The notes under the pieces: model-generated | Database searches by the model: none | What the model was told of the DNA's origin: nothing | The model's input: the letters and a program-made list of their open reading frames with translations, nothing else | Shown: positions 1-64,000 of the stretch, piece by piece | Position numbering within the stretch: position 1 is the stretch's first letter | Layout of the letters: every line of letters begins with the position of its first letter | Virus record (IMG/VR): IMGVR_UViG_3300027644_000004 | Coordinates: 28,256-92,255 of that record | Source: a virus | Strand: one strand, 5' to 3' | Length of the DNA stretch: 64,000 bases | Translations under genes and position numbers: made by a program

Positions 1-1
1 C

Positions 2-334
2 AACTCCTGTCACGGCGGATTTGGCCTGAGTCACGAGGCCCGTGTGTTGTATCTGAATCGTTCGCGTGTTGATTACACTGTCGAAGATAGAGAAAGTCGT
101 TTCAGCACCCAACAATTGGGTCCGCATATCTTGGTCGATGGTGAATCGTTTATTGATCGCCAAATTCCCCGTGATGATCCAGTATTGGTGTCAGTGGTGA
201 GCGAGCTGGGCGAAAGATCCTGGGGTAGACACGCAAAATTAAAAATAGTAGAAATTCCTGCCGCAGTCAAGTGGCAAATCGACGAATACGACGGTCGAGA
301 ATGGATTGCTGAAACTCACCGAACATGGAACTAA
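2..334 (+). CDS. conserved phage hypothetical protein, 5'-truncated by window edge
   Basis: Frame is open from nt 2 (NSCHGGFGLSHEARVLY...). The GGFGLS and 'RDDPxLV..V.ELG...LKIVEIP..V.W.I.EYDG.EW..E.HRTW' pattern is typical of a common phage family. Confidence 0.75.
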   Translation, partial: NSCHGGFGLSHEARVLYLNRSRVDYTVEDRESRFSTQQLGPHILVDGESFIDRQIPRDDPVLVSVVSELGERSWGRHAKLKIVEIPAAVKWQIDEYDGREWIAETHRTWN

Positions 335-353
335 AACGGATAAATATTACACT

Positions 354-1940
354 ATGTTTCTAAGTTTAATTACATTAGCAGTGGCCTTGAGCCTGTCGGT
401 CATTGCGGCCTGGTATTCAATTGCAGGTCTTGCGGCCATATTTGCCGCCGCTGTGGTGCCTATTATGATAATGGGCGGCATACTGGAACTGGCCAAAGTA
501 GTGGTCACACTGTGGTTGCACGAACATTGGTCACGCTGTCGTTGGCTAATGAAGTGTTACCTGGTGCCGGCAGTGTTTATGCTGATGGTTATTACTTCCA
601 TGGGTATCTTTGGATTTCTTTCAAAAGCACACATGGACCAGGATATGGTCACAGGCGATGTGCAGGCCAAGATTGCCATTTACGATGAAAAGATACGAGT
701 TGAAAAGGAAAACATAGATGTTAATCGCAAAGCACTCAAACAGATGGATGAGGCAGTGGATCAAGTTATGGGTCGCAGTCAGGACGAAAAGGGCGCAGAA
801 AAAGCCGTTACCATTCGAAGAGCCCAGCAGAAAGAACGTGCTCGCCTCCTTGCGGACATTGCAGAAGCTCAAAAGAAAATCACAGCACTCAATGAACAAC
901 GTGCGCCAATTGCCGCTGAAGTACGCAAAGTAGAAGCCGAAGTCGGTCCGATCAAATACATAGCCGCATTGATATATGATGACAGTCTCGACACAAATGT
1001 ACTGGAAAAAGCAGTGCGTTGGGTTATCATTGTGTTGGTCATAGTGTTTGATCCGTTGGCCATTATGATGTTGCTGGCCGCCACTGAAAGCCTAAGGTGG
1101 AACAGAGAAAAACAACAGGTTGCTCCGATACCAGTCACTGAAACGCCGGCCGCAGGACCAGAACCTGAGCCAGATGATGGGCCACTTAGTGATCAACAAG
1201 TTGAACAAATTAAAAAATCTGCTGTAGAATTTGGATTGCCCAATGGTGAGTTGAATGACAAGGACAATTTGTTCTTGCAAGCTCATGCAATCGACTGTTT
1301 CAAATGCGGAACCCAATTGGTACTTGCACCGGGCATTGGTCTTTTCTGTCCCAACAAAGAGTGTGACACAACAGACAATGTGCCAGCCGCAGAGACTACA
1401 GCAACAAGCATTGAATCAGCACAAGACACTGATAAACAAGAGATAGAGACAGCATTGCCCACGGGTGAACAAGAATTTGTAGCAGTAGATGATGATGAAC
1501 TAGATGGCATGGATGCAGCAACCAAGGCCGCGGCTCGACGCTGGAAAGATGCAAATCCTTCTCGCACTTTGAAATCCCAGCGAAGACTATACGATACAGG
1601 CCAGATTGATCAATTGCCCTGGATGACTCCAGATTACTACATACAACTGGTACCAGATAATTTGGCAGCACACGAAACTCAATCGGGATTTGGGGCAACT
1701 TTTCCCAAGGATCCAATCAAAGGCGATACTTATGTTCGTACAGATCGTTCGCCAAGTGTGTTGCATAAGTTCAACGGCCACAGCTGGATTGAAGTCAACA
1801 AAGACCTAAATACTCGTTATGCGTACAATGAAGCATATATTGATCATTTGATTGCTCAAATAGATTCCGGTGCGTATGATCCAGAATTGTTGAGCGAGGC
1901 AGAAAGAGATCAAATTGAACGCCGCTTGACTGGAAATTGA
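354..1940 (+). CDS. membrane-anchored coiled-coil protein with Zn-ribbon insert
   Basis: Several N-terminal TM helices, long coiled coil, a further TM (WVIIVLVIVFDPLAIMMLLAA), and CFKC...CPNKEC. Start moved to ATG 354, 7 nt after TAAATA (341-346). Confidence 0.7.
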   Translation: MFLSLITLAVALSLSVIAAWYSIAGLAAIFAAAVVPIMIMGGILELAKVVVTLWLHEHWSRCRWLMKCYLVPAVFMLMVITSMGIFGFLSKAHMDQDMVTGDVQAKIAIYDEKIRVEKENIDVNRKALKQMDEAVDQVMGRSQDEKGAEKAVTIRRAQQKERARLLADIAEAQKKITALNEQRAPIAAEVRKVEAEVGPIKYIAALIYDDSLDTNVLEKAVRWVIIVLVIVFDPLAIMMLLAATESLRWNREKQQVAPIPVTETPAAGPEPEPDDGPLSDQQVEQIKKSAVEFGLPNGELNDKDNLFLQAHAIDCFKCGTQLVLAPGIGLFCPNKECDTTDNVPAAETTATSIESAQDTDKQEIETALPTGEQEFVAVDDDELDGMDAATKAAARRWKDANPSRTLKSQRRLYDTGQIDQLPWMTPDYYIQLVPDNLAAHETQSGFGATFPKDPIKGDTYVRTDRSPSVLHKFNGHSWIEVNKDLNTRYAYNEAYIDHLIAQIDSGAYDPELLSEAERDQIERRLTGN

Positions 1941-1941
1941 T

Positions 1942-3135
1942 ATGACAACTAAGCCAACGCCTACACAATGTAATTTTTGCAACAAGCACAAGGATCAAGT
2001 TTTTAAACTAATTGTCGGGCACAATGTTGGTATCTGCAACGAGTGTGTGGACTTTTGTCATGGCCTGTTGATCAAAGAGCAGCCTAAAAAATCCACTGCA
2101 GATGCCACAGCAGATCCAAGAGAAATGCACCGATATCTAGACCAATACATTGTTGGCCAAGCCGCTGCCAAGATTGTTCTCAGTGTGGCCATTGTGAACC
2201 ACTACAAACGCATTACCAACACTGATGGCGAAATGCAAAAGGCCAATATTTTAATGACCGGTCCCACTGGCACAGGTAAAACTTTAATGGCCCGCACCAT
2301 AGCTCGATACCTGGATGTTCCGTTCGTGATTGCTGATGCAACTACCTTGACCGAAGCCGGGTATGTGGGCGACGATGTTGACAGTGTGATTGCCCGACTG
2401 TACCATGCCAGTGGCAACGATGTGGAACGCACACAACGTGGAATTGTGTTCCTAGACGAAATAGATAAAATTGCTCGTAAAAGCGAAAGTAGTACAGTGA
2501 CTCGAGATGTGTCAGGCGAAGGCGTACAACAAGCTCTGCTCAAACTGATTGAAGGCACAAAATGCAAGGTGCCAAATTCTAACACGAGAAAAACAGCCAG
2601 CAGCAGTGAAACAATTGATATTGACACTGCCAACATCTTGTTCATAGCTGGTGGCGCATTTGTTGGGCTGGATCAAGTGGTTAAAAAACGAACACAAGGA
2701 ACCTCTATTGGTTTTGGTGCCGCGTTCAACAAAGAAAAATTATCCGACGCAGTTACACCTGACGATCTGGTTCGCTATGGTATGATTCCTGAATTTGTTG
2801 GGCGATTTCCGTCGTTTATACAGTTGGAAGAACTGACTAAGAACCAACTGGTGACCATTCTAACCGAAGTAAAGAACAACCTGGTTGAACAATACAAATG
2901 GCTGTTTGAGCAAGACGGAGTAGCCCTGGACTTTGATCATGACAGTTTGGATCTAATTGCCGAACGCACATTTACCACCAAGACCGGCGCTCGTGGCCTA
3001 CACACCGAACTGGAACGAGTGCTACTGCCGCACATGTACAATTTGAAAGATTACCAATCACGCAACGTTTTAAAAATTGCCATTGATAAAACACAAGTTG
3101 TTAATCCTATCAAACTGGCACAACAAAATTCTTAA
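1942..3135 (+). CDS. clpX: ATP-dependent Clp protease ATPase subunit ClpX
   Basis: N-terminal C4 Zn domain (CNFC...ICNEC), Walker A GPTGTGKT, TEAGYVG, Walker B FLDEIDK, RDVSGEGVQQALLK, IGF loop, GARGL. Confidence 0.97.
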   Translation: MTTKPTPTQCNFCNKHKDQVFKLIVGHNVGICNECVDFCHGLLIKEQPKKSTADATADPREMHRYLDQYIVGQAAAKIVLSVAIVNHYKRITNTDGEMQKANILMTGPTGTGKTLMARTIARYLDVPFVIADATTLTEAGYVGDDVDSVIARLYHASGNDVERTQRGIVFLDEIDKIARKSESSTVTRDVSGEGVQQALLKLIEGTKCKVPNSNTRKTASSSETIDIDTANILFIAGGAFVGLDQVVKKRTQGTSIGFGAAFNKEKLSDAVTPDDLVRYGMIPEFVGRFPSFIQLEELTKNQLVTILTEVKNNLVEQYKWLFEQDGVALDFDHDSLDLIAERTFTTKTGARGLHTELERVLLPHMYNLKDYQSRNVLKIAIDKTQVVNPIKLAQQNS

Positions 3136-3138
3136 CAG

Positions 3139-3167
3139 TTGACACAGCGCCCTGCCTGTGTTAAACT
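3139..3167 (+). promoter_or_regulatory. sigma70-type promoter for groES, embedded in an inverted repeat
   Basis: TTGACA-N17-TAAACT; 3137-3147 can pair with 3156-3167. Confidence 0.6.
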
Positions 3168-3195
3168 ATTGTTTAATTCATTACAAGGAAAAACT

Positions 3196-3504
3196 ATGAA
3201 ACTAACTCCCATTCGCGACCGCATTGTTGTGCGTCTTATTGATGTGGAAACTACCACTGCCAGTGGTTTGATTATTCCAGATGCTGCTGCTGAAAAACCC
3301 AGCCAGGGCGATGTGTTGGCAGTGGGCACAGGGAAGATTGCAGAAGACGGCACAGTGGTGCCAATGGCAGTCAAGGTTGGTGATCGTATTTTGTTCAGTA
3401 AAACTGCTGTGCAAACGGTCAAAGTTGACAAGGAAGAATTCAACATGGTGTACGAAAGTGATGTTATGGCAGTTGTAAAAAACCCGTCAGATAACAATGC
3501 TTAA
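3196..3504 (+). CDS. groES: co-chaperonin GroES (host-like)
   Basis: [12 protein letters not shown]...[27 protein letters not shown]...[11 protein letters not shown]; AAGGA SD precedes ATG 3196. Confidence 0.95.
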
Positions 3505-3575
3505 TAAATACGTGTGTGGATGCCGATAGTCGGGTCTACATGGTATAGTCAACTTGCTTAATAAGGAGAAAACAA
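3505..3575 (+). promoter_or_regulatory. late promoter plus two-hairpin structured 5' UTR (ROSE-like thermometer) of hsp20
   Basis: TAAATA 3505-3510. Hairpin TGTGGAT-G-CCGA-TAG-TCGG-GTCTACA 3515-3540. SD-sequestering hairpin CTT-G-CTT-AAT-AAGGAG 3553-3568 contains the ROSE UYGCU motif. Confidence 0.75.
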
Positions 3576-4043
3576 ATGACTAAAACTTTAACACTTCGCA
3601 GTTTCGATATTCCCACACTCAACAAATTTGGTATCGGTTTTGATAACATGTTTGATGAACTCATGCGTGTGAGTGCCCAACAAGGCAGCACCAACTACCC
3701 ACCTTACGATATTGTGCAAATCAACGATGATGAGTACATGATCAGCGTGGCTGTGGCTGGCTTTGGGCATGATAATCTTTCGGTTACCAAGGACAAAAAG
3801 TTCTTGATTATTGAAGGCAAACACAGCCGTGAAAATGTGGAAAATGAAGATAGCAGTGCAAAGTACCTGCACAAAGGTATCAGTGAGCGTAGTTTCCGCA
3901 GAGAATTCCAATTGGCAGATCACGTGGAAATCAGCAACGCACACCTTGAACTTGGCATCTTGAGTATTCACTTAAAACGTGAAATACCCGAGGAAGCCAA
4001 GCCAAAGGCCATTGCTATCACTTACACATCGGACTTGAAATAA
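3576..4043 (+). CDS. ibpA: small heat shock protein Hsp20/IbpA
   Basis: IGFD, NYPPYDI, AVAGF, YLHKGISERSFRREFQLADHVEI..A.L..GILSI.L and a C-terminal IxI motif. Confidence 0.95.
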   Translation: MTKTLTLRSFDIPTLNKFGIGFDNMFDELMRVSAQQGSTNYPPYDIVQINDDEYMISVAVAGFGHDNLSVTKDKKFLIIEGKHSRENVENEDSSAKYLHKGISERSFRREFQLADHVEISNAHLELGILSIHLKREIPEEAKPKAIAITYTSDLK

Positions 4044-4045
4044 TG

Positions 4046-4076
4046 TAAATACAATGGGGGCCAGTGGCTCCCATTT
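4046..4076 (+). promoter_or_regulatory. late promoter and leader hairpin upstream of clpS
   Basis: TAAATA 4046-4051 followed by the hairpin AATGGGGGCC-AGT-GGCTCCCATT. Confidence 0.55.
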
Positions 4077-4091
4077 ACCTAAGGATATAAT

Positions 4092-4403
4092 ATGTCATCA
4101 CAAGATACCAGCACAATAACAAGACCAAAAATAGAATTGAGCGAACCACCGTTGTTTAAAATAATCTATTTGAATGACAACAAAACATCTGTGGATTTTG
4201 TGATTGAGAGTTTGATTACACATTTTGAATACACAGCAGAAACCGCTGTGACCATTACAGAAGATATTCACAACACTGGATCTGCTGTGGTTGCAATCTT
4301 GCCTTATGAAATTGCTGAACAAAAGGGCATAGAGGTAACATTGGATGCTCGCAGTAACAATTATCCCCTGCAGATAAAACTTGAGCCGGAAACAGTAAAT
4401 TAA
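4092..4403 (+). CDS. clpS: N-end rule adaptor ClpS
   Basis: PPLFKIIYLNDNKTSVDFVI..L..F...A..I...IH..GSAVV...YEIAEQK...YPLQIKLE. Confidence 0.92.
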   Translation: MSSQDTSTITRPKIELSEPPLFKIIYLNDNKTSVDFVIESLITHFEYTAETAVTITEDIHNTGSAVVAILPYEIAEQKGIEVTLDARSNNYPLQIKLEPETVN

Positions 4404-5191
4404 AGATCGATCACAATGCGTCGAGGATGATAGGCTGGTATCCATTGGCTGGAATCCTCGACTCTTCCTCGGCAATTGTTCACATATCGAATGCGATCAA
4501 TGTTCTGATCTATTGATCCGTGATAGTGTCCAAAGCACCAGGTTTTAACTTTGTTTTCTGTGTCGGAGTCCAGGACCATCTGCATGAGTGAATTGCCCAT
4601 TACATTGAACTTGTAGGTAGAAGTGATGTCAATATCGTGGTCAACCAATACCGGGGTTGGCACGGTGTGTGTGACCAACACAATGGATTTAACATCAGGA
4701 TGAGTTTGAAGTTTTTTAATACTGTTTCTCAAATACGCAACGTCGTTGTAGGCCATGCTGTGTATGGCTGCTGCCACTGGCTGACCAACATCCATCATGT
4801 CGCAGTACCATAGTCTGCACTGTTCGTCACTGATGCTGGGATCAAAATCAAAAGTCCACCATCCATTGGTGCCAACAAATGCAACACCATCAACAATCAC
4901 ACAGTTGTCTTGTAAAAACACTACATTTTCAATGCCAGCAATGGCTTCTTCCAGTATGTTGTAACTGTCACTGAGTGAATCTAAACTGAATCTATGCTCG
5001 TTGTTGCCGTCTATATAAAATACCGCTCGGTAACACTGTGCCAGATGTTCCAAGGTTTCGCGTACAATTTCAACGTCTACGGAAATATCGCCGGCCACAA
5101 CGCATATTGGGCTAGTGGCCAGGCCGGTCCAATCAAAGGTGTCTTTGGCACCCAAATGTAGGTCTGAAATTAAATCGAATGTAACTTGCAT
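4400..5191 (-). CDS. calcineurin-like metallophosphoesterase
   Basis: SDLH, AGD, GNNEH, THTVP and FGHYH motifs; TAAATA 6 nt upstream of ATG. Confidence 0.88.
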   Translation of the reverse strand: MQVTFDLISDLHLGAKDTFDWTGLATSPICVVAGDISVDVEIVRETLEHLAQCYRAVFYIDGNNEHRFSLDSLSDSYNILEEAIAGIENVVFLQDNCVIVDGVAFVGTNGWWTFDFDPSISDEQCRLWYCDMMDVGQPVAAAIHSMAYNDVAYLRNSIKKLQTHPDVKSIVLVTHTVPTPVLVDHDIDITSTYKFNVMGNSLMQMVLDSDTENKVKTWCFGHYHGSIDQNIDRIRYVNNCRGRVEDSSQWIPAYHPRRIVIDL

Positions 5192-5217
5192 GATACATAT
5201 TTAAAAGGAAATGAACC

Positions 5218-5577
5218 GTGAACATTATTATTGACCCAGATCAAATTGATCGTTATAGAGAAAACTACACAGTGTTAGAACTGGACACTATTCGTATTGT
5301 ACCGCTGAACAAGTTGGTCACAGCCTACTGTGTTGTTGATACAATACCCATTGTTGAATTGCCGCTGACGCAAAGCAAAATCAATCTACATGCTAATCTG
5401 TTGATCAATTATCGTAAACGAGACTGGAACTATTGCCATCAAGCTCTGGATCATTTGATTGGCAGCTGGAACAAAGAACTAGACAGTTTCTATGAAGACA
5501 TTAGATCTCGAATTAATGCATACATGAAAAATGATCCCGGAGATCACTGGGACGGCGTGATTGAAAAACACGATTAA
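5218..5577 (+). CDS. hypothetical protein resembling the C-terminal tail of class III adenylate/guanylate cyclases
   Basis: 'YTVLELDTIRI...VTAY' and 'YRKRDW...FYE.I..RI...P..HWDGV' resemble cyclase C-terminal segments; the catalytic N-terminal Asp motifs are absent. Confidence 0.5.
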   Translation: MNIIIDPDQIDRYRENYTVLELDTIRIVPLNKLVTAYCVVDTIPIVELPLTQSKINLHANLLINYRKRDWNYCHQALDHLIGSWNKELDSFYEDIRSRINAYMKNDPGDHWDGVIEKHD

Positions 5578-6902
5578 TTCAACCTGTGACTTTTTAAATA
5601 TTGATTGTAGTAAGTTCTTGCTCGAATCAGCATGGCTTGACTGCGTCGTAGACAATCCGGAACTCTAATTTCTGCCATTCTGTTGCTGAATATTTTTTTG
5701 TTTGCTCTTAGTATGTTGTAGTATGCAATTCTCAAGTTGATAAAAGTTTTGCCAGTATTGGTATCTTCTAATTCGGTCAATCCAGATTTGAGATTGGTTT
5801 TTAATTCGTCCAACACCAATCCAAAAAAATCATCACTGAAAAAATGTTTTTTATTGTATTGGGTAATTTCTTTAATTTTTGCCCGGTTGGCCTCTTGCTC
5901 AGCAGGAGTCCATTGAACAATTTGTTTCATCGCTGCAACAATCAAATTCAATCTAGTCACAGGATCTTGTTCAGTATCATAACTTTCGTCGATAACGTCT
6001 GAGAACGTTTTAAATCCGTACTCACGCAGATATTGCAAACTCCCCGGAGTTGATGCCAACATAAAAGGATGTCCACATGCAATAGGCCTCAGTATTTTTT
6101 CTGTCAGTTGAATTTTTGTGTCGTCGAACAGTGTTTCCAATACTATTTCAATTTTGGTGTTGGCGTAATCTTCCATGCAAAAATCTGCGCTGGACCAGCC
6201 TGGAGCATCCGTAGCAGAGTATGTGTCTTGCAACGTATCTGTTTGTAGATTTGAATTTTTAAACACATGGTCAGTGTAATGGATTCCGGAATCAGGATCA
6301 ATGGCATTGAACGAAGTTTTGCAATCATCTATTAGATTATTTTTTTGCAATAAGTCTACAAATTTAATTCTATATTCTCTAGTTCCTGCCCAGGCGCGGT
6401 TATAAATCAGAAATTGTGTTTGAGTCGCAGCAGGCTTTATATCAATGTGTTTTACATAACGAAACCAGTCTAGTGCAATAACAGCATGTGCCCAATAGTA
6501 CACAGGAATAAAATGACTGTTTTTGTACATGTAAACATCCTGAGAACATTTTTCACTGTGCAATAACAAACATTTGTCGTAGATGTTCCAAGGATCTGTT
6601 CTTAGATTGTATTTGTTGGGCAGCACCAGTTCCTGGTTGTAGGAATTTTTGTGATAAACATGAGCCTTTGTGTGATTACTTTTTTGATAAAAATTATAAT
6701 CCAATGGTTCCTGATCATTACAAAAAATTTGAGGCAACAGCACACAGTCTGAATCAAGCAATGTTGGCATACTTAAAAGATCAAGATCCTCAATATTTTT
6801 TGAACCGTGAGGACTAAATCGATAAATTAATATGGGATTGTTGTGAACTTGCTCAGCAACATCTTGTATGTAATGATACAATCTATCTAAAGGAATACTC
6901 AT
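5574..6902 (-). CDS. glycosyltransferase-like protein (GT10/fucosyltransferase-like C-terminal motif)
   Basis: IEIVLET...LTEKILRPIACGHPF...L.YLREYGFKTFSDVIDESYD; paralog of 13844-15613. Confidence 0.6.
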   Translation of the reverse strand: MSIPLDRLYHYIQDVAEQVHNNPILIYRFSPHGSKNIEDLDLLSMPTLLDSDCVLLPQIFCNDQEPLDYNFYQKSNHTKAHVYHKNSYNQELVLPNKYNLRTDPWNIYDKCLLLHSEKCSQDVYMYKNSHFIPVYYWAHAVIALDWFRYVKHIDIKPAATQTQFLIYNRAWAGTREYRIKFVDLLQKNNLIDDCKTSFNAIDPDSGIHYTDHVFKNSNLQTDTLQDTYSATDAPGWSSADFCMEDYANTKIEIVLETLFDDTKIQLTEKILRPIACGHPFMLASTPGSLQYLREYGFKTFSDVIDESYDTEQDPVTRLNLIVAAMKQIVQWTPAEQEANRAKIKEITQYNKKHFFSDDFFGLVLDELKTNLKSGLTELEDTNTGKTFINLRIAYYNILRANKKIFSNRMAEIRVPDCLRRSQAMLIRARTYYNQYLKSHRLN

Positions 6903-6905
6903 AAT

Positions 6906-8150
6906 ATGAAAAACATAGGCTTTATTGGCATTGGGAAATTAGGCATGGACTGCGCCGAAGTCATGGCAGAAAAATTCACAGTCCGGGGTTACGATATTTA
7001 CCCAAGAACCAGTGACCTAGTAAAAGTTTGCAGCATCGAAGAAACCATAAATGAAAGTGAGTGGATTTTTGTTGCAGTACCTACTCCGCACACAGAAGGT
7101 TACGATGGTAGTTTACCATCAAGCCATTTGACACCACGAGATTTTGGACACGATGCAGTCAAAGACGCTATTACAAACATTAACAAATATGCCACGTCAC
7201 CCAAAAAAGTAGTGCTGATTTCAACTGTGCTGCCAGGCACCACCCGCAAGTACTTTGTGCCACTGCTGGACAAAAAGCACCAGTTTTTATACAACCCTTA
7301 TTTGATTGCCATGGGATCGGTCAAGTGGGACATGGTCAATCCTGAAATGATCATGATTGGCACCGAAGACGGCAATCCAAACGCATTGGCCGGCGAACTG
7401 GTAGAAATTTACAATCAGATCATGCAAAACAATCCACGCTACGAAATCGGTACCTGGGACGAGTGCGAAGCAATCAAGATCTTCTACAACACATTTATTT
7501 CAGCCAAGGTTGGATTGGCAAACATGATTCAAGACTTTGCCATAAAGATTGGCAACATCAATGTGGATGTGGTAACTAACGCACTGGCTCGCAGTACCAT
7601 GCGTATCATGGGTCCAAAATACATGACAGCCGGCATGGGCGATGCAGGTGCTTGCCATCCGCGTGACAACATTGCCTTGCGCTGGTTGGCACAAGAATAT
7701 GATCTCGGTTATGACATGTTTGACACCATCATGCATGCTCGCGAAATACAAGCAAAAAATCTTGCCAAGTTTTTAGTTGACGAAGCCAAGGCCCGTGGTG
7801 TAAGTGTGGTAATTCACGGCAAGGCCTACAAGCCCGATGTGCCCTACTGTATTGGATCGTACAGTACCTTGATTGGACACTACGTGAAAGAAGCAGGATT
7901 CAATGTTAGCTATCTTGATCCGCTGGCTGACGACCCAACAGAAGTGGTGTCTGAATTGACCGGTCCTTGTGTGTTATTGCTGGCACATAATAGACAGGTA
8001 ACGTATGGATATACCGGAAAAGACAATGTAGATAAATTCTATTGCGACATTCCCAAAGGCACTGTCATTGTTGATCCTTGGCGCACGTTGCCGGAGACCA
8101 TGCCAGACATTGAAGTAATACATTACGGAAACACAAGAAACAAAAAATGA
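6906..8150 (+). CDS. ugd: UDP-glucose/GDP-mannose dehydrogenase family
   Basis: GIGKLG Rossmann motif, AVPTP, STVLPGTT, YNP, EAIKIFYN (catalytic Lys), GACHPRD (catalytic Cys), GKAYKP. Confidence 0.92.
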   Translation: MKNIGFIGIGKLGMDCAEVMAEKFTVRGYDIYPRTSDLVKVCSIEETINESEWIFVAVPTPHTEGYDGSLPSSHLTPRDFGHDAVKDAITNINKYATSPKKVVLISTVLPGTTRKYFVPLLDKKHQFLYNPYLIAMGSVKWDMVNPEMIMIGTEDGNPNALAGELVEIYNQIMQNNPRYEIGTWDECEAIKIFYNTFISAKVGLANMIQDFAIKIGNINVDVVTNALARSTMRIMGPKYMTAGMGDAGACHPRDNIALRWLAQEYDLGYDMFDTIMHAREIQAKNLAKFLVDEAKARGVSVVIHGKAYKPDVPYCIGSYSTLIGHYVKEAGFNVSYLDPLADDPTEVVSELTGPCVLLLAHNRQVTYGYTGKDNVDKFYCDIPKGTVIVDPWRTLPETMPDIEVIHYGNTRNKK

Positions 8151-8662
8151 TACACAATCCGCGGAAATATCAATTATATAAATTCTGGGACGAAGAGTTT
8201 AAAACGCTGGACTATATCAACGAACCTTTCAACGATCCTGCTAGTGTAGAATTATGGCAAAGCCAAGGATACCAAAGTAAAATTTGTGGCGATCTATGTG
8301 ACATGCGACATCAACTACCAGGGTGGGCAACAAAGTTTATAGATATGTACCGAGCACAAGGATGGCAAGACATTGGATTGGCATTTTATCGCATGCCTAC
8401 AGGAACAGTGATGCCGGTACATAAAGATTTATACAAACGATACATTGAACTGTTTAATTTACAAGGCCGAGAACAGTCAATACATCGTGCTCTGGTACTG
8501 CTGGAAGATTGGCGGCCTGGGCACTATCTCGAAGTTGATGGTGTTCCTTATGTTGACTGGAAAGCCGGCCAAACAGTGGAATGGATCTACGATACACCGC
8601 ACATGGCAGCCAACATTGGTCTTGAAGACCGATACACCTTGCAAATTACAGGCCATTTTTAA
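8147..8662 (+). CDS. 2OG-Fe(II)/AspH-like oxygenase (cupin fold)
   Basis: MPVHKD (HxD), distal HMAAN, RYTLQITG. Confidence 0.7.
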   Translation: MIHNPRKYQLYKFWDEEFKTLDYINEPFNDPASVELWQSQGYQSKICGDLCDMRHQLPGWATKFIDMYRAQGWQDIGLAFYRMPTGTVMPVHKDLYKRYIELFNLQGREQSIHRALVLLEDWRPGHYLEVDGVPYVDWKAGQTVEWIYDTPHMAANIGLEDRYTLQITGHF

Positions 8663-8664
8663 AT

Positions 8665-9591
8665 ATGACAATATCAAGCTATAATGAATGGGATCCACTG
8701 GAAGAAATAGTGGTTGGTACAGCCACACAGGCCAATTGGCCCACCAACGATCCAGTGTTTGCTATGGAAAGTGAAAAGACTTCCTGGAAAGAAACTCCTG
8801 TGCCGTCCGGTGCAGTACCGCAGTGGATTGTGGACGAAGCCAATGAAGATCTTGATGAGTTGTCCAACACGCTGACACAGTTGGGCGTGACAGTGCGTCG
8901 CCCCGCTGACATGAACTTTCCTGACTTGGGTGGCATGTACAACTACTGCCCTAGAGATCGGTTGTTGATAGCAGGATCCACAGTGATTGATCCTGCCATG
9001 ATGTATCCGTGTAGAGACATGGAAATTGGCGCACTTGACTTTGTGATTGATCGTGCTGATCAGGTCCTGACCATGCCCAGAGATCGCGGCATGGTGCTGG
9101 ATGCTGCCAACATACTGCGACTGGGCAAAGACAAGTACTTGTTTTTGGAAAGCGCCAGTGGCAATCGTGCTGCCTGGGCCTGGTTGTTGGCCAACATGCC
9201 CACATCTACCAGCATGGAAGTGTGTAATTTTTATGCTGGTGTGCATATTGATTCTACCATTGTTCCTTTGCGCGAAGGCCTGGTGTTGTTGAATGGTGCC
9301 AGAGTAACTCCCGAAACCTGCCCCGCAGTGTTCAAAGACTGGGAGTGTATATACATCAATGATGTAGTGCCACAAGGGTTTTACAAATACCCCTATGCAT
9401 CAAAATGGATTGCCATGAACATGTTGGTAGTGAATCCCAACACAGTGATAGTTGATGCTGCACAGCACGACTTGATCGAACTACTGACAAAAAAGAATTT
9501 CACAGTGATACCAAGAACTCTTAGACACAGCAGAACACTGGGTGGAGGATTTCATTGCGTGACTCTTGACCTACGGAGAAAACATGTCTGA
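8665..9591 (+). CDS. amidinotransferase (StrB1/glycine amidinotransferase family)
   Basis: SYNEWDPLEEIVVG N-terminus, CPRD, DAAN (Asp), HIDST (His), GGGFHCVTLD (Cys); catalytic triad intact. Confidence 0.92.
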   Translation: MTISSYNEWDPLEEIVVGTATQANWPTNDPVFAMESEKTSWKETPVPSGAVPQWIVDEANEDLDELSNTLTQLGVTVRRPADMNFPDLGGMYNYCPRDRLLIAGSTVIDPAMMYPCRDMEIGALDFVIDRADQVLTMPRDRGMVLDAANILRLGKDKYLFLESASGNRAAWAWLLANMPTSTSMEVCNFYAGVHIDSTIVPLREGLVLLNGARVTPETCPAVFKDWECIYINDVVPQGFYKYPYASKWIAMNMLVVNPNTVIVDAAQHDLIELLTKKNFTVIPRTLRHSRTLGGGFHCVTLDLRRKHV

Positions 9592-10645
9592 TTCAAAAAT
9601 CACAGCCACTGCCATCAGCATTGACACCAGCAGTATTGCACATCTAGTGGATCAAGCAGTTGAAAACAGTATAACATCTGCAATTGCCACACTGGGAACT
9701 GATCCTGCATGGTTAGCAAAAATTGAAAACATGATCAACCAAGCAGTGGTGCGCCGTACAGTGGCCACAATTGGATCCATTGACATCAATACCATTATTC
9801 ATCAACGAGTTGATGAAAACATGGAAAAGTTAAAAGTTGAATTACTTGCTAATTTTTCCAGCACCGGAATAGACGACAAGGCCACTTCCTGTCAATTGAC
9901 TATTATGGACGACACCACGGTGATAGAAAATACGTTGACAGCACACTCTGCTAGTTTTGTGGAATCGGTGAGTGTTAAAAATTTGTCAGTCACTGGCAGT
10001 ATCAACACAGATAATCGTAGTTGGCATGCACTGGCAGCCGATATCGGTGATCGAACACTTGCACAACTAAACCAGTCCTGGCGGGATCTTTTGATTTCGC
10101 AAGTGGCAGATGAAATCAAGAAGAACGGCATTACATTTGACAACGTCAAGATTGATGACCAGCCACTGGTTTCTGGTTCACAATTGGCAAAATCTATCAC
10201 TCAAAGCAGTTTGCAAAAACTAGGCCGCCTGCAAGATCTTGTGGTAGTAGGTGAAACCAGTTTGAATGAAACAGTAACGGTGCTCAAGAAAAGACTGGGT
10301 GTCAATACCGAACAGCCAGACTCTGCGTTGAATGTCTGGGATGAGGAAGTTAGTGTGTCAATTGGAAAATACAAAAATCAAGAAGCCTACGTTGGCACAA
10401 ACCGGAATCAAACACTGAATATTGGTATCAACAAACTGCCACATGTGACCATTGGAACGGATGGCATAACCAGCATCAGCAAACTGCGTGTAGCACAGTA
10501 CATGATCGGACACGGAACAATAGTACCCAACTATAGTGGTACCAAAGGCGATATTGTGTTCAATGCTGATCCCACACCGGGCAGCGCCTTTGCCTGGGTG
10601 TGTTTGGGCGGTTTCAAATGGAAAACTCTCAAGGCAGTGGAATGA
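9584..10645 (+). CDS. probable virion/fibre-associated protein
   Basis: Helical N-terminus, beta-rich repeats, and C-terminal GTKGDIVFNADP..G..AWVC motif seen in fibre-like proteins. Confidence 0.55.
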   Translation: MSDSKITATAISIDTSSIAHLVDQAVENSITSAIATLGTDPAWLAKIENMINQAVVRRTVATIGSIDINTIIHQRVDENMEKLKVELLANFSSTGIDDKATSCQLTIMDDTTVIENTLTAHSASFVESVSVKNLSVTGSINTDNRSWHALAADIGDRTLAQLNQSWRDLLISQVADEIKKNGITFDNVKIDDQPLVSGSQLAKSITQSSLQKLGRLQDLVVVGETSLNETVTVLKKRLGVNTEQPDSALNVWDEEVSVSIGKYKNQEAYVGTNRNQTLNIGINKLPHVTIGTDGITSISKLRVAQYMIGHGTIVPNYSGTKGDIVFNADPTPGSAFAWVCLGGFKWKTLKAVE

Positions 10646-11199
10646 AGACCAATTGGGTTGTTGCAGATGCTGCGGTAATTCCACCAGATGTGGAAATCTC
10701 TGCGCTCAAAGACATTGCTGCCATCTGGGGCAGCTGGCGTACCTGGCGTGGCTGCGGTACTGACAATGTAATTTGCAACGAAGTAGGTCCAGCGCGAGAT
10801 TTGTTAAAACGCCGCATGAATGAAATGTGTAACATGTATGTGCCTGCTGCAATTTATGCAGAACTAGACCGTCCCCAATTGGTAAAAATTTACCAAGGTC
10901 AATTTACATTTGAGATAGACCGCAAAGAAGAATTGATTGCCATGCAATTGGTAGCTGACCAAAGTGACATAGTACTGCTGTTGGGATTTGACTGGACAGA
11001 AAAACCCATCAGCAACGATCGATTGACTGCACACCGAGCATTGAATTATCAAAGATTTGTAAAAGATGTAATCAGCAGTAATCCAACGGTGCAGTGGATT
11101 TTGGTAGATCATCCTGGAATGGTGCTAAAAGAGCTGGCCCAATTTGAAAATCTTACCTATAGCAGTTTGGAAGAAGTGATCGAGCTTTTGTCTGGTTGA
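10642..11199 (+). CDS. hypothetical protein, degenerate DUF115/MptE-like (sugar-transferase-like) fold
   Basis: IWGSWRTWR...DNVIC and AMQLVA..DIVLLLGFD patterns. Confidence 0.45.
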   Translation: MKTNWVVADAAVIPPDVEISALKDIAAIWGSWRTWRGCGTDNVICNEVGPARDLLKRRMNEMCNMYVPAAIYAELDRPQLVKIYQGQFTFEIDRKEELIAMQLVADQSDIVLLLGFDWTEKPISNDRLTAHRALNYQRFVKDVISSNPTVQWILVDHPGMVLKELAQFENLTYSSLEEVIELLSG

Positions 11200-11224
11200 C
11201 GATCGGTGTATTTTAGTGTATAAT
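11196..11224 (+). promoter_or_regulatory. sigma70 promoter, leaderless uvsE transcript
   Basis: TTGACG-N17-TATAAT, with ATG 6 nt downstream. Confidence 0.8.
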
Positions 11225-11230
11225 ATACAC

Positions 11231-12256
11231 ATGACTACACAAACACGTATTGGCTTCTGTTGCAAATGGCTTAATGACCCGTCCGAATGCGGCGGCATGA
11301 AAGTCAATGCTGTGGACCGGGACCTTAACGGGCGTTCAACCACCATGCGCTGGCTGCGTGAGCACCCAGCCGAGGCCGAACAACGGCAATGGGATATCAT
11401 GAATCACAACACTGCGGCAGCGGTCAAAATGATCGAGCGTGTGGCCACTCTGCCTGCAGGCCGTAGAATGGTCCGACTAGGCAGTGAAATGCTACAGGGC
11501 TACACTGAGCCCAGTTGGATTGACTGGTGGCAACAGCCAGACGTACAGAGTCATCTAGAACGTATTTTTGCACCCATTGGTGAAACTGCTCGTAGGCTGG
11601 ACGTGAGATTGAGTTTTCATCCTGGGCAGTTTTGTGTGCTGGCCAGTGAGAACCCCGGCATCGTAAATAGAAGTATACAGGAGTTTGAATATCATGCAGA
11701 TATGGTCAGGTGGATGGGATACGGCAAGACTTTTCAGGACTTTAAAATCAACGTACACATCTCGGGTAAACAAGGCCCCGCCGGCATTCGCTCTGCCCTC
11801 CAGCGACTCAGCCCCGAAGCAAGAAACTGCATCACCATCGAAAATGACGAAAATGCCTGGGGAATCGACTCAAGCCTTGAACTTGCCCGAGACTGTGCCC
11901 TCGTGCTTGATCTACACCACCACTGGATCCGTACAGGAGAGTACATTCAATCCTCCGACGATAGAGTTAAAGGCATAATTGATAGCTGGCGCGGAATGAG
12001 ACCTGCCTTGCACTACAGTGTCAGCAGGGAAGACTATCTGGTAGACCATGCCACAGATGTATTGCCAGACATGACTGCATTGTTGGCTCAAGGCTATAAA
12101 AAGCAAAAACTGCGAGCACACAGCGACTTCTATTGGAACTCGGCAGTGACTGACTGGGCACTGACCTTTGCTGAAGATTTCGACATACAGTGCGAGGCCA
12201 AAGGTAAAAACCTAGCCAGCCAGGCTGTGTACGAAAGAAAAACAAGTTATGAATGA
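11231..12256 (+). CDS. uvsE: UV damage endonuclease UvsE/UVDE
   Basis: RIGFCC, RLGS, RLSFHPGQF.VL.S, INVH.SG, IENDE, LDLHHH, HYS, RAHSD, EAKGKNLA. Confidence 0.93.
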   Translation: MTTQTRIGFCCKWLNDPSECGGMKVNAVDRDLNGRSTTMRWLREHPAEAEQRQWDIMNHNTAAAVKMIERVATLPAGRRMVRLGSEMLQGYTEPSWIDWWQQPDVQSHLERIFAPIGETARRLDVRLSFHPGQFCVLASENPGIVNRSIQEFEYHADMVRWMGYGKTFQDFKINVHISGKQGPAGIRSALQRLSPEARNCITIENDENAWGIDSSLELARDCALVLDLHHHWIRTGEYIQSSDDRVKGIIDSWRGMRPALHYSVSREDYLVDHATDVLPDMTALLAQGYKKQKLRAHSDFYWNSAVTDWALTFAEDFDIQCEAKGKNLASQAVYERKTSYE

Positions 12257-12536
12257 ACTTTTAAAACCCACATTTGATTGGATACAAGATGACTTTAAGT
12301 CTAACAGAATTCGCTTTGCTGTTGAGCTTGTTGCATGGGCTATTAGTATTGGTTGCAGTATTACTATGGCACTCACAGTCCCCAATCCTCCGCTTCTTGT
12401 TCTTTATCCTCTTTGGATCTTTGGCTGTGCTATGTATGCTTGGGCTAGTTGGACTAGGAAATCTTTTGGCATGCTGGCTAACTATTGTCTGCTGACCACT
12501 ATTGACAGCATTGGTTTAATACGAATGCTTGCCTAG
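12249..12536 (+). CDS. small multi-pass membrane protein
   Basis: Three hydrophobic helices; overlaps the uvsE stop. Confidence 0.7.
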   Translation: MNELLKPTFDWIQDDFKSNRIRFAVELVAWAISIGCSITMALTVPNPPLLVLYPLWIFGCAMYAWASWTRKSFGMLANYCLLTTIDSIGLIRMLA

Positions 12537-12554
12537 TACAAAATAAATAGCTGT

Positions 12555-13199
12555 ATGAAAACTATTGCACTGTTTGTGCATCAGCCCAAATGTTCTGTGC
12601 AAAGTGTCAACGGAATTATTCACGCACTGAGCCCACACTATCGTTTTAAAATCTTTACCCGCTATGAAGTTGAGCGGGATTTTTTTGACGATGTAGATTG
12701 TGTTGCAGTTCCGGGCGGCATAGGCGATGCCAGTAGTTTTGAATACTTATTAAGAGATAATGGCACACGTATTCAGGATTTCGTAGCTCAAGGCGGTGCG
12801 TACCTGGGCATCTGTATGGGCGCATACTGGGCCGGCAGCAATTATTTCGACCTACTAACGGATGTTGATGCAGAGCAGTATATAACAAGACCCGGAACAG
12901 ACACTCGCAGACCACACGCAAAAAATATCAGTATAACCTGGAACAATGAACCAATGAAGATGTTCTGGTACGATGGGTGTGCTTTTGTGGGCAACCAAAC
13001 AAAGTTTAAAACTGTGGCTCGCTACGTGGGAAATAACGATCCAATGGCCATTGTGCAACACCGCATAGGATTAATAGGATGCCACCCTGAAAGCACAGCA
13101 AATTGGTACGCACCTTACAGCTGGATGCGCGGGCATTACCATGGTGGCCAACATCACGCCTTGCTGTTGAATTTTGTTAACGAACTTTTAGCGTGTTGA
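12555..13199 (+). CDS. class I glutamine-amidotransferase-like protein (BPL_N family)
   Basis: VPGG, YLGICMGAY (nucleophile Cys), HPE; TAAATA 5 nt upstream. Confidence 0.8.
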   Translation: MKTIALFVHQPKCSVQSVNGIIHALSPHYRFKIFTRYEVERDFFDDVDCVAVPGGIGDASSFEYLLRDNGTRIQDFVAQGGAYLGICMGAYWAGSNYFDLLTDVDAEQYITRPGTDTRRPHAKNISITWNNEPMKMFWYDGCAFVGNQTKFKTVARYVGNNDPMAIVQHRIGLIGCHPESTANWYAPYSWMRGHYHGGQHHALLLNFVNELLAC

Positions 13200-13472
13200 T
13201 CTACCAGCAATGCGCTGACGTGCATAGCTTTCTAACTCTGAGTCAGACGGTGCAAGATTGTCGGCATTGTAAGGACCAAACTCTTTGGCATGTTCGGCAC
13301 GCCAAAATTCGAGGTCAAGAGCGATTTCTTTAGAATCTGTGTCGCTGTGTTCTACAGGTGAATCTTTAACTGGTGGGCTATCAATGACCTTGCTTTTCTT
13401 TCGGTTCAGAGCAAAAAATGCGACAAGTCCGACTATTACCAGAATGATTAAAATATTTTGCGAAAATTCCAT
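13188..13472 (-). CDS. small membrane-anchored hypothetical protein
   Basis: N-terminal TM helix followed by RKKSK. Confidence 0.6.
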   Translation of the reverse strand: MEFSQNILIILVIVGLVAFFALNRKKSKVIDSPPVKDSPVEHSDTDSKEIALDLEFWRAEHAKEFGPYNADNLAPSDSELESYARQRIAGRSTR

Positions 13473-13504
13473 AGTTAAATCCCCTAATTTTTAACGTAAC
13501 TTAT

Positions 13505-13822
13505 TTATTTGGTGTCTTTCTTGACACGTGGTTGAGCTGGCGTTTTCTTAGCAGCTGGCGTTTTTTTGGCCGGCGCTTTCTTAGCAGCTGGTGTTTTTTT
13601 GGCAGGAACTACAGACTCTGCTGGTACCAATGGGATTGGTGTAGCAGCCGCTGGCTCGGGCACTTTGTAGGTTGTGCTTTCTGCAACTGGCGCCAGAGGG
13701 GGGAATGGCCATATACCACCATCACTCTTGGAGTCCGGTGCCGGGGTCGGCGCTTCGACTTTGTACGGTGCTGGCTGCACTGTTGCTGGCTTATTAAAAA
13801 ATCTTTTCAAAAATTGTAACAT
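13505..13822 (-). CDS. Pro/Ala/Lys-rich histone H1-like protein
   Basis: PAKKTPAAKKAPAKKTPAAKK tail; AGGAG SD; TATAAATA at 13841-13848 on the minus strand. Confidence 0.7.
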   Translation of the reverse strand: MLQFLKRFFNKPATVQPAPYKVEAPTPAPDSKSDGGIWPFPPLAPVAESTTYKVPEPAAATPIPLVPAESVVPAKKTPAAKKAPAKKTPAAKKTPAQPRVKKDTK

Positions 13823-13843
13823 AAAGTTCTCCTGTGCTGTTAT

Positions 13844-15613
13844 TTATATAACTTGTGCGGCTCGACGAGCTTGTGTGTTTGCCCGTGCCTGTTCAAGTGC
13901 AGTTAATATTTCTGGTGTGTCAACCCGGCGACTATTGTTGGCAGGCGTTGGCTTGCTGTTTTGTGCGGCTCGACGAGCTTGTGTGTTTGCCCGTGCCTGT
14001 TCAAGTGCATCTGCATCTGATATTTTTGGTATTTCTATTACATTGAGTAAACTATCACTGTTGTTCTGTATTGGGCTGCTGGGCAGATCAAGATGACGAT
14101 CCTGTTCTATCTCTTGCATCATTCGATTGTAGCTTGGGCTGCCGGGCAGCTTTATAGTATGCGTGACTACAAAACTTTCCACAGCAAACTCTGGCAGATC
14201 AAGATGACGATCCTGTTCTATCTCTTGCATCATTCGATCGTAACCATCACCGTGTGGCATGGGTTGCCATGTGGGATCTGGCTCAGCAGTACCATTTAAA
14301 AATGACTGTATAAAGTTGTTAATTGGGCCCAGCATGGCCTTGGGATTAGCAATCCGATGATAGTTGTGCTCTAACACCGAGTGTGCTTGATCGTACAGAT
14401 CTTGAGGGCTGAGATGATTTATCAGTTTAACCAACTGCTCAAACGCCTGTGTCCAGCGTTTTACGTTGTCGGGTTCTTCGTCGTAGCTTTCGTCTATCCA
14501 CGGGGAAAATGTTTTGAACCCAATATTTCTAAGTTCCCGCAGACTGTGCTGTGGACCAAATGTAACAAAAATTCGTCGTCCAAACAGTACCTTGGCAGTT
14601 TTTTCTGTAAAAAAATTACACTTGGTAGAATTAGTTTCGGCTACAACGCTGAACCAAGAATTTTGATATACACCGTGCGGTATAAAAAAACTTCCATACG
14701 GTGGCACGCCCAGCACAGTTTTTCCGTTGCCAACAGGAAAATGTTCAATTCCTAGGCTATGGGTGGAATGTGCAACCCAACCACCATGTCGGCTGTGTTC
14801 TCTTAGTACGACCATTTCTGGAGTGTCGTAACGATCCAATTCAGGAGTTCGATAATATACATTCTCGTATGATTCGGGCATGGCCGATGAAACATAAGTC
14901 TGAGCACTGATGCTGACTAATCCGTGTTCCAACAACTGATTTCGACGCAGTAGGTCAAACAACAATTTTCTGTGTCCTTTGGCGCCACCTAACAGTGCTT
15001 CAAACTTGTATGGACGATCCTGACCGGGATCGTATTTTACAGGAGTATTGCTTGCTACAGTCCAGGCACCCCAGGAGTTTAGCGGAACACTCAATGCATT
15101 GTAAGGAAACAGGTTGCTGTCGATATCATCTCCGGTCCCGGCCAAAATAGATATTACTCGTCCTGGGCTAGTTTTAAAATACCCATCGGGATCGTTTAAA
15201 AAATCAATCCATTCTGATCCATACGCCATTTCTTCTTGTATGCAGATTATTAGATCGGCCCAGCTGTAATCAATTCCTGGCCCTGGTCTAGGATAATACT
15301 GATCGGCCGGTAACTTGCAGACTTGCTGACCTGTGTGTTTTCTCAAGTGATAGTGCGGCTGAAATTGATCCAGTATGATTATTTTTTTCCGGTCGCTGTT
15401 TTTAAAAAACTCAACATGTTCCCATTTGGTAAATCTCATCACTGTATTGGGATCTGCTGACGTCAGTGTCACGTGCATTGTATTCCATGGCCGATCACAG
15501 TGTGTGATATCTGGTAAGAATTTTAATCCTGCATTTTTTCCAATGGCACAGGTAACATCAAAAAATTTTGGATTCTGTAATCCAAATGCTCGTTGTGGGG
15601 TAAAGATAATCAT
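13844..15613 (-). CDS. glycosyltransferase-like protein (GT10-like motif) with repetitive C-terminal tail
   Basis: FSVVAET...FTEKTAK.L..RIF..FG...LR.IGFKTFS.WIDESYD; start reassigned to ATG 15613, 4 nt after TATAAATA. Confidence 0.6.
   Translation of the reverse strand: MIIFTPQRAFGLQNPKFFDVTCAIGKNAGLKFLPDITHCDRPWNTMHVTLTSADPNTVMRFTKWEHVEFFKNSDRKKIIILDQFQPHYHLRKHTGQQVCKLPADQYYPRPGPGIDYSWADLIICIQEEMAYGSEWIDFLNDPDGYFKTSPGRVISILAGTGDDIDSNLFPYNALSVPLNSWGAWTVASNTPVKYDPGQDRPYKFEALLGGAKGHRKLLFDLLRRNQLLEHGLVSISAQTYVSSAMPESYENVYYRTPELDRYDTPEMVVLREHSRHGGWVAHSTHSLGIEHFPVGNGKTVLGVPPYGSFFIPHGVYQNSWFSVVAETNSTKCNFFTEKTAKVLFGRRIFVTFGPQHSLRELRNIGFKTFSPWIDESYDEEPDNVKRWTQAFEQLVKLINHLSPQDLYDQAHSVLEHNYHRIANPKAMLGPINNFIQSFLNGTAEPDPTWQPMPHGDGYDRMMQEIEQDRHLDLPEFAVESFVVTHTIKLPGSPSYNRMMQEIEQDRHLDLPSSPIQNNSDSLLNVIEIPKISDADALEQARANTQARRAAQNSKPTPANNSRRVDTPEILTALEQARANTQARRAAQVI
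13853..14238. repeat. two pairs of perfect in-frame direct repeats (A-A-B-B)
   Basis: 49 bp at 13853-13901 and 13961-14009; 46 bp at 14082-14127 and 14193-14238. Confidence 0.9.
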
Positions 15614-15671
15614 GGTATATTTATAGTGACAGCTCACTACAAATAATATCAAACGATGTTGCGCCGCAGCA

Positions 15672-15749
15672 TAAATAATGTTACAATAAGACACTGGGTG
15701 CTGAATAGGTCGGGCCCAGTATCAGACTTGCTTAATTAAGGAGAAACAC
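15672..15749 (+). promoter_or_regulatory. late promoter plus two-hairpin structured 5' UTR homologous to the hsp20 leader
   Basis: TAAATA 15672-15677; ACTGGGT-G-CTGA-ATAGG-TCGG-GCCCAGT 15693-15720; CTT-G-CTT-AATT-AAGGAG 15727-15743. Confidence 0.75.
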
Positions 15750-16028
15750 ATGTATACAGCAGACGCAATCATCGACACCGTTCAAACCGGTAAAAAAACT
15801 TTTGTCAACACTTTCGTTACTAACAAAACAGCCCGCGACGCCATGATTGAATTCATTGACGCCCAAGCTGACTATACCAAAAAAGCTGCCAAAGTTGGTC
15901 AAGACACTGTCACTACATTGCTTAGTGAAGGTGTCAAGGCTTACCAAAATGCCACTAAATTTGACTACACCAAATTTGGCGAAGGCATCATGAAAGCCTA
16001 CACAGCCCAAAACTTCACCAAAAAGTAA
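15750..16028 (+). CDS. phasin-like small helical protein
   Basis: 92 aa, amphipathic and all-helical, with 'FIDAQADYTKKAAK' resembling the phasin core; strong SD. Confidence 0.5.
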   Translation: MYTADAIIDTVQTGKKTFVNTFVTNKTARDAMIEFIDAQADYTKKAAKVGQDTVTTLLSEGVKAYQNATKFDYTKFGEGIMKAYTAQNFTKK

Positions 16029-16047
16029 TACGCAAGTATTATCTTAC

Positions 16048-16074
16048 AAAAACCCTGCCCAGTGCAGGGTTTTT
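16048..16074 (+). terminator. intrinsic terminator (bidirectional-type)
   Basis: AAAAACCCTGC-CCAGT-GCAGGGTTTTT. Confidence 0.85.
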
Positions 16075-16075
16075 C

Positions 16076-16104
16076 TTGACTAAATTTTCCCAAACTGCTA
16101 CAAT
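16076..16104 (+). promoter_or_regulatory. sigma70 promoter
   Basis: TTGACT-N17-TACAAT. Confidence 0.75.
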
Positions 16105-16130
16105 ACACACATAAACCGCAAGGAGTTAAA

Positions 16131-16628
16131 ATGTATTGTAATCCCACACTGACCGCCGAAGAATTCAAGACCATTCACAACGGCCTCTGCGAACTTCGTA
16201 GTGTCTATGAATCCATTCACAGTGTTGTCCGAGAGCCTATTTCTGACAAATTGGCCCGTGCAATTCGAGAAATTGAAAAAGGCTTGGCCAGTGCTTATGA
16301 AGAAGACAACAAGGATTTTACTCGTAAGAGCAATCACTTCGATGATGTCAGTGCTCAACTAGGTATGGACCACAGCAATTGGAGTATTTACGAAGTAGAC
16401 AATCTCACTGACCGCCATCCTTATGAGGGTGCGGAACGTGTGGTCTACAAAGATCATTGGGGCAAAAAGGCTTTGAGTTGTAGCATCAATGGCCTGACTT
16501 GGTCAGCTCTTTGGATTGCAGCCAATGCCTGTATTCGCGACAGCGGCGACGATCATCATATTTTTATCGAAAGTTTCCGGCCAGATGCTGAAGATCCCTG
16601 TACCCTGATTTTGAGCACTGGCAGCTGA
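16131..16628 (+). CDS. hypothetical early protein
   Basis: AAGGAG SD; C-terminal 'TW..LW.AA..CIR.SGD.HHIFIE.F..L.TGS' motif typical of phage hypotheticals. Confidence 0.75.
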   Translation: MYCNPTLTAEEFKTIHNGLCELRSVYESIHSVVREPISDKLARAIREIEKGLASAYEEDNKDFTRKSNHFDDVSAQLGMDHSNWSIYEVDNLTDRHPYEGAERVVYKDHWGKKALSCSINGLTWSALWIAANACIRDSGDDHHIFIESFRPDAEDPCTLILSTGS

Positions 16629-16639
16629 AAAACCATTGG

Positions 16640-16669
16640 TTGACCAATAATTCATATTTTTGCTACAAT
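16640..16669 (+). promoter_or_regulatory. sigma70 promoter
   Basis: TTGACC-N18-TACAAT. Confidence 0.7.
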
Positions 16670-16699
16670 ATACATATCACCATCAAGAAAGGTTTCACT

Positions 16700-17344
16700 A
16701 TGAAACAACGTATTTTATCTATTGCAGTTGCCGCCGCACTTGTGACCTTGGCCGGTTGTTCAACCACAGCAGTGACCAACACTGACGAACAGATTCGCAA
16801 TCAGCGACTGTCCACCAAGTTTGTGGGCGAAGGTATCAAGATTGAAACCAATTGTGCCTGGTACCGACCGTTCAAAAGCGACTGCGAGATTGTTTCTATC
16901 GAAGCAGTGGGCACCGCGCCAACCTTTGGCAACACCACCAGCAATCGTAAAAACGCCTTGATCCGTGCAGAGATGCAGGCCGGTGCCAATGTTTCGCATT
17001 TTATCAAGCAGGACATCACCAGCAATCGGGTAACTACAACCATTGCCAAGAACGTGGAAAAGGCTCGCGACAAGCTGAACACCAATCATGGCGATCATGA
17101 AGTGGTCGAAATGAGTGACAACGAAGCCAAAGGCTCCAATGTAAGTGTGCGTGAAAACAGCAATGACACCGCAGTGAATCTAACCACCACCATCCGTGCC
17201 AACAGTGCGGCCGTACTCCGTGGCTTCAAAGTGACTCGCCAAGAAGTAACGGGCCCGCAAGAAGTTGCAGTGACCATTCGTTGGGATAAGGACAGTGAGC
17301 GTACCGCCCGAATGTTAGAAAGCAAGTTTGGCACCGCTCGCTGA
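16700..17344 (+). CDS. lipoprotein, LPP20-like
   Basis: Signal peptide with lipobox LAGC; 'AVGTA...ALIRAE..A...VS.FI' LPP20-like pattern. Confidence 0.7.
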   Translation: MKQRILSIAVAAALVTLAGCSTTAVTNTDEQIRNQRLSTKFVGEGIKIETNCAWYRPFKSDCEIVSIEAVGTAPTFGNTTSNRKNALIRAEMQAGANVSHFIKQDITSNRVTTTIAKNVEKARDKLNTNHGDHEVVEMSDNEAKGSNVSVRENSNDTAVNLTTTIRANSAAVLRGFKVTRQEVTGPQEVAVTIRWDKDSERTARMLESKFGTAR

Positions 17345-17346
17345 AC

Positions 17347-18399
17347 ATGATGAAACGGCTGATTGTAACCGCAGTGGCAGTGATGTGCTTGGCCGCTCCT
17401 GCCACTGCCTCAACCCCAGAGCACCTTGGCCTGGCCATCACAATAGGACAGTGGATAATTAAAAATTCCAAGCGTGTGTACTATGTGCAGGTTGAGGCTA
17501 GAGGACGTACACAAGAAGAAGCACGCCGCAATGGATTTGCACTGGCAGTGGGACAGGCCATTGGCACACTGATACTAGTCGAACGAGAATCTGCCCATCA
17601 GGTGCTGACCAAGAATGAAATTGCCAGCTACAGCAGTGGCTACGTGGACAATTTTAAAATTGTTGACTCTCGAATTGATGCCGGCGACACTTTTGTGACC
17701 ATGGATGTGTGGGTATCGCACAGTGCCATTGCCACCAGAGTCTTGGGCAAGTCCGAAACAGCAGGCCGAGTAGAAGGCGGCCGAATTGCCGCACAGTTGC
17801 AAACTCTCCAGCAGGAACGCTCTTCTGCAGACCAAGTACTACGCCTGGTGCTGGCAGATTTTCCACGCAAGGCCTTTGTGGTTGAAATGGACAAAACACG
17901 AGTTGTGTACGACCGTAATCGCACTGGACAGCTAGAAGTGGCATTTTATCTATCCTGGGACAAAAGATACATTGAAAGCATGGCCGAAGCTGTGACTGCC
18001 ATAAACCAACGCTCAGATTGTGGTGGCCTATTTGGGTGCAGAGATGTTGCATCTCGTGTGGATGTGGAACGTGCCGGATTTGGTACTACCACACAGGCCT
18101 GGTTCAATGACACAGTGGCCGAACAGATGATTCGTCGGGAAATGATCCAGAGCAGACCGGCCATACGTGTGGCCATAGTAGACACCGCAGGAAATGAGCA
18201 GTTCAAGCAGTGTTTTTTTGCCAAAGAACTGGACCAACGCGACTATTCTGCTTGGTACTATGTAAACGTTGGCCACAACACAACCGCCATCAACGGCAAA
18301 GCAGTGAAAAGATTCAATACATTTGTTGACCTTAGTCAGGTTCCGGTAGCCAATTTAGATCAGGTCACAGTGTCTGTAGTTCGCGCATCCGGTTGTTAA
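17347..18399 (+). CDS. exported protein with FlgT-N/LPP20-like domain
   Basis: Signal peptide; VEARG.T.EEAR.N....AV.QAIG..I..E...I.SYSSGYV..F.I. Confidence 0.6.
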   Translation: MMKRLIVTAVAVMCLAAPATASTPEHLGLAITIGQWIIKNSKRVYYVQVEARGRTQEEARRNGFALAVGQAIGTLILVERESAHQVLTKNEIASYSSGYVDNFKIVDSRIDAGDTFVTMDVWVSHSAIATRVLGKSETAGRVEGGRIAAQLQTLQQERSSADQVLRLVLADFPRKAFVVEMDKTRVVYDRNRTGQLEVAFYLSWDKRYIESMAEAVTAINQRSDCGGLFGCRDVASRVDVERAGFGTTTQAWFNDTVAEQMIRREMIQSRPAIRVAIVDTAGNEQFKQCFFAKELDQRDYSAWYYVNVGHNTTAINGKAVKRFNTFVDLSQVPVANLDQVTVSVVRASGC

Positions 18400-18427
18400 T
18401 TCATGGCAACACTGTTGCCATAAGTAG

Positions 18428-18456
18428 TTGCATCACTGGCATTTTAGCAGTATAAT
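18428..18456 (+). promoter_or_regulatory. sigma70 promoter (preceded by hairpin 18403-18421)
   Basis: TTGCAT-N17-TATAAT. Confidence 0.65.
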
Positions 18457-18485
18457 ACTTAATAACACTTACATTGGATTAAATC

Positions 18486-19061
18486 ATGGCGGTACAGCAA
18501 GATTTTGACACGATAAAAGACCACACACAAGCCCTGGCCGATAATGGCATGTATGTCTTTATGGGCGCAGTTGATCACGAAAGCATAAAGCCTGCAATCG
18601 AATGGATACTACACGAAAACTTTGTTGCAAAGAAAAAACGCAAAGAACTCTTGTTGATGATCTGTAGTGAAGGCGGGGACATGGGTGCTGCCTTTGCCTT
18701 GATTGACGTGATGCGCAGTTCCAATATCTTTATCAAAACAGTGGGCCTGGGGCAGATTGCAAGTGCAGGACTATTGATCTTTTTGGCCGGATCGCCAGGA
18801 CGCAGAACCCTGACACCCAACACCAGTATCATGAGTCATCAGTATGCCTGGGGCAATGATGGCAAACATCACGAATTAATGGCCACTCTCAAAGAGTTTG
18901 ACCTCACGCAAAAACGCATGGTAGCGCATTATATACAGTGTACAGGATTGAGTGAAGAAGAAATCAAGCTGACTCTATTACCAGCACATGATGTATATCT
19001 CAGTGCAGAAGAAGCCCTGAAGCTGGGCATCTGCGACAACATCTCTGTGTTGAATCGTTAA
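18486..19061 (+). CDS. ClpP-family protease (divergent paralog)
   Basis: CSEGGD, QIASAG (Ser), MSHQ (His), DVYLSAEEALKLGICD. Confidence 0.9.
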   Translation: MAVQQDFDTIKDHTQALADNGMYVFMGAVDHESIKPAIEWILHENFVAKKKRKELLLMICSEGGDMGAAFALIDVMRSSNIFIKTVGLGQIASAGLLIFLAGSPGRRTLTPNTSIMSHQYAWGNDGKHHELMATLKEFDLTQKRMVAHYIQCTGLSEEEIKLTLLPAHDVYLSAEEALKLGICDNISVLNR

Positions 19062-19804
19062 TTTTTCAATCCGGCATTTTTTAATATGCTAGACAATTCA
19101 ACAGATTCATTAAACTCTTGCTCAATATTAATTGGTTTGCCGCCGATTGTGACTTGTATTGTGAAACCTGGACGACTTCGATCAATAAACTTTTGCATAT
19201 CAGCAACTTGTTTTGCAATTTCTAATTTTAATTTATCTGCTGAGTATTTGCGTTTATCAAATGAAATATTTTGTTCTGGATAATCCGGATGCTTTGGATT
19301 GATCATTTTAATTGATACTTCGTTGGCATCTCTGTCAGTCTTGCCTTTTTCCCATTCGGCACTGTGTTGTGCTTGAGATTGGGCCGCAGCCTTGCCTTCT
19401 GGAGAATTATTCCAGCGTTCCATATCCTTTTTATATTCAGCATAGATATCGTTGGCAACATTAAATCCTTGATCTTCAAGATATCCAGTTATGTTATCTT
19501 GAATAAAGTCATCAATGCTCATGTATGCTTCTCTACCAGCTTCCATGCCTTTGTTCAAAAATGCTTTTGCTATTTGATCTATGTCAGCGGCGTCGCTGTC
19601 ATTTTGTGATGTTAGATCTGATTTAACATCAACACCATCAGCACTAATGTCTGAATGGCCAGCGGCGTATAAATCTGCAAATTTTTGTATTGCTACACCG
19701 TAGGCGTATGGACCGTTGCCGTCATTGCCGCCCGGAGCAAATTCGTTTAACTCTCTTGCAAGATTTCTTTCTGTTTCGGTAACGTAGTCTCTGAAAGTTT
19801 TCAT
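19058..19804 (-). CDS. late protein with capsid-targeting-like N-terminus (probable internal head protein)
   Basis: MKTFRDYVTE resembles the T4 internal-protein CTS (MKTYQEFIAE); exact TATAAATA just upstream. Confidence 0.6.
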   Translation of the reverse strand: MKTFRDYVTETERNLARELNEFAPGGNDGNGPYAYGVAIQKFADLYAAGHSDISADGVDVKSDLTSQNDSDAADIDQIAKAFLNKGMEAGREAYMSIDDFIQDNITGYLEDQGFNVANDIYAEYKKDMERWNNSPEGKAAAQSQAQHSAEWEKGKTDRDANEVSIKMINPKHPDYPEQNISFDKRKYSADKLKLEIAKQVADMQKFIDRSRPGFTIQVTIGGKPINIEQEFNESVELSSILKNAGLKN

Positions 19805-19819
19805 ATTATTATTTATATT

Positions 19820-21397
19820 TTATCGTTGGCGTGGGCGCCCCAGCGATTTTTTATTCCCCAATTGTTTGGGTGTTTCAACTCCGCCGGCTGCCGCAGTGAC
19901 GTCTGATCGTTGCTGACCAAAGTTGTTGAGTCGGTCAGGATCTGGTTTATAATCAACAATATCGTTTTCACCAGTTGAGTCTGTGTTGGCAACTTTCTTG
20001 GGATCCTTGTTGATGTTGAACACCAACTTGCCACCGGAGCTGGCAGTTGAACTGTAGCTTTTTTGTGCTTCCAGTGTCACTTCGGTAAACAACTTGCTGG
20101 GCCATATTGTGTTGAATCCTTCGATGATAAACTCGTCGCCCTTTTGCTTGGCTTCAGTATACATCTGCACAAAGGCCGAGTTGTTCAAGATATCAGCTGC
20201 CGCTTCTGAAAAATTGGTCTCAGTGTTGATTTTGTTGACCACTGTGTACGCAATACTGGACACCATGTGATTGAGTGGAACTACTTTACTAGCGTCGGCT
20301 GCGGTACGATCTTTGTATAATTTTTTTAAATTTTTACTGATGGGCACTGTGTCAATGTCAAAGTTGCTGGCATCATAGTCTTTCAAACTCATGACCTGAG
20401 CAATTTCGGCAGGCTTAATGATCTCAAACTGTACAGCTAAATTTAATGGACCTGAGTCGTGACTGCCTTTGTTAATAGTTTCCAGTATGTCAATAACGTC
20501 GGCGTACTGTTCTCCAAACTGTGTTAGGCCAGCCTTTTCAAGTTCGCGCACACTGGTCAACAGGTTAACTGAAGATGCCATGGCGCCTTTGGCACCTTTA
20601 CTGGACAGTTTGATCTGTGAGTTATTAGGATTGACCAATAGGCTGTCATACAGCTCGCCACTGACGCCTTGGTTGAAACTGACCACACAGTTACTAAAGC
20701 CCTGTTGTCCCATGAACGTTGCGGCAGCCTTTGCCGCGTTGCCTTTGACCGGTAACCCATTGATCAACACAATGGGCTGTAGCATTTCGCAGAAGTAATC
20801 ACGGAATCCTTTAAAATCCATCTTGCCAGCAGGCACAGCAATGGGGAAGTTCTTTGCACCGGCAATTATGACCGCGGCCTGATACTCGCTGCTGTTCTGA
20901 CCAAACTTGTCGCTGATCTGTGCTAGTATTGATGCTGGGGTCTGGTTCTTGAATTTTGTCAACACATCACTGGGCTTGTAGCCGGCTTTTTCTTTGGAGC
21001 CACGAGCGCCAGCTTGACTAAAGTTGCCGGGAATATCCTTGGTCTGGAAGAACGTGTTCTTTTCACGCACTGACTTGATGTCCTGTGCAAACTTGACCAG
21101 GTAGCGTCGACCCACAGCAGTGTCAAATGCCGCAACAGCAAACGCACCCATTCTATTGGTAGGTTGGTTGACCATTTCAATTGGATGTTTGACCTGTTTC
21201 TGTACCTTGTCAAACACTGCCATCATTTCTTCTGTGCTGTTGTAGGCACCCACTGTGGGGTAAAAAGTTAAATCTGAGAATGTAATAACATCGTCCGCGG
21301 TGTCGCCGCCAACACGGTTAAATGTTTCGCCTGGCGCCCGGGCACTTAGTCCACGTGCTTCGGATAGGCTATCTAGTAAATCAAGTAGGTCACGCAT
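19820..21397 (-). CDS. large late protein, possible internal head protein with PD-(D/E)xK-like motifs
   Basis: MRDLLDLLDSLSE|A N-terminus; YFCE...LYDSLL...IKLSSK; TAAGTA at 21423-21428 on the minus strand. Confidence 0.55.
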   Translation of the reverse strand: MRDLLDLLDSLSEARGLSARAPGETFNRVGGDTADDVITFSDLTFYPTVGAYNSTEEMMAVFDKVQKQVKHPIEMVNQPTNRMGAFAVAAFDTAVGRRYLVKFAQDIKSVREKNTFFQTKDIPGNFSQAGARGSKEKAGYKPSDVLTKFKNQTPASILAQISDKFGQNSSEYQAAVIIAGAKNFPIAVPAGKMDFKGFRDYFCEMLQPIVLINGLPVKGNAAKAAATFMGQQGFSNCVVSFNQGVSGELYDSLLVNPNNSQIKLSSKGAKGAMASSVNLLTSVRELEKAGLTQFGEQYADVIDILETINKGSHDSGPLNLAVQFEIIKPAEIAQVMSLKDYDASNFDIDTVPISKNLKKLYKDRTAADASKVVPLNHMVSSIAYTVVNKINTETNFSEAAADILNNSAFVQMYTEAKQKGDEFIIEGFNTIWPSKLFTEVTLEAQKSYSSTASSGGKLVFNINKDPKKVANTDSTGENDIVDYKPDPDRLNNFGQQRSDVTAAAGGVETPKQLGNKKSLGRPRQR

Positions 21398-21461
21398 GGT
21401 GTATTCTTTTTCCGTTGTTGTTTACTTATCATAAATCAATATATGAATGGCAAATTTAACA

Positions 21462-21490
21462 TTGCACACAACAGGTTTACGTGTTATAAT
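21462..21490 (+). promoter_or_regulatory. sigma70 promoter for clpP
   Basis: TTGCAC-N17-TATAAT. Confidence 0.65.
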
Positions 21491-21523
21491 TGCAACATCA
21501 ATTGCATATAACAAGGAAATTTC

Positions 21524-22147
21524 ATGCCCAATTTAGTACCCATTGTTCTAGAACAAACTGCCAAGGGTGAGCGCAGTTATGACATCTACAGTAGACTGCT
21601 TCGCGACCGTGTGATCATGCTGGACACCGAAGTTAGTGAACACACAGCCAGTTTAATTGTGGCACAGATGTTGTTTTTGGAAAGTGAAAATCCCGACAAA
21701 GACATCAGTTTTTATATCAACAGTCCCGGCGGTGCAGTCACAGCTGGGTTGGCCATCTACGACACCATGCAGTTTATCAAGTGTGACGTGCAGACCATTG
21801 TGATGGGCCAAGCCGCTAGCATGGGTTCGTTATTGGCGCAGGCCGGCGCACCAGGCAAACGAATGGTGCTGCCAGAAGCACGTACAATGATTCACCGAGT
21901 GAGTTCAGGCACTCCGGGCACACGTGGATCAGTTCATGTGCAGGATCTACAGTTTGAAGATAGCAAACGCATGTTTGAAGAAAGTGTGCGCATCAACCAA
22001 CGCTTGACCGAACTGTATGTTAAACACAACACCGCCGGTAAGACCTATGAAGAACTGTACGAAACTATGAAGTTTGATACCTTCTTGAGTGCCCAACAAG
22101 CAGTTGACTTTGGTCTTGCTGACCGGATTATTGCAAAAAGACAGTGA
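21524..22147 (+). CDS. clpP: ATP-dependent Clp protease proteolytic subunit (host-like)
   Basis: [58 protein letters not shown]. Confidence 0.97.
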
Positions 22148-23445
22148 TGTCCTTGGAAAAGAATTTTTGTTCAAGTCCGTGGTTCCATATGAGAATCACC
22201 AACTCGGGCACCTATGAAGCCTGCAGGTGGATGTCCAAACACAGCAAGTCTCAAGTTAATTTTAACAACAGCATACAGACCACATCTCCGTTGACGTATT
22301 TTCAAAAAGGCATGTCCGAGTTAAGAACATCCTTGTTGGAAGGCCATGCTCCTGACATGTGCAATGACTGTTATACCATGGAGCAATACAACAAAATCAG
22401 CGGCCGACAACGGCAGTTGCTAAAGGTTGGAGTTCAGGAGCAACACTTTGAAAAAAGTCTAGCCAGTTCTACGTTGAAATCAGATTTTGATTACAGCAAT
22501 CTCAATCAAGGCCATACCACCCGGCATGCAACTGACTGGCAAATTGATCTGGGAAATTATTGCAACGGAGCATGTGTTTTTTGCAGTCCCACAAGTAGCA
22601 GTAGATTAGCTGCCGAATTCCAAAAACTTGGCCTGATTGACCAAGCGCCGCCGCCGTCCTGGTGCGATGATCCCAACTTGGTTGAGCAATTTGTACATGC
22701 ATTGACCAATAGCACCAATCTGCAATACCTGCATTTCATTGGCGGCGAAACGTTGATCACGCCAGGATTTAAAAAAATATTGACTGCTCTGGTCAATGCA
22801 GACTTGGCCAAAGCGATCACCATTGGATTCACCACCAATCTCACAGTTTGGGCAGACGACGTTGTTGAATTATTAAAACAATTTGGTCAAATAAATTTGG
22901 GTATGAGTGTAGAAACTCTGACTCCGGTCAATGACTATGTGCGCTATCCCAGCCAGCGTGACCAAACACAAGAATTGTTGGATCGTTGGGTAGCTTTGGG
23001 CAGACAACAAGATTGGTTGATACAACTCAGAATCACTCCCACTTGTTTAACTGTGCATGAACTGCACTCAGTTTATGACTATGCCTGGCAAAATAACATT
23101 GCTGTGGAAAGTTGCAATTTTCTTAGCAATCCTGAATTTTTTCGTATTGGTGTCTTGCCACCGGAATATAGAAACCGTGTAATAGAGACTCTTGACAATT
23201 GGATTCAAAGTCATTGCACTGTTGCTACACAACAAATTATCAACACACGAGATCCAAATGTTGCTCAAAGTCAAATTTTACAAGACGCAGAAAGCTATTT
23301 GAATTATTTAAAATCTGTCGCAGACGAAAGTCATAGATTGTGCGACCTTGTTGATTATTTAAAACGTTTGGAATCAAATCGCGGCAACAGCATTTTGACT
23401 TATCTACCCCAATATGAACACCTATTCCAATCTGCAGGATATTGA
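22144..23445 (+). CDS. radical SAM protein with N-terminal Cys cluster (SPASM/twitch-like)
   Basis: CNGACVFC (CxxxCxxC), FIGGET, TTNLT, N-terminal FCSSPW...C...CNDC. Confidence 0.88.
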
Positions 23446-23839
23446 TTCTCGTTTGCAGTTGCATATTGAGCTGGAGCCTGTGGGAACTCCGGATGTCACT
23501 GTGTCTGTCAATGGTTTTGCAAATCATTATCCCAAACTAGCCAACAACATTGCATTGGATTACCGTGTTGGGTTGCTTGATCTGTTTTCGATCGACATTG
23601 AATTACGCAACAAACACTATACCACTGAATATGAAACTGCTGTTGTGATTTGTAAATTATCCATAGACAACATTGAGTTGGTCCCCAAGTATGATTGTCT
23701 AGCCGAATATCATAACGATCACAACAATAATAATCCCACCAACTACCTGGGATTCAATGGCAGGTGGACGTTGACATTCGACCGTCCTTTTTACCATTGG
23801 CTACACCAACATTCTGGTCATGGTTGGCTAATCATTTGA
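23414..23839 (+). CDS. hypothetical protein (family related to 44563-45060)
   Basis: IEL.NK...I.KL.ID...LGFNG.W.L.FD.PF..WL pattern. Confidence 0.65.
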   Translation: MNTYSNLQDIDSRLQLHIELEPVGTPDVTVSVNGFANHYPKLANNIALDYRVGLLDLFSIDIELRNKHYTTEYETAVVICKLSIDNIELVPKYDCLAEYHNDHNNNNPTNYLGFNGRWTLTFDRPFYHWLHQHSGHGWLII

Positions 23840-23864
23840 CCATTAAATTGTTTCAGTGTAAAAT
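23836..23864 (+). promoter_or_regulatory. sigma70 promoter reading into a non-coding palindromic repeat
   Basis: TTGACC-N17-TAAAAT. Confidence 0.65.
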
Positions 23865-23876
23865 ACCCAGTTAATA

Positions 23877-23909
23877 ATCGATAATATTATCGATAATATT
23901 ATCGATAAT
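23877..23909. repeat. tandem palindromic 12-bp repeat (ATCGATAATATT) x2.75
   Basis: ATCGATAATATTATCGATAATATTATCGATAAT read directly from the sequence. Confidence 0.9.
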
Positions 23910-23913
23910 CCCC

Positions 23914-23942
23914 AGGTAATACTCAAGTATTACCTTTTTTTT
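23914..23942 (+). terminator. hairpin plus T-run (terminator and/or TAATAC-N4-GTATTA site)
   Basis: AGGTAATAC-TCAA-GTATTACCT followed by a T-run. Confidence 0.6.
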
Positions 23943-23997
23943 GTGGCTTTTTTGCCACAAAATACAAGTTGACCCGAAATTCCTATTTTGCTATAAT
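23942..23997 (+). promoter_or_regulatory. palindromic site TGTGGC-N6-GCCACA plus sigma70 promoter (leaderless transcript)
   Basis: Palindrome 23942-23959; TTGACC 23969; TATAAT 23992; ATG 24004. Confidence 0.8.
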
Positions 23998-24003
23998 ACT
24001 TGT

Positions 24004-24342
24004 ATGGAACTTAAAAAGCAATCACGTAAAAAGCGCACAGACCGCACTCACATCATTTACATGATTGAGTCGGATGCAGACTTCTACATTGGTGTCACTG
24101 CCAAGACAATGGGCACTGTGAAGAAGAGTGTTTTGGTTCGTTGCAACAAACACCTGTACCGCATGCGCACAGAAGACAAGAGCTGGATGTTGTATGAGAC
24201 CATGCGTGAGCGTGGTACTGACTCATTCACTGTTCGTGTCATGGCTGTGGTTCGTGGCAAAGCAGAAGCACATACGTTTGAACGCGATTTGATCCGTACA
24301 ATGAAGCCCAACCTTAACACAGACATTCGTGGTGTTGCGTAA
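24004..24342 (+). CDS. GIY-YIG-like endonuclease domain protein
   Basis: HIIY...FYIGVT...R..KH...E..LI....P.LN. Confidence 0.7.
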   Translation: MELKKQSRKKRTDRTHIIYMIESDADFYIGVTAKTMGTVKKSVLVRCNKHLYRMRTEDKSWMLYETMRERGTDSFTVRVMAVVRGKAEAHTFERDLIRTMKPNLNTDIRGVA

Positions 24343-24360
24343 ACGCCACAGAAAGAACAT

Positions 24361-24501
24361 ATGAAACAAGTCGTTATTTCTGTAATTTTACTGAGTTTTG
24401 TCACAGTGGCATCTGCTCAAAAACCGCGTTGTTTAAAATGGACTTGGTACAACACCGGCGGCGTGCAAAAAACTGTATGCCTGCTCTGGGAAAAACGCTA
24501 A
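24361..24501 (+). CDS. 46-aa secreted Cys-paired peptide (not in ORF track)
   Basis: MKQVVISVILLSFVTVASA|QKPRCLKWTWYNTGGVQKTVCLLWEKR*; fills the gap between two genes. Confidence 0.6.
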   Translation: MKQVVISVILLSFVTVASAQKPRCLKWTWYNTGGVQKTVCLLWEKR

Positions 24502-24506
24502 AACGG

Positions 24507-24535
24507 TTGACCCGAAATTGCCATTTTGCTATAAT
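24507..24535 (+). promoter_or_regulatory. sigma70 promoter
   Basis: TTGACC-N17-TATAAT, near-identical to the promoter at 23969. Confidence 0.85.
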
Positions 24536-24565
24536 ACTTGTATAGAAACTAAAAAGGAGCCCCAA

Positions 24566-24844
24566 ATGAAAGCACTGAAAACCTACATCGACAACAAGAA
24601 CAAATACCAAGCCCTGTTCCGTGGCCAGCGCACCGAAGCTCTGTACGAAGTGCAGACTGCCGCAGGTCGCAAGCGTGTGGCAGAAACAATTGACTGTGCC
24701 CTTAGCCCCGAGAATCTTTCATGCGATGGCGAACTGCCTCGTGCAGAAGTGAACCGTCGCTATCGTGAACTCACAGCGGCCGCAAAGGATCTGATCCGAT
24801 TGGACCCTAGCATGGCTCAGTACATGTACGAATTCTCGGAGTAA
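24566..24844 (+). CDS. hypothetical early protein
   Basis: AAGGAG SD; LSPENLSCDGEL motif. Confidence 0.75.
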   Translation: MKALKTYIDNKNKYQALFRGQRTEALYEVQTAAGRKRVAETIDCALSPENLSCDGELPRAEVNRRYRELTAAAKDLIRLDPSMAQYMYEFSE

Positions 24845-24848
24845 GAAC

Positions 24849-25073
24849 ATGCATCAAAACGTACAAAAACTCATCAACGATTATCAGACAATTCTGGACC
24901 GAGATCCCTTGGATCAGATGGAAGACACTCAGAGCATTCTTGCTAGATTTGCACAAGACTTGGCCACAGAACTGGGCGAGATTGTTGTTGCAGATCCGGT
25001 CAAGGACGGCGTTCGCATGTACTTTGACGAAAAGATTGCTCGCTATGTAATCAAGCAAAGCGTTGGGTTGTAA
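24849..25073 (+). CDS. hypothetical protein
   Basis: Operon spacing; no competing ORF. Confidence 0.65.
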   Translation: MHQNVQKLINDYQTILDRDPLDQMEDTQSILARFAQDLATELGEIVVADPVKDGVRMYFDEKIARYVIKQSVGL

Positions 25074-25121
25074 AAACGCAACACAGTTTTGGTTGACCAA
25101 TAATTGCCAATTTGCTATAAT
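25066..25121 (+). promoter_or_regulatory. palindromic site plus sigma70 promoter
   Basis: GGTTGT-AAAAAC-GCAACA 25066-25083; TTGACC 25093; TATAAT 25116. Confidence 0.8.
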
Positions 25122-25151
25122 AGAAGTATAGTAAGAAACAAGGAGCCACAA

Positions 25152-25517
25152 ATGGAACAGTTTAAAAGTTGGGAAGAGTTGAGCGAGCTTGAGCAGGCAC
25201 AGGCCACCTTTTGGGACATGTACAAGGATGCCCACAACTTCCGCCCACGTCACATTGACACCAGCACTTGGACCTTGGCTGACTTTGATCGCGAGTTCAC
25301 AGAACTGGGCCGAATCATGGAAGACAACCATGTGGCTGAGAAGATTGCCCAAGACGCGGCTGTAGAAATATTTGAACGCCGCATGGCAGAGATGATCAGC
25401 TTAGGTGCCAAGGACCTGGAGATGGCCATGCGTTGGATTCACGAAGCCGAAGAGACTCATGGTGACAACGACTACTTGGCCTGGACCCTGGGCTTGCCCT
25501 ACAGATATTTTGCCTAA
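25152..25517 (+). CDS. hypothetical early protein
   Basis: AAGGAG SD; WDMYKDAH.FRPR motif common in phage early genes. Confidence 0.8.
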   Translation: MEQFKSWEELSELEQAQATFWDMYKDAHNFRPRHIDTSTWTLADFDREFTELGRIMEDNHVAEKIAQDAAVEIFERRMAEMISLGAKDLEMAMRWIHEAEETHGDNDYLAWTLGLPYRYFA

Positions 25518-25529
25518 TCGGAGACAGAT

Positions 25530-25766
25530 ATGAATACAGGTTACAAGGTAGAGTACAACGGTTGTGAATACGAAGTTGAACATGGCGATGCATTTGATCG
25601 CGGTTCAGCCGACAGCTATTATGGCCGCAGTCGCAGGCCACACCGGGGTGGTGTAGGTGGTGACTCGGGTCCTTTAAAGTTAGACCTCACCCCGCAAGAG
25701 ATTGCAGACTACATGGCCGGTTACGACTGGAACGAAGCTAACGGTGATAAGAAAGATTGGAATTAA
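25530..25766 (+). CDS. hypothetical protein
   Basis: GGAG SD; HG..FDRGSADSYYGR...EI..Y.AGY motif. Confidence 0.75.
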   Translation: MNTGYKVEYNGCEYEVEHGDAFDRGSADSYYGRSRRPHRGGVGGDSGPLKLDLTPQEIADYMAGYDWNEANGDKKDWN

Positions 25767-25767
25767 T

Positions 25768-25944
25768 ATGAGTGCAATGAGTAATTTATCTTTGGAAATT
25801 TCTGACATGTTGGAAGCCGGCTACTTGCCTGTGACCATTGCTAGGATGCTGGAAGTGCCGATCAACTGGGTTTACGAAACTGCCGAAGCAGAAGCACAAG
25901 ACCCCGCTGACGAACTCAGCCCTTTTCAAACCATTAACTCCTGA
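25768..25944 (+). CDS. small HTH-like hypothetical protein
   Basis: L.AGY.P..IA..LEVP..WV. Confidence 0.6.
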   Translation: MSAMSNLSLEISDMLEAGYLPVTIARMLEVPINWVYETAEAEAQDPADELSPFQTINS

Positions 25945-25954
25945 GGAAATTGCA

Positions 25955-26086
25955 ATGACTAAACTGCAATATGTTATTGTCAGCCTGGTATTGATCACTG
26001 TCACAGGCTGTGGCACGGTAGGTGGCGCTGTGAGTGGTGCAGGTCAAGACTTGTCCAAAGCTGGCGAGTGGATACGTACACGATGA
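25955..26086 (+). CDS. entericidin EcnA/B-like lipoprotein
   Basis: Lipobox VTGC followed by GTVGG..GAGQDL.KAG. Confidence 0.7.
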   Translation: MTKLQYVIVSLVLITVTGCGTVGGAVSGAGQDLSKAGEWIRTR

Positions 26087-26427
26087 AAGTTCTGCAGGAA
26101 ACCACTGACTGGGGCAATACTACAAGCCCCAACCATGTGTACTTTTTAAACGACAGCCGCGACAAGATGTTTGCCTACGTCCAGCACGGTTCGGTTCGAG
26201 TCAAACAGTTTACTAGACCAATCAGTTTTTACACACGTGGACGCCAGTTTCGAGAAGTGCCAAATACCTGGGGATACGAGCCGGGCCGGGTAGCAGAGCC
26301 CGAAGGCCGTACATGGAAGGTAACAGGATCAAAGGGCGCAGAATACACTGTGACTGAACTGAATGGTCAAGTCACGTGCTCGTGCCCAGGGTTTAAATTT
26401 CGTGGTGCGTGTCGACACGTGACTTGA
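26083..26427 (+). CDS. SWIM zinc finger protein
   Basis: V.GSKG..Y.V...CSCPGF.FRG.CRH. Confidence 0.8.
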   Translation: MKVLQETTDWGNTTSPNHVYFLNDSRDKMFAYVQHGSVRVKQFTRPISFYTRGRQFREVPNTWGYEPGRVAEPEGRTWKVTGSKGAEYTVTELNGQVTCSCPGFKFRGACRHVT

Positions 26428-26446
26428 CCATTGCAATCATAAGATG

Positions 26447-29026
26447 CTATTGTAATTTTATGGTAAAACCGGTTCCACTTATGGTTAGACCGGTTCCACT
26501 GATGGTAAATGATCCCAATGGCCCAGTGATGTTGTTATATATTATTCTACGGGTGCCACCCATCAAGCTGTTTAGATCAGTCCAATCCGAACTTGTTGCA
26601 GTGGCAGGATCCGGTCCTTGGTAAAAAGTACTGTCCGATTGCACTGTTAAACTTTGCAGCCAGGTTCTTACATTTTGCCAAGTCCAAGATCTGTTGGTCT
26701 CTAACGCTGTGGCTATCAATCCTGTTGCAGTGGGACAAGCTGAACTGGTCCCACCAAATCCAACGTCATAAAATGTTGTTGTGTTATCGCCTATATTGGC
26801 ATTCACTCCAATCTGTATATCAATCTGATTGGCGGCATTTTCATAAAACGTAGCTTCCCACACCATGTTAGGATCGCCCAACGTTCCACTGGTACGGTTG
26901 GTGCCTTCCCATCGCACTCGATAAGTTCTGTTTGGGGCAGATCCTACTACGCCGTAATAAATTCTCTGTGCTGAATTATCTCTGGCGCTGATCATTATTT
27001 TTGGCAGTGCAGGATTAGACGGATCCAAATCGCCATATGCCTCAGATCCTCCGCCAAATGTTAAGTAACTGTTGGTTCCTACATAAACTGAGTTATAGCT
27101 AGTGCCATTATAGGTGACATTGAAAGGTAGAGACAAAGTCCAGTAACCATCGTCGTTGTTTCCTTGAGTGGGACTAGTTGATGCTGTTAGTCCGGCTCCG
27201 CCAAACAACGAACTGGCAATGCTGATCACGGTTGCAGTTCCTGTACTGGTAGTTATTCGATTTCCTGTGTCAGGCATCACACTAAATGTTCCAGTGGTTG
27301 ACAATAACGCAGAAGCAGAACAAATTCCGCTGAATCCAATATCAACTGGCCCATCGCTATACGTGTCATATCGAGGATATAGAGTCCCGTATACGGTACT
27401 TGTACCTAAATTCGGGCTTAACGTTTGATCACCCGGAGCATAGCAATCAATTTGATCGCCCATGTCGCTATAATTGACTTTTTGTTCTAGGCCGCCATAG
27501 CCGCCTAGAAAACCGTCATCCAGTGCGCCAATGTTGATAGCAGGATATACAATATTGCCACCGTCGGAGTATTTTCCTATCTGTTGAGGGAAACCTCTAC
27601 GACTGGTGGTGTTGTAACAGGTTGATCCAAATTCATTGTGGCCTGTCTGAGACAATGGCACCGGCGGCTGGTCATAAAGAGAGCTGGACCAATAGTTGTT
27701 AAAATTGGGGTGAGAGGAACCTACCTGTTGCTGATTGCTGTTGCCTGCAGCCACAACAAAGATAACTCCACTGGCTATCAGTTCATCACCGGCCTCAGTT
27801 AAGGTGTTAGGAATCATTTCGCCTTTGAAGCGGCCGGCGTCGCCAGCACTGCCAAGACTTGCCATAAACGCAGGTTTGACGTCGTACGGCACTGCACCAG
27901 AGCCTGAAGTACCTTGCCTAAAATAATAATATCCGGAGTCACCTTGTGCAGCACGCCAGCCGAAACTGTTGCTGGAGATGGTGGGATCTCGTGTGCCATA
28001 CAACGGATTGATAGGTTTGTTGAGATGAAATATTTTCATCACATCAAAATACAAGTCAACATTCAACCCAAATCCATTGTTTCCGTAAGCATCAATGAAC
28101 CATTTATTAGCGTTGTAGGCCCAGCCAAGTGTTCTACCGTATGCTTGCCCACAGCAGGGTGTACCATGTTGGCCATCGACACTGACACTTACATCTGTTC
28201 CATTGCAGTTGCCTCTGTTGTAGCTGACCGGAACTGCTACTGTGCCTGCGGTACTAAACTGGCTGCTACGGGCAGAAGCATTTCCCCACCACTGTTTGGC
28301 CACGCTTTCTATCGGAACAGTGGTTCCATCCCAGCGTGTGGTTAATCTAGCACCGGGATTGGCATTGAACCAGTCAGGGTCTATGTAATAGGGTCCTTCT
28401 AAAACCACATCCAGCAACATGCAAGTACCATTGCCAGGCAGTTTGTTACCACCTACAAAATCATTTGGCAGTGCTATAGCGCCTGAGGGATTGCTTTGGA
28501 ATTCCACGTGGCCAAACCAACAACCGTCATCGCCAACAATGACATCTATGTTTTTGCCTGTGTTGGTGTTGGGGATTGCACTGTTTAAAGGAGTATTAGC
28601 AAATTGGTCATCCCAAGGATCATCATACTGAGCGCATCGATATAACTGGTAGCCAGCACGATTTATTTCAGCACTGGTTGGACTGGATGTAGGAACATCG
28701 CTGAGAGTTCTATAATTTTTTACTGTGGCGTTGTATCTATAAGGATTGCAATGCAGTTCATCTGGCTGTGGAGGATACAAGTCTGGATATTGCGATTTAT
28801 CTAAGTCTACAAATTTGACATCCGGATGCCCACTGATTTGTTTGGCTTCTTCGTCGGTCATTAGATACACAGCTCTAGTTGCACTGTGTTCTTTTAAATC
28901 TGTACACTCTATAGGTCTTGTGGGAATGTTGTCGTCAAGGCTGCCATCTTGGGTCAGCACACTGTGTACATGGTCCCAGGCTGCTGGAGTGGCTACGCCA
29001 ACTGTGTAATATTTTTGTTCACTCAT
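26447..29026 (-). CDS. subtilisin-like S8 serine protease with prodomain and beta-rich (NIDO-like) insertion
   Basis: DVIVGDDG (Asp), HGTPC (His), AAGN (oxyanion), GTSSACP (Ser); TAAGTA 7 nt upstream. Confidence 0.85.
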   Translation of the reverse strand: MSEQKYYTVGVATPAAWDHVHSVLTQDGSLDDNIPTRPIECTDLKEHSATRAVYLMTDEEAKQISGHPDVKFVDLDKSQYPDLYPPQPDELHCNPYRYNATVKNYRTLSDVPTSSPTSAEINRAGYQLYRCAQYDDPWDDQFANTPLNSAIPNTNTGKNIDVIVGDDGCWFGHVEFQSNPSGAIALPNDFVGGNKLPGNGTCMLLDVVLEGPYYIDPDWFNANPGARLTTRWDGTTVPIESVAKQWWGNASARSSQFSTAGTVAVPVSYNRGNCNGTDVSVSVDGQHGTPCCGQAYGRTLGWAYNANKWFIDAYGNNGFGLNVDLYFDVMKIFHLNKPINPLYGTRDPTISSNSFGWRAAQGDSGYYYFRQGTSGSGAVPYDVKPAFMASLGSAGDAGRFKGEMIPNTLTEAGDELIASGVIFVVAAGNSNQQQVGSSHPNFNNYWSSSLYDQPPVPLSQTGHNEFGSTCYNTTSRRGFPQQIGKYSDGGNIVYPAINIGALDDGFLGGYGGLEQKVNYSDMGDQIDCYAPGDQTLSPNLGTSTVYGTLYPRYDTYSDGPVDIGFSGICSASALLSTTGTFSVMPDTGNRITTSTGTATVISIASSLFGGAGLTASTSPTQGNNDDGYWTLSLPFNVTYNGTSYNSVYVGTNSYLTFGGGSEAYGDLDPSNPALPKIMISARDNSAQRIYYGVVGSAPNRTYRVRWEGTNRTSGTLGDPNMVWEATFYENAANQIDIQIGVNANIGDNTTTFYDVGFGGTSSACPTATGLIATALETNRSWTWQNVRTWLQSLTVQSDSTFYQGPDPATATSSDWTDLNSLMGGTRRIIYNNITGPLGSFTISGTGLTISGTGFTIKLQ

Positions 29027-29063
29027 GGTTAATTACTTATACGTATTACAGGCCCTGGGTTGA

Positions 29064-29162
29064 TCAAACTCCAAACCGTCCTTTGAGACCATAGTAGTTC
29101 TGCTGTAGCTGTTCCAGGGAGAGTTTGGCGGTATAAAAGAACATGTTGGCCATTGATCCATT
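29064..29162 (-). pseudogene. relic C-terminus of a LamG/ConA-like fibre domain
   Basis: [32 protein letters not shown] begins at the fibre stop codon in another frame. Confidence 0.55.
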
Positions 29163-32124
29163 AACTTATCTGCGCCCAACCGTAACGCACAGTGACATTA
29201 CCGCCGCTGGTGTTGTTTATGCCAAAGTCAAATCTATTGGTAGTTGCACTGGGAGACACATTGCTACGGAGTATGGCGTTTGCTGTACCTACGAACTGAT
29301 TGGGTATGCTGGTAAAGTCAATGGGTGTGCCACCGCCGTTGTAGACCCAGGCATACTGAACACCCAACACAGGCACATTGGTATTGGTAACAGTAGCCGT
29401 GGCATTCCAAGTCAAGATACCATTGGGGATATTGCAATCCACCCACATGCTATATGTACCGCTATTCACAGTGAAACTCTGGGTGCTGGTACCTACGGGC
29501 ACAGTCCAGGCGCTTTCAAATGTTGTAGCAACATTGGATAATGTTGCGCCATTACCAACAAAACTGTTGGCTGTTACATTGCCCGTGGCACTGATGTTGC
29601 CAGGAGCAGTCAAGTTACCACTTGTGCTAAAGGTCCAGGTTTGGTCGGTATTGGCTGAATCAGTTATGATACTGAAATTAGCGGCTGAAGTAACGCTGAA
29701 GAAATCATTTAGACTTGGTGCCGCACTTGAATCACCGGAGAAGTTGATGTTGCCAGGAATAGATAAATTACCGGAGGCATCAAAGTCCCAAAGATTAGGA
29801 CCAGGGCTACTATTGGGCCCTACTGCTATTCTAACATTGCCGGATCCTGGCACAGGGTTAGCATATACTGCCGCTATGTTGCTGGTGGCATTTGCAAGAT
29901 CTTCCACCCAGAGACTTGATAAACCACCGTTGGCTCCAGTAGATAGTGTGATCAAGTTATGATCACTAGATCCTATAACAGCCGAGTTGCCAAGATCAGC
30001 ATGATCTGGGATTATAACCAAATTGCCTGTGGGGAATGTTAAATTACCACCAGTCTCAAAGGTCCATTGTGCTGAGTTGCCGGTGTCATCATCACTGCCG
30101 ATCACAACATTGCCGGCGGCTTCTAATTTTACATACTTGATATCGGAGCCAAAGTATTGATCAAAATAAGCGTTGTTGCCTGTGTCAAGGTGTATGTGTG
30201 TGGCAACATCGCCACCACGCACTCGAATATATTGTAAATTGCCCACGCTTTCAGTGCCCGGAGCCAGGTACAGGCCACTGCTGCCAACTTGATCACCAGT
30301 GCCTACAACAGCTTGGTTGTCAAAGGTCACATTGCCGGTATTGCTACTGCCGCCACTAAAGGTCACAGGGGAGCCGTTGGCATAATTGACACTAAATGTG
30401 TTAGCCGGCAGGGTCAAGTTGCCAGTTTCATCAAATTTCCAAAGCTTCACAGTCCCAACATTACCTGAATCAGATTGTGCTTGTAGTATCACCTTGGCAA
30501 GATTGTCGCCGGCTCTGTTAACAGCAACAGCCGCATACTGAGATGCCGCATTAGGATTTACAGTCCACGCTAGTGCCGCAGAACCAGTATTACCTTGTCC
30601 TTGAATGCTGAATAACTTTCCACTGTCTGCAATGATTTTAGGATACTGAATATTTCCGTTATAATCAATTGATACACCAATAGGCAATGTTAAACTACCA
30701 TCTGTGCCAAATGTCCAGTCAGACTGAATAAAGTTGTTGTTGGATTGGTTGGCTTGTTCATTGTATCGGGTGATAACAAATGTGCCGCCGGTGCCTCCAG
30801 ACACAGTAATAACATCACCATCAACATATCCTGTGCCCGGATCTACTACATCGGCATTTGTTAATTGGTTACTCAATCCATAGCCTATGCCCACAGTCAT
30901 TCCTGTGCCCGAACCACCAGTGGTTGCCTTCAACGCACTTCCAGTATCATATCCACTGCCGCCAGTGAGTATATTACAAATATTAAATTGTCCGCCAGCT
31001 GTTAAGGTCAACCCTTCTAGATTGATCAATCTGCCAGTTGTGCCAAAGGTCCATGTATTACTACCGGCCACAACATTTATGTTGCCACTGTTGTTCAGCG
31101 TGGGTGAATTGAGGTTGCCAGCTGTGATGTTGCCCAAGGCACTGACCAATCCAGTAGTAGTAATGTTGCCGCCTGCAATGTTGCCAGAGGATGGTTGAAC
31201 TGTGGCATAGTTTACATATTTTACATTGCCATCATAGGTCATTATACTCATATTACCGTTGGAGGTGATATCTTGTGTAACTATTGCAACTGGACCGGTT
31301 GCACCTTGTGGACCGGTTGCTCCGGTTGCTCCATTGGTGCCATTTGGTCCAGTTGCTCCTTGTGGCCCGGTTGCCCCATCAATGCCATTTGGTCCGGTTG
31401 CACCTACGGGTCCGGTTGCTCCATTGGTGCCATTTGGTCCGGTTGCTCCGGTAGGTCCAGTGGCCCCGTTAATGCCATTTGGTCCGGTTGCTCCTACAGG
31501 TCCAGTTGCCCCGGCTGGTGCGCCTGTTAGTCGGCTGCCATCACCTAGGAAGTACTGGGCTGTGACGTTGCCCACAGCACTGACACCAATATTTGTTGTC
31601 CAAACATTGCCGGTGCTGTTGTACAGTAATGTGGCTATATTATCACTAGCACCCACTGTGACACCTGATCCGTTGGCAGCACTGGCTGTGGCTGCTGTGT
31701 TGGCCAATTGCAAGGTTCTAGCATCGGTCACCAGGTTACCAATCTGCACAGTGTTGCCGGTCACTGTTAGGTTACCACCCACTGTTAGATCGCCGGCTAC
31801 AGTGGTACTGTTGGTGACATTTAAGTACTGTGTGTAAACAGTGCTCCAACGAGCAGAACTACTGCCCAAATTTCTCACATTTGCTCGGTTGGGCACAACA
31901 TCAACGTTGGCCACCACTCGCCCGGTACCGTTGGGTGCCAGCACCAAGTTTCCATTGGTATTCTGTGTAAGGATGGTGTTGTTGGCAATCTGGACATTGG
32001 AACCTACTGGGCCAGCAGTGTAGATTTCCGTGAAGTTGTTGTTGGTTTCGGTAAACGCAGTGCGTAACGGGTCACCAGAGCCATCGTTGGCTGCCGCGCC
32101 TGTGTTGATAATTTGTTGAGACAT
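29161..32124 (-). CDS. long fibre/baseplate-attached protein with collagen-like block
   Basis: N-terminal [15 protein letters not shown] (T4 gp9/gp10-like), GATGP collagen block, repeated W.F...G.L.LP units; TAAATA at 32151-32156 on the minus strand. Confidence 0.85.
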
Positions 32125-32181
32125 TTGGGATCCTTGTTAGCCTTTTCTATTATTTATGGCAACATTGTCGTTCAAAACCAC

Positions 32182-32210
32182 TTGCAGACAGCGCAACAAT
32201 AGCATATAAT
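32182..32210 (+). promoter_or_regulatory. sigma70 promoter
   Basis: TTGCAG-N17-TATAAT, followed by leader hairpin GCTGTA-GGG-TACAGC. Confidence 0.6.
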
Positions 32211-32267
32211 AGATACATGCTGTAGGGTACAGCTAATGTTTATATTACTTAAGAAAGGTAACATTTT

Positions 32268-32534
32268 ATGCGTTTTAATACTGAAACCAAAACTTACAAA
32301 CTGTTCTCTGCTCTTCACTCCGGTGAAACAGTGACTGCCAGCCAAGCTGCCAAGCGTTTTGGCATCAAAAACATCTCTGCAGATGTTAGCCGTATTCGTC
32401 AAGCAGGCTTTGCTGTTTACGCCAACACTCGTGTTGCTGGCAACGGTGTCAAAGTTACAGAGTACGCAATTGGCAAGCCAAGCCGCAAGTTGATTGCTGC
32501 CGGCTACAAGGCCATGGCATTGGGTCTCGCCTAA
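32268..32534 (+). CDS. winged-helix DNA-binding protein
   Basis: L..G..VT..QA..RFGI.N.SA.VS.IR..G..VY; own promoter and terminator. Confidence 0.7.
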   Translation: MRFNTETKTYKLFSALHSGETVTASQAAKRFGIKNISADVSRIRQAGFAVYANTRVAGNGVKVTEYAIGKPSRKLIAAGYKAMALGLA

Positions 32535-32569
32535 TAGACCTCGCTGGCCTATTCACACAGGCCACATAG

Positions 32570-32599
32570 AAAAAAACCACTCGCCCTGGGTGGTTTTTT
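32570..32599 (+). terminator. intrinsic terminator
   Basis: AAAAAACCAC-TCGCCCTGG-GTGGTTTTTT. Confidence 0.8.
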
Positions 32600-32600
32600 C

Positions 32601-32629
32601 TTGACTTTTTATTTGTGTTACAGTATAAT
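32601..32629 (+). promoter_or_regulatory. sigma70 promoter
   Basis: TTGACT-N17-TATAAT. Confidence 0.8.
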
Positions 32630-32650
32630 TGTAGGGCAAAGGAGTAGCCA

Positions 32651-33103
32651 ATGCTATTAAAACTGTTAGACCGTCTGGGCCGCAAGCGCATTGTGATGGA
32701 CCGGTTCGAAAATGAACCCTATCTGGAACGCTACTATGTGTTCCTTCGAGAGCGCAAACGATTCCCATTCAACATATTTCTGCACAAATTTTTGAAATCA
32801 GATCCAGACGATGTGCATGATCATCCTTGGCCGTTCCTTACTGTGATTCTTAAAGGTGGCTACTATGAGTGGACACCGCAGTTCAACAGTGCGGGTCAAA
32901 AGGTTGGTGAAATTGCTCGCTGGTGCGGCCCCGGAAGTGTTCGTTGGGCTAGAGCTGAGCAGTACCACCGAGTAGAACTGGATCCAGAAGTTACTTGTTG
33001 GACTTTGTTCATGCCAGGTCCCAAACAGCGAGATTGGGGATTTTTGGTTCGCAATCAATGGATACAATGGGAAGAATATTTGAAACAAAGGAAGTCGGTA
33101 TGA
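32651..33103 (+). CDS. cupin-fold protein
   Basis: LHKF..SD...HDHPW...ILKGGY.E...HRVEL...WTLF..G...WGF. Confidence 0.8.
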   Translation: MLLKLLDRLGRKRIVMDRFENEPYLERYYVFLRERKRFPFNIFLHKFLKSDPDDVHDHPWPFLTVILKGGYYEWTPQFNSAGQKVGEIARWCGPGSVRWARAEQYHRVELDPEVTCWTLFMPGPKQRDWGFLVRNQWIQWEEYLKQRKSV

Positions 33104-33429
33104 AATGGTTTAAACGATGGTTTGCTCGCAAAGTTACCGAAGCAATAGCATATGATCAGGACGATCACTTTGACACAGTGCCTACACCCAAAATGAGTTC
33201 GCGACGCGGCCTACTGAATACAGTATCCCGTTCCAATGACATTGATTCCGACGAAGGTCTCAATATCACAGTGCGTTCGGCCATTGGTGGTAGAATTGTA
33301 ACCTTTCGTCGCTATGACCATCGCAATGATACCAGCCACCACAAGCTGTACGTGATCCACGATGAATTGGATTTCGACAAGGAACTGGGCAAAATCATCA
33401 CTTTGGAAACCATGTGCCAACGTGCTTGA
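33100..33429 (+). CDS. hypothetical protein
   Basis: ATGA overlap with upstream gene; A.GGRIV.F..YD...LYVI...F..ELGKIITLE. Confidence 0.75.
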   Translation: MKWFKRWFARKVTEAIAYDQDDHFDTVPTPKMSSRRGLLNTVSRSNDIDSDEGLNITVRSAIGGRIVTFRRYDHRNDTSHHKLYVIHDELDFDKELGKIITLETMCQRA

Positions 33430-33454
33430 CATTAAATAACATTTACTGTATAAT
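33426..33454 (+). promoter_or_regulatory. sigma70 promoter for tRNA
   Basis: TTGACA-N17-TATAAT. Confidence 0.85.
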
Positions 33455-33463
33455 AGCTATATC

Positions 33464-33541
<78 letters not shown>

Positions 33542-33560
33542 TTTTTTATGAGTGCAGAGT

Positions 33561-33905
33561 ATGAATGAGTTGGTTAATTTTCTAGTTACCTTTGTAGCAG
33601 TATGGTTCTTGTTGCGATTGATCTTTTCTTTTTTTGCCTGGCAGATAAAAAAACAGATTGTCCATATAGCCTACCAAATTGAATCGGAGTTTGTGTTGTT
33701 AGACATGGAACAGGACAGCGGGCAGTATTTTTGCTACAACCACAAGACCAAAAAATTTGTTTGCCAAGGTCGTACTCTTGAAGAAGTCAGTGACAACTTT
33801 CGTATTAGATATCCCGACAAGCGTGGATTGATCTTTCAAGAAAATGCCACTGAGTTGAGTGAGTTGGGTACTGCACAGAAAGTGCTGTTGGGGGAGACAA
33901 AATGA
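33561..33905 (+). CDS. membrane-anchored hypothetical protein
   Basis: N-terminal TM; FVCQG.TLEE...F..RYP. Confidence 0.7.
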   Translation: MNELVNFLVTFVAVWFLLRLIFSFFAWQIKKQIVHIAYQIESEFVLLDMEQDSGQYFCYNHKTKKFVCQGRTLEEVSDNFRIRYPDKRGLIFQENATELSELGTAQKVLLGETK

Positions 33906-33927
33906 AACAAGAGATGGAGGAGATAAA

Positions 33928-34137
33928 ATGAAGTTTGATAATATTAACCGTGCCAGCGCATGGGTTAAGTACAGCGGTGCCAGCGTGATTGTTGCGGTAA
34001 ACCCGCTACACTGGCGTTGGCGACCACAGGCTCGCCGTGAACAGAATGTGGAGTGGCCTAGCCCTAACGAGCGCACCTATATGGCGGCGTGGTTATTTTT
34101 AACTGTGCGAATTTGGATCGACAACGGAGATTGGTAA
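33928..34137 (+). CDS. hypothetical protein
   Basis: GGAGG SD; W..YSG...NPLHW...RIWID.G.W. Confidence 0.65.
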   Translation: MKFDNINRASAWVKYSGASVIVAVNPLHWRWRPQARREQNVEWPSPNERTYMAAWLFLTVRIWIDNGDW

Positions 34138-34853
34138 TGAAAATTTATATTGGTAAACCCCGCTATCACTGGATCAGTCCCTACACCATGTTGGACTATG
34201 TGTTCTTCTGGACCGACTGGTCAAAGTGCAGTCGTGACAAGAGCATTGAATCTGCGCTGGATTACAAGCGCAAGTATGTTGAGCATCCTGAATGGGTGGA
34301 AAAGTGGAGTACTCGACTTGAGCCCATTAGCCAGGGCATTATGTGGGTGTTGGATCGTGTGCATCCGAAGATTGACTATGTGAAGATTGACTACTGGGAT
34401 ACCTGGAGCATGGACCATACACTCAGTCCCATCATCCTGCCCATGCTGAAGCAACTGAAAGAAAAGAAGCACGGCTCGCCATCAGTAGACGACGAAGATG
34501 TGCCCGATCATCTTCGCAGTACTTCAGCACCGGCCAAAGAAAACGAATGGGACACAGACGAGAACTGGATCAAACGTTGGGACTGGGTCATGGGAGAAAT
34601 GATCTTTGCGTTTGAGTGCAAGGTAGATGATTCATGGGAAGAAGCATTCCGCGAAGGCGAAATTGATTGGATCACTGTTCCTGTGGACGTCCACGGCAAC
34701 GAAGTCGCCAAAGGCGAACACAGGTACTATCAAATGAAAGATGGCCCTAACCACACTTACAAATGCGACTATGAAGGCATGAAGGTGGTTGAGGCACGTA
34801 TTCAAAACGGATTCCGCTTGTTTGGCAAATACTACCAGGCCTTGTGGGACTGA
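34137..34853 (+). CDS. conserved phage hypothetical protein
   Basis: VKIDYWDTWSMDHTL..IILPMLKQLK..KHG.P.VDDEDVP...NGFRLFGKYY..LWD. Confidence 0.85.
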   Translation: MKIYIGKPRYHWISPYTMLDYVFFWTDWSKCSRDKSIESALDYKRKYVEHPEWVEKWSTRLEPISQGIMWVLDRVHPKIDYVKIDYWDTWSMDHTLSPIILPMLKQLKEKKHGSPSVDDEDVPDHLRSTSAPAKENEWDTDENWIKRWDWVMGEMIFAFECKVDDSWEEAFREGEIDWITVPVDVHGNEVAKGEHRYYQMKDGPNHTYKCDYEGMKVVEARIQNGFRLFGKYYQALWD

Positions 34854-35104
34854 TGAAAGATATAACATCAGGTTACAGTGTATTTTCTCCTGACAGCTGG
34901 CTGACTGAATCTGTTCTGCCACTCACCATATCACAGGACAAGTACGAAGAATGGAAAAAAACATACACGTTTAGGGCTATACAACATGATACTTCTTACG
35001 GCAAAGATTTTTGCAAGTATTTCAAAATAAACAATTTTATATTGAGGCACACTCTAGCACCAGACAGTGCTGACACATATATAAAAAAGCACTACATTGA
35101 ATAA
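34853..35104 (+). CDS. hypothetical protein
   Basis: Coupled to upstream stop; YG..FC.YF.I pattern. Confidence 0.6.
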   Translation: MKDITSGYSVFSPDSWLTESVLPLTISQDKYEEWKKTYTFRAIQHDTSYGKDFCKYFKINNFILRHTLAPDSADTYIKKHYIE

Positions 35105-35116
35105 TTAACCAAACAA

Positions 35117-35365
35117 ATGCCAGCGATTCTCAGCCCGACGCAAACTGCCAATTTGGAAAGAACCCCTGACAGTTTCAACTATTCAATTCAGATAACCCGA
35201 CCCTGGGGCTGTATTGATTCGGTAATTGTATGGGCCCAACAAGCACTGGTGGGAGAATGGCGTTGGCAACTGATTCGGGGCAGTTCCGATCAACTGCCCG
35301 GGCAATATCTGTTTTATTTTGATTCTGAATCTGATTACCTGGCATTTGTAATGAAATGTTCCTAG
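35117..35365 (+). CDS. hypothetical protein (F.F....D...F.LKW family)
   Basis: C-terminal YLFYFDSESDYLAFVMK. Confidence 0.65.
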   Translation: MPAILSPTQTANLERTPDSFNYSIQITRPWGCIDSVIVWAQQALVGEWRWQLIRGSSDQLPGQYLFYFDSESDYLAFVMKCS

Positions 35366-35366
35366 G

Positions 35367-35395
35367 TTGACACCAAATAGTGAATTTGCTACAAT
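35367..35395 (+). promoter_or_regulatory. sigma70 promoter, leaderless transcript
   Basis: TTGACA-N17-TACAAT, with ATG 6 nt downstream. Confidence 0.8.
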
Positions 35396-35401
35396 ACACA
35401 C

Positions 35402-35650
35402 ATGAACAAAAATTCAACCACTACCATCACTGGGCTGACTCTGTACCAAAAAGATCTACTGGATCACATGTGGTCGTTAAAGACTGAAGAAGAATTTGAT
35501 TCTTGGTACCACCTGCTGGACGATCATGATCGCCAACAAGCAGATCTCATGCAGTGGATGCTGATCTATGCGCATTATGATCGTGTGACTGATCTACGCC
35601 CAGCCCGCAAGATCATTAATCAAATCCGCAATCAATCAAAATCACAATGA
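35402..35650 (+). CDS. hypothetical protein
   Basis: Directly follows promoter; GLT..Q..LLD.MW pattern. Confidence 0.7.
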   Translation: MNKNSTTTITGLTLYQKDLLDHMWSLKTEEEFDSWYHLLDDHDRQQADLMQWMLIYAHYDRVTDLRPARKIINQIRNQSKSQ

Positions 35651-35973
35651 ATCATCAATTCGCCATCATGTGGGACTGCCACGGCCTGGAAGCGGTGCAA
35701 AAAGTCCCGGATCCGGCTGACAGAACCTTTGCTATACTGGCAAACAAACCCTTGCCGCAACTGCCTAATCTCAACCATTGGGAATTGCGAGCACGGTATA
35801 ATCCACAGCGCCATTATGAAATTTACATTGTGTCGGCCACCGACGGCATCACTGCGGATGATATTTGTGACATGTTCGAAGCCAGTCCGCAGACGGCCGC
35901 AGACACCATTCGTCGTCTTGGTACAGTTTTTTACAGTGACCGCGTTCAGGAAGATCGTGTGGTAATACGATAG
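35647..35973 (+). CDS. hypothetical protein
   Basis: MWDC.GLE...LRAR.N.QRHYEIY...F...PQ..AD.IR..G...YSDR. Confidence 0.75.
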   Translation: MNHQFAIMWDCHGLEAVQKVPDPADRTFAILANKPLPQLPNLNHWELRARYNPQRHYEIYIVSATDGITADDICDMFEASPQTAADTIRRLGTVFYSDRVQEDRVVIR

Positions 35974-35990
35974 TGTCGGATCTGTAAAGG

Positions 35991-36098
35991 TTGACAGCAT
36001 AGGGTATTTGCTATATAATACTCACAAGCGGGCCGAGTATGGTACTAGGCAGCTTACAATCCCGATGCATCGTGCATCATTGCTAAAAGGAAATCATC
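35991..36098 (+). promoter_or_regulatory. sigma70 promoter and structured leader of ParB-like operon
   Basis: TTGACA-N17-TATAAT; hairpins AAGC..GCC.AGTA-TGG-TACT.GGC.GCTT and CAAT..GATGCA-TCG-TGCATC-ATTG precede the SD. Confidence 0.7.
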
Positions 36099-37151
36099 AT
36101 GCCACAAAAGCGTCTCACACGCAAACTCACCGACGTTATTGCTGAAGTTGAAAACCAACTCAAAGCACACTACAACGTCACACAAAAAGAACTTGATGCT
36201 TGGCGAGCCCGAGCAAAAGCTCTATCACACAAATTCCCTGTCAGTTCAATGATTCAAATTGAGGATCTCTGGATTGACTACGAAGTTCAGCGTGATGTGT
36301 TGCACAAGCACATTATCAACATCATGAAAAAATGGGATCCGCGGATCTGTTCTCCCGGTTCCGCATGCCAGATGCATGGCAAACCTCCTATCTATCTGTA
36401 CGATGCCCAGCACCGTACCATTGCCGCAGGCATTTTGGGATTCACTGAAATTCCATGTGCTGTGGTCGAAACCGACGACCCTAACTTTGCAAGTTATGCA
36501 TTTGAAATGCTCAACGACACTGGTGTAAAACGTCTCACTCCGGGCGACCTGCACCGTAATGCGTTGGTGCGTTATAAAAATGGCAGTCGCGACAGCAAGG
36601 TAGTTCAAGCTAGAACAATGCAAGATCAATTTGATCGTGCCGGTATCGACCTACAAGACAAAGGCAGTCGTGCCAGTGACAACCTGCGTGGAGACAATGA
36701 CTATTTCTTCAGTCACTTTAAGTATGCACAAAAAGGCATCGAAGTAGACGAAAAGGGCAAGGTATTGCTGGATGTTTTAAACTCCATCAAAGATGCGTTT
36801 CCGCTACAAGAAGAAATCGATCAAGGTGTTTACATTGGCCTGCTGGAACTGCACAAGTTATCGCGAGCAGAGACCACTGCACTGCCGGCTGATTGGATGA
36901 AGACATTGTTGAATTCAGTGAAGAAAACTTTCAAAAGTTCCAGCTTGATCCATGCCAAAGCCAAGGTACAATGGGAACATGTGAACCCGGGTGGTACCTG
37001 GACTGCGCCCACTGCCATGAGCAATTTCATGCGTGAGTTATATATTCGCAATGGTGGTACTGCATTGAACTTGCCCTATCACGGCGAAGGCGCCAAAATG
37101 GGCATCACTGATGGCAATGTTGCTCCAGGTTTATTTCCTGAGGAGAATTAA
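36099..37151 (+). CDS. ParB/Srx-fold protein (DUF6551/DGQHR-like)
   Basis: LWIDYEVQRD, YDAQHR, IPC.VV, AF..LN..G.KRLTP.DLHR. Confidence 0.7.
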   Translation: MPQKRLTRKLTDVIAEVENQLKAHYNVTQKELDAWRARAKALSHKFPVSSMIQIEDLWIDYEVQRDVLHKHIINIMKKWDPRICSPGSACQMHGKPPIYLYDAQHRTIAAGILGFTEIPCAVVETDDPNFASYAFEMLNDTGVKRLTPGDLHRNALVRYKNGSRDSKVVQARTMQDQFDRAGIDLQDKGSRASDNLRGDNDYFFSHFKYAQKGIEVDEKGKVLLDVLNSIKDAFPLQEEIDQGVYIGLLELHKLSRAETTALPADWMKTLLNSVKKTFKSSSLIHAKAKVQWEHVNPGGTWTAPTAMSNFMRELYIRNGGTALNLPYHGEGAKMGITDGNVAPGLFPEEN

Positions 37152-37152
37152 A

Positions 37153-37560
37153 ATGGCAATTTATAAAAATCATGCACCGTGTTGCGCCTATTCAGATTGC
37201 AGGAACAAAGTTGGATACCATTCTCAGTATAGAAAAGTCAATGGCACCATTGGATTTAAATGGAAGAAATTTTGTGACGTGCATCGTACTACTAAAAAAG
37301 CCATAATTGACGACTGGAAAATGGCAAGAGGCTGCGAAAATGTTGACGGGCGACACGGATTTGTGTGTACTGCTACCATTATTGCTCCTGAGCAGTTGGA
37401 CATACATCATCGAGATGGCAATCATCAAAATGATTCTCAAGACAACTTGGAATGTATCTGTGGGAACTGTCACAGTGTGGTAACTGTACAAAACGGTGAC
37501 CACCAAAACAGATATAACAATGTTGTGCAATGGCCCGAAGGTCTTGTAACTTTTGAATGA
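37153..37560 (+). CDS. HNH endonuclease
   Basis: LDIHHRDGNHQND..DNL...CGNCH, plus N-terminal Cys/His Zn ligands. Confidence 0.85.
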   Translation: MAIYKNHAPCCAYSDCRNKVGYHSQYRKVNGTIGFKWKKFCDVHRTTKKAIIDDWKMARGCENVDGRHGFVCTATIIAPEQLDIHHRDGNHQNDSQDNLECICGNCHSVVTVQNGDHQNRYNNVVQWPEGLVTFE

Positions 37561-38135
37561 CCATGTTAAAAGAATCCTTAGATAATTTCACCGCGCCGAT
37601 TTATGGCAAGACCAGGCGCAGTGCCGAAACTTACCAGACTGTGGCTCGACACTGCACTGCACAGCTTGACCGCTTGGTTAAAGAATATCGAGCAGTCAAG
37701 AATGACCAGCAGTGGTTGCGTGAGATTCGCAACGACATTGATTACTATCTACGTCGTTATCACGAATACTGTATTCAACAACGTGATGGAATGAAAGCCC
37801 ACTATCACGAAGTTGGTGCCGACGACGACTGCGACTTTGAACATCTGATCCCGGCCAGCCGTATTCGTGACCTGTTGCTGGCCGGTGCTGTCACAGTTGA
37901 GCAGGCGCTGAATGCACCCACCGTGCGATTGAGCCGTGTCAAGCACATGGCCCTGAAAGATGCAGGTTGGGCTGCCAAAACTCCGGACATGTGGCTGCCA
38001 TTCCGTCGCTACAGTCAGGTGTTTGCGGCCACCTATCAAACACACGATGGCACAGTTGTTGATCCAGAAACTTGGACACTCGAAAAGCACTATGAGTACT
38101 TTGCGCACCTTGTGATCGACTTTGGACATCAGTAG
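37557..38135 (+). CDS. HNH-like (EHxxP) nuclease-domain protein
   Basis: DFEHLIP...V.LS...H..L...G....P....F.RY. Confidence 0.55.
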   Translation: MTMLKESLDNFTAPIYGKTRRSAETYQTVARHCTAQLDRLVKEYRAVKNDQQWLREIRNDIDYYLRRYHEYCIQQRDGMKAHYHEVGADDDCDFEHLIPASRIRDLLLAGAVTVEQALNAPTVRLSRVKHMALKDAGWAAKTPDMWLPFRRYSQVFAATYQTHDGTVVDPETWTLEKHYEYFAHLVIDFGHQ

Positions 38136-38148
38136 TACTTGCTTTTGG

Positions 38149-38177
38149 TTGACCAAATATTCCCAATCTGCTATAAT
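38149..38177 (+). promoter_or_regulatory. sigma70 promoter
   Basis: TTGACC-N17-TATAAT. Confidence 0.85.
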
Positions 38178-38212
38178 ACACACATAAACAACAAACATTT
38201 TGGAATTAAAAA

Positions 38213-38605
38213 ATGAGCGGTTGGAACACAATTGAAAAAATTCGTCGCATTGAAAAACAACTCGACGAGCTTGGTTTTAAGTTTGCCAAGAGCCGGCACA
38301 GTGATTGGACTGAATCTCACGGTGCTCTGAGTCTTGTACCAAAAGACGCTGATGCATTGCCAATCTACACTCGTGATGCTGAGCTGTTTGTTGGCAGTTT
38401 GGAACGGCTTGAAGATTGGCTAGCCGGCGTGCTGTGGGCACGTGAATATGACCGGATGCTGAAAATGTCAGATGAAAAGAAACGTGAAAAGGCAGAAGTG
38501 CAAGAACGCGAGCGTCTGGCGTTGATGCGCAAGCGCGAAGAGCAGTCCCAAATATTCCAAGTGCTCCGTGCTACAGATCGTGAAAATCTCAACCCCAAAA
38601 AGTAA
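38213..38605 (+). CDS. hypothetical protein
   Basis: LPIY.RDAELF.G...WL.G..WAR.YD; follows promoter. Confidence 0.75.
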   Translation: MSGWNTIEKIRRIEKQLDELGFKFAKSRHSDWTESHGALSLVPKDADALPIYTRDAELFVGSLERLEDWLAGVLWAREYDRMLKMSDEKKREKAEVQERERLALMRKREEQSQIFQVLRATDRENLNPKK

Positions 38606-38670
38606 TACTTTAGTGTTGTTTTTTTGCAACAAACTGTTTGGTTGACCAATTATTCCCAATTTGCTATAAT
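38603..38670 (+). promoter_or_regulatory. palindromic sites plus sigma70 promoter
   Basis: TGTTGT-T6-GCAACA 38614-38631; TTGACC 38642; TATAAT 38665. Confidence 0.8.
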
Positions 38671-38704
38671 ATACACATAAAATAACAAAAGGAACTGTAA
38701 ATTC

Positions 38705-39151
38705 ATGTTATATTTTGCATACGGAATGAATACCAACACTCAAGGCATGGCCCAACGTTGCCCCCAGGCAGTGGCGCATGGCCACGCTCGATTGTTGGGT
38801 CACAGTTTCCGATTTGCAGGTCCTGCTGATGTACAAGTTGATCACCGAAACTATGTGGACGGCGTGCTGTGGGATATCACAGACAACTGCCTGCAGGCTT
38901 TGGATCAGCTGGAAGGATTCCCTCACTACTATGACCGCAAGTGGGCTCAGGTAGAGTTTGCACAGGCAGAATGTTCTGCAATGGTGTACTATATGCAACC
39001 TGGCCACAAGAACTCGCCACCATCTGAGGGATATTTCAACATGGTAGCCGAAGGGTACCGCGAGTTTGGAGTGCCACAGGACCAGCTGTTTACGGCTGTA
39101 GCCCGGCAAGAGAAATTTTTAATCAACACAACAGAAGCAAAGGAACTGTAA
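38705..39151 (+). CDS. gamma-glutamylcyclotransferase (AIG2-like)
   Basis: YFAYGMN...M..RCP.A, V.GVLW, LDQLEGFP.YY, PS..Y...V..GY. Confidence 0.88.
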   Translation: MLYFAYGMNTNTQGMAQRCPQAVAHGHARLLGHSFRFAGPADVQVDHRNYVDGVLWDITDNCLQALDQLEGFPHYYDRKWAQVEFAQAECSAMVYYMQPGHKNSPPSEGYFNMVAEGYREFGVPQDQLFTAVARQEKFLINTTEAKEL

Positions 39152-39390
39152 TGATTTTAGACTTACACATGAGGCCCATAGTTTGTTTTGACAGTGCCAA
39201 TCACGATCATCGCCGATGGTTTTCTGAATTCCAAAAAAATCGCACATGGAGCAAGTGTCCGGTTCGATTTGCAGTGCCAGGCGACAGCAGTGGCGGCGAT
39301 TTGGTTTCAATGATACAAAAATCTCTGTTGAAGTATTACGTTTCCAAAGAGTTTATTGCACCACGTAAACAGAAAGTGAAAACATCATGA
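39151..39390 (+). CDS. hypothetical protein
   Basis: RP.V.FD..N..HR.W...F....W..CPVRF. Confidence 0.7.
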   Translation: MILDLHMRPIVCFDSANHDHRRWFSEFQKNRTWSKCPVRFAVPGDSSGGDLVSMIQKSLLKYYVSKEFIAPRKQKVKTS

Positions 39391-39512
39391 GATTGATCGT
39401 AGGTTTCGTACTGGGCTTGGTTGTGGCAACTGTGGGCTTTTCGGGTATTGCTCGAATCCTGGACAACAGCATTGAACACGTTAAAATCCAAAGTCAGGAA
39501 TTGGCCAAGTGA
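39387..39512 (+). CDS. 41-aa membrane peptide (not in ORF track)
   Basis: MRLIVGFVLGLVVATVGFSGIARILDNSIEHVKIQSQELAK*; ATGA overlap. Confidence 0.65.
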   Translation: MRLIVGFVLGLVVATVGFSGIARILDNSIEHVKIQSQELAK

Positions 39513-39540
39513 TTTTGGCAAACCAGAATACACTTTGTGG

Positions 39541-39569
39541 TTGACATTCAAATCAAAATCAACTACAAT
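39541..39569 (+). promoter_or_regulatory. sigma70 promoter
   Basis: TTGACA-N17-TACAAT. Confidence 0.75.
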
Positions 39570-39631
39570 ATGTATATGTTAAGCAATTAACATTTTTTTA
39601 AACTTTGATAGGCAATTTGAAAGGCAACATT

Positions 39632-39985
39632 ATGACAGACAAACTCTTTACAGTGGCAGGTACTGCAACTAACGCTGATGGTACTACTAAGGCTCGTTTT
39701 GCAAACGACTTGGTGGCTCGTATCAAGATCCTCAACAAGGCAGGTTGCACTGCTATCAACTTGGTCGAGCTGCCCTCGCCCATGACCAAACTGCAAGCTC
39801 TGCAGTTCTTGCAAGATACCCAGGGCTACACTGGTGATGCCAGCTATGCTGTGGCCAACAAGTTGGCAGAGAAGACCAAGGTCGCCAAGAAAGGCGAGGT
39901 CACTGTGTCTGCTAAGAGTGCCAAGGCCACCAAGGCCAAGGTCACTGTGACTGCTGAGCAACTGGTGGAAATGGCCAAGGCCTAA
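39632..39985 (+). CDS. basic hypothetical protein with Lys/Ala tail
   Basis: F.VAG...G..K.RFAND...RIK.L.K.G...I.L.ELP..MTK..A; own terminator. Confidence 0.75.
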   Translation: MTDKLFTVAGTATNADGTTKARFANDLVARIKILNKAGCTAINLVELPSPMTKLQALQFLQDTQGYTGDASYAVANKLAEKTKVAKKGEVTVSAKSAKATKAKVTVTAEQLVEMAKA

Positions 39986-40001
39986 GCACTATTGTTGCAA
40001 C

Positions 40002-40027
40002 AAAAAAGCGGCTTCGGCCGCTTTTTT
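40002..40027 (+). terminator. intrinsic terminator
   Basis: AAAAAAGCGG-CTTCGG-CCGCTTTTTT. Confidence 0.9.
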
Positions 40028-40049
40028 ATTAACTCGCATAATTACTAGT

Positions 40050-40280
40050 ATGTCAGACACCCCAGACAACGATGCCCATGCACAAGTGCTGGCAATAATG
40101 TATCTGCTCTACGAGCAAGGGATACAGGAAGTCCATATGGGCGGCCTGATGAGAATCATGGGTGTCAACAACGAAATGGCCGCAGATTTTGACGACAAGG
40201 TATTTGTATTAACTGATGACTTTGCTAAGTACATGCACGAGATCCAATCGGGCAGAGACTCAAGCCAGCCATTGCATTAA
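40050..40280 (+). CDS. hypothetical protein
   Basis: TAATTA 5 nt upstream. Confidence 0.65.
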   Translation: MSDTPDNDAHAQVLAIMYLLYEQGIQEVHMGGLMRIMGVNNEMAADFDDKVFVLTDDFAKYMHEIQSGRDSSQPLH

Positions 40281-40525
40281 TGACATTACCTATCTACAAA
40301 AGCAACACTGCACTTTATATCGTTGTGCTAAGAGACGACAGTGCCAAAACCAAACTAACCGAATGGTTGAACGGGCGTCGCCACGCCCAGGGCCGAGTTG
40401 AAGAACACCGCTTACATATCTACGACCAAAACACCTTAAATCTATTCACTGTGACATGGCCGCATTCAATGAACAACCTAACTGTCTGGGACTGCTGGAA
40501 TCGGCGACATATCTACCTAGACTAG
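40280..40525 (+). CDS. hypothetical protein
   Basis: Coupled to upstream gene. Confidence 0.6.
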   Translation: MTLPIYKSNTALYIVVLRDDSAKTKLTEWLNGRRHAQGRVEEHRLHIYDQNTLNLFTVTWPHSMNNLTVWDCWNRRHIYLD

Positions 40526-40526
40526 G

Positions 40527-40555
40527 TTGACACTGCAATAAAAAACCTCTATACT
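40527..40555 (+). promoter_or_regulatory. sigma70 promoter
   Basis: TTGACA-N17-TATACT. Confidence 0.7.
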
Positions 40556-40600
40556 TTGTTATGTGTTAAGTAAACACGTTATAATTTTAAAGGAATAAAA

Positions 40601-40789
40601 ATGACACAACATGAAACCATCGTCGCCGCATACGAGACTTACCTGGCCGAAAATGAAAAATTCACTGCCAAGGGTGTAAAAGCCGCTGCCGCTCGCGCAC
40701 GTAAGGCTCTGCAGGAAATGAGCAAAGGCATCAAAGAACGCCGCAAAGAAATCACCGCGGAAAAAGAAGCATTGACAGTGGCCAAATGA
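40601..40789 (+). CDS. histone H1-like Hc1 family protein
   Basis: EKF..KGVKAAAARARKAL.E..K..KERRKEI. Confidence 0.8.
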   Translation: MTQHETIVAAYETYLAENEKFTAKGVKAAAARARKALQEMSKGIKERRKEITAEKEALTVAK

Positions 40790-40959
40790 CTACATACACT
40801 GCCAACGTGATTGAAGATCCCGACAACCCAGATGAACTGTTGTTGGATCTTGGCCCGGACCTGTGTGAAAAAATGGGTTGGGTACCGGGTGATAATATCA
40901 CCTGGACTGACAACAAGGACGGTACATGGACAATGACAAAAACCACATCTGGAGTCTAG
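40786..40959 (+). CDS. AbrB/MazE-like small protein (not in ORF track)
   Basis: MTTYTANVIEDPDNPDELLLDLGPDLCEKMGWVPGDNITWTDNKDGTWTMTK... Confidence 0.7.
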   Translation: MTTYTANVIEDPDNPDELLLDLGPDLCEKMGWVPGDNITWTDNKDGTWTMTKTTSGV

Positions 40960-41456
40960 ACGACGTGATCACCATCACCGAGCCAGAAGTGACAACGGAG
41001 TTGTATTCCCTTTCAGGGGCAGAATTTCAATATAGTGGTTCAAATACCACTGGTATATTGGCACAGGAAATTTCCAATACCATTGACCTGAGCAACATCA
41101 CTATAGGTGCAGTGGGATCCGTGAACAACCACTCCTATCCATACACCATCGGCACAGCCTGGGGAACTGATACTATAACTGCCTCGGGCATATCGACATC
41201 GATCAGTCAGGGTGGCACAATAGAGCTGCAAGGCGAGGAAGCTGACATCATTGTCAACGGTGTCAGCTTGATGGATAAACTTGATACCATTGCTGAACGA
41301 CTCAACATACTGAGCGTCAATCAAAAGCTGGAAGCGGAATGGGATCAACTCAGAGAACTGGGCGAACGTTATCGCGAGCTGGAACAGGAACTCAAGGCCA
41401 AGTCAGAAATGTGGAAAACACTAAAAACCAAAACGCCCAGTAAACCACGCAGTTAA
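40926..41456 (+). CDS. hypothetical protein
   Basis: Thr/Ser-rich N-terminus; L.GE.ADI.VNG.SL...I.ERL.IL..N.KLE..W..L..L...YR.LE. Confidence 0.7.
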   Translation: MDNDKNHIWSLDDVITITEPEVTTELYSLSGAEFQYSGSNTTGILAQEISNTIDLSNITIGAVGSVNNHSYPYTIGTAWGTDTITASGISTSISQGGTIELQGEEADIIVNGVSLMDKLDTIAERLNILSVNQKLEAEWDQLRELGERYRELEQELKAKSEMWKTLKTKTPSKPRS

Positions 41457-41523
41457 TGGTAAAAACGTTTCATTTCGGCCCGGTACTGCCGGGGATCCTT
41501 AACCTTAGAGTAAGTAAAAGCCT

Positions 41524-42102
41524 ATGAAAACAAAATTAACTTTAAACAAATTTGATCTGACGCCGTGGATTGCACGACTGCTTATGGCAGCAGGGCTTGC
41601 GGCTGTGGTTGTTGCTGTGGTAGCAGTTTGCCAAGCACGACTAGACAATCTGCGGCAAGCACAACTTGACATGCCCACCGGCTATGTCACTGCCGCGGAA
41701 AAAACACGTCAGTTAGAATGCCTAACACGCAACATCTACTGGGAAGCTGCATCGGAGCCTTTTGAAGGCAAAGTGGCAGTGGCTCAGGTCACAGTGAATC
41801 GCATGCAATCGGGTAAGTTTGCAGATTCAGTGTGCGGAGTGGTATATCAAAAGAATGTGTTCTACGAACGAGTGGTATGCCAATTCAGTTGGTACTGCGA
41901 AGGCAACCACAAAGTAAAAGCCATACACAAACCCATGTGGAACGAATCAGAAGAAGTGGCCAAAAAGGTCCTGCTGGAAGGCTTTAGATTACCCAGTTTG
42001 CAGAAAGCACTTTACTATCATGCAGACTATGTAAACCCCGGATGGAATCATCCCAAAATTGAAAAAATCGGTCGTCATATTTTTTACGGAGAACGCAAAT
42101 GA
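41524..42102 (+). CDS. cell wall hydrolase SleB/Hydrolase_2
   Basis: N-terminal TM; CL..NIYWEA..E..EGK.AVAQVT.NR...CGVVYQ...CQFSWYC...YYHADYVNP.W...IG.HIFY. Confidence 0.92.
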   Translation: MKTKLTLNKFDLTPWIARLLMAAGLAAVVVAVVAVCQARLDNLRQAQLDMPTGYVTAAEKTRQLECLTRNIYWEAASEPFEGKVAVAQVTVNRMQSGKFADSVCGVVYQKNVFYERVVCQFSWYCEGNHKVKAIHKPMWNESEEVAKKVLLEGFRLPSLQKALYYHADYVNPGWNHPKIEKIGRHIFYGERK

Positions 42103-42395
42103 ACATTGAATCAGTACGCAACTTTCTTGCCACAACACTTACCAAAGTTTCTGCAGAAACACTAGGATGGCTAGCAGCTATTGTGATCCATGCCGCAACT
42201 ATTCCTACCTTGCTTGCATTGATGACCGGCTTGAGTGATCGTACACCTAACTTGGACATTGTGCTGTTTGCCTGGGCCGGCTTGGTGCTGATGTTTTTGA
42301 GAGCAGTGGTACTCAAAGATCTTTTGAATATCATCACAATTGGTCTGGGATTTATTATCCAGGCAGTGTTAATGGCCTTGATTCTTTTTAAATGA
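42099..42395 (+). CDS. three-TM membrane protein
   Basis: Hydrophobic helices; coupled to SleB. Confidence 0.7.
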   Translation: MNIESVRNFLATTLTKVSAETLGWLAAIVIHAATIPTLLALMTGLSDRTPNLDIVLFAWAGLVLMFLRAVVLKDLLNIITIGLGFIIQAVLMALILFK

Positions 42396-43117
42396 CCATA
42401 CCTAACTTTGTAGTGCTGGACAGCATACATGGTCGGTTTATTGTGAACCGCCATTGTGCTTTTCAAGCTGAGGCTCTGGTCAAAACCGGCGCCACACATA
42501 TCGAGAGCGAACTTGCTAACATCTTTGTGTTGATAGACACTCTTAAAGAAGGTGCTGTGATCATTGACGGCGGCGCCAATGCCGGCTTCTTTACTATCCC
42601 AGTGGCCAATAGAATACGTGGACGTGGTCAGCGGATCATTAGTTTTGAGCCGCAACTGACTCTGTACCGTGCGCTGTCAGGCAGCCTGGCCCTGAATGAC
42701 ATTGACTTTTGTGATCTACACTATGCCGGACTGGGAGAAACACCCGGCACAGCCCAAGTGCCAGATATCAATTACAGCATGCCACAGGACTTTGGCACAG
42801 TGCAGATCAGTGAGACCGGCAACGGCACCACAGTTGAAATTGTCACCATTGACAATTTGAAATTGGACCGCCTGGACTTTGTCAAGTTGGATGTGGAAGG
42901 CTACGAGTGTGCAGCCTTGGCCGGTGGTATCAAAACAATCCAACAACACCGTCCGTATATCTGGGTCGAGTTCTTTATCAGTGGTCGCGATCCAATTAAG
43001 GCTGAGTTGGCTGGAGTGCCGGATTATGCCTTTTTCCAGGTGGATTACCAAAACATGCTGTGTATCCCAAGAGAACGCATACCCGAAATTAGGTTTTCTG
43101 GCATTGCTGAGTGCTAG
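42392..43117 (+). CDS. FkbM family methyltransferase
   Basis: IDGGANAG, SFEPQ, TID.L...LDFVKLDVEGYE..AL.G..I....P.I.VE. Confidence 0.9.
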   Translation: MTIPNFVVLDSIHGRFIVNRHCAFQAEALVKTGATHIESELANIFVLIDTLKEGAVIIDGGANAGFFTIPVANRIRGRGQRIISFEPQLTLYRALSGSLALNDIDFCDLHYAGLGETPGTAQVPDINYSMPQDFGTVQISETGNGTTVEIVTIDNLKLDRLDFVKLDVEGYECAALAGGIKTIQQHRPYIWVEFFISGRDPIKAELAGVPDYAFFQVDYQNMLCIPRERIPEIRFSGIAEC

Positions 43118-43146
43118 TTGACCAATAAATACTGTTCTGCTATAAT
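43118..43146 (+). promoter_or_regulatory. sigma70 promoter, leaderless transcript
   Basis: TTGACC-N17-TATAAT, with ATG 5 nt downstream. Confidence 0.8.
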
Positions 43147-43151
43147 AAAGC

Positions 43152-43379
43152 ATGATTAAGATTTCTAATAGTCGATACCGAGCACTGCGTCCAAATGACC
43201 CAGATTTCACATTCTCACCCGATGGCATCCAACTGGTCTCACGTGCAGGATTTGAAATTAGCAATAACTGTCCTACTGAATACAAGAGTATTCTGATCAC
43301 TGCAATCACCGCAGGGTGGCTGAAACCTGTGGCCCATATGCGTGACACCGAATATACCATGGAGTTATTGCGCAAATGA
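43152..43379 (+). CDS. hypothetical protein
   Basis: RAGFEI...CP.EY..I...A...GWLKPVA. Confidence 0.7.
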   Translation: MIKISNSRYRALRPNDPDFTFSPDGIQLVSRAGFEISNNCPTEYKSILITAITAGWLKPVAHMRDTEYTMELLRK

Positions 43380-43615
43380 TGCGAGATCCCTATTACGGTG
43401 CAGTACCGCCTGAGCTGAATGATATTGTGTTTCATAAGCCCAAACAGGATGCCAGTATTGTCATGCACATGGGCGGCGGTGATGAAATGCTACGAGTCAC
43501 TCCGGAGGGATTTTGGGTACGCGGTGTTCGAGTCGAACAGGATGACCGAGAAGCAGAAACAGTGTATAATGCATTTAAACAATGGATGGCCTGGGCCGCC
43601 CTAACACAAAGGTAA
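43376..43615 (+). CDS. hypothetical protein
   Basis: EMLRV..EGFWVRGV.V.QD..EA..VY.AFK.W. Confidence 0.7.
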   Translation: MMRDPYYGAVPPELNDIVFHKPKQDASIVMHMGGGDEMLRVTPEGFWVRGVRVEQDDREAETVYNAFKQWMAWAALTQR

Positions 43616-43619
43616 CAGT

Positions 43620-43859
43620 ATGACCGATCCTAAAAAACCCGTAGAAATAGTTTTTGCACCCGGTTGCTTTGATCATCTTGATGTGGAAGATCAGACTGAA
43701 CTGGATGCAGTGATGAAAGAAATCACAGAAATGTTTGCCAACATGTCACCCGAAGAACTGGCAGCACAGAGTCGACCTGTTGACTGGGACAGTCTTGATG
43801 ACAAAGAACGAGAAATTCTCGAACGGTCACTCAACGACGAACCAAGGAACCTGCAATAA
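43620..43859 (+). CDS. acidic hypothetical protein
   Basis: I.FAPGCFD...QxELD....I..MF. Confidence 0.7.
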   Translation: MTDPKKPVEIVFAPGCFDHLDVEDQTELDAVMKEITEMFANMSPEELAAQSRPVDWDSLDDKEREILERSLNDEPRNLQ

Positions 43860-43890
43860 CCTGACAGGTCCTAACACAAGGAAAATAATT

Positions 43891-44538
43891 ATGAAAAAAT
43901 GGTACGAATGGATGCGCAAGCATCATGATCCCGAAGATGCATCGGCAGAATTTTTATACAAAAATTTAAACAAAGAAACTGCTTGCCTGCGGGAATGGAT
44001 AGATCGCAATGACTATCATGTTTTCCACGAAGCACCTTGTTTTCAAGGCAAGCAATATGCTGAATCTCTGGACGACTATTATTTGAATCAAAATCTAAGT
44101 CGAGAGCAGGTTGCCGAGTGGATCGACGATCCCGAGTATGCTAGGTTGATAAAAGACTCAGGAGTGCAGGTAATGGCTGCGCCTCCAAAAGATACAGAAA
44201 AACAATTCCGAGACAGCATCCGTGACGTATTTCCAATTGATTGGGATACTGCACACATTGTGATTCAAGTTCAACGTCCCGGTGATATGTTTCCCTTACA
44301 CTATGATCGATTTAAAAATCAAGTGTTTACTGCTGATCAAGGAATTGTTCAACGCTGGGTGATCATGATTTACGATCAACAACCCGGACAATGTTTTTTC
44401 ATGAACGATTGCAATATACCCTGGAAAGCAGGAGATGTGATCAGCTGGAATCAGACCAATTACAGTCACGGCAGTGCCAATTTTGGATATCAACCTCGGT
44501 TCTCAGTTCGGTTGACCGGCCGCTTGCTCAAGTCGTAA
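43891..44538 (+). CDS. 2OG-Fe(II)/AspH-like oxygenase
   Basis: PG..FPLHYD (HxD), HGSAN, R...LTG; paralog of 8147-8662. Confidence 0.7.
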   Translation: MKKWYEWMRKHHDPEDASAEFLYKNLNKETACLREWIDRNDYHVFHEAPCFQGKQYAESLDDYYLNQNLSREQVAEWIDDPEYARLIKDSGVQVMAAPPKDTEKQFRDSIRDVFPIDWDTAHIVIQVQRPGDMFPLHYDRFKNQVFTADQGIVQRWVIMIYDQQPGQCFFMNDCNIPWKAGDVISWNQTNYSHGSANFGYQPRFSVRLTGRLLKS

Positions 44539-44562
44539 AATAACAATAACTAACCAGTTAGA

Positions 44563-45060
44563 ATGAATACCCAACACCATCATATCCAGGTTCTGGCAGA
44601 ATTACATTGGGATGTAGAAAGACCTGAATTGAAATTTTCAACACTTCAACAAAATTTAGATTATTGTTTCAATATTGTTCGAGAACGTGATAATTTTGTT
44701 GAATGTGTGGCATATGAATTTGACATGCCAACGTCTGAGCTTGAAAACACCTTGGCTATTGCATTGGTCAATAAAACAAACAATTTAGTCAATCAAAACT
44801 CAGACCACTGGGTAGACATCAAAAACATTTTTGTTGATGGAACTCCGGCCGACTGGTTATTGCACAAAAACACAGTATTCAAGCACAGCATGTCTCAGGA
44901 ATGGGTCAACAACATGACATCTCAGGGATTCGATATTCAACCCGAATATTCCCCGGGCACCGAACTACGACTCAACGGAACCTGCTATTTCAAATTCACA
45001 CATCCTTTTTTGATACAAAGAGTTACTGCCGACTGGAGGGCTGCTAATGACAAAATCTAA
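44563..45060 (+). CDS. hypothetical protein (family related to 23414-23839)
   Basis: I.L.NK...V.IK.I.VDG...L.LNG...F.F..PF. Confidence 0.6.
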   Translation: MNTQHHHIQVLAELHWDVERPELKFSTLQQNLDYCFNIVRERDNFVECVAYEFDMPTSELENTLAIALVNKTNNLVNQNSDHWVDIKNIFVDGTPADWLLHKNTVFKHSMSQEWVNNMTSQGFDIQPEYSPGTELRLNGTCYFKFTHPFLIQRVTADWRAANDKI

Positions 45061-45778
45061 TTACGTTGAGCAATTTTTTGCAACAGACTTTACTCCATAC
45101 CAACACCTGGCCAATGACATTGTTGACAGCGATACGCTGATTGATAACCAAGTCCCACTTGTTAAGATCCCGGTGGCTGACACAACTTTGATAACTCGAC
45201 TGCATGAGTTTTGCCTGAACAATCAAGAACAATTCAAAGTCCCTGAGTCAGTTGACAGTTATAATCATTTTTGGTATCAATCTTTACATACCAAAGGATG
45301 GAAACAGTTTATTGTCAGACACAATCGGCCGTCTTCTCTTGTTACATTTGACAAAAGTACAACGCTGAACGAACACCATACTCAATCCGATGACGTGAAC
45401 CAGATTGCCTCCGGATTGATTGATCAACTGTTCGGGTCATTTGGGCTGACTGTTAGACATGCTCGTTTAAATTCTCTAGAACCTAATGGATATTTTGCGC
45501 CGCATGTGGATGTGTATCAAAAAGATCCTGGGTTATGTTATGTTTGGATGCCATTGCATGATGCTGTTCCACATTTGAAAATATTTCCTTTTGGTCTAGT
45601 AAATTCAGAATTTGGAAATATGTATCTGCTCAATTATTCAAAATACACACACTCAGTTTGGAACCAAAAAGAACAAACACGGTTTGTTCTTGGCGCAGTG
45701 TTTGATATTGATCAGGTGCCACCGGAATTTATTCAGTTATTTCGAGAACAAAAAAAATCTTATAGACAATTATTTTAA
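45047..45778 (+). CDS. aspartyl/asparaginyl beta-hydroxylase-like oxygenase
   Basis: ARL..LEP.G...PHVD, G..YLLN....HSVWN....R. Confidence 0.72.
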   Translation: MTKSNYVEQFFATDFTPYQHLANDIVDSDTLIDNQVPLVKIPVADTTLITRLHEFCLNNQEQFKVPESVDSYNHFWYQSLHTKGWKQFIVRHNRPSSLVTFDKSTTLNEHHTQSDDVNQIASGLIDQLFGSFGLTVRHARLNSLEPNGYFAPHVDVYQKDPGLCYVWMPLHDAVPHLKIFPFGLVNSEFGNMYLLNYSKYTHSVWNQKEQTRFVLGAVFDIDQVPPEFIQLFREQKKSYRQLF

Positions 45779-45792
45779 TTTGGTACAACAAC

Positions 45793-46182
45793 ATGTCAAT
45801 GCACTTACATCATCCTGCCCTTAGCTATAACGGCAAGAAAAAAGGCCCAGTCAAGTTCCGCAATGCCGAAGAAGCTCGCAAGGCACGTGAGCTGGATGCT
45901 TCGTGGAAAGAACTGCAAAAAAAGTGGGAAGTAGATGCTGACGAAAAGCGCCGCAAACGTGCCCTGGCTGCTGAACCTTTGCAGTATAAATTAACTGCAC
46001 CTCCGGGTCGTGGCAACACACATCATATTCCCAGTGTTGACACCGGCGGCAATGCCACACTGGCCGCCCCCAAGGTGTACACAGGTACCAAGGTCAAAGG
46101 TATTGCCACCATGCACAAATCAAATGCTGTGCCGGTATTCTCGGACCAAGAAGCTGTGGAAATTTCCAGCATGCGGAGATGA
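45793..46182 (+). CDS. conserved phage hypothetical protein
   Basis: KVYTG..VKGIATMHKSNAVPVFS..EA.EIS.MRR. Confidence 0.8.
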   Translation: MSMHLHHPALSYNGKKKGPVKFRNAEEARKARELDASWKELQKKWEVDADEKRRKRALAAEPLQYKLTAPPGRGNTHHIPSVDTGGNATLAAPKVYTGTKVKGIATMHKSNAVPVFSDQEAVEISSMRR

Positions 46183-46188
46183 GTTGCT

Positions 46189-46506
46189 GTGAATGCAAAC
46201 GATCAGGTGTTGGTAGACATAGCCTACAAAATGGCCCAGGATATTGACACTGAAATACTAATGACCACAATGGGTTGGCACAAGTTAGAACTGAGCGATG
46301 GCCTAGTGCATGGCAAACGATATCTCACTGTGCATCCTGACAATGGCGAGCATTGGAACGAAATGATGACCTGGATGGTTGGGACATTTGGTGCCACTGC
46401 ACACGACGGAGTATGGACTCCGGACATGCGATGGTATGCCAACAATGCCAAGTTTTGGTTTCAGGATCCAGCCGATCTCACCCTGTTTCTGTTAAAGTGG
46501 AGTTGA
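46189..46506 (+). CDS. hypothetical protein (F.F....D...F.LKW family)
   Basis: W...FG...RW...KFWFQDPADLTLFLLKWS. Confidence 0.7.
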   Translation: MNANDQVLVDIAYKMAQDIDTEILMTTMGWHKLELSDGLVHGKRYLTVHPDNGEHWNEMMTWMVGTFGATAHDGVWTPDMRWYANNAKFWFQDPADLTLFLLKWS

Positions 46507-46513
46507 TCAAACA

Positions 46514-46732
46514 ATGCCTACAACAGTGGTAAATTTAGACAAATGTCGCATAGACGAAGTGCTACACGTGGTAAAAGATCTACGACAACAAGGACTGATG
46601 CAAGGAAAAGAGTTTGACTTTGCATGGCACCCGGGACGATGGGACAACATGACCGGCGATATTCCCAGCCGTGTCGAATTTAGATTTTACGATGACAAAT
46701 GGGCAAGCTGGTTCAGTTTAAAATGGGCATGA
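46514..46732 (+). CDS. hypothetical protein (F.F....D...F.LKW family)
   Basis: EFRFYDDKWASWFSLKWA. Confidence 0.7.
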   Translation: MPTTVVNLDKCRIDEVLHVVKDLRQQGLMQGKEFDFAWHPGRWDNMTGDIPSRVEFRFYDDKWASWFSLKWA

Positions 46733-46767
46733 AGAAAAAACGTTTATTAACCAATCGAGGAGAATAT

Positions 46768-47178
46768 ATGAATGCAGACATGTGGGAAAAGGGCGAACTT
46801 GTTCGACTGCTCAAAGGAGCACCGGGTACACAGTACCAAGAGGCCAACGATACCGATAAAACCATCATGCGAGACTGGGTAAAGAGCCTGCTGAACAAGC
46901 AGGAGATCACTGTGCGATTTGTCAAGGCAGATGGCACCGAGCGTGATATGAAGTGTACCTTGAATTGGAATTTGATCCCAGAAAAGCCCCCAATGGCGGT
47001 TATATCACACAGTGCTTCCATTGTAGGACGAGTAGACGGGCTGGTGACAGAAACTAAAAAACCTCGAAAAGAACCAGATCCTGCTGTGATCAAAGTGTAC
47101 GATTTGGAAGCCAGCGCCTGGCGCAGTTTCCGTATGGACCGACTGAAGAAGATTACTGCTGAGCTAGCGTTCGAATAA
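46768..47178 (+). CDS. WYL-like/SH3-fold protein (DUF2693-like)
   Basis: V.F.K.DGTER.M.CTL...V.DLE...WRSFR.D. Confidence 0.8.
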   Translation: MNADMWEKGELVRLLKGAPGTQYQEANDTDKTIMRDWVKSLLNKQEITVRFVKADGTERDMKCTLNWNLIPEKPPMAVISHSASIVGRVDGLVTETKKPRKEPDPAVIKVYDLEASAWRSFRMDRLKKITAELAFE

Positions 47179-47187
47179 ATATATCCA

Positions 47188-47406
47188 ATGGCCAAAGAAG
47201 AAGCGATAAAAATGGATGGTGTTGTTATTGAGCTACTGCCCAATACCACATTTAGAGTTAAACTAGAAAAGTTTGAAAAACCCATACTGGCCATGCTGAA
47301 TGGCCGCATGCGCCAAAACAACATCAAGGTACTGCTGGGCGACACAGTTGAGTTGGAATTCAGTCCGTATGATCTAACACGGGGCCGAGTCACTCGTCGA
47401 CGCTAA
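47188..47406 (+). CDS. infA: translation initiation factor IF-1
   Basis: [20 protein letters not shown]...[19 protein letters not shown]. Confidence 0.96.
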
Positions 47407-47414
47407 ATATTCAC

Positions 47415-47957
47415 ATGCGTGATCAGATCGATTTAATTGAAGCCAGTACCCGTCCAGCCAAGCTGGAAACCACTCCTCTGCCCTACGGCATCAAAGACCT
47501 CGAGCCTGTAATGAGCAGGGCCACCATCGACTATCATTTTGACCACCTGGCCAAAGGCTATGCCAAGCGTTACAACGCAGGAGAAGGCAATGCGGATTTT
47601 AATCGTGCTGGCAGTTTTCTACACAATAAGTTTTTCCCCCAACTTCGTGCTCCTAAAGGTGCCAACCGCCCCCGCGGTGCAGTCCTGGCTTTAATTGAAG
47701 AACACTTTGAAACATATGAAGATTTTAAAATAGCTGTGAAAGAAACAGCCATGAAGATACAAGGCTCGGGCTGGGTATATTTGAGCACTTCGGGTGACAT
47801 CAAAACCATTGCCAATCATGCTGTGCGTACAGATATCTGCGTACTTATTGATTGGTGGGAACATGCCTGGGCTTTGGATTACCAAGCAGATAAAGAAAAA
47901 TACCTAGACAATATTTGGAAAATTATTGACTGGGACGTTTGTAACGAAAGACTATAA
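47415..47957 (+). CDS. sod: Fe/Mn superoxide dismutase with N-terminal extension
   Basis: LPY...LEP..S..T..YH, LHN.FF, GSGW.YL, DWWEHAW..DY; all four metal ligands present. Confidence 0.92.
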
Positions 47958-48280
47958 TGACATTAGAACCCAGCGCAATTTTAAAACTCAAAGATATTTT
48001 AGCAGAAGAAAACAATCCTGAAATTAAACTACGTGTATTTGTGCAGGGCGGCGGCTGCTCAGGATTCAGTTACGGCTTCACACTAGACGAAGCTCAAAAC
48101 GAAGACGACATGGATTTTGAATACGATTCAGTACGAGTGCTGGTGGATTCAATGAGCTGGCAGTATCTGCAGGGCTCCAGCATACGCTACGAAGAAACTT
48201 CCATGGGCAGTAGTTTTGCCATCAACAATCCGCAGGCAGTTTCAACCTGCGGCTGCGGCAGCAGTTTCAGTCCAACCTAA
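47957..48280 (+). CDS. erpA: A-type Fe-S carrier ErpA/IscA (HesB family)
   Basis: [17 protein letters not shown]...VDSMS.QYL.G...[11 protein letters not shown]. Confidence 0.93.
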
Positions 48281-48283
48281 ACA

Positions 48284-48832
48284 ATGTCCATACTGCGAGA
48301 TGTCACGCACGAAACACACATGGCCGTTGAAAAATTGCCGTTTGTGCAGTATCTGCTCAAAGGCAACATCACTGAACCTCATTACATAGTGTATCTCAAT
48401 GAGATGCTAAACATATATCAGCATCTTGAAAACTTGGCTCAGAAGACCGGCCTGCTGAACACACTGCCAGGCCTGGCCCGAGCTGATAAGATTGCCAAAG
48501 ACTTGGAAGAACTGAGCCCGAACTACTCAGGCACACTGTGCAACAGCACAGTGCAGTATCTTGATTATCTAACAGAGCTGTCTAATTCCGATCGAAAACA
48601 TCAACTGTTTGCACACATCTATGTGCGACATCTCGGCGACATGTATGGCGGAAAACTAATTGCTCGTGTTGTTCCAGGGTCGGGCCGCTGGTATGAATTT
48701 GACAATCGTGTGGAACTGTTGAAGAATTTCAACGCCATGCTGAACATGGATCTAGCCGACGAGGCCTTAGTGTCGTTCGCACACTATGGAAATATTTTCA
48801 AGGACCTGTGGAATAAAATACATACAGTATGA
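48284..48832 (+). CDS. heme oxygenase
   Basis: LR..T...H..VE (proximal His), L.R...[17 protein letters not shown]. Confidence 0.88.
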
Positions 48833-50493
48833 GATTTCACATTTTAGGCCTCCCCCACACAGTAAGTTCCGTAGAATACAATGCCTGTGCTTACACACAG
48901 AAAGTTGTTAAATTTGGAAAAATGATGACTGCCCGAGGGCATGAAGTTATTCACTACGGACACGAAGATTCCGACTTGGTCTGCACCGAACATGTGACTG
49001 TGACCACAAATCAAGATCTAGAAATTGCATACGGCAGTTATGACTGGCGTAAAAACTTCTTTAAATTTGACACCGGCGATCATGCCTATCAAACATTTTA
49101 TAAAAATGCCATCCGTGAAATAGGCTTGCGAAAACAGCCAAACGATTTTATACTGCCGTTCTGGGGGTCAGGAGTACGACCTGTGTGTGATGCACATCCA
49201 GACATGATCTGTGTAGAACCCGGCATTGGCTATGCAGGCGGGCACTGGGCACGATGGAAAATCTTTGAAAGCTATGCCATTTATCATGCCTATCTTGGCC
49301 TAGCTTCAGTGGGAACTTGCCAGCAGGACTGGTACGATGCAGTAATCCCAAACTACTTTGACCCAGACGATTTTGAATTTAGAGACAAAAAACAAGACTA
49401 TTTCTTGTTCCTGGGGCGTGTGTACTCGGGCAAAGGCATAGACATTGCAGTGCAGGTCACTGAAAAAATTGGTGCCAAATTGATCATTGCTGGGCAAAAT
49501 CCCGACAACCTACAGTTTCCCCCAAATGTGGAGTTTGTGGGCTATGCTGATGTTGCACGACGACGTGAGTTGATGGCTGGCGCTAAAGGTGCTTTTGTGG
49601 CCAGTCAATATCTTGAACCGTTTGGCGGCGTGCAGATTGAAATGTTGTTTTCTGGAACACCCACTATAACCACGGACTGGGGTAGTTTTACCGAAAACAA
49701 CGTACACGGTGTCACTGGCTATAGATGCAGGACTTTTGATCAATTCTGCTGGGCCGCACAGAACATAGACCGCATTGATCCGCAAAATTGTCGTACCTGG
49801 GCTGAGAATTTTTCACTTGACAAAGTGGCCAGCATGTACGAAGAATACTTTCAATCTGTGTTGAATGTGTACACTGGCAACGGCTGGTATGAACCCACAC
49901 CGGGTCGCAATGAGTTGTCCTGGCTGAATAAAAACTATCCAACCCTGCCCGAGCGCATTAACTTTGATGCAATTGCACACGAAGAAAAACCCTGGTCCAA
50001 TAGACTGGCACAGTGGATACATCACAACGTCGCCCCAGATTCAGTGCTGGACATTGGCTGTGGCCCGGGAATTTATGTAGACAGTTTGCAAGAGCAGGGA
50101 ATCGCTGCTACAGGAATTGATGTTGACTCGCGAGTGTACGGAAAACCGCATTTAAAATATCAAAGTCTTTTTGATATTTCTGATGAATCAGCACACACTG
50201 TGATCTGCATGGAAGTGGCCGAACATATTGATTCAGCACAGGAAGATTTGGTTGTTGAAAAGGTTGTCAGCACAGTGCGCAACACACTGATATGGACAGC
50301 AGCAGCCATTGGGCAAGGCGGCATTGGACACATCAACTGCAAAAACAAGCAGGATTGGGCTGACAAGTTGACAGCCGCTGGCCTGGTAAGAAATCACAAA
50401 AAAGAACACGAACTGATTGAGTATGCCATGCAAGGCTACCACATGGAATGGTTCGTCAACAACCTGCTGTACTTCGAAAAACCAGTATTGTAA
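48829..50493 (+). CDS. GT4 glycosyltransferase fused to SAM methyltransferase
   Basis: FLGR...[11 protein letters not shown]...GTP.ITTDWG...HG.TG; C-terminal [24 protein letters not shown]. Confidence 0.9.
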
Positions 50494-50536
50494 CTAATGG
50501 TAAATTCAGCATAAATAATCCGAAGAGGGATTTTTT

Positions 50537-51826
50537 ATGGCACAGCAAATAATCAATATTGGTAATTCGCCAAACGATGGCAACGGTGATCCGTTACGGA
50601 CGGCGTTTCGCAAGGCCAACGAAAACTTTACAGAACTGTACAACAGTGCCGTTGGGTTTGCCACCAATGTATTGTATGTCAGCAAGTCCGGCAGCGACAG
50701 CAACTCCGGCGTCACCCTTTCTTCAGCATTTCTCACAATTGCACGAGCAGTGCAAGAAGCCAACACACTTGTTGCCAACACACCAACTGCCAAAGTCTGT
50801 ATCTTTCTCAAGACCGGTTCTTATACCGAAAACAACCCAGTGGTGTTTGGACCAAATGTCACACTGTGGGCTGACAATCTCCGCAGTGTTTCGGTGTTGC
50901 CAGCAAACCCAACCAGCGACATTTTTCGACTCAGCAATGCCTGCTATGTGGCAGGACTCACATTCCGCGGGCACCTGTTCCCTGCAGCCGCAGTGGCATT
51001 TGTACCAAACGGACAAGTCATCACTACCAGTCCTTATGTACAGAACTGTTCCAGCATTACCACAACAGGCTGCGGCATGCGAGTAGACGGCAGTCTAGTA
51101 GGTGGGTTGAAATCCATGGTGGTTGATGCCTACACGCAGATCAATCAAGGCGGCAACGGTATTGAAATCATAAACCAAGGCTATTCACAGTTGGTCAGTG
51201 TGTTTACTGTCTGCTGTGAAATTGCAATTCTGTGCCAAAACGGCGGAACTTGCAGTCTAACCAACTCCAACACTTCATTTGGCACCTACGGACTGGTGGC
51301 CGACGGCAAAGTTGCCCAAAGTCTTTCAGGCTTCACTGACGGCATTGATCAAATTGGCAGTCAAATAGTGGTTGACGGGTTGGCCGCTCGTCCAACTATA
51401 AATCAATCAATCAGTTTTGATGGAGGTGTCACACTGTATGACATCTGGGACACAACACCGTTGTTGGCCGGACAATCTACAATCACCATTGGGGTCGATA
51501 TCACAATTCCAATACCCAACAACACTCCGTGTAGTTTTTACATAAGAAGTGCAATCAACGCCAGTGGTCACACATTTGAATATGTTGGTACCGGTAACGA
51601 CTTGGCCAATGCATTGCCGGCTTCCGGTGCAATTCCCATCGAAGCCAATCAAGTTCGCAAGCTCAATGGCGGCCAGGTGATCTATACCAGTACAGATGAA
51701 CGCGGTGACTTCAAAGTGGGTGATCAATTGACAATCAACGGTGCCACCGGCACAATCACCGGAGACACATTTGACAAGTCATTGTTTGCGGTCTTAACCC
51801 CATATATACTAGCACTCGAAGGATAA
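50537..51826 (+). CDS. virion structural protein (gp9/gp10-like N-terminus, beta-helix-like region)
   Basis: [23 protein letters not shown]; YVSKSGSD.N.G...AFLTI..A; SPYVQNCS; TAAATA at 50512. Confidence 0.8.
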   Translation: MAQQIINIGNSPNDGNGDPLRTAFRKANENFTELYNSAVGFATNVLYVSKSGSDSNSGVTLSSAFLTIARAVQEANTLVANTPTAKVCIFLKTGSYTENNPVVFGPNVTLWADNLRSVSVLPANPTSDIFRLSNACYVAGLTFRGHLFPAAAVAFVPNGQVITTSPYVQNCSSITTTGCGMRVDGSLVGGLKSMVVDAYTQINQGGNGIEIINQGYSQLVSVFTVCCEIAILCQNGGTCSLTNSNTSFGTYGLVADGKVAQSLSGFTDGIDQIGSQIVVDGLAARPTINQSISFDGGVTLYDIWDTTPLLAGQSTITIGVDITIPIPNNTPCSFYIRSAINASGHTFEYVGTGNDLANALPASGAIPIEANQVRKLNGGQVIYTSTDERGDFKVGDQLTINGATGTITGDTFDKSLFAVLTPYILALEG

Positions 51827-51832
51827 TCCACA

Positions 51833-54546
<2,714 letters not shown>

Positions 54547-54547
54547 C

Positions 54548-57004
54548 ATGGCACAACCGGTGTGGCTTACTCCTGCTGGTAATTTAGGAACATACCCCGA
54601 AGGTGTGTTTTTTCAGTTTCCATTGGTGGTACAACCACCAAATTTAGGCGAAACCGTCTATTTTAAAATTATTGCAGGTGATCTCCCCGATGGTGTGCAA
54701 GTGTCTGCCAATGGATTGATTGTTGGAGTTCCAATAGCAGTTGCCAACATACAAGGTACACCGGTTGAGGTTGCCCGAGACATAACCAGTAAATTTGCCG
54801 TTCGTGCATACACTACCAAAGTTGTAGCCGGACTCACTGTGATCAATCGCTTGGCCGACAGAACATTCAGCATCACAGTGAGTGGTCAAGATGCACCAGA
54901 GTGGATCACTCCCTCTAGTCAGATAGCCCAGTACTTTGATGGCAGCCAGGTATATGATTTACAATTGCAATACACCGACAACGATGCCAGTGATATTACT
55001 GTAGTGAGACTAATAGGAGGATCACTGCCGCCGGGACTAACACTCAGTCCCCGGGGTCGCATTTCAGGGGTAATTCCAATTGCAGCGGTGCCCGACGAAG
55101 CAGTGGGATTTGACAGAACACCGTTTGATTTATACAGATTCTCGCCTGTTCCTTACGGAGCCAATGCCAATTACGAGTTTACTGTGGAACTTACTGATGG
55201 AAAAAATTCTGCTGTTAGAACATTTAGTATATTTGTTTGGAGTAGAAGTTTATTGTCAGCTGATACCACAGTTGACACAGCCGATATTACATTTATCACT
55301 GCCGACGGTATAAACACTTGGATGCCAATTATTTTAAACGTTCCGGGATCAATTGGTACAGTGCAAAGCGAAAATTATTTTGCTTACAAGTTTAATGGAA
55401 TAGATTTTGCAGGTGATGATTTTACCTTTGTACTCAACGGTGGTGTCCTTCCACCCGGAACAGAATTAGATCCAGTAACCGGGTGGTTATACGGTTACAT
55501 ACCGGACCTTGGCCTAACAGAAAGAACATACACATTTTCTCTTAGAGTTTTTAAAAACAACGAGCCTACCTATACAAGTCAGCCCTATATATACAGTTTA
55601 ATTGTAAACGGGCCAGTTGAAACCAATATCTATTGGACCACACCTGCATCAGCTGCTGATCGTGCATTGAATCCCAGTCCATTGGGCACCATCGATAACG
55701 GCGCCACAAGTCAATTATATGTGGAAGCTGTAAGCGTTTCTGGATTGGTATTAGAATATAGAATACGATCAGGCAGCAACAGCAAATTGCCACAAGGACT
55801 AACACTGTTGCCATCAGGACACATAGTTGGACGTGTGAATTTTGATACATTTGTTCTAGACGGTGGTACCACAGTGTTTGACCTTGACAGCAGCAATCAA
55901 GGAGTAACTGCTCCAACCACGTTTGATTTGACATTTAACTTTACTGTAGAAGCATATGGCGGCAATGGATTGATCAGTGTGTTTAAAAATTTCTCAATTC
56001 GTGTCAACAGAGAATACAATGCTCCTTATGAGAATCTGTATGTGCTGGCAATGCCTCCACAGAATGATCGAGATCTAGTAAACGATTTATTGCAAAATAC
56101 TTCAATTATCCCCCCAAACTTGTTGTATCGCGGAGATGATCCAAGTTTTGGAAGAGCAACTTCGGTGATATACAATCATGCATTTGGATTAACTGCTGCC
56201 ACCTACACTGATTATGTTTCCAGCTTGTACGAAAATCACTACTGGAAAAATCTAGTGTTGGGCAGTATTGAAACTGCTCAGGCCATAGATCCTGTGACAG
56301 GACAAGCAGTGTATGAAGTAGTATACAGTAGAATTATTGATAACTTGGTCAATGATCAGGGAGAAAGTGTCAGTAAAGAAGTTGTGATTCCCTATCCAAT
56401 TGATCCCAACACAACAGCGGAAATTGACACAGTGTACCCCAACAGTTTAGAAAACATGCGCGACCAGGTAATTGATGTAGTTGGGCAAGTTAGCAATTTA
56501 CTGCCGTTATGGATGTTGTCAAAACAAACCAATGGTCGTGTACTGGGATTCACTCCTGCCTGGGTTATTGCATATGTCAAACCCGGATATAGCAAACAAA
56601 TTGCTTATAACATACGCACTGAATTTGACACACAGTTAAATTTAATAGATTTTGAAGTTGACCGTTATGAGTTAGACAAAGCGTTAACAAACAACTGGGA
56701 TCCGGTTACCAAACAGTGGGTGCCACAGCCACCGGCTGCAACCACATTTGATCTGACGTCAGTGCCAGGTCCGACTATTTTCGATGGCGGCAGTGTTCGA
56801 TTCATTACTCCTGTAGATATCTACTTAGACTCTACTACCACAGATTATGACAAGTATTTGGTATTTCCCAAAAGAAATATTATTTCGCCGGACGTTCCAA
56901 TTGTTCCGTCCACAGTGGTAAACTGGACCAACAATTCTGCCAATGCTGTTGCATGGACCAACAACGATGCCAGCACTGTCGCGTGGATAAACGATCCATT
57001 GTAA
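54548..57004 (+). CDS. baseplate/structural protein with putative Ig-like repeats
   Basis: Repeated W.TP.G.LG and G.LP.GL.L...G.I.G units. Confidence 0.75.
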   Translation: MAQPVWLTPAGNLGTYPEGVFFQFPLVVQPPNLGETVYFKIIAGDLPDGVQVSANGLIVGVPIAVANIQGTPVEVARDITSKFAVRAYTTKVVAGLTVINRLADRTFSITVSGQDAPEWITPSSQIAQYFDGSQVYDLQLQYTDNDASDITVVRLIGGSLPPGLTLSPRGRISGVIPIAAVPDEAVGFDRTPFDLYRFSPVPYGANANYEFTVELTDGKNSAVRTFSIFVWSRSLLSADTTVDTADITFITADGINTWMPIILNVPGSIGTVQSENYFAYKFNGIDFAGDDFTFVLNGGVLPPGTELDPVTGWLYGYIPDLGLTERTYTFSLRVFKNNEPTYTSQPYIYSLIVNGPVETNIYWTTPASAADRALNPSPLGTIDNGATSQLYVEAVSVSGLVLEYRIRSGSNSKLPQGLTLLPSGHIVGRVNFDTFVLDGGTTVFDLDSSNQGVTAPTTFDLTFNFTVEAYGGNGLISVFKNFSIRVNREYNAPYENLYVLAMPPQNDRDLVNDLLQNTSIIPPNLLYRGDDPSFGRATSVIYNHAFGLTAATYTDYVSSLYENHYWKNLVLGSIETAQAIDPVTGQAVYEVVYSRIIDNLVNDQGESVSKEVVIPYPIDPNTTAEIDTVYPNSLENMRDQVIDVVGQVSNLLPLWMLSKQTNGRVLGFTPAWVIAYVKPGYSKQIAYNIRTEFDTQLNLIDFEVDRYELDKALTNNWDPVTKQWVPQPPAATTFDLTSVPGPTIFDGGSVRFITPVDIYLDSTTTDYDKYLVFPKRNIISPDVPIVPSTVVNWTNNSANAVAWTNNDASTVAWINDPL

Positions 57005-57025
57005 ATAAGACAACAAAGGAAAACA

Positions 57026-59053
57026 ATGACGAGTCTTTACACTTTTGCAACACAATCAGGAAATATTCCACTTAGTGAACTGGATGCTAACTTTTTAGAA
57101 GTCAGTCAGCGTGTCAACAATGCCAATTATGTGGTTGCTGGAAATCAAAGCAATATTACCGATGTTGGCACGTTGAACAACTTGTCGGTGTTCGGCAATG
57201 TGTTGGCCGGCAATATCTCAACAGATGGCAATATCTCAACTGTTGGCAACGTTACAGTCGGTAATGTGAGAGTAACAGGCATACTATCAGCTGCTGGCAA
57301 TGTCACCGGCAACTATCTCTTCGGCGATGGCGGCTTTTTAAGCAACGTTACTACGACCAGCAACGTGGCTGTAACTCGAATTGCCAATGGTGTGTCAGTT
57401 ATCAGCATTGACAGCAGTGGCGGCAATGCAACAGTACAAATTGATGGCACAGCAAACGTAGCTGTGTTTAGTCCCACCGGAGTCTCGTTCGGTGGCGTGG
57501 CCAACATAACTGGCAATGTTGATGCAGGCAACTTGAGAACAACTGGCGCTGTGTCACTAGCCGGCAACGTGATTGCCAATGGCAATGTGACTGCCACATC
57601 AATGATTTTGTCCAACAGTGTTTTTGCTGCTGCTGCCAATGTGTCAGGCAATGTCACTGGTGGCAACGTTTCCACAAACGGCCAAGTCACTGCGGTTGGT
57701 AACATACGTGGCGCAAACATTATTACCACTGGAATTGTAACTGCGCAAGGCAACATTGTTGCTGGCAATATCTCAACTGTTGGCACAATCAGTGCTCAAG
57801 GCAACGTGATTGGCGGAAATCTTGTGACTACCGGAAATGCCAGTATTGGAAATGCCAGTGCTGTTGGCAATGTCACTGGTGCTTACATCTTGGGCAATGG
57901 TTCGCAGTTGACTGGTATTGTTTCCACTTATGGCAATTCCAACGTGTCTGCTTACTTGGCTGTTTACTTGCCTACCTATACTGGCAACTCAGGCAGTGGC
58001 AATGTTCTTTCTACTGGCAATATATCTGCAGCAGGCAATGTCACTGGTGCTTACATCTTGGGCAATGGTTCGCGGTTGACTGGCGTGGTGTCAAGTTATG
58101 GCAATTCTAATGTGGTCACGCTGTTGTCTGCATTTGGCAGCAACACAGTCAGTACCACCGGCAACATCAGTGGTGGGTACATCTTGGGCAATGGTTCGCA
58201 GTTGACTGGCGTGGTGTCAAGTTATGGCAATTCTAATGTGGTCACGCTGTTGTCTGCATTTGGCAGCAACACTGTCAGTACCACTGGCAACATCAGTGGT
58301 GGGTACATCTTGGGCAATGGTAGTCAACTAGTTGGACTACCTGCACAGTACGGCAACAGCAATGTTGTTACTTTGCTATCCGGATTTGGATCAAACACAA
58401 TCAGTACCACCGGCAACATCAGTGGTGGGTACATCTTGGGCAATGGTAGCCTGTTAACAGGTGCTCCGGCTGGAGCAACTGGCGCTACAGGTGCCACTGG
58501 TGCACCGTCAACAGTGCCCGGAGCAACAGGAGCCACTGGCTTAGGTGCCACAGGCGCCACTGGCGCAACTGGACTCGGCGCAACCGGTGCCACTGGCGCA
58601 CCGTCAACAGTGCCCGGAGCAACAGGATCCACAGGAGCCACTGGACTCGGTGCAACCGGCGCAACTGGACTCGGCGCAACCGGTGCCACTGGCGCACCGT
58701 CAACTGTACCGGGCGCCACTGGTGCTACCGGTTCGTTCAGTGGAAGTTTAACCGCTAATATCAATGGACAAGGTTATAGTATTAGTAATGTAGCTATTAT
58801 CAGTGCCACCGGCAATATGATAGCCGCAAACTTTGTTGGCGGCGGCGCAGGAACTCCGCAACTGATTTCCAGTACCAGTTTAATACTGGGTGCAGCCACA
58901 GTGGTACAAGTAACTGGTGCGCCGTTTAGACTGGCCAGTTTAACCACCGGTCAACGAGACGCATTGACAGCAGTCAATGGAGACCTTATTTACAACTCGT
59001 CATTGAACAAGTTTCAAGGTTACGAAAACGGGGCCTGGGTTAATCTGATCTAA
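57026..59053 (+). CDS. fibre protein with GN(V/I)x repeats and collagen-like block
   Basis: FA...G.IPLS.LD.NF N-terminus, GNV repeats, GAT block, C-terminal GDLIYN....FQGY..G.W; TAAATA at 57002. Confidence 0.85.
58052..58447 (+). repeat. 126-bp (42-aa) tandem repeat x3
   Basis: YILGNGS... units start at 58052, 58178, 58304 and 58430; the first two units are almost identical at DNA level. Confidence 0.9.
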
Positions 59054-59059
59054 CAGCAC

Positions 59060-60631
59060 ATGGAACGTGAATACAATGTAATTCTCAACAAAGGCGTGGA
59101 CTACACTGCCTTTTGGCAGGAAATGGAAACTGCTGGTCAGCACAGTGCAGCCGTACCCGAACGAGCAGTGACCATTGTCAACGACCGATCAGTGATGCAA
59201 CGACAGTGTCACTATGCCTTGACTGATGAAGAAGCAGAAGCTCTAAGACTTGACCCCAGAGTGTTGGACGTGGAAATTCCGCCTGAGCAACAACCGGACT
59301 TGATCGTCGGCCCGTGTGCGGTACAACGCGGTAACTGGAGTTATTTTGCCAGTTCCTCAGTGGCCCTGAACTGGGGAATGTTTCGCTGTGTGACCAGCGA
59401 CAATTCCAATTATTATCAGGCCACTGATGGTGAATTCCCTTACATGTTGGACGGCACTGGTGTAGATGTAGTGATACAGGATACCGGCTGCCAACCCGAT
59501 CATCCTGAATGGCAAGATGCCAATGGCGTGTCAAGATTTCAGGCCATAGACTGGTATTCAGCCAGTGGAGTACCCGGAACTCAAAGTGGCAATTTTTATT
59601 TAGATTACTACGGGCACGGCACACATGCTGCCGGCACAGTGGCCGCCAAGACCTATGGCTGGGCCAAAAACGCCAGGATCTATGCCATGCACATTCCTTT
59701 AGGAGTTGCCGGAGACGAGTATGCAATACCTATCTCCACCAGTTTTGAATGCATACTGGGGTGGCATCTGAACAAACCCATTGATCCTGTGACCGGATTT
59801 CGCCGACCCACAGTGGTATCGGCTAGCTGGGGTACCTTTAACACTTACACCAGCTTTGATGGTGTACGATATCGCGGTAATGATTATGGCGACAGTGTGC
59901 AAGAAAACCTGGGTATGACCAGTTATTTTGACGACAACCGTTTTTCTGCCAGAAATTCATCGTATGATGCTGCTGTGGACGAATTAATGGACAACGGAAT
60001 CATGTATGTACATGCGGCTGGCAACAACACCATCACAGCTGATGTGCCCGGCGGCGCTGACTACGACAACAACATATTTCAAGAATTTATTGGCATCAAA
60101 TACAATCGTAGATATTATCAACGCGGCATGAGTCCGTCGGATACTAATCAACGATCAATCAATGTGGGAGCGGCCAATCCAGTGTATTCAGGGCCCATTG
60201 GTCCTGACACCAACGGCAAATCTGGTTTTAGTAACACAGGAAATTTTATTGATTTATTTACTCCAGGTGTTGACATAATCAGCACCTGGAGTAACCAGGC
60301 ACCACAGGGAATACCATACCCGCAAAATAATAGTTTTTTCATACAATATCTCAGTGGAACCAGTATGGCCTGCCCACAAGTGGCTGGTTTTGTGGCTTGC
60401 CTATATCAAAAGTGGCCCGGTGCCACTGTGGAATTTATTAAAAATCAGTTGATTAATAATTGCACTGTGTCTGGAATCATGCAGGCCAGCGCCAGTTACA
60501 CTGACTACATCGAAAGCAACAAGGTAAGAGGTACCAATCGTTTTTTGTTCATGAATGAATTTGCGTCAGCTACCAATGGATCTGTGAATCTCAACGGTGC
60601 TTCTTTGACCAATTTAGCTCTAAGATTCTGA
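59060..60631 (+). CDS. subtilisin-like S8 serine protease
   Basis: DVVIQDTG, HGTHAAG, AAGN, SGTSMACP; prodomain Y.LTDEEA..L..DPRV..VE. Confidence 0.9.
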   Translation: MEREYNVILNKGVDYTAFWQEMETAGQHSAAVPERAVTIVNDRSVMQRQCHYALTDEEAEALRLDPRVLDVEIPPEQQPDLIVGPCAVQRGNWSYFASSSVALNWGMFRCVTSDNSNYYQATDGEFPYMLDGTGVDVVIQDTGCQPDHPEWQDANGVSRFQAIDWYSASGVPGTQSGNFYLDYYGHGTHAAGTVAAKTYGWAKNARIYAMHIPLGVAGDEYAIPISTSFECILGWHLNKPIDPVTGFRRPTVVSASWGTFNTYTSFDGVRYRGNDYGDSVQENLGMTSYFDDNRFSARNSSYDAAVDELMDNGIMYVHAAGNNTITADVPGGADYDNNIFQEFIGIKYNRRYYQRGMSPSDTNQRSINVGAANPVYSGPIGPDTNGKSGFSNTGNFIDLFTPGVDIISTWSNQAPQGIPYPQNNSFFIQYLSGTSMACPQVAGFVACLYQKWPGATVEFIKNQLINNCTVSGIMQASASYTDYIESNKVRGTNRFLFMNEFASATNGSVNLNGASLTNLALRF

Positions 60632-60703
60632 TATATCACCGCACACGGATAATTTAATCAGTGCGTAAACATGCTAAATACACTAACAACTTAGGATACA
60701 CAT

Positions 60704-61651
60704 ATGGCATCAAACATTAACCCAAACAACATTGACGGCACATACCCGGTGGCTGGGCAGGACAATAATTCGCAAGGTTTTCGTGACAACTTCACCAACA
60801 CCAAAACCAATTTTCAATACGCAGCCACGGAAATCAGTGACCTGCAGAGTAAAGCAGTGTTGAAAGCGGCACTCACAGGATCTGTTCTCAACAACGACAT
60901 GAACGGATCTCTACTGAGTAATGCTCAGATACAAGACTTTTCTGCTACACGATTTGCACTGGGCACATTGAGCGGATTAGTTGGCATCAACTATGCTCTT
61001 GGACAATATCAAACAGTGACCACTGGCGGTAGCATCAGTCTTGGATTTAGTAATTTTTCCCCTGCTGGCACCCAGAGTTGGATCATAGTACGAGTAACAG
61101 TGGCTAACACTGCACATACACTGACATTGCCATCAGCAGTGGGCTTGGGTGCTGCCACTGCCAGTGTTACCGGCATTGAAGGTTTTGCAACTAACATTAT
61201 TACCTTTGCTGAAACTGGCACCTATGAATTCCAGTTCCACACCGATGATGGCGGTGCCACAGTGTATCTAAGTGAGTTGACTCGTCCACGAAACTATTTC
61301 ACTAATAGAATTACAGTAGCCGGCGGCATTACTGTGAGCACCGGCACAGTTATTGTTGCTGGATCTGAAGATTTGGCAGCGTCAGCAGCCGCTAGCTTGA
61401 CTGTACCAACCAGTTACTTCAGTACTGCTGCCGCCGAAACAGCAACACTGGCAGCTGGAACAAATGGGCAAATCAAAACTTTTGCCATGGTAGCCACCGG
61501 TGGCAACATGGTAATCACTGTGACCAACGCTGGATGGAAAGCATCCGGAACCGGAACTGTTACATTCAGTGCTGTAGGCCAGGCCTGCACACTACAATAC
61601 ATCAACTCAAAATGGTTCTGTACAGGCAACAACGGCACAGTGTTTGCTTGA
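60704..61651 (+). CDS. virion structural protein
   Basis: S.I...NID..YPVAGQDN.SQGFRDNF...K.N...A..EI.DLQ; TAAATA at 60675. Confidence 0.75.
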   Translation: MASNINPNNIDGTYPVAGQDNNSQGFRDNFTNTKTNFQYAATEISDLQSKAVLKAALTGSVLNNDMNGSLLSNAQIQDFSATRFALGTLSGLVGINYALGQYQTVTTGGSISLGFSNFSPAGTQSWIIVRVTVANTAHTLTLPSAVGLGAATASVTGIEGFATNIITFAETGTYEFQFHTDDGGATVYLSELTRPRNYFTNRITVAGGITVSTGTVIVAGSEDLAASAAASLTVPTSYFSTAAAETATLAAGTNGQIKTFAMVATGGNMVITVTNAGWKASGTGTVTFSAVGQACTLQYINSKWFCTGNNGTVFA

Positions 61652-61656
61652 CCAAA

Positions 61657-61689
61657 CAGGTTGACCTTCCAGTCAACCTGCTGTACAAT
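61657..61689 (+). promoter_or_regulatory. sigma70 promoter whose -35 lies in a perfect 9-bp inverted repeat; leaderless transcript
   Basis: CAGGTTGAC-CTTCCA-GTCAACCTG; TTGACC-N17-TACAAT; ATG 6 nt downstream. Confidence 0.7.
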
Positions 61690-61695
61690 TAACGC

Positions 61696-61944
61696 ATGGA
61701 ACATCCGTTAATAGCCAGTGTAGATTCGTTGACCATAGACGAACTAGGCTCTAAAATATCAGAACTCAACAAAAAGTTGGCCATTGCAACACGCATGAGC
61801 AACGGCCAATTGGCTCGCCAGATTCAGATGGCCTTGGAAACATACCAAAACAAGTACAAAGAAAAGTCTGCGGCGCTGTTTGACAAACACAGCGGCAAAG
61901 ACAACAACGGTCCCAACTTTGACCAAATTATTGATATATCATGA
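61696..61944 (+). CDS. hypothetical coiled-coil protein
   Basis: HPL....L...EL..KI.EL.KK..IA.R......QI...LE.Y. Confidence 0.7.
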   Translation: MEHPLIASVDSLTIDELGSKISELNKKLAIATRMSNGQLARQIQMALETYQNKYKEKSAALFDKHSGKDNNGPNFDQIIDIS

Positions 61945-62558
61945 ACGTACGACTACACCACTCAATTGAATTTACTGCTGGCATTTATTTTGACGGCATG
62001 CTGAGAATGAACAACTATCAAGTTGGCTTATGGATGATGACCTCCACCACCGACGGTGAAAGTCATAATGTTGCATTTGACCGACTTAAATTTTTCATCA
62101 GTGAATCCCTAAACTCCGGTGTGTTTATCAACGGCAACAACGAAGAACAGTGCAATTTATTGAGTGCTGCCGGCGTCAAACTGATACAATTGCCAGACGA
62201 ACCGGTTGATCAGTTGATTGGAATTATGCTATACTGCAAGCTCAATGCCATCTGCGAAGATCGAATGATAATTGGCGAAGTCGAACTCAGTAGTGACCTA
62301 GGTGGCAGTGTGACCTATCTGCACGGTGAAGAAGAACCAATTGGACCCTACGACCAACCCGGTTGGTGGCACGATTCCAATCTTGTTCATTACAATACCG
62401 CAGTGCAGGAATCCGAAAACATAATGAGCCTAGGATCTATTTCTTCCTGGAGAGAGTTGGATTTGCAGTGGCCCGAGGATCACGACAGCAGTGTAGAAGA
62501 TACCGGCAATACCATTGTGTTTGTTAATTTTGGCAAAGATGATACGCAACCAGTTTGA
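61941..62558 (+). CDS. conserved hypothetical protein upstream of DnaE fragment
   Basis: N.AF.R.K.F...LP.EP.DQ.I..ML..KLNAI.E. Confidence 0.7.
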   Translation: MNVRLHHSIEFTAGIYFDGMLRMNNYQVGLWMMTSTTDGESHNVAFDRLKFFISESLNSGVFINGNNEEQCNLLSAAGVKLIQLPDEPVDQLIGIMLYCKLNAICEDRMIIGEVELSSDLGGSVTYLHGEEEPIGPYDQPGWWHDSNLVHYNTAVQESENIMSLGSISSWRELDLQWPEDHDSSVEDTGNTIVFVNFGKDDTQPV

Positions 62559-63051
62559 TGAATTGATCTTTTCGCAGGATGATGTGTGTGACCTTGTAAT
62601 GAAAGGTCACACACCGGGCGACCTAGCAGGCATGATTGTGGATGACTCTGTTGAATTGAGTCATCTGTTTACTGTGTTGGATCCAGCACCCGATTGGCGC
62701 AGCAATCAAGTGAGAGAAATCACACCGGACCAGTTTCACGCACAAAATCAAGCCCAATGGCACATGCCAGAGCAGTATCTAACCATGGACATTGCAGCAC
62801 ACGTATTGGGACTATGCGCTACGGAACAGGAATTACAGAGATGCGGTAAAGAATTGTTGTTGTATCAAGAGCGCGGATTGTTTGATCTATTGCGTTTTAT
62901 GGTTTATTTGGTAGATGTCATGACAGAGAATAAAATAATTTGGGGAGTTGGGCGAGGATCAAGTGTGGCCAGCTATGTGCTCTTTAAACTAAAAGTTCAC
63001 CAAATTGACAGCCTGTACTATAATTTAGACGTAGAAGAATTTTTACGTTAA
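62539..63051 (+). CDS. DNA polymerase III alpha (DnaE) fragment, part of palm domain
   Basis: R...EL........L....YLVD......I.WGVGRGSSVASYVL....VH.ID...Y.L...EFLR, then stop. Confidence 0.85.
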   Translation: MIRNQFDELIFSQDDVCDLVMKGHTPGDLAGMIVDDSVELSHLFTVLDPAPDWRSNQVREITPDQFHAQNQAQWHMPEQYLTMDIAAHVLGLCATEQELQRCGKELLLYQERGLFDLLRFMVYLVDVMTENKIIWGVGRGSSVASYVLFKLKVHQIDSLYYNLDVEEFLR

Positions 63052-63078
63052 ATATATGCATATTTCAAAGGAATAACT

Positions 63079-63723
63079 ATGTCAGTTAAAATATACAAAT
63101 CGGCCATGGGCCGTGTGGTAGATCTTGGTGCGTTGATGTTGGAAAACGAAAATACTCGAGCAGTCGGGAATATGGGTGTGAATGCTCGCGGCGACATACT
63201 TGACAGTACCAATCGAGTAGTCGAAACACGCAACAAACAAGTGCAAAAACACTATCGGCAACAGGTGTCCACAAACACTGCTGTTGTTATGCCCACTGTC
63301 AGCACACGAGCTGCTAAAAAACAACAGGCACAACAAAAAATATCCAAAGCCAAAGTTGCCAAGGCCACAGTACCTACTGTAGCCAAAGAAAAAAATGTAA
63401 ATGATTCTGTGCTGGAAGCCTACAATAATGATGAAAGGCTTGTTTCAAACTTTGACAAGATACCGGACACTGCGCCAGTGGAACCGACAGTTACGGAAAT
63501 TGAGTCCGCAGACGCAGTCAATACAGATGTTCCAGAAATTGAGTCCTTGGAGGAACTGACAGAACTAGAAGCAGCTATCCCAGAACTGCCACAAGACACA
63601 ATAAAATCTATACCACGCGGTGGCCTGGCAGCGGCCATTGCCAAAGCACAGACAGTCAAACAAGAACTACTTAAAACACCACGTCAGCTGGCGCAAAACA
63701 AGCCTGGCGTCAACAAAATCTAA
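63079..63723 (+). CDS. hypothetical late protein
   Basis: YKSA.G..VD.GAL.L.NE..RAVGNM.VNARGD; TAAATA at 63049. Confidence 0.75.
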   Translation: MSVKIYKSAMGRVVDLGALMLENENTRAVGNMGVNARGDILDSTNRVVETRNKQVQKHYRQQVSTNTAVVMPTVSTRAAKKQQAQQKISKAKVAKATVPTVAKEKNVNDSVLEAYNNDERLVSNFDKIPDTAPVEPTVTEIESADAVNTDVPEIESLEELTELEAAIPELPQDTIKSIPRGGLAAAIAKAQTVKQELLKTPRQLAQNKPGVNKI

Positions 63724-63732
63724 GAGGAATCA

Positions 63733-64000
63733 ATGAACAAAGCAGCATTTGCACCCTACGAACTGTCAGCCGACAGTCTCCAACCGTTACGTAATTCTGT
63801 AATTGTTGCTAACATGTCGTTTGACATGCGCACAACAACCACTGGCATTGTGCTGTTGAATGACAACGGTACCAGCGCAGGCATACGTCCACGTTGGGCA
63901 CAGGTATATGCAGTGGGGCCAGATCAAACTGATGTTGTACCTGGCGATTGGATCTGTGTGGCGCACGGTCGCTGGACTCGCGGAATTGAAATTGACGATC
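63733..64000 (+). CDS. second, divergent GroES-like co-chaperonin (gp31-like), 3'-truncated; not in ORF track
   Basis: MNKAAFAPY...LQPLRNSVIV...TTTTGIVLLNDNG...IRPRWAQVYAVGPDQTDVVPGDWICVAHGRWTRG; GAGG SD. Confidence 0.8.
   Translation, partial: MNKAAFAPYELSADSLQPLRNSVIVANMSFDMRTTTTGIVLLNDNGTSAGIRPRWAQVYAVGPDQTDVVPGDWICVAHGRWTRGIEIDD

Follow-up and report, generated by a model that had tools for sequence, protein, structure and literature searches.

Two unrelated genes in the 64,000-nucleotide stretch of viral DNA that we analysed (the window), which comes from a giant lake-water phage, carry the same two-hairpin RNA leader: hsp20, encoding an IbpA-like small heat-shock protein, and the gene for a 92-amino-acid helical protein. 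The structure is conserved among related phages and accompanies the same pair of genes there. We regard it as probable that both leaders are copies of one conserved cis-acting element, a divergent phage form of the ROSE-like switch of the Pseudomonas ibpA type.

A two-hairpin leader ahead of two genes

The preliminary description, made from the letters of the DNA, had reported one leader architecture on both genes, and direct reading located both leaders as claimed, at 3514–3575 for hsp20 and at 15693–15749 for the 92-residue open reading frame (ORF), each on the plus strand. In the hsp20 leader, hairpin 1 (3514–3541, the outer stem closing on a U·G pair) consists of TGTGGAT (3515–3521), a bulged G (3522) and CCGA (3523–3526), then the loop TAG, TCGG (3530–3533) and GTCTACA (3534–3540), the inner stem being CCGA/UCGG with the loop UAG. 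Hairpin 2 (3553–3568) pairs an anti-Shine–Dalgarno (anti-SD) strand CUU[G]CUU (3553–3559; CTT 3553–3555, G 3556, CTT 3557–3559) across the loop AAT with the SD AAGGAG (3563–3568), and the ATG follows at 3576. Hairpin 1 of the 92-residue ORF leader (15693–15720) is built from ACTGGGT (15693–15699), a bulged G (15700), CTGA, the loop ATAGG, TCGG and GCCCAGT, which ends at 15720; hairpin 2 (15727–15743) has CTT-G-CTT (15727–15733), the loop AATT and the SD AAGGAG (15738–15743), with the start codon ATG at 15750. Both leaders thus end in an SD-containing hairpin directly upstream of the gene, which places them in the predicted 5′UTR.

The two leaders share a 20-nucleotide core, ACTTGCTTAAT(T)AAGGAGAAA, that has no further occurrence in the 92-kb record. 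R1, a covariance model built from the leaders of relatives, scored 67.0 and 66.3 bits at the two window sites (E about 1e-15), and the runner-up in the window reached 17.8 bits, so that R1 picks exactly these two copies. Scanning phage genomes with the model, as the preliminary description had proposed, gave the same picture in relatives: each of four near-complete related jumbo phages has exactly two strong copies, always ahead of hsp20 and the 92-residue ORF, and the pairing is kept even in a lineage whose Hsp20 is only 53% identical. The shared leader is therefore confirmed as a real observation. The suggestion that it forms a regulon coupling Hsp20 to a granule-type protein stands as far as the gene pairing goes, which is kept in every near-complete relative examined; co-regulation of the two genes is what this pairing suggests.

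The leader is not confined to these genes or to this group. Some relatives also carry it ahead of dnaK (L052) or of a 14-codon ORF (L028, L031 and L032), and a leader of this design stands ahead of hsp20 in cyanophages (all 55 distinct leaders examined), in Sinorhizobium phage Phosso and in Pelagibacter phage HTVC115P. DNA similarity searches of deposited phages gave no match, and the matches from a scan of cellular genomes were three contigs of Bacteroidota MAGs that resemble binned phage DNA. Two apparent phage examples, 'Campylobacter phage A11a' and 'Pseudomonas phage Y7', were treated as bacterial-type ibpA loci, since these records bear an 'unverified' mark and their leaders are of the enterobacterial ROSE_2 and Pseudomonas ROSE_3 types.

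Comparison between phages bore out the compensatory changes that had been proposed for the outer stem of hairpin 1. The 57 distinct variants of this hairpin keep pairing while their stems covary freely, with double-sided changes in 7 of 10 pairs, around a near-invariant core, Y[G]C...GG with its bulged G. On a plain MAFFT alignment, RNAalifold recovered just the three inner pairs of hairpin 1, so that we fixed the structure in advance and controlled for chance with slid partners and shuffles. With the structure imposed on a plain MAFFT alignment of 50 copies, 88.5% of cells pair, compared with 35–65% for slid partners; nine pairs show double changes, and the observed covariation was matched by 0 of 500 shuffles. 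Among 84 copies aligned by fitting to the model, pairing holds in 94.7% of cells. Single-sequence folding was unexceptional for both leaders (z-scores of −0.8 and −1.1), so that what supports them is the comparison of phages with one another and not the folding energy. The hsp20-type and ORF-type leaders remain distinct from each other across genomes, which indicates long separate maintenance and not recent copying.

Relation to ROSE elements and other RNA thermometers

ROSE elements are textbook bacterial heat-shock switches. ROSE-like elements are generally defined as 5′UTRs of two to four hairpins, the last of which holds the SD (PMC11182007, PMC3669281), and their defining motif is a U(U/C)GCU that faces the SD and has a bulged G (PMC11342760, PMC3669281). 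In the phage leaders, CU(U/C)GCUU stands opposite an A(A)GGAG SD, with the bulged G left over, in almost every one of some 80 distinct copies, and the predicted geometry is that of ROSE: the bulged G lies in the anti-SD strand between a U·G or C-G pair and a C-G pair. This is the local geometry seen in the crystal structure of a U(U/C)GCU/SD helix, with its U·G wobble, bulged G and C-G pair (PMC11342760). The exceptions are few: L122 and L123 have CUACU without the bulged G, the outermost pair of hairpin 2 is an A/G mismatch in L053, and in L010 the SD is mutated (AAGAAG) and the anti-SD and its pairing are retained. Where the SD is GGAA (L091, L108 and L118), hairpin 2 shows a compensatory change from C-G to U-A, and in L097 and L105 it is shifted in register with the bulged G retained. 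Covariation in hairpin 2 is otherwise thin, at one or two pairs, because the SD side is not free to vary.

The ROSE-like assignment of the preliminary description holds in this motif and in a comparison with the Rfam ROSE models. ROSE_3 (RF02523) was the sole Rfam family to align full length (positions 1–69 of 69) to both leaders, at 31.9 bits (E 2.5e-5) and 27.7 bits (E 2.6e-4) for the window copies and 29.6–34.4 bits for relatives, all below its gathering threshold of 43. An Rfam scan at gathering thresholds found a tRNA only in the window, and no match in 20 relatives. A genuine P. aeruginosa-type leader reached 69.2 bits with ROSE_3 but no more than 20.8 with the phage model, and E. coli ibpA matched the phage model in hairpin 2 alone, at a non-significant 8.8 bits. 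Because all tested copies fall below the ROSE_3 gathering threshold, we class the leaders, by sequence and predicted structure, as a divergent phage variant of the known ROSE switch and not as routine members.

The closest known system is the Pseudomonas ibpA ROSE_3 thermometer, which is of the short two-hairpin type (Krajewski et al. 2013, PMC3669281). Shared features are the two hairpins, a leader of about 60 nucleotides, an IbpA-type gene and a stable 5′ hairpin with the core GAUGCCGA...UCGGGUC, its U·G pair and its bulged G (hsp20 hairpin 1 corresponds to ROSE_3 positions 1–27), together with a second hairpin in which U(U/C)GCU pairs with the SD around a bulged G. In both phage and ROSE_3 hairpin 1 cores, one inner pair alternates between G-C and C-G. 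Our calculations across copies also give a stable hairpin 1 (median −10.4 kcal/mol at 37 °C) and a labile hairpin 2, a contrast likewise reported for Pseudomonas (PMC3669281). Unlike Pseudomonas ROSE_3, the leaders are phage-encoded and score 28–34 bits against the threshold of 43, they have late-type and/or sigma70-type promoters in place of sigma32, and one copy serves a gene that is not a heat-shock gene. Hairpin 2 of the phage leaders has only six base pairs, and at 37 °C the ROSE_3 consensus hairpin exceeds it in stability by about 7 kcal/mol. G-C pairs flank the motif/SD core on both sides in the Pseudomonas element (Krajewski et al. 2013), whereas the phage leaders keep the lower C-G and close the upper side with U-A pairs.

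ROSE-like thermometers outside heat-shock genes are known from ABC transporter genes (PMC11342760) and as ROSE-G (PMC12857270). Those elements are bacterial and serve a single gene each, whereas the two copies per phage genome link genes for a chaperone and a small helical protein. Three phage RNA thermometers have been counted, on lambda cIII, on SPbeta blyA and on a sigma70 gene of a gut phage; the latter two were found by motif search and are of the fourU type, and no phage ROSE-type element is listed (PMC11182007). They have in common with the leaders described here that they are phage-encoded and that translation control operates, or would operate, through mRNA structure. Our literature search found no paper describing a ROSE-like leader in phages or linking phage hsp20 to a thermometer.

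Transcription and proposed masking of the ribosome-binding site

In the mechanism that we favour, a late-type ATAAATA, a sigma70-type promoter or both would direct transcription, which would begin with hairpin 1 or shortly before it. An ATAAATA resembling the core of T4-type late promoters lies just upstream of the hsp20 leader, at 3507–3513 on the plus strand, after the GroES stop codon (3502–3504). Twelve of the 15 occurrences of this heptamer in the genome lie on the sense strand within 60 nucleotides upstream of a gene start and none is antisense; its position is also kept in cyanophage hsp20 leaders. This enrichment and the cyanophage comparison make a T4-type late promoter plausible. The TAAATA promoter of the preliminary description is present upstream of both genes, but upstream of the 92-residue gene it is not conserved in many relatives. 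Sigma70-type −35 and −10 elements are also conserved in relatives, whose hsp20 has TTGACA-N17-TATAAA/T upstream; no such promoter was detected ahead of the window hsp20 leader. Both promoter types may be used.

The control region of the 92-residue gene (15656–15687, plus strand) contains a palindrome, ATGTTGC-N3-GCAGCAT (15656–15672), overlying the −35 element TTGCGC (15659–15664), followed by ATAAATA (15671–15677) and the −10 element TACAAT (15682–15687). The palindrome and the sigma70-type elements are conserved in many relatives. Read as a PhaR site, the palindrome fits 15 of 17 positions of the published motif; we did not adopt this reading, because the degenerate motif occurs in the window at chance frequency (22 matches versus 15.6 expected). 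An intrinsic terminator at 16050–16076 on the plus strand (CCCTGC/GCAGGG stem, then a T run) closes the 92-residue gene as a single-gene unit; the promoter that follows it, TTGACT-N17-TACAAT, begins at 16076.

RNA-library contigs from four studies cover hsp20 and the 92-residue gene with upstream ends at 3524 and 15698, both within hairpin 1, although such contigs prove neither transcript ends nor the absence of DNA carry-over. Parts of the examined stretch had little or no RNA-contig cover, to which we gave no evidential weight. Hairpin 1 might instead be a terminator or processing site of the upstream gene (GroES in the window) and no part of the hsp20 leader, given that it starts 10 nucleotides past the GroES stop codon with no sigma70-type promoter detected between them. 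Yet no U-run follows hairpin 1, the same hairpin stands ahead of the 92-residue gene, whose upstream gene is on the opposite strand, a dedicated promoter precedes the hairpin in relatives, and an RNA-library contig runs from 3524 through hsp20 and clpS; we consider this reading very improbable.

In the favoured mechanism, a cis-acting ROSE-like switch, hairpin 1 would act as a stable 5′ stem-loop with the conserved U·G, bulged G and C-G at its core, most likely shielding the mRNA and scaffolding the fold. CU(U/C)GCUU would pair with the AAGGAG SD downstream, leaving the bulged G. The anti-SD helix alone is marginal, at a median of −0.3 kcal/mol at 37 °C and −2.6 at 15 °C across copies, compared with −7.8 kcal/mol for hairpin II of the ROSE_3 consensus; the isolated hsp20 helix has −1.9 kcal/mol at 4 °C and +1.8 at 37 °C. 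The objection that hairpin 2 is too weak to act was dropped once the linker was seen to be able to form an outer helix with the start-codon region. In this tentatively assigned, probable third helix, the linker strand UAGUCA (3546–3551, plus strand) pairs with UGACUA (3577–3582), and with it the masking module (3545–3586) reaches −10.0, −7.6 and −4.7 kcal/mol at 15, 25 and 37 °C, respectively. By these predictions the helix probably compensates for the weak hairpin 2 and would clamp the SD helix. In relatives the outer helix is GUCAU/AUGAC, and the window subtype shifts the register with a synonymous change from ACA to ACU. The helix is invariant in hsp20 leaders, so that covariation cannot test it there, and it is found in only about 60% of the 92-residue ORF leaders.

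The folded module would block ribosome entry and the opened module would admit the ribosome, opening most likely through warming in the lake-water range. In line with a mechanism of SD masking, folding predictions leave the SD less often unpaired in the leaders (median unpaired probability 0.35) than in 50 control genes of the same genome (0.51–0.59), in a comparison of 78 leaders that are related to one another, which inflates the P value. Predicted SD accessibility is nearly flat between 10 and 37 °C (0.35 to 0.37), and thermosensing is not evident in silico. Since the same element stands on hsp20 and on the phasin-like gene, joint production of the two proteins would follow.

The leader could also be a constitutive expression cassette without a switch, in which hairpin 1 stabilises the 5′ end of the mRNA ahead of a strong ribosome-binding site and which came to be shared through duplication. 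Such an effect of 5′-terminal stem-loops is known and has been discussed for hairpin I (PMC3669281), the leader is modular enough to precede dnaK and the 14-codon ORF, and the anti-SD helix is weak. A cassette, however, gives no reason for CU(U/C)GCUU, the bulged G and the U·G/C-G alternation in about 80 copies and in distant phages; it leaves unexplained the compensatory changes from C-G to U-A and the linker complementary to the start codon, and it sits poorly with the lasting distinction between the hsp20-type and ORF-type leaders. We judge it improbable.

Hsp20, the 92-residue protein and their possible joint control

Control by the ROSE-like switch is possibly tightened by its own product, with the phage IbpA-like Hsp20 binding the leader and being titrated off by aggregating proteins. 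E. coli IbpA represses its own mRNA via 5′UTR stem-loops, a 'safety catch' on a leaky thermometer to which the upstream stem-loops contribute (Miwa et al., bioRxiv 10.1101/2020.04.20.050740), and its mRNA binding needs R93 (irreplaceable), basic residues at positions 97 and 98 and the aromatic Y34 (Cheng et al. 2023, PMC10474464). The phage protein (155 amino acids; 3576–4043, plus strand; Pfam HSP20, E 7e-16) scores 122 bits on the NCBIfam IbpA model, under its cut-off of 212. It retains Y34 (Y41 in the phage), R93 (R105), R97 (R109) and the IXI motif; in IbpB neither R93 nor R97 is present, position 93 being Q. The phage thus resembles the gamma-proteobacterial self-repression system in having an IbpA-type protein with these equivalents behind a ROSE-type leader. 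In E. coli, ibpB and rpoH have been proposed as further targets; the set proposed for the phage would include a second, unrelated gene.

A stronger version makes the leader mainly an operator for Hsp20, whose free oligomers would bind the bulged-G helices of hairpin 1 and of the SD and repress translation of both genes until aggregating proteins in the infected cell titrate Hsp20 and free both mRNAs, temperature being secondary. Operator and thermometer can coexist, as in E. coli, and we hold the operator role possible, at less than even confidence. E. coli IbpA self-repression and the retained residue set argue for it, as does the near-invariant hairpin 1 core amid a covarying stem, which a plain stability hairpin would not need; the weakness of the anti-SD helix alone and the flat predicted thermal response point the same way. 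Against it, the position of K98 is Glu in the phage protein (R-R-E versus E-R-K, with Arg at position 96), and a second leader-bearing Hsp20 lineage has K-Q-T, that is, Q and T at positions 97 and 98. The arginine at position 93 is also conserved in human small heat-shock proteins (PMC10474464) and so discriminates weakly, and the same hairpin 1 core occurs in the Pseudomonas ROSE_3 consensus, for which a protein role is not established. The preliminary description had offered a protein-binding site as an alternative role for the repeated U-G(bulge)-C element; that proposal is strengthened by the near-invariant core together with an Hsp20 that keeps IbpA RNA-binding residues.

The 92-residue protein (15750–16028, plus strand) belongs to a viral family that is only remotely phasin-like. 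The earlier label 'phasin-like' is upheld in relatives, 9 of 40 diverse family members matching Phasin_2 (PF09361) weakly (best E 1.2e-4; the only recurring family), and in the nearest named language-model neighbours, which are leads from PHA-granule families, all below 0.9 (Phasin_2 0.87, PHB_acc 0.85 and PHA_synth_III_E 0.82); it is not upheld by the window protein, which matches no Pfam, PHROG or NCBIfam profile. The protein has three predicted helices (pLDDT 76). Foldseek of the model against the PDB returned nothing at E ≤ 0.001, a profile search of PDB sequences gave no credible match, a search of deposited phages gave none, and a profile search for the family among longer proteins, itself weak evidence, found none. 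Published work has placed IbpA on PHA granules in a phasin-like role.

In phages the ROSE-like leader emerges as a regular accompaniment of hsp20, occurring in lake jumbo phages, in marine cyanophages, in a Pelagibacter phage and in a Sinorhizobium phage, and standard Rfam annotation overlooks all these copies. One group of lake jumbo phages has recruited the leader to a second, non-chaperone gene, which offers a lead on why phages make IbpA-like and phasin-like proteins together. The leaders also provide a large set of natural variants, from cold and temperate waters, for the tuning of a minimal ROSE helix, and a concrete test case for whether IbpA-type proteins read the bulged-G motif. We think it rather unlikely that the phage Hsp20, as a putative trans repressor of the bulged-G helices in hairpin 1 and at the SD, commands a phage-owned regulon that would release Hsp20 and a phasin-like coat protein, and in some phages DnaK, on aggregation. 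If it does, hairpin I would have to be seen as a protein-binding site instead of a passive scaffold in every short ROSE element, including those of bacteria.

Two paired leaders with covarying hairpins

The structured RNA leaders upstream of hsp20 (3514–3575) and of a 92-amino-acid ORF (15693–15749) are very likely real, conserved and related to ROSE elements. All bases listed for them in the preliminary description were confirmed in the window, and a 20-nt core common to both is found nowhere else in the 92-kb record. R1, a covariance model trained on 50 non-redundant leaders from relatives, scored the two sites at 67.0 and 66.3 bits, with the next match at 17.8 bits. Four near-complete related genomes each contained exactly two strong R1 matches, spaced 12–19 kb apart, and the downstream ORFs read in these four were always hsp20 for one match and the 92-aa ORF for the other. 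The pairing is also kept in a lineage in which Hsp20 is only 53% identical. Across genomes, hsp20-type and ORF-type leaders are consistently distinct in their loops (UAG or UGG versus AUAGG) and stems, indicating that both copies are ancient and have been kept apart, and are not recent duplicates.

Imposing the two-hairpin structure on a plain MAFFT alignment gave pairing in 88.5% of cells, compared with 35–65% when the 3′ partners were slid; double-sided changes occurred at nine pairs, and no shuffle reached the observed covariation. After model fitting, pairing was seen in 94.7% of cells across 84 copies. Model-free parsing of the raw leaders yielded 57 distinct variants of hairpin 1, with outer stems including TGTAG/CTACA, GTGGA/TCCAC, ATCGGG/CCCGAT, ATAGGA/TCCTAT, CAAGA/TCTTG and GTTGG/CCAAC, inner stems including CCGA/TCGG, CCCA/TGGG, CTGG/CCGG, CTGC/GCGG and CCATG/CATGG, and a near-invariant core Y-[G]-C ... 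G-G (a U·G or C–G pair, a bulged G and a C–G pair). Hairpin 1 is predicted to be stable throughout, with a median of −10.4 kcal/mol at 37 °C and −7.3 kcal/mol at 50 °C. Hairpin 2, which pairs an anti-Shine–Dalgarno (SD) strand with the SD, reads CU(U/C)[G]CUU, A/U loop, A(A)GGAG in nearly all copies; three leaders (L091, L108 and L118) have GGAA as SD with the closing C–G pair replaced by U–A, and two others (L097 and L105) have a shifted register with the bulged G still kept.

Relationship to Pseudomonas ROSE_3 and distribution among phages

The proposed ROSE-like character was borne out by comparison with Rfam, in which ROSE_3 (RF02523, the Pseudomonas ibpA thermometer) was the only family to match both leaders at a relaxed threshold. 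It aligned across all 69 model positions with 31.9 bits (E = 2.5e-5) and 27.7 bits (E = 2.6e-4), both below its gathering score of 43 bits, and none of the relatives passed that threshold either (29.6–34.4 bits). A true ibpA leader of the P. aeruginosa type, present in an unverified 'phage' record, scored 69.2 bits on ROSE_3 and only 20.8 on R1; the phage and P. aeruginosa-type leaders are related yet distinct groups. Two 'UNVERIFIED' phage records, L148 (OQ572409.1) and L150 (MG065691.1), carry ibpA leaders of bacterial type that exceed Rfam thresholds (ROSE_3, 69 bits; ROSE_2, 100 bits) and probably contain host or contaminant DNA.

In the published Pseudomonas element (PMC3669281), the first of two hairpins (hairpin I) is rich in G+C, does not melt and has one inner pair alternating between G–C and C–G; a U(U/C)GCU faces the SD, and the AUG is unpaired. 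The phage leaders match it closely but lack the upper G–C clamp, have a much weaker hairpin II and a probable AUG-masking helix, and differ in their promoters and the genes they serve. The ROSE_3 hairpin I consensus (GAUGCCGA...UCGGGUC) already holds the U·G, bulged-G and C–G core, so the entire short-ROSE family has the element noted earlier as repeated in both hairpins. Rfam freshwater-2 RNA (RF02980) gave a weak partial match of 19.6 bits confined to the ribosome-binding region (3551–3578); the hsp20 site has exactly the 3′ consensus of that motif, AAGGAGAAAAcAAAUG, suggesting that this RNA may derive from related phages.

Beyond the lake phages, R1 gave matches in front of the hsp20 genes of three cultured phages: the cyanophage S-SSM4 (30.4 bits), the Sinorhizobium jumbo phage Phosso (22 bits) and the Pelagibacter phage HTVC115P (18 bits). 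Both bulged-G hairpins were recognized by eye in each of them. Among T4-like cyanophage hsp20 genes, all 55 distinct leaders fetched from the viral collection share a design of TAAATA, then GGUU[G]CC-UUCG-GGGACC, whose outer stem covaries, and then CUC[G]CUU-loop-A(A)GGAG. Only one convincing copy each was present in S-SSM4, in Phosso and in three near-complete IMG/VR genomes of cyanophage type; the second copy, on the 92-aa gene, is thus specific to the lake jumbo-phage group. The deposited S-SSM4 hsp20 CDS (HQ316583.1; L152:407-455) starts 48 nt past an in-frame ATG, and is probably annotated too short, as the upstream ATG carries an AAGGAG site and a ROSE-like leader. Matches in cellular genomes were limited to metagenome-assembled (MAG) contigs (L141–L147, including a Haliscomenobacter sp. 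MAG, G005, and a Sediminibacterium sp. MAG). One MAG holds four copies on three contigs, including an hsp20 and 92-aa pair 13 kb apart. These contigs look like binned phage contigs and are at best a weak hint to the host. A search of the searchable literature for a ROSE-type element in a phage found no description of one.

Gene neighbourhoods and promoters

The window is the final 64 kb of a 92-kb IMG/VR viral fragment of 27% estimated completeness, and its relatives are jumbo phages of 320–365 kb from lake water. A tRNA gene lies at 33464–33538 (Rfam tRNA, 57.7 bits). The hsp20 gene (3576–4043) sits within a series of proteostasis genes, following a ClpX-like ATPase (1942–3135) and GroES and preceding ClpS (4092–4403). 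GroES starts at ATG 3197, with an AAGGAA ribosome-binding site, and ends at 3504; the TTG at 3139 listed as its start in a mechanical ORF list was rejected, as 3139–3167 is its own promoter, TTGACA-N17-TAAACT. The clpX–hsp20 interval differs among relatives (seen at positions 1–3460 of both L031 and L052): the window (1942–4403) holds groES alone there, L052 has dnaK preceded by an extra full leader, and L028, L031 and L032 have an extra leader on a 14-codon ORF, followed by groES–groEL under a separate promoter. The 92-aa ORF (15750–16028) forms a unit by itself, with a separate promoter region, a leader and, at 16050–16076, an intrinsic terminator.

The preliminary description placed both leaders after a TAAATA promoter. 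In the 92-kb record, 12 of the 15 occurrences of ATAAATA lie within 60 nt upstream of a gene in the sense orientation, mostly 10–30 nt from the ATG, and none is antisense; all four occurrences of TATAAATA precede gene starts. T4-like cyanophage leaders have TAAATA equally far from hairpin 1. These ties make it plausible that ATAAATA behaves like a T4-type late promoter. Relatives have sigma70-type elements: TTGACA-N17-TATAAA or TATAAT before hsp20, and a −35/−10 pair, often beneath a palindrome, before the 92-aa gene. The window hsp20 copy abuts the GroES stop codon and has no recognizable −35 upstream, with ATAAATA kept at 3507–3513. With either promoter type, the transcript would begin at hairpin 1 or no more than a few bases from it. 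A large divergent minus-strand gene (13844–15613) begins, in the stretch 15613–15630, at an ATG only a few bases past TATAAATA and thus has almost no leader, in contrast to the 60-nt structured leaders.

A palindrome over the −35 of the 92-aa gene, ATGTTGC-N3-GCAGCAT (15656–15672), is conserved in many relatives and matches 15 of the 17 positions of the published PhaR motif, YTKNTGCRNYGCANMAR; that agreement alone proves nothing, because the degenerate motif has 22 matches in the window against 15.6 expected, no excess over chance. In four freshwater metatranscriptome runs from four studies, contigs were identical to the window over hsp20 (for example, 3524–4568) and the 92-aa ORF (15698–16018 and 15768–16005), with upstream ends at 3524 and 15698, inside hairpin 1. 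Such contigs do not prove transcript ends and may reflect DNA carry-over, and hence hint only weakly at natural transcription of the two genes starting near the predicted sites.

Masking of the start site and candidate signals

A third helix is probable in hsp20 leaders. In essentially all of them, GUCAU within the non-coding linker is complementary to AUGAC, made up of the start codon and the next two bases. A different pairing, UAGUCA facing UGACUA, occurs in the window and its closest relatives, in a register that relies on a synonymous change of codon 2 from ACA to ACU. Linkers of the 92-aa ORF family most often have GUAAA facing UUUAC (codons 2–3), and in the window, where codon 2 is UAU, GUAU faces AUAC with both sides changed. 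The helix is only tentative for this gene, as the window version would run into the foot of hairpin 1 and a 5-bp helix is missing from about 40% of ORF leaders. The third helix bears on the energetics: the anti-SD helix by itself is marginal, with medians of −2.6 and −0.3 kcal/mol at 15 and 37 °C (hairpin II of the ROSE_3 consensus has −7.8 at 37 °C). The whole masking module of the window hsp20 leader has −10.0, −7.6 and −4.7 kcal/mol at 15, 25 and 37 °C, and common leader types behave much the same.

The leader thus described probably masks the SD, and probably also the AUG, and opens on a signal. By analogy, warming would be the default signal. The stability range of the masking module suits lake temperatures, but predicted SD accessibility is almost unchanged between 10 and 37 °C. 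Binding of Hsp20, perhaps acting jointly with temperature, is a possible though rather unlikely signal; residue conservation and the invariant bulged-G core of hairpin 1 speak for it. The window Hsp20 is IbpA-like (NCBIfam IbpA, 122 bits, under the equivalog cut-off). Aligned to the IbpA and IbpB sequences of an annotated E. coli K-12 record, it keeps Y34, R93, R97 and the C-terminal IXI motif, with Glu at position 98 and Arg at position 96 in IbpA numbering; IbpB lacks R93 and R97. The residues kept are those needed for IbpA to bind its own 5′ UTR and repress translation (PMC10474464), a self-repression that has been called a 'safety catch' on a leaky thermometer and for which upstream stem-loops matter as well (bioRxiv 10.1101/2020.04.20.050740).

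The 92-aa protein has no match in Pfam, PHROG or NCBIfam. It is predicted to fold into three helices, its family comprises about 400 clusters (50% identity), and its closest protein-atlas clusters are recorded as viral. Its earlier 'phasin-like' label is reasonable but unproven: Pfam Phasin_2 matched weakly in 9 of 40 diverse family members, other families recurring at most twice, and the nearest named language-model neighbours were three PHA-granule families, all under the 0.9 level. As IbpA has been located on PHA granules in a phasin-like role (PMC10646324), co-production of Hsp20 and the 92-aa protein would be biologically coherent.
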